A DNA stretch of 12,840 nt from Candidatus Firestoneibacteriota bacterium. Lineage in GTDB: Bacteria > Oederibacteriota > D2-FULL-39-29 > JBBTED01. Below the pieces are notes generated by a model. That model saw nothing but the letters and a program-made list of their open reading frames with translations. It did no database searches and was not told the DNA's origin. Shown in pieces: positions 1 to 12,840 of the stretch. Where the stretch lies: contig JBBTED010000143.1 in assembly GCA_038042445.1 (NCBI GenBank), forward strand, positions 1 to 12,840, given 5' to 3'. Both the position numbers and the translations under genes were made by a program. Positions within the stretch are counted from its first letter, which is position 1, and every line of letters starts with the position of its first letter.

Positions 1-1
1 T

Positions 2-1279
2 ATTGAAAATAAAGGAGTTAAAGAAAAAATAGGACTAAAATTTAACAAAGTCCTGAAAGTGGGATTAGTAGGTTGTGGAAAGATAATGTCAGCACATTTA
101 AATGGGTATAAACAGCTTAGAGAAAAAGGATTGACAGATTCATTGATAGTAGGATTATGCGATTTAAAGAAAGAAAATGCAGAGATGTTTAGGAAAAGAG
201 GAGAAGGTCCTGTTCCTTTTGCTGAAGTGGGACCAAAAGGTGATCCTTTGAATGAATCTCATTTATATGTATCTGATTTTCAACAGGAATATGATGCAAA
301 AATTTTTACAGATTATGAGGCTATGCTTAAAGAAGTTGATGCCGTAGAAATATATACTACTGTATCAACACATCATTCTTTGGCTCTTAGTGCGATTAGT
401 GCTGGTAAACATGTTTTAGTAGAGAAACCAATGGCAATAAGTATAAAAGCCGGGCGAAAGATTGTAGAAGAAGCTGAAAAGCGAGAGGTGGTTTTTGGGG
501 TAGCAGAGAGTTTTAGATATATGCCGATGTCACGAATGCGTAAGTGGATTATAGAACAAGGTTATATAGGAGATATTCAAATGGTTGTTGGTGCATCTAT
601 TGGAGGGTTTTGGTCTCCTGATAAAATTATTGCAGAAACTTCATGGAGACATTGTAAATTAAAAGCAGGTGGTGGGGCAGTAATTGATGCTGGAGTGCAT
701 GGTTTTCATCTTTTACGATATCTTGTGAGTGAAATAGAAGAAGTAAATACAATTGTAAAAAATATAGAATCTCATAGAGTTACACGTGATACTTCAGGAA
801 AAATAATAGAAAGTATCGAAAGTGATGTTGATGATACTTTTTTTGGATTGTTTCGGTATAGAAATGGTGCTATTGGTCAAAACTTATTCTCCTGGGCAGG
901 TCATGGAGAAGCATCAAATTTGGAACAAACGATATACGGCACAAAAGGATGTATAAAAGGTGAAAGAATAATTCTTGATGATGGAACTAATACTACAGTT
1001 AAAAACTTTTTTGACAATAATGTAGAGCCGGGTATTAAAGAAAAATATTTTCCTAAAGGAGTAATGGATCCATTTGCATTAGAAACATTAGATTTTTTGT
1101 CTGCAATTCAGGAAAAAAGACAAATGGAAGTTAATGGTAAAGAAGGTTTGAGGGATTTATCAGTATGTTTTGCAATGATTGAATCATCACTAAATGGGAA
1201 ATTCACAAAAGTAGATGATATAGAAAGTGGGAAAATAGCTGAATATGAAAAAGAGATAAATGAGTATTATAAATTATAA
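2..1279 (+). CDS. Gfo/Idh/MocA family NAD(P)-dependent oxidoreductase, probably 5'-partial
   Basis: Rossmann start KVGLVGCG, AGKHVLVEKP motif, GGGAVIDAGVH motif. The frame is open from position 2 (IENKGVKEKIGLKFNKVLKV), and the ORF-track GTG at 59 falls inside the first beta strand, so the true start is probably upstream of the window. Confidence 0.9.
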   Translation: MENKGVKEKIGLKFNKVLKVGLVGCGKIMSAHLNGYKQLREKGLTDSLIVGLCDLKKENAEMFRKRGEGPVPFAEVGPKGDPLNESHLYVSDFQQEYDAKIFTDYEAMLKEVDAVEIYTTVSTHHSLALSAISAGKHVLVEKPMAISIKAGRKIVEEAEKREVVFGVAESFRYMPMSRMRKWIIEQGYIGDIQMVVGASIGGFWSPDKIIAETSWRHCKLKAGGGAVIDAGVHGFHLLRYLVSEIEEVNTIVKNIESHRVTRDTSGKIIESIESDVDDTFFGLFRYRNGAIGQNLFSWAGHGEASNLEQTIYGTKGCIKGERIILDDGTNTTVKNFFDNNVEPGIKEKYFPKGVMDPFALETLDFLSAIQEKRQMEVNGKEGLRDLSVCFAMIESSLNGKFTKVDDIESGKIAEYEKEINEYYKL

Positions 1280-1302
1280 TACTAAAGGAGGATATCTGGA
1301 AA

Positions 1303-2331
1303 ATGGGAAAAATATATAAACTTGGGATCGTTGGATTGGTTCACGACCATGTATGGAGTTGCATTGAGAATATCAAAAAAATGAATAATGCTGAAATAAT
1401 TTGTATTGCTGAAAATAATCCTGTGGTTTTAAAAAAAGCTAAAGCAATATTAGACAATGTTAAATTGTATAAAACTCATAGCCAATTGTTAAATGAAGAA
1501 GAAATAGATGTATGTTTGGTTTTTACAGAAACCTGCAAACATGCTCAGGTAACAGAAGCTTGTGCAAAAAAAGGTATCCATGTTATGGTAGAAAAACCTA
1601 TGGCAGTTACATTTAAAGATGCTAAACAGATGTTGAATTCTGCTGAAAAAAGCAAAATAAAATTAATGGTTAATTTTCCTACAGCATGGAATCCTAATTT
1701 ACATAAGTGTTATGAAGTAATTAAATCAGGTAAAATAGGTCGTGTATGGATGATACGTTGGCGAGATGGACATCAGGGACCAAAAGAAGTTAATTGTTCC
1801 AAAGAATTTTTGAAATGGCTTTTTTGTGCTCCAAAAAGTGGTGGAGGTGCTTTAGTTGATTTCGGATGCTACGGTGCTGAATTTACAGCTTTGTGTTTTG
1901 GACGACCTGTGAGTGTAACTGCAGTAGCAGATACTTTAGTAAGAAAATACCTGCAGGTGGAAGATAATGCTGTTATTATCACCAAATATGCTCATCCAAC
2001 AGTTTTATGTAATATTGAAGGAACATGGTCCCAAATACCTGGTGGTTTATCTTTACATATATTAGGAGAAAAAGGAAGCATAGTAAAAAATCCATTATCT
2101 CCTGTGGAATATAATATTTATACACAAGATACAAAAAAATGGGAGCTTTTAAAACCCTCTGTATTAGCACAATGGCAGAGTGAACCAATTGCTTATTTTC
2201 TACATTGTATCGAACAAAATCTACCAATAGAAGGATTAACAAGCCCCTATGTTGCAATAATTATGCAGGAAATTTTAGAGGCTGCTAAACTATCTGTAAA
2301 AAAATGCAAAACAATAAAAATGGAGGATTAA
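1303..2331 (+). CDS. Gfo/Idh/MocA family oxidoreductase
   Basis: KLGIVGLVHDH N-terminus, GIHVMVEKP, GGGALVDFGCY, EDNA motif; RBS AAGGAGG at 1285-1291. Confidence 0.9.
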   Translation: MGKIYKLGIVGLVHDHVWSCIENIKKMNNAEIICIAENNPVVLKKAKAILDNVKLYKTHSQLLNEEEIDVCLVFTETCKHAQVTEACAKKGIHVMVEKPMAVTFKDAKQMLNSAEKSKIKLMVNFPTAWNPNLHKCYEVIKSGKIGRVWMIRWRDGHQGPKEVNCSKEFLKWLFCAPKSGGGALVDFGCYGAEFTALCFGRPVSVTAVADTLVRKYLQVEDNAVIITKYAHPTVLCNIEGTWSQIPGGLSLHILGEKGSIVKNPLSPVEYNIYTQDTKKWELLKPSVLAQWQSEPIAYFLHCIEQNLPIEGLTSPYVAIIMQEILEAAKLSVKKCKTIKMED

Positions 2332-2335
2332 AATT

Positions 2336-3169
2336 ATGGAAATAGCAATAAGTACATTTAATATAGATGAAGAGATAGAAGCAGGCAAATTAGATTTATT
2401 TGAAGCAATGAAACAAACCCATGAGATGGGATTTGACGCAATAGAGTTTTTAGGTAATCAAATACCTTCTCTTGAAGATGATTATTTAGAAAGGCTTAAG
2501 TTGCACGGTAAAAAATTAAATTTAAAAATATGTGCAATAGATGTAGTAAACAGGCATTTTGGAAGCAATGATTTTGAGCGGAAAAATGATATCAGTCTCA
2601 TAAAATTTTGGATCAAAACTGCAGCACAGCTTGAATGCCCTTGTCTTGTTGCGTTTTTAGGAGGTTTTGAAGAAGAAAAAAACCGTAAAATGCAATTACG
2701 AAGAGATATTGATGCATTTAAAGAATGTGTAGAATTTGCTGAAAAATCTAAAGTAAGATTGGCTATAGAGAATCATCGCATTTGGCTTAGAGAAAATGAA
2801 TGGGAGCAAGAAAATGAAACAGACGATATTCTGCTAATAGTTAAAACAATTAATTCAAAGTATCTTGGTGCTTCACCAGACATCGGCAATTTCTATAAAA
2901 GTAGTTTTAAAGAATTATCAGTTAAACAACAAGAATATGCATATAATTGTTTTGAACAACTTATTTCAGTAGCATTGCATATCCATATTAAGATTAAAAA
3001 TTTTGATGAACATGGAAAGTCATTACAAAGTGATTTTGGAAAATTGGTAAATGTATTAAAAAAGTATAATTATAATCGCACAGTAACACTTGAATTTGCT
3101 AAACCTGTAGCTGAGAAAAAAGATGTTTTACATGAACAAGGGTTAGCATTGTTAAAAAAATATATTTAA
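2336..3169 (+). CDS. Sugar phosphate isomerase/epimerase family protein (xylose isomerase-like / AP endonuclease 2 TIM barrel)
   Basis: GFDAIE, RLAIENH, PDIGNF, HIHIK and TLEF supply the E/D/H/E metal-ligand pattern. Starts 4 nt after the upstream stop, with GGAGG inside the end of the preceding gene. Confidence 0.85.
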   Translation: MEIAISTFNIDEEIEAGKLDLFEAMKQTHEMGFDAIEFLGNQIPSLEDDYLERLKLHGKKLNLKICAIDVVNRHFGSNDFERKNDISLIKFWIKTAAQLECPCLVAFLGGFEEEKNRKMQLRRDIDAFKECVEFAEKSKVRLAIENHRIWLRENEWEQENETDDILLIVKTINSKYLGASPDIGNFYKSSFKELSVKQQEYAYNCFEQLISVALHIHIKIKNFDEHGKSLQSDFGKLVNVLKKYNYNRTVTLEFAKPVAEKKDVLHEQGLALLKKYI

Positions 3170-3173
3170 GGTT

Positions 3174-4088
3174 ATGGTTAATAAAAAGACAATTACCGGG
3201 TTTGTATTTGATATACAGCAATTTTCATTGCATGATGGGCCAGGTATCAGAACTACAGTTTTTCTTAAAGGTTGTTCGCTTCGTTGTTTTTGGTGTCAAA
3301 ACCCTGAAGGTTTGACTGTAAAATCTGAATTACAATTTTTTGCAACACGGTGTATTGGTTGTGGTTCATGTTTTCGTGTATGCACAAATAAAGTTCATAT
3401 AATAGAAAATGGGAAGCATATTATTAAACGTGAAAGATGTATGCAATGTGGAAAATGTGTTGATGAGTGTTTTGCAAGAGCATTAATTATGGTTGGCAAA
3501 GAGATGACTTCAGATGAAGTGGTTAAAGTAGTAATACAGGATAAAATGTTTTATTCATTATCAGGAGGTGGTGTTACTCTTTCAGGTGGTGAGCCTGTTT
3601 TGCAAAGTGAATTTGCTTATGAAATATTGAAAAAGTGTAAAAATAATAATATTCATACAGCTATTGAAACAGCACTAAATTTTAAATGGGATAATATTAA
3701 AGTGCTACTTTCTGTTCTTGATATTGTGATAATGGATATTAAACATATTGATTCTAAAAAACATCAGGAGGCAACAGGTGTATCCAATAAATTAATTTTA
3801 GAAAATGCAAAACGTTTATCAAAAGAGAAAATACCAATTATCATCAGGGTTCCTGTTATTCCATTATTTAATGACAATGTTGGGGATATTAAAAAAATAA
3901 CAGATTTTGCTAAAGATTTTCCAAATCTTTTGTATATTGAATTATTACCGTTTCACAGATTAGGTGAAAGCAAATATGAAACTCTTGGTTTATTTTGTAA
4001 TACTAAAAAATCAATTGCTCCTGATAAAACAAAAATGTTAAAATTTGCTAATATAGTGAGAAATGTTGGTATAAGGGTAAAAGGATAA
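3174..4088 (+). CDS. Glycyl-radical enzyme activating protein (radical SAM with ferredoxin-like insert)
   Basis: HDGPGIRTTVFLKGCSLRCFWCQNPE (CxxxCxxC), two CxxCxxCxxxC motifs (CIGCGSCFRVC, CMQCGKCVDEC), GGVTLSGGEP, ELLPFH. Confidence 0.95.
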   Translation: MVNKKTITGFVFDIQQFSLHDGPGIRTTVFLKGCSLRCFWCQNPEGLTVKSELQFFATRCIGCGSCFRVCTNKVHIIENGKHIIKRERCMQCGKCVDECFARALIMVGKEMTSDEVVKVVIQDKMFYSLSGGGVTLSGGEPVLQSEFAYEILKKCKNNNIHTAIETALNFKWDNIKVLLSVLDIVIMDIKHIDSKKHQEATGVSNKLILENAKRLSKEKIPIIIRVPVIPLFNDNVGDIKKITDFAKDFPNLLYIELLPFHRLGESKYETLGLFCNTKKSIAPDKTKMLKFANIVRNVGIRVKG

Positions 4089-4091
4089 AAT

Positions 4092-6254
4092 ATGAGGCAT
4101 AAAAACTATAGTTTTCAGGAACGATTAGATATTTTACGAAAAACAAAATTGCAGCATACTAAATTAAAAAGTATTCAGCAAGGGGCTAAAGATATGGATG
4201 ATTGGGGACAAATTCCTTATGAAGGGGGATTTATATTTGTTCCGGAGACTGACCATCCTAAAGGATATGTAATAGGTTCAAAATTATGCGGCAAAAATTT
4301 CAGACTATTTTTAGAAAAATCTCCAACTTATATAAGTAAGTTAAGTTCTTTATTAGGTGGATATTATTTCATATTTGCATCTTATGTTACAAAATGGGAT
4401 CCTGAGAATTACTGGGTGCATTTAGCTCAAGAGCAAAAGAAATACAATATTCTTTCTGGAATAACTGCAAGTCATCATTTTGGTATGGATTTAAAATTAG
4501 GACTTGAATTGGGTTTTGGAGGTATTTTAGATAAAATAAAGTATTATAGGGAAAAAAACTCATCAGGGGATATTGACTTTTATGATGCTTTGGAGAATGT
4601 AGTTATTGGCATACAAAATTGGATAAAAAATCATATTAAAGATGCTAAAGAAGCAGCTAAAAAAGAAAACCATTTGCAACTTAAAAATAATCTTGAAGAA
4701 ATGGTAGAAATAAATACAAAACTTATAACGAATCCACCTGAAACTTTTCGTGAAGTATGCCAATGGGCAGCTTGGTATCAAATGGCAGCTCGTGTATATA
4801 ATGGTAGTGGAGCATTAGGAAATATTGACCAATTATTTTACCCATATTATAAAAAAGACAAAGAAAGAGGATATTTAACTGATGAAGAAGCTATTTTCCA
4901 TTTAGCATGTTTGAATATAACTGACCCTCAATATATACATATTGGCGGTATTGATGAAAAAGGTAAGGACATTACGAATGAATTATCGTTTTTGATATTA
5001 GAAGCAGTGCATAGTATTAAAATAGCGGCTAATATTGCAGTTGATGTTCATGACAATATGGATAAAAAATTACTATATAAATCTGTTGAGCTATTATTTA
5101 AAGATAAATTAGGGATACCAAGATTTTTCAGTATAGAAAATATGGCAGAAGGTTTTGCTAAAAATGGTATTCCAATTGAGACTGCAAGAAAAAGAATACA
5201 GGTTGGCTGCCATTGGTTTAGTTTGCCTGGTAGTGAATATTGTGTAAGTGATGTAATAAAGATAAATTTTGCGAAAGTATTTGATGTTGCTTTTCATGAA
5301 ATGATGGAAGATTTTTCAATTAAACCAACTATTAATGGATTATGGAATTATTTTGAGAAACATCTAAAAAAAGCAGTAGAAGTAACTGCACAAGGAATAG
5401 ATTTACATATGGAATATTTTCATAAATATTTTCCTGAGCTTGTTCTTGATATTCTTTGTTATGGGCCTATTGAAAAAGGGGTAGACGCAACACATGGGAG
5501 TTTAAAATATAATACTATTGGTGTAGATGGTGCTGGATTGGCAACAGTAGCAGATTCTTTTGCTGCAATAGAATTAAGGGTTGAAAAAGAAAAAAGAATT
5601 ACTTGGAAAGAACTACTTAAATGTATAGATGTTAATTTTACAGGAGAAGAAAAAATAAGGCTTATGTTACAAAATATTGCTTGTTATGGAAGGGGAGAAA
5701 CACGTGGTGATTATTGGGCAAAACGATTATCAGAAACTTTCACAAAGATGATAAAAGAAAAAACCACTCCAGCAGGATGGACAATGATTCCAGGCCTTTT
5801 TTCCTGGGCATCTACAATAGAAATGGGAAAAGAAACAGGAGCCACTCCAAATGGAAGAAGAGCAGGTGAACCTATTTCTTTCGGCGCAAATCCTGACCCC
5901 GGAGTTTTTAAAGGAGGTAGTTTAACTCCTACATCATTAGCAATTGCAGTAGCTAAAGTGCAACCTGGATATGGTAATACAGCTCCATTACAATTAGATG
6001 TTGATTCAGGGCTAATTTATGATGAAAATGGCATTGAAAAACTTGAAGCAATAATAACAGGGCATTTCAAGTTAGGGGGAACACTTATAAATGCAAATGT
6101 TTTAGATAAAGAAAAAATTTATGAAGCATATAAAAACCCATCAAAATATCCTGATTTAATTGTTAGAGTAACAGGATTTTCTGCTTATTTTGCGAGTTTA
6201 TCAGATGAATTCAGAAAATTAGTATATGAACGCATAGTATCATTGTCATGTTAA
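4092..6254 (+). CDS. Glycyl radical enzyme (PFL superfamily), substrate unknown
   Basis: C-terminal PSKYPDLIVRVTGFSAYF Gly loop (Gly695), GATPNGRRAGEPIS, PPETFREVCQ, GLATVADS, Cys loop VGCHW (Cys373); adjacent to an activase. Confidence 0.93.
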   Translation: MRHKNYSFQERLDILRKTKLQHTKLKSIQQGAKDMDDWGQIPYEGGFIFVPETDHPKGYVIGSKLCGKNFRLFLEKSPTYISKLSSLLGGYYFIFASYVTKWDPENYWVHLAQEQKKYNILSGITASHHFGMDLKLGLELGFGGILDKIKYYREKNSSGDIDFYDALENVVIGIQNWIKNHIKDAKEAAKKENHLQLKNNLEEMVEINTKLITNPPETFREVCQWAAWYQMAARVYNGSGALGNIDQLFYPYYKKDKERGYLTDEEAIFHLACLNITDPQYIHIGGIDEKGKDITNELSFLILEAVHSIKIAANIAVDVHDNMDKKLLYKSVELLFKDKLGIPRFFSIENMAEGFAKNGIPIETARKRIQVGCHWFSLPGSEYCVSDVIKINFAKVFDVAFHEMMEDFSIKPTINGLWNYFEKHLKKAVEVTAQGIDLHMEYFHKYFPELVLDILCYGPIEKGVDATHGSLKYNTIGVDGAGLATVADSFAAIELRVEKEKRITWKELLKCIDVNFTGEEKIRLMLQNIACYGRGETRGDYWAKRLSETFTKMIKEKTTPAGWTMIPGLFSWASTIEMGKETGATPNGRRAGEPISFGANPDPGVFKGGSLTPTSLAIAVAKVQPGYGNTAPLQLDVDSGLIYDENGIEKLEAIITGHFKLGGTLINANVLDKEKIYEAYKNPSKYPDLIVRVTGFSAYFASLSDEFRKLVYERIVSLSC

Positions 6255-6283
6255 ATGAACAGGCTGTGTCATAACCAAAATTT

Positions 6284-6370
6284 TGTCATTGTGAGCGACC
6301 AAAGGGAATGCGGCAATTTCTTTGTTTATAAGTATATTTTTGAGATTGTTTCACTTCGTTTGCAAAGGCA
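6284..6370. repeat. Degenerate REP/RPE-like palindromic element; may also act as the 3' stem-loop of the GRE operon
   Basis: TGTCATTGTGAGCGA (6284-6298) pairs with TCGTTTGCAAAGGCA (6356-6370) at 14 of 15 positions allowing G-U, and inner GCAATTTC pairs with GAGATTGT. From memory it resembles the TGTCATTGCGAG...GCAATC...GATTGC...CTCGCAATGACA repeat class. Confidence 0.65.
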
Positions 6371-6387
6371 GTGTTTAATGAGGATTT

Positions 6388-6742
6388 GAGGGTGTTAAAA
6401 AGAAGTAAAGATTTATAGAAATGAGTTTAAAATGGTTAAAGAACAAAACAAAATTAGTTTAAAGGAATAAAAATTTTATATTATACAAATTATACAATAA
6501 AAGAGTAAAAAAGTTTAGAGAGATAAAATTTTGGAGGTGATGCAAGGGAAAAGAATATTTTCAGAAGTGCAAAATTCTGTTAGAAAGTGAAGTTCCGTGG
6601 TGGCATATCACGTTAGGGAGATTTTCTAACAGAAGGAATTAAAAAAGGTTGTTTTGATTTAAAATTCGTCCTTTGGGGATGAAGTCAAAAACGACCTTAA
6701 AAAATGCAGTTAAACATTGGCTGTTTCTTTTTTAACAGCCTC
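6388..6742 (+). mobile_element. 355-bp non-autonomous MITE / internally deleted IS, possibly IS1182-like
   Basis: Left end GAGGGTGTTAAAAA matches the reverse complement of the right end, GAGGCTGTTAAAAA, at 13 of 14. Flanked by direct repeat GATTT (6383-6387 and 6743-6747). Contains a mini-ORF MQGKRIFSEVQNSVRK (6540-6590). Family assignment is by recalled resemblance only. Confidence 0.7.
6567..6739. repeat. Dispersed structured repeat, copy 1 (right part of the MITE)
   Basis: Aligns in direct orientation with 11064-11220, including 25 identical nt TAAACATTGGCTGTTTCTTTTTTAA; three predicted hairpins. Confidence 0.9.
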
Positions 6743-6765
6743 GATTTACTCAGGAGGTGGTAAAG

Positions 6766-7362
6766 ATGTTAAGGCAATGTATAAGTTTTATTGCAGTATT
6801 TTGGATGTTCATTGGGTATAGTAATGCCCAAGTAAAAGAGGATATTTTTGTAGATAAATGCAGAGATGGTTGGAATATGATTGATTCCAAATGGACAAGC
6901 AGGAGTGTAGTTGTAAATAATGAAGTTACATATAAAGGTTCTACATCTTCCATTAAAGTTGTTTGTGAAAAAGGTGGAAATGTATGGGGCGGTTTAATGC
7001 TGCTGGATAGCACGAAGAAAAATCCAATTTATATAACCAAGAATTTGTTAAAGAATGGATATTTAGAATTTTATATCAATGCAGAGGAGTTAATTCCAGC
7101 CAAAAATATAACTGTATTATTGAAAAGTCAAATTGGAACCAAAGAAGAATCAGCAGGTGATGAATACAGAGTTATGATAAGCAAATATTTGAAAGAAGGA
7201 GAAATAGATAAAGACATTAAAACCTGGCAGTATGTTTGTATTCCAATAGCTGATTTAATAGACGAAGATTTAAAATGGCAAGACTTTACTAAAATAATGA
7301 TTTTAACACCTACAATAGATACACCAATATATTTTGCTGACATTGCAATTGTAGAGAAATAG
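6766..7362 (+). CDS. Secreted hypothetical protein, probable galactose-binding-like / carbohydrate-binding module fold
   Basis: RBS AGGAGGT (6752-6758) favours ATG 6766 over GTG 6757. Signal peptide-like MLRQCISFIAVFWMFIGYSNA/Q; beta-sandwich-type motifs GYLEFYIN, WQYVCIPIADL, IYFADIAIV. Confidence 0.65.
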   Translation: MLRQCISFIAVFWMFIGYSNAQVKEDIFVDKCRDGWNMIDSKWTSRSVVVNNEVTYKGSTSSIKVVCEKGGNVWGGLMLLDSTKKNPIYITKNLLKNGYLEFYINAEELIPAKNITVLLKSQIGTKEESAGDEYRVMISKYLKEGEIDKDIKTWQYVCIPIADLIDEDLKWQDFTKIMILTPTIDTPIYFADIAIVEK

Positions 7363-7365
7363 TCT

Positions 7366-7488
7366 ATGTATAATTCTAGAATAGAGCCAAATTTTGAACG
7401 ATTACGCAAAGTATTATTATTACAGGGTGAACCTGATAGAATTCCAATAATGGGATTAGGAGTGGATGAGTCCGTAAAAAAAGTATGA
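7366..7488 (+). pseudogene. Truncated 40-codon duplicate of the 5' end of the UroD-like gene at 9964
   Basis: MYNSRIEPNFERLRKVLLLQGEPDRIPIMGLGVDESVKKV* versus MCKSRVVPNFERLRKVLLLQGEPDRIPIVELGVDDSVKKA; 108/120 nt and 32/40 aa identical by manual count. Confidence 0.9.
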
Positions 7489-7545
7489 TAAAAGTTATTT
7501 TACTTGTAATTGCAGATTTTAGTCTGCTATAGAGGAGGCATATTA

Positions 7546-8598
7546 ATGGAAAAAGTGAGATTAGGAATTATTGGATGTGGAGATATTGCACATAAGAAGT
7601 TTTTACCTGCAATTAAGGAATTAGAAAAATGTCAGTTAGTAAAAGTGTGTGATATAAATGAAGAAGTTGCTAAACGAACAGCTGGAAATACAGTATCCTG
7701 GTGTACTGATTATAAAGAATTGTTAAAACAATCGGATATAGATGCTGTAATTATTACTACGCCTCATCCTTTTCATGCCGAAGTAATTATTGCTGCTGCA
7801 AAAGCACATAAACATATATTGGTGGAAAAGCCGATGGCTATAAGCCAAAAAGAGATAGATGCTATAGTGCAAATTGTCAGTAAAAATAAGATAAAATTTC
7901 TACCTTTGCCATTTTTTATTAGTCCTGCTTATTCTCTTGCTAAAGAACTTTTAAATGCAGGATATATTGGAGAAATTACCGGAGCAGAAGCTTCTACTGT
8001 AGGTTCTGAATTATTGCCATCTTCCTGGTATCTTTCACGGTTTGCAGGAGGAGGTGCAATTTTAGATTTAGGAGTTTATAGTATCAGCACAGTTATTGGA
8101 CTTTTAGGTCCTGCTGCTAATGTTTCAGCTATGCTTTCTCGTGGGATGTCAGAGGTGATAATGTCAAAAGGAAAGAAAGTGCCATTAGAGCAAGAAGATA
8201 ATGGACGAATAATATTGAAGTGGGAAAATCGTTCGTTAGCCAGTATTTTTTGTGGTTGGATGCAAGGGTGGAGTAAAAATATGATAACTATTACAGGTCG
8301 CGAAGGCGCATTAATTTTAAATGGTTGGCAGAATGACTCATTGTATATTTACTCCCAAAAAGCACTTTCTGTTGATTATGATAATGTGGAAATTTTAGGA
8401 TATAAAATGTATCGTCCTATATTGCCTATAGGAAAACATTACGGAATACCTCCTTTAGAATATTTCATAGATGCTATTTTAAATGATAAAAATTTAACCT
8501 TATATGCTCAGATACAAAGACATGTTATAGAGATAGTATTAAAGGCATATGAATCTGCAAGAAAAAAACAAGTAGTAAATCTGATTACTGGTTTTTAA
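7546..8598 (+). CDS. Gfo/Idh/MocA family oxidoreductase
   Basis: MEKVRLGIIGCG, KHILVEKP, GGGAILDLGVY, EDNG. RBS GAGGAGG at 7532-7538 supports ATG 7546 rather than TTG 7510. Confidence 0.9.
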   Translation: MEKVRLGIIGCGDIAHKKFLPAIKELEKCQLVKVCDINEEVAKRTAGNTVSWCTDYKELLKQSDIDAVIITTPHPFHAEVIIAAAKAHKHILVEKPMAISQKEIDAIVQIVSKNKIKFLPLPFFISPAYSLAKELLNAGYIGEITGAEASTVGSELLPSSWYLSRFAGGGAILDLGVYSISTVIGLLGPAANVSAMLSRGMSEVIMSKGKKVPLEQEDNGRIILKWENRSLASIFCGWMQGWSKNMITITGREGALILNGWQNDSLYIYSQKALSVDYDNVEILGYKMYRPILPIGKHYGIPPLEYFIDAILNDKNLTLYAQIQRHVIEIVLKAYESARKKQVVNLITGF

Positions 8599-8628
8599 AA
8601 AGCAGATAACACGAGGAGATGATAAAAT

Positions 8629-9957
8629 ATGTTTAAAAGACGTGCAAATACTTTGAATAAAATATGTATATTTTTATTTATTGTTATAGTGGTAATTTCA
8701 GGTTGTGTCAAAAAGGATAAAAAAGTAGTTTTACGGTTTGCGAACTGGATAACTCCTGGAGCTAGTGGCAGATACATTTATGATCTTATAGCAGAATTTG
8801 AAAAGACTCATCCTGGTGTAGAGATAAAATCAGAATTTGCATCAGGGCAGCCATATTGGAGAAAACTGTATACATCACATACAAGTGGAAATGCACCTGA
8901 TATATTTTGTATGGTTCCAAGTCAGCTTGTGAGGTTATCCTCAAAGGGTATGATGTTACCATTGGATGAGTTTTTGGCAAAAGAGGAATTCGGATTAAAT
9001 GATTATCAGCCTAATATTCGCAAGGTGATACAGTTCAGAGAAAAGGTATGGATGTTACCATTAGGATTCCACTCATTTGTTCTTTATTATAACAAAACAA
9101 TGTTTGATAAAGAGAAAATAAAATATCCTGATAAAAACTGGGGATGGAGTGATTTTTTAGATGCAGCAAAGAAACTAACTAAAGATACAAATGGTGATGG
9201 AAGGATAGATCAATATGGATTTAGTTCGTATCTTAACATTAATTATCTGAGTTTGTGGATTTATGGAAATGGAGGTAGAATTGTAGATGAAAGTGGAAAA
9301 AAAGTAATGTTGGACCATAAAGAAGCAATAGAGGCGTTGCAATTTATATCTGATTTAATTAACAAGTATAAAGTAGTACCGCGTGAAGCAGTAACAACAG
9401 GAGAGATGCAAAGCAATGTAGTGCAGGACTATTTTGCGAATGGAAAAGCAGGTATGTTTATATTGGGAGCATGGTGTATACCAAGGTTTAGAGAAGAGAT
9501 TAAAAGTTTTGATTGGGATATTGCACCATTTCCAAAAGGTAAGGCAAATCGCAGATGTAATCTTATTAATGCAGGTATATCAATATCTTCACAAACAAAG
9601 CATAGTAAATTAGCCTGGGAGTTTGTGAAGCAAATAGCAGGGCCTGTAGGAGTGCGTTTATCTGCAAAAGCAGGGCAAGATATTCCAGCATTAAATGATA
9701 AAGAAGCAAAGCATAATTTTTTGACAGCAGGGGAGAAGCCAAAGAATATAAAGTTATTTTTTGAAGCATTGGAGTATAGTGAACCAACCCCATTAAAAAT
9801 GGGATTTGAGTCAAATTGGGATAAATACTTAAAACCTGGTATGGAGAGTTTAATGTTAGGGAATGAAAGCGCAGAAAAGATGATGAAGAGAATTGGTCCT
9901 GAGTTACAAAAAGGGCTTGATGAATTCTGGAAAGATTTAGAAGTAGAGTCCAGGTAA
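8629..9957 (+). CDS. Sugar ABC transporter solute-binding lipoprotein
   Basis: Basic N-terminus, hydrophobic stretch and lipobox ISGC; FEKTHPGVEIK, GNAPDIF, LYYNKTMF, DTNGDGRIDQYG, FANGKAGM, AWEFVK motifs. Confidence 0.9.
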   Translation: MFKRRANTLNKICIFLFIVIVVISGCVKKDKKVVLRFANWITPGASGRYIYDLIAEFEKTHPGVEIKSEFASGQPYWRKLYTSHTSGNAPDIFCMVPSQLVRLSSKGMMLPLDEFLAKEEFGLNDYQPNIRKVIQFREKVWMLPLGFHSFVLYYNKTMFDKEKIKYPDKNWGWSDFLDAAKKLTKDTNGDGRIDQYGFSSYLNINYLSLWIYGNGGRIVDESGKKVMLDHKEAIEALQFISDLINKYKVVPREAVTTGEMQSNVVQDYFANGKAGMFILGAWCIPRFREEIKSFDWDIAPFPKGKANRRCNLINAGISISSQTKHSKLAWEFVKQIAGPVGVRLSAKAGQDIPALNDKEAKHNFLTAGEKPKNIKLFFEALEYSEPTPLKMGFESNWDKYLKPGMESLMLGNESAEKMMKRIGPELQKGLDEFWKDLEVESR

Positions 9958-9963
9958 TAAAAT

Positions 9964-11004
9964 ATGTGTAAATCTAGAGTAGTGCCAAATTTTGAACGAT
10001 TACGTAAAGTATTATTATTACAGGGGGAACCTGATAGAATTCCAATAGTAGAATTAGGCGTGGATGATTCCGTAAAAAAAGCATTTCTTGGCAGGGTATC
10101 ATTGACTGCTAAAGATAATGTTGATTTCTGGCATGAAGCTGGTTATGATTATATTAATTTATGGCTAAATTATGGATTAAGGCACGACAGTAGTGTTGAG
10201 AAAATAGCTGATATTGATAATGATTCTAAAGACAGAGTGTGGGCTCCAGAGGGGAAAGGTGCGATAACCACATGGGAAGAATTTGAAAAATTTCCATGGC
10301 CAGACAAAAAAATAAGCTATCAAAATTTTGAAGAAACAAATTTATATTTACCGGATGGGATGAAAATAATAGCAGGTGAAGGTAATATTTTTACACATAC
10401 ATGGGAAATGATGGGATTTGAATATTTTAGCTTTGCATTGGTTGAAAACCCTGATTTAGTGGAGGCAATTTTTAATAAAATTGGTGAAATTATATATTCA
10501 GCATTTAAAGGTGTAATGAGTTGTCCTAATTTAGGTGCTTTGTGGTTTACTGATGATATTGCTTATACAGAAGGATTAATGGTGTCCCCAAAAGTTCTTA
10601 GAAAATATTTATTCCCATGGATTAAAAAAATAGGGGATTTAGCAAAAGAGAATAATTTACCATATATTTATCATACAGATGGTAGATTATGGGAAGTGTT
10701 AGACGATTTAATTGATTGTGGAATTAATGCAATTCATCCTATGGAACCTAAAGCTTGGAATGCAGTAGAAGTTAAGAAAAAATACGGTAATAAATTGTGT
10801 TTGATTGGAAATATAGATTTAGATAGAATTTGCCGTGGAACAACTGTAGAAATAGAAGAAATGGTAAAAGAACGAATAAAAAATTTAGCGAAAGGTGGTG
10901 GATATTGTTTGGGTTCTAGCAATACAATTCCCAATTATGTTTCAATTGAAAATTACAAAGCAATGCTTGAAGCATCTTTTAAATATGGTAAATATCCGAT
11001 TTAG
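9964..11004 (+). CDS. Uroporphyrinogen decarboxylase / MtaA-CmuA (URO-D/CIMS) superfamily protein, function unknown
   Basis: GEPDRIP, MMGFEYFS..LVENPDLV, DDIAY..GLMVSP, YHTDG, LIGNID, GGGYCLGSSNTI...ENYKAM. Confidence 0.88.
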   Translation: MCKSRVVPNFERLRKVLLLQGEPDRIPIVELGVDDSVKKAFLGRVSLTAKDNVDFWHEAGYDYINLWLNYGLRHDSSVEKIADIDNDSKDRVWAPEGKGAITTWEEFEKFPWPDKKISYQNFEETNLYLPDGMKIIAGEGNIFTHTWEMMGFEYFSFALVENPDLVEAIFNKIGEIIYSAFKGVMSCPNLGALWFTDDIAYTEGLMVSPKVLRKYLFPWIKKIGDLAKENNLPYIYHTDGRLWEVLDDLIDCGINAIHPMEPKAWNAVEVKKKYGNKLCLIGNIDLDRICRGTTVEIEEMVKERIKNLAKGGGYCLGSSNTIPNYVSIENYKAMLEASFKYGKYPI

Positions 11005-11063
11005 ATTATGTGTAAATACCCAGTGAATGCTGTCCCACAACTATGATTAAGAGATTAAAAAAG

Positions 11064-11220
11064 GTACAAAAATCTATTAGAAAGCGAAGTTGTGTTAGGT
11101 AGATTTTCTAAGAGAAGGAATTTAAAGGGTTGTTTTGATTTAAAAATCGACCGTTGGGGTGAAGTCAAAAACGACTTTTTAAAATGTAGGTAAACATTGG
11201 CTGTTTCTTTTTTAAACAGC
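11064..11220. repeat. Dispersed structured repeat, copy 2 (isolated right end of the MITE/IS)
   Basis: Colinear with 6567-6739 apart from a ~15-nt gap in the first hairpin loop and scattered substitutions. The terminus is degenerate (AACAGCTT versus AACAGCCTC). Confidence 0.9.
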
Positions 11221-11234
11221 TTAAAACTACGAGG

Positions 11235-12071
11235 ATGGAGGAAAAAATAGGGTCCAAAAAAAATGTGTTGTTTGTAATGGTAGATCAGGTAATAGCGAAA
11301 ACACTTGGTTCTTATGGTGGAAGTTGTCAGACACCTAATATAGATAATTTATCTAAAGAAGGAATAACTTTTGATAATGCGTATACACCAACATCTCTTT
11401 GTTCACCTGCAAGGGCGTCTATTTTTACAGGCAAACTCCCAATTAAGCATGGTATTATAGCCAATACTGGTGAACCGTATGGAAAATCTGAATCTGAAAT
11501 TGAAAATGTGAAAAGTGTTATAACACATTATCTTTTAAATGCAGGTTATAAATGTGGATATGCAGGCAAATGGCATATAGGAGAAAAAAAAGGGCCGCGT
11601 GAATATGGTTTTGAAGGCACAAAGATTTCTCATTATGGGTGGCCTGGTTTTGTTGAAGAGTATGATGAATTTTTAAAAAAGCAAGATCACGTAGGGTTAA
11701 ATGCAATACAGGTTAAAAATTTAATAGCAGAAGAATCTTTACCTGAAAAATCTTATGGGTTATTTTCTGAAACAATGCAAAGACTAGTGAAGATTGGCGT
11801 TTTATATTCAGCTACAATAGATTTGCCAACAAACCTTACAGAACCTGGTTTTGTTGCTGAAAAAACTATAGAACTGCTTAAAAAATACAAAGACAAACCA
11901 TTTTTTATAACAGCATCATTTTGGGGACCTCACCATCCTGCATTTCCTTCACCAGAATTTACAGGCAGACATAATCCTGAGGATATACCGGAATGGGGAA
12001 ATTTTCACGATGATCTTTCTAATAAGCCACGAATACAAAAAAGATACATCAAATCTTTTCATAGAAAATTA
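11235..12071 (+). pseudogene. Cys-type (formylglycine-dependent) sulfatase interrupted by an IS after codon 279
   Basis: NVLFVMVDQ, TPNIDNL, LCSPARASIFTG (CxPxR), GKWH, PHHP. Residues after HRKL (GSFVFRVN... to the stop at 12143) are read-through into the IS end, and the C-terminal sulfatase motifs are missing. Confidence 0.88.
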
Positions 12072-12778
12072 GGTTCTTTCGTATTTAGGGTGAATATCTT
12101 CTTGGGTTTAATAACCCACAATGCTGATGAATTTTCAGCTTAAAGTACTCGACATCTTTATATCCATAAGCCATTCGTTTAAGACGTTTGATTTTATTAT
12201 TAATCCCTTCTGATATAGCCGAGCTGATTTTCTTTTTGAACCAGTTGACGATGTATTGCAGTTTATCCCGAAAACTTTCAGCTATGGTTCTAAATGTTTC
12301 TACGGCACTTGAGAGAGCGTTTTTAATCCACTCCTCAAGATAACTCTGAGCTTCTTCAGGCGTTTCGTAATCGTAAACCTTCAGGAAGCTTTCTTTTAAA
12401 AGCATAGCCTTGTAAATCGGCTCGTTTATCTCACAAAGTCTTTTTAGATAACCCGCTTGGTTTTGGGTAAGGTTATTCTTGTTTTTAAGTAAAATAAATC
12501 TCTGGCGACAGTTCATCAGGCTAATTAGTTCATCGTTGTCTTCTTTGCGGGCTTTGAGTAATTCTTGTTTTCTGGTCATATCCACCGCCCAGTTAAGCTT
12601 CTGCATAATATGGAATTTGTCGTATACGATTAAAGCATTTACGGCATATTTAACTGTTGAACCGATAAAAGTACGTGCGCCGTCTAAAGCTACCGATTCT
12701 ATTCGTTTACAATTGTCTTCACCTATACCAGCGTAATACCTGTCCAAAACTTCAGTTTTCCTGCCTTTGTCGTCCCAA
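12072..12778 (-). mobile_element. ISL3-family insertion sequence, 3' portion
   Basis: Terminus GGTTCTTTCG at 12072 fits the GG(C/T)TCT-type ISL3 ends, the transposase stop lies 13 nt inside it, and the stretch looks less AT-rich than the flanking genes. The other end is not visible. Confidence 0.82.
12085..12777 (-). pseudogene. ISL3-family transposase, C-terminal fragment
   Basis: VALDG, IVYDKFHI, SSAISEGINNKIKRLKRMAYGY...YFKLKI motifs. The N-terminal half, including the GIDE motif, is absent, and all three minus-strand frames have stops within 12781-12840. Confidence 0.88.
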
Positions 12779-12840
12779 CTTGCGTACTTTCCCACTAAAA
12801 AAGCCTCTTTTTAGGTACCACTAAAAAATAAAGTCTTGAT

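What the first reader, a model, noticed from the sequence alone, without database searches (positions are those of the whole stretch)
4092..6254. Compact glycyl radical enzyme with a non-canonical GCHW active-site loop
Seen: Gly loop RVTGFS (Gly695) is intact, but the thiyl loop is VGC373HW, with a further Cys384 (SEYCVSD), and the protein is only 720 aa with an N-terminus I cannot match to known GREs. Known: PFL has adjacent Cys-Cys, while eliminases such as CutC, glycerol/propanediol dehydratase, HypD and IslA have GCxE with a catalytic Glu. Inference: Trp at the Glu position and His next to the Cys point to different chemistry, in a probably uncharacterised GRE class acting on a sugar-derived substrate.
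Basis: partly seen in the sequence, partly recalled or inferred. Interest (0 to 1): 0.8.

Follow-up and report, generated by a model that had tools for sequence, protein, structure and literature searches.

The report
Capless tryptophan-loop glycyl radical enzyme
This intact gene encodes an oxygen-sensitive radical enzyme of a large, unstudied branch that has tryptophan where most studied relatives have a catalytic glutamate and lacks the stretch that forms their active-site lid; it sits in an operon with sugar-type dehydrogenases and likely performs an undescribed radical step on a sugar acid or similar negatively charged sugar.

Summary
Observation confirmed: 4092-6254 encodes an intact 720-aa PFL-like glycyl radical enzyme (GRE) with G-C373-H-W and RVTG695FS, directly after an intact activase. 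The motif is not decay: GCHW in 117 of the 120 closest proteins, and all Cys-x-Trp (CxW) proteins tested form one clade holding none of the four characterised GREs in the tree.

Corrections: Cys384 is not conserved, His374 varies across the clade, and the N-terminus has the normal GRE fold.

New here: (1) the 20-residue beta2-beta3 segment carrying the 'cap helix', which a 2026 review says all GREs retain, is absent in 355 of 355 CxW proteins; (2) Lys/Arg390 sits where PFL Arg435 and HypD Tyr450 bind substrate carboxylate; (3) the five-gene module (two dehydrogenases, TIM barrel, activase, GRE) recurs, rearranged, in a distant locus; (4) cultured Flammeovirga and Persicobacter carry members inside mannoside-utilisation loci.

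Likely function: thiyl-radical attack on an anionic carbohydrate without the Glu/ketyl route. Substrate and the bond broken are untested, and sugar-type neighbours also flank other GREs in a control set. This scan noted the same clade before on other genomes (8 notes). New variant of a known kind.

The parts
4092..6254 (+). Glycyl radical enzyme of the CxW clade, 720 aa (P0001)
5205..5216 (+). Cys loop G372-C373-H374-W375; C373 = GD C433 = PFL C419, W375 = GD E435
6165..6182 (+). Gly loop R692-V-T-G695-F-S; G695 = GD G763 = PFL G734
4923..4931 (+). D278-P279-Q280: three-residue link that replaces the 20-residue cap-helix segment (GD 319-338, PflD 305-324)
   Evidence: helix 264-277 runs into strand 281-285 in the model
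5259..5261 (+). Lys390, at the position of PFL Arg435 and HypD Tyr450 (carboxylate ligands); predicted anion-binding residue
   Evidence: ligand roles from PMC13450708 and PMC7077986
5250..5252 (+). Asp387 = GD Asp447, invariant in 37 of 37 clade representatives
4476..4478 (+). His129 = GD His164 (proposed acid), 337 of 337 in the core clade
   Evidence: GD role
3174..4088 (+). GRE activating enzyme (radical SAM), CxxxCxxC at residue 34 plus two ferredoxin motifs; ends 3 nt before the GRE start
   Evidence: TIGR02494 365 bits over cut-off 174; motifs
2336..3169 (+). Xylose-isomerase-like TIM barrel (PF01261), sugar isomerase/epimerase/lyase type, substrate unknown
   Evidence: orthologue in L083 at 37%
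1303..2331 (+). Gfo/Idh/MocA dehydrogenase 'Gfo2', of a subfamily that recurs beside GREs
   Evidence: orthologue in L083 at 43%
2..1279 (+). Gfo/Idh/MocA dehydrogenase 'Gfo1', open at the contig's 5' end (GTG at 59)
   Evidence: orthologue in L083 at 45%

Best explanation
This is an intact member of a distinct Cys-x-Trp clade of PFL-like glycyl radical enzymes that lacks the CxE glutamate and the cap-helix segment, and it likely uses a Gly695-to-Cys373 radical relay to break a C-O bond in a negatively charged carbohydrate, most likely a sugar acid or oxidised glycoside that the neighbouring dehydrogenases and TIM-barrel enzyme would supply or process. Shown by sequence and model: the fold, both radical loops, the adjacent activase, Trp in place of Glu, the cap deletion, and clade-wide conservation of H129, D387, K/R390 and W572. 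From established GRE chemistry: the activase installs the radical on Gly695 and Cys373 carries it to the substrate. Inferred: K390 (perhaps with R234) anchors a carboxylate or other anion; W375 and W572 pack against a sugar; the missing lid leaves room for a larger substrate; after H-atom abstraction His129 protonates the leaving oxygen and Asp387 or the substrate's own carbonyl/carboxylate does the work of the lost base (dehydration or ring/ether opening).
For: Motif conserved in 117 of 120. Clade support 0.998 and SH-aLRT 100 under a mixture model, with GD, PflD, YbiW and PFL outside. Closest folds are C-O eliminases and isomerases. H129 aligns with GD H164, D387 with GD D447, K390 with PFL R435 in 10 of 10 PFLs. 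In the 337 core members: K 333 and R 4 at 390, H129 337, W572 335, D479 336. In an independent Anaerolineae draw K or R occurs in 18 of 18 CxW loci and in 1 of 22 other GREs, 9 of which have a gap in that column. The K-to-R swap fits a charge role. Cap segment 20-21 residues in 355 of 355, against 40 in GD, PflD, YbiW and 10 PFLs. Five genes with gaps of 23, 4, 4 and 3 nt; L083 has orthologues of the two dehydrogenases and the TIM barrel at 37-45%, against 25-28% for this genome's own paralogues. Gfo2 subfamily and CxW GRE co-occur in 8 of 11 genomes where about 1.5 are expected. Sugar-acid enzymes lie within 5 kb in 17 of 66 well-flanked clusters, kinases in 4. Cultured Bacteroidota members sit among GH47/GH130 (and GH92) genes.
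Against: No biochemistry exists, and the substrate is not identified. The Glu is described as conserved in all eliminases and isomerases and is essential in CutC, IslA and HypD, so C-O cleavage without it has no precedent in the papers read. His at the 129 position is common to most GREs (47 of 67 CxE), so it is weak evidence. Control: sugar-type neighbours are no more frequent around CxW than around other GREs of the same genomes (Gfo 4 of 18 against 5 of 22; sugar-acid enzymes 4 of 18 against 2 of 22). Gfo2 also flanks non-CxW GREs in two genomes. 21 of 66 well-flanked clusters show none of the carbohydrate markers scored, and contexts differ between subclades, so one substrate may not fit all. 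This genome has 27 Gfo and 17 URO-D matches. The co-occurrence thresholds were set after seeing the data and kin are not independent. Side-chain positions rest on alignment, not on measured coordinates.
Confidence: 0.4

Rival explanations
1. C-C cleavage of a sugar acid: a one-cysteine formate lyase or decarboxylase. The carboxylate held by K390 beside Cys373 would leave as a CO2 radical anion after H-atom abstraction, take back the H from Cys373 as formate, and leave a sugar one carbon shorter. Losing the Glu would suppress the competing dehydration.
For: The Glu-free characterised GREs do C-C chemistry (PFL, phenylacetate decarboxylase with an essential Gln484; benzylsuccinate synthase, motif recalled). 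K390 = PFL R435 and C373 = PFL C419, the Cys that donates H to the formyl radical. E449, N600 and N667 also match 10 of 10 PFLs. The genome has no PFL match and no other GRE.
Confidence: 0.25
2. Radical epimerase or isomerase: H-atom removal and return at one sugar carbon with no net bond cleavage.
For: It needs no acid-base Glu, and it would fit a pathway of dehydrogenases and a TIM-barrel epimerase.
Against: No conserved second H donor: Cys384 is 42 of 355, and the Cys at 477, common in the clade, is Gly here. The dehydrogenase pair could epimerise without radicals.
Confidence: 0.1
3. The substrate is not a carbohydrate (for example a large organic acid, an ether or a methylated compound linked to the URO-D/MtaA-like neighbours), and the sugar context reflects hosts rich in sugar genes.
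For: The control shows no neighbour enrichment over other GREs. URO-D/MtaA-like genes lie within 5 kb in 14 of 66 clusters. Many loci have no pathway neighbours.
Against: Orthologous five-gene module in two distant loci; location among glycosidase and transporter genes in two cultured Bacteroidota; URO-D families are expanded in such genomes (17 matches here).
Confidence: 0.2
4. A degenerate or inactive copy of a CxE enzyme.
For: Loss of a residue essential in relatives; no clade member among 40 relatives of this genome.
Against: The same substitutions are fixed across 355 proteins and across loci whose record titles name many bacterial phyla and archaea. The activase is intact and adjacent, and fused to the GRE in 15 of 355 proteins.
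Confidence: 0.02

Closest known systems
B12-independent glycerol dehydratase (PDB 1R8W/1R9D) and propanediol dehydratase (5I2G), GRE C-O 1,2-eliminases
   Different: 25% identity; Trp for Glu435; cap segment 319-338 deleted; Lys for Phe450, Trp for Ser642, Phe for Tyr640; about 60 residues shorter.
PflD and YbiW, GRE sugar isomerases (1,5-anhydromannitol-6-P and 1,5-anhydroglucitol-6-P ring opening; PDB 8YJO, 8ID0, 8ID7)
   Different: They keep CxE and the cap segment (span 40); they fall outside the CxW clade; 24-25% identity; no kinase in this operon.
Pyruvate formate-lyase (PflB)
   Same: No Glu in the Cys loop; basic residue at the Arg435 position; shared E449/N600/N667.
Hydroxyproline dehydratase HypD (6VXC)
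   Same: Acts on a carboxylate substrate; K390 and W572 align with its carboxylate ligands Y450 and T645; shows that the Glu need not act as the base.
   Different: HypD still needs Glu436 (E436Q inactive) and has the cap segment; NF043068 score 227 against cut-off 1100.

Membership tests
PFL-like glycyl radical enzyme superfamily | Ten-stranded barrel fold with PF02901 and PF01228 | tested here: met
PFL-like glycyl radical enzyme superfamily | Gly loop with the conserved Gly and Cys loop with the catalytic Cys | tested here: met
   G695 = GD G763, C373 = GD C433
PFL-like glycyl radical enzyme superfamily | [quoted passage not shown] | tested here: inconclusive
   whole-chain superposition at rmsd 2.6 A, but no coordinates were returned, so the distance was not measured
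PFL-like glycyl radical enzyme superfamily | Cognate radical SAM activase | tested here: met
   3174-4088 over TIGR02494 cut-off; motifs intact
PFL-like glycyl radical enzyme superfamily | Cap helix between beta2 and beta3, stated to be retained by all GREs (PMC13450708 section 4.1) | tested here: not met
   20-residue deletion in 355 of 355; no helix there in the model
PFL-like glycyl radical enzyme superfamily | Glycyl radical EPR signal after activation | not testable with these tools
   needs purified enzyme
GRE 1,2-eliminases and isomerases (GD, PD, HypD, CutC, IslA, PflD, YbiW) | CxE motif | tested here: not met
   W375 at the Glu position; feature
GRE 1,2-eliminases and isomerases (GD, PD, HypD, CutC, IslA, PflD, YbiW) | Family model score over cut-off | tested here: not met
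   HpfG 235/1000, PflD-type PRK09983 232/1109, HpsG 231/1000, HypD 228/1100, CutC 183/1050
GRE 1,2-eliminases and isomerases (GD, PD, HypD, CutC, IslA, PflD, YbiW) | Shared clade with a characterised member | tested here: not met
   GD, PflD and YbiW lie outside the CxW clade; PD, HypD, CutC and IslA were not in the trees
Formate lyases (PFL, TdcE) | Adjacent Cys-Cys | tested here: not met
   G372-C373
Formate lyases (PFL, TdcE) | Two carboxylate-binding arginines (R176, R435) | tested here: not met
   His129 at R176; Lys390 at R435, so one basic residue of two
GRE decarboxylases (HPAD, IAD, PAD, AAD) | Family model score over cut-off | tested here: not met
   IAD 153/1100, HPAD 134/1150; no PAD or AAD model appeared in the scan
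X-succinate synthases | Small accessory subunits encoded beside the large subunit | tested here: inconclusive
Aminoacyl radical enzymes (AAREs) | Ala, Ser or Thr in place of the radical Gly | tested here: not met
   G695 present

The most novel reading that the evidence does not exclude
The CxW clade is a new functional class of glycyl radical enzyme: an open-ended barrel that takes bulky anionic sugars or glycosides and shortens them by radical C-C scission with a single cysteine (a sugar-acid formate lyase), giving sediment, digester and gut anaerobes and Bathyarchaeia an unrecognised route of carbohydrate breakdown.
Probability: 0.15. Interest if true: 0.9.

Novelty: new variant of a known kind. 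Interest (0 to 1): 0.63.

Why it matters
Every new GRE class so far has revealed a new anaerobic pathway. It is routinely labelled 'formate acetyltransferase', which may mislead metabolic reconstructions, and the review notes that no archaeal PFL-like GRE has a known function. It breaks two rules stated in the 2026 review: the Glu of eliminases and isomerases, and the universal cap helix. The work here gives a testable residue set (K390, W375, W572, D387, H129), natural activase-GRE fusions that may ease the activation bottleneck, and cultured hosts in which induction can be measured.

Full report
1. Observation. The ORF at 4092-6254 (+) is 720 aa without stops. It carries PF02901 and PF01228 and lies 3 nt behind a GRE activase that passes TIGR02494 (365 against 174 bits) with intact CxxxCxxC and two ferredoxin motifs. 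No named GRE model reaches its cut-off. It is the only GRE found in the genome, which is 90% complete and has no PFL match.

2. A conserved clade, not decay. The 120 best proteins (self included; others 51-63% identical) have GCHW 117, GCNW 2, GCSW 1. Eighty genome loci gave 82 full-scoring proteins: GCHW 76, GCQW 3, GCNW 3. A profile search of 50%-identity representatives shows the core clade at about 800-1120 bits for full-length members, sister CxW groups at about 330-530, and CxE proteins at 347 or less. Of 438 proteins of 600-1200 aa gathered are CxW, 67 CxE and 16 other; the set is biased towards the query and holds near-copies, so 37 representatives below 60% identity were also counted. 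CxW is one clade in FastTree on 112 rows (0.998) and in IQ-TREE LG+C20 on 41 of those rows (SH-aLRT 100, quick search). Glycerol dehydratase (GD), PflD, YbiW and PFL lie outside; other characterised GREs were not in the trees. The GD row is a 787-aa Clostridium butyricum plasmid protein annotated only as 'glycyl radical protein', taken as GD from its length, numbering and neighbours.

4. The missing cap. Against GD and PflD the protein lacks 20 residues after position 278 (GD 319-338, PflD 305-324). The span A267-G286 is 20 residues in 352 and 21 in 3 of 355 CxW proteins, and 40 in GD, PflD, YbiW and 10 of 10 PFLs. HpsG, propanediol dehydratase and HypD show a like insertion against the clade profile. 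The model runs from helix 264-277 into strand 281-285. [quoted passage not shown] The shortening is not unique: 24 of 67 unnamed CxE relatives have spans of 25-27, 14 have 28-39 and 29 have 40-41, so a wider unstudied group is partly shortened. Whether another segment refills the gap is unknown.

5. Active-site reading, by alignment. C373 = GD C433 = PFL C419. W375 = GD E435. H129 = GD H164 = PFL R176. D387 = GD D447. W572 = GD S642 = HypD T645. K390, two before the conserved Asn, = PFL R435 = HypD Y450. PFL R435 binds pyruvate; HypD Y450 and T645 bind the substrate carboxylate, and E436Q and H160Q are inactive (PMC7077986, passages). In 337 core members position 390 is K 333, R 4; H129 337; W572 335; D479 336. 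D387 and E449 are 37 of 37 and R234 32 of 37 among representatives. The outer CxW groups mostly lack K390 (24 K and 2 R of 37) and may act on other substrates. In a separate Anaerolineae draw K or R is in 18 of 18 CxW loci and 1 of 22 other GREs, 9 of these gapped there. The Glu is also used by the Kolbe-type decarboxylases (PMC13598205, passages), so its loss counts against both the ketyl route and that route.

6. Gene context. Gfo1, Gfo2, TIM barrel, activase and GRE are separated by 23, 4, 4 and 3 nt. L083 (GRE 62% identical) has the same five genes in another order, with orthologues at 45, 43 and 37%, whereas this genome's paralogues are at 25-28%. Gfo2 belongs to a subfamily with shared motifs found within 5 kb in 12 of 114 dereplicated clusters. 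In 150 genomes of the class of L016 (Anaerolineae by record title), CxW occurs in 20, the Gfo2 core in 11, both in 8 (Fisher p 3e-6); thresholds were set after viewing, kin are not independent, and only 7 and 12 candidates per genome were scored. Over 178 loci (114 clusters at 85%; 66 with at least 7 kb of flank) the counts are activase 42, Gfo 17, sugar-acid enzymes 17, URO-D 14, binding proteins 12, kinases 4, TIM barrel 4; the profiles were seeded from these same loci. Flammeovirga kamogawensis and Persicobacter psychrovividus carry GCNW members (44 and 43% identical) with activase among GH47, GH130 and transporter genes, GH92 also in the first. Other cultured hosts of the sister subclade are named.

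7. Results against. In the control, Gfo lay beside 4 of 18 CxW and 5 of 22 other GREs, sugar-acid enzymes beside 4 of 18 and 2 of 22 (two of the 22 were chosen for lying next to Gfo2). The genome has 27 Gfo and 17 URO-D matches. None of 40 relatives has a clade member; one has a weaker GRE match. Contexts differ among subclades. So the carbohydrate assignment rests mainly on the conserved module and the Bacteroidota loci, not on general enrichment.

8. Mechanism. Most likely (0.4): radical relay from Gly695 to Cys373 (established chemistry), binding of an anionic sugar through K390 with Trp packing in an enlarged site (inferred), H-atom abstraction, then C-O cleavage helped by H129 and D387 (inferred, no precedent without the Glu). 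Rivals: one-cysteine C-C cleavage releasing formate or CO2 (0.25), a non-carbohydrate substrate (0.2), radical epimerisation (0.1), degeneracy (0.02).

9. Known and new. It is a GRE by fold, loops and activase, but fails the defining tests of the named classes checked. A search for 'glycyl radical' with 'GCHW' found no paper, the review lists no such class, and 'cap helix' with 'glycyl radical' gave 4 papers, 2 listed, neither on this clade; subscription papers and supplements were not searched. This scan noted the CxW clade before in other genomes (8 notes shown); they agree with my reading and are not independent evidence. Fifteen of 355 proteins are N-terminal activase-GRE fusions; the review does not use the words 'fusion' or 'fused'.

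10. Verdict. Real, intact, uncharacterised; new variant of a known kind; interest 0.63.

Noticed in passing
P0021, P0023, P0027, P0029 and others; L012:5996-9112, L068:9047-12211, L091:239-3442: Natural fusions of the activase (N-terminal, about 300 aa) to the CxW GRE: 15 of 355 proteins.
   Followed up: partly
P0190, P0196, P0201, P0207, P0212 and others; L212, L214, L220, L226: Unnamed non-CxW GREs (CxE, and GCSQ in L212 and L214) with a partly shortened cap segment (span 25-27); a wider unstudied group may have lost the cap helix.
   Followed up: partly
window:11235-12143 and 12085-12795: The sulfatase is cut at 302 aa where an ISL3 transposase overlaps it on the opposite strand; two longer paralogues at 72-74% identity lie on contigs C27 and C81.
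   Followed up: partly
window:6757-9957 and 9964-11004: Downstream CBM30-like protein, third Gfo dehydrogenase, sugar-binding protein and URO-D/MtaA-like gene; no close orthologues beside other clade members, several paralogues in this genome.
   Followed up: partly
L190:22137-22547, L191:22145-22564: A small (136-139 aa) protein with no Pfam match and cupin-like His motifs (by eye) directly follows the GRE in both Flammeovirga and Persicobacter.
   Followed up: no
L008, L028, L038, L042, L046, L050, L053, L055, L056, L063, L073, L104-L106: One orthologous URO-D-family gene recurs near the GRE in 14 loci, often with a sugar ABC transporter and sometimes a PfkB kinase.
   Followed up: partly
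L017 and L054: Two CxW GRE genes in tandem with a single activase between them.
   Followed up: no
L041, L049, L052, L062, L074: Anaerolineae cluster with GH5, phosphotransferase, metallo-lactamase fold, enolase-family dehydratase, GH20 and GH116 around the GRE (a ceramidase-like gene in L074), often without an adjacent activase.
   Followed up: no
L193 and L212: The Gfo2 subfamily also sits beside non-CxW GREs (GCVET and GCSQT loops); L212 has an MtaB-like methyltransferase between them.
   Followed up: partly
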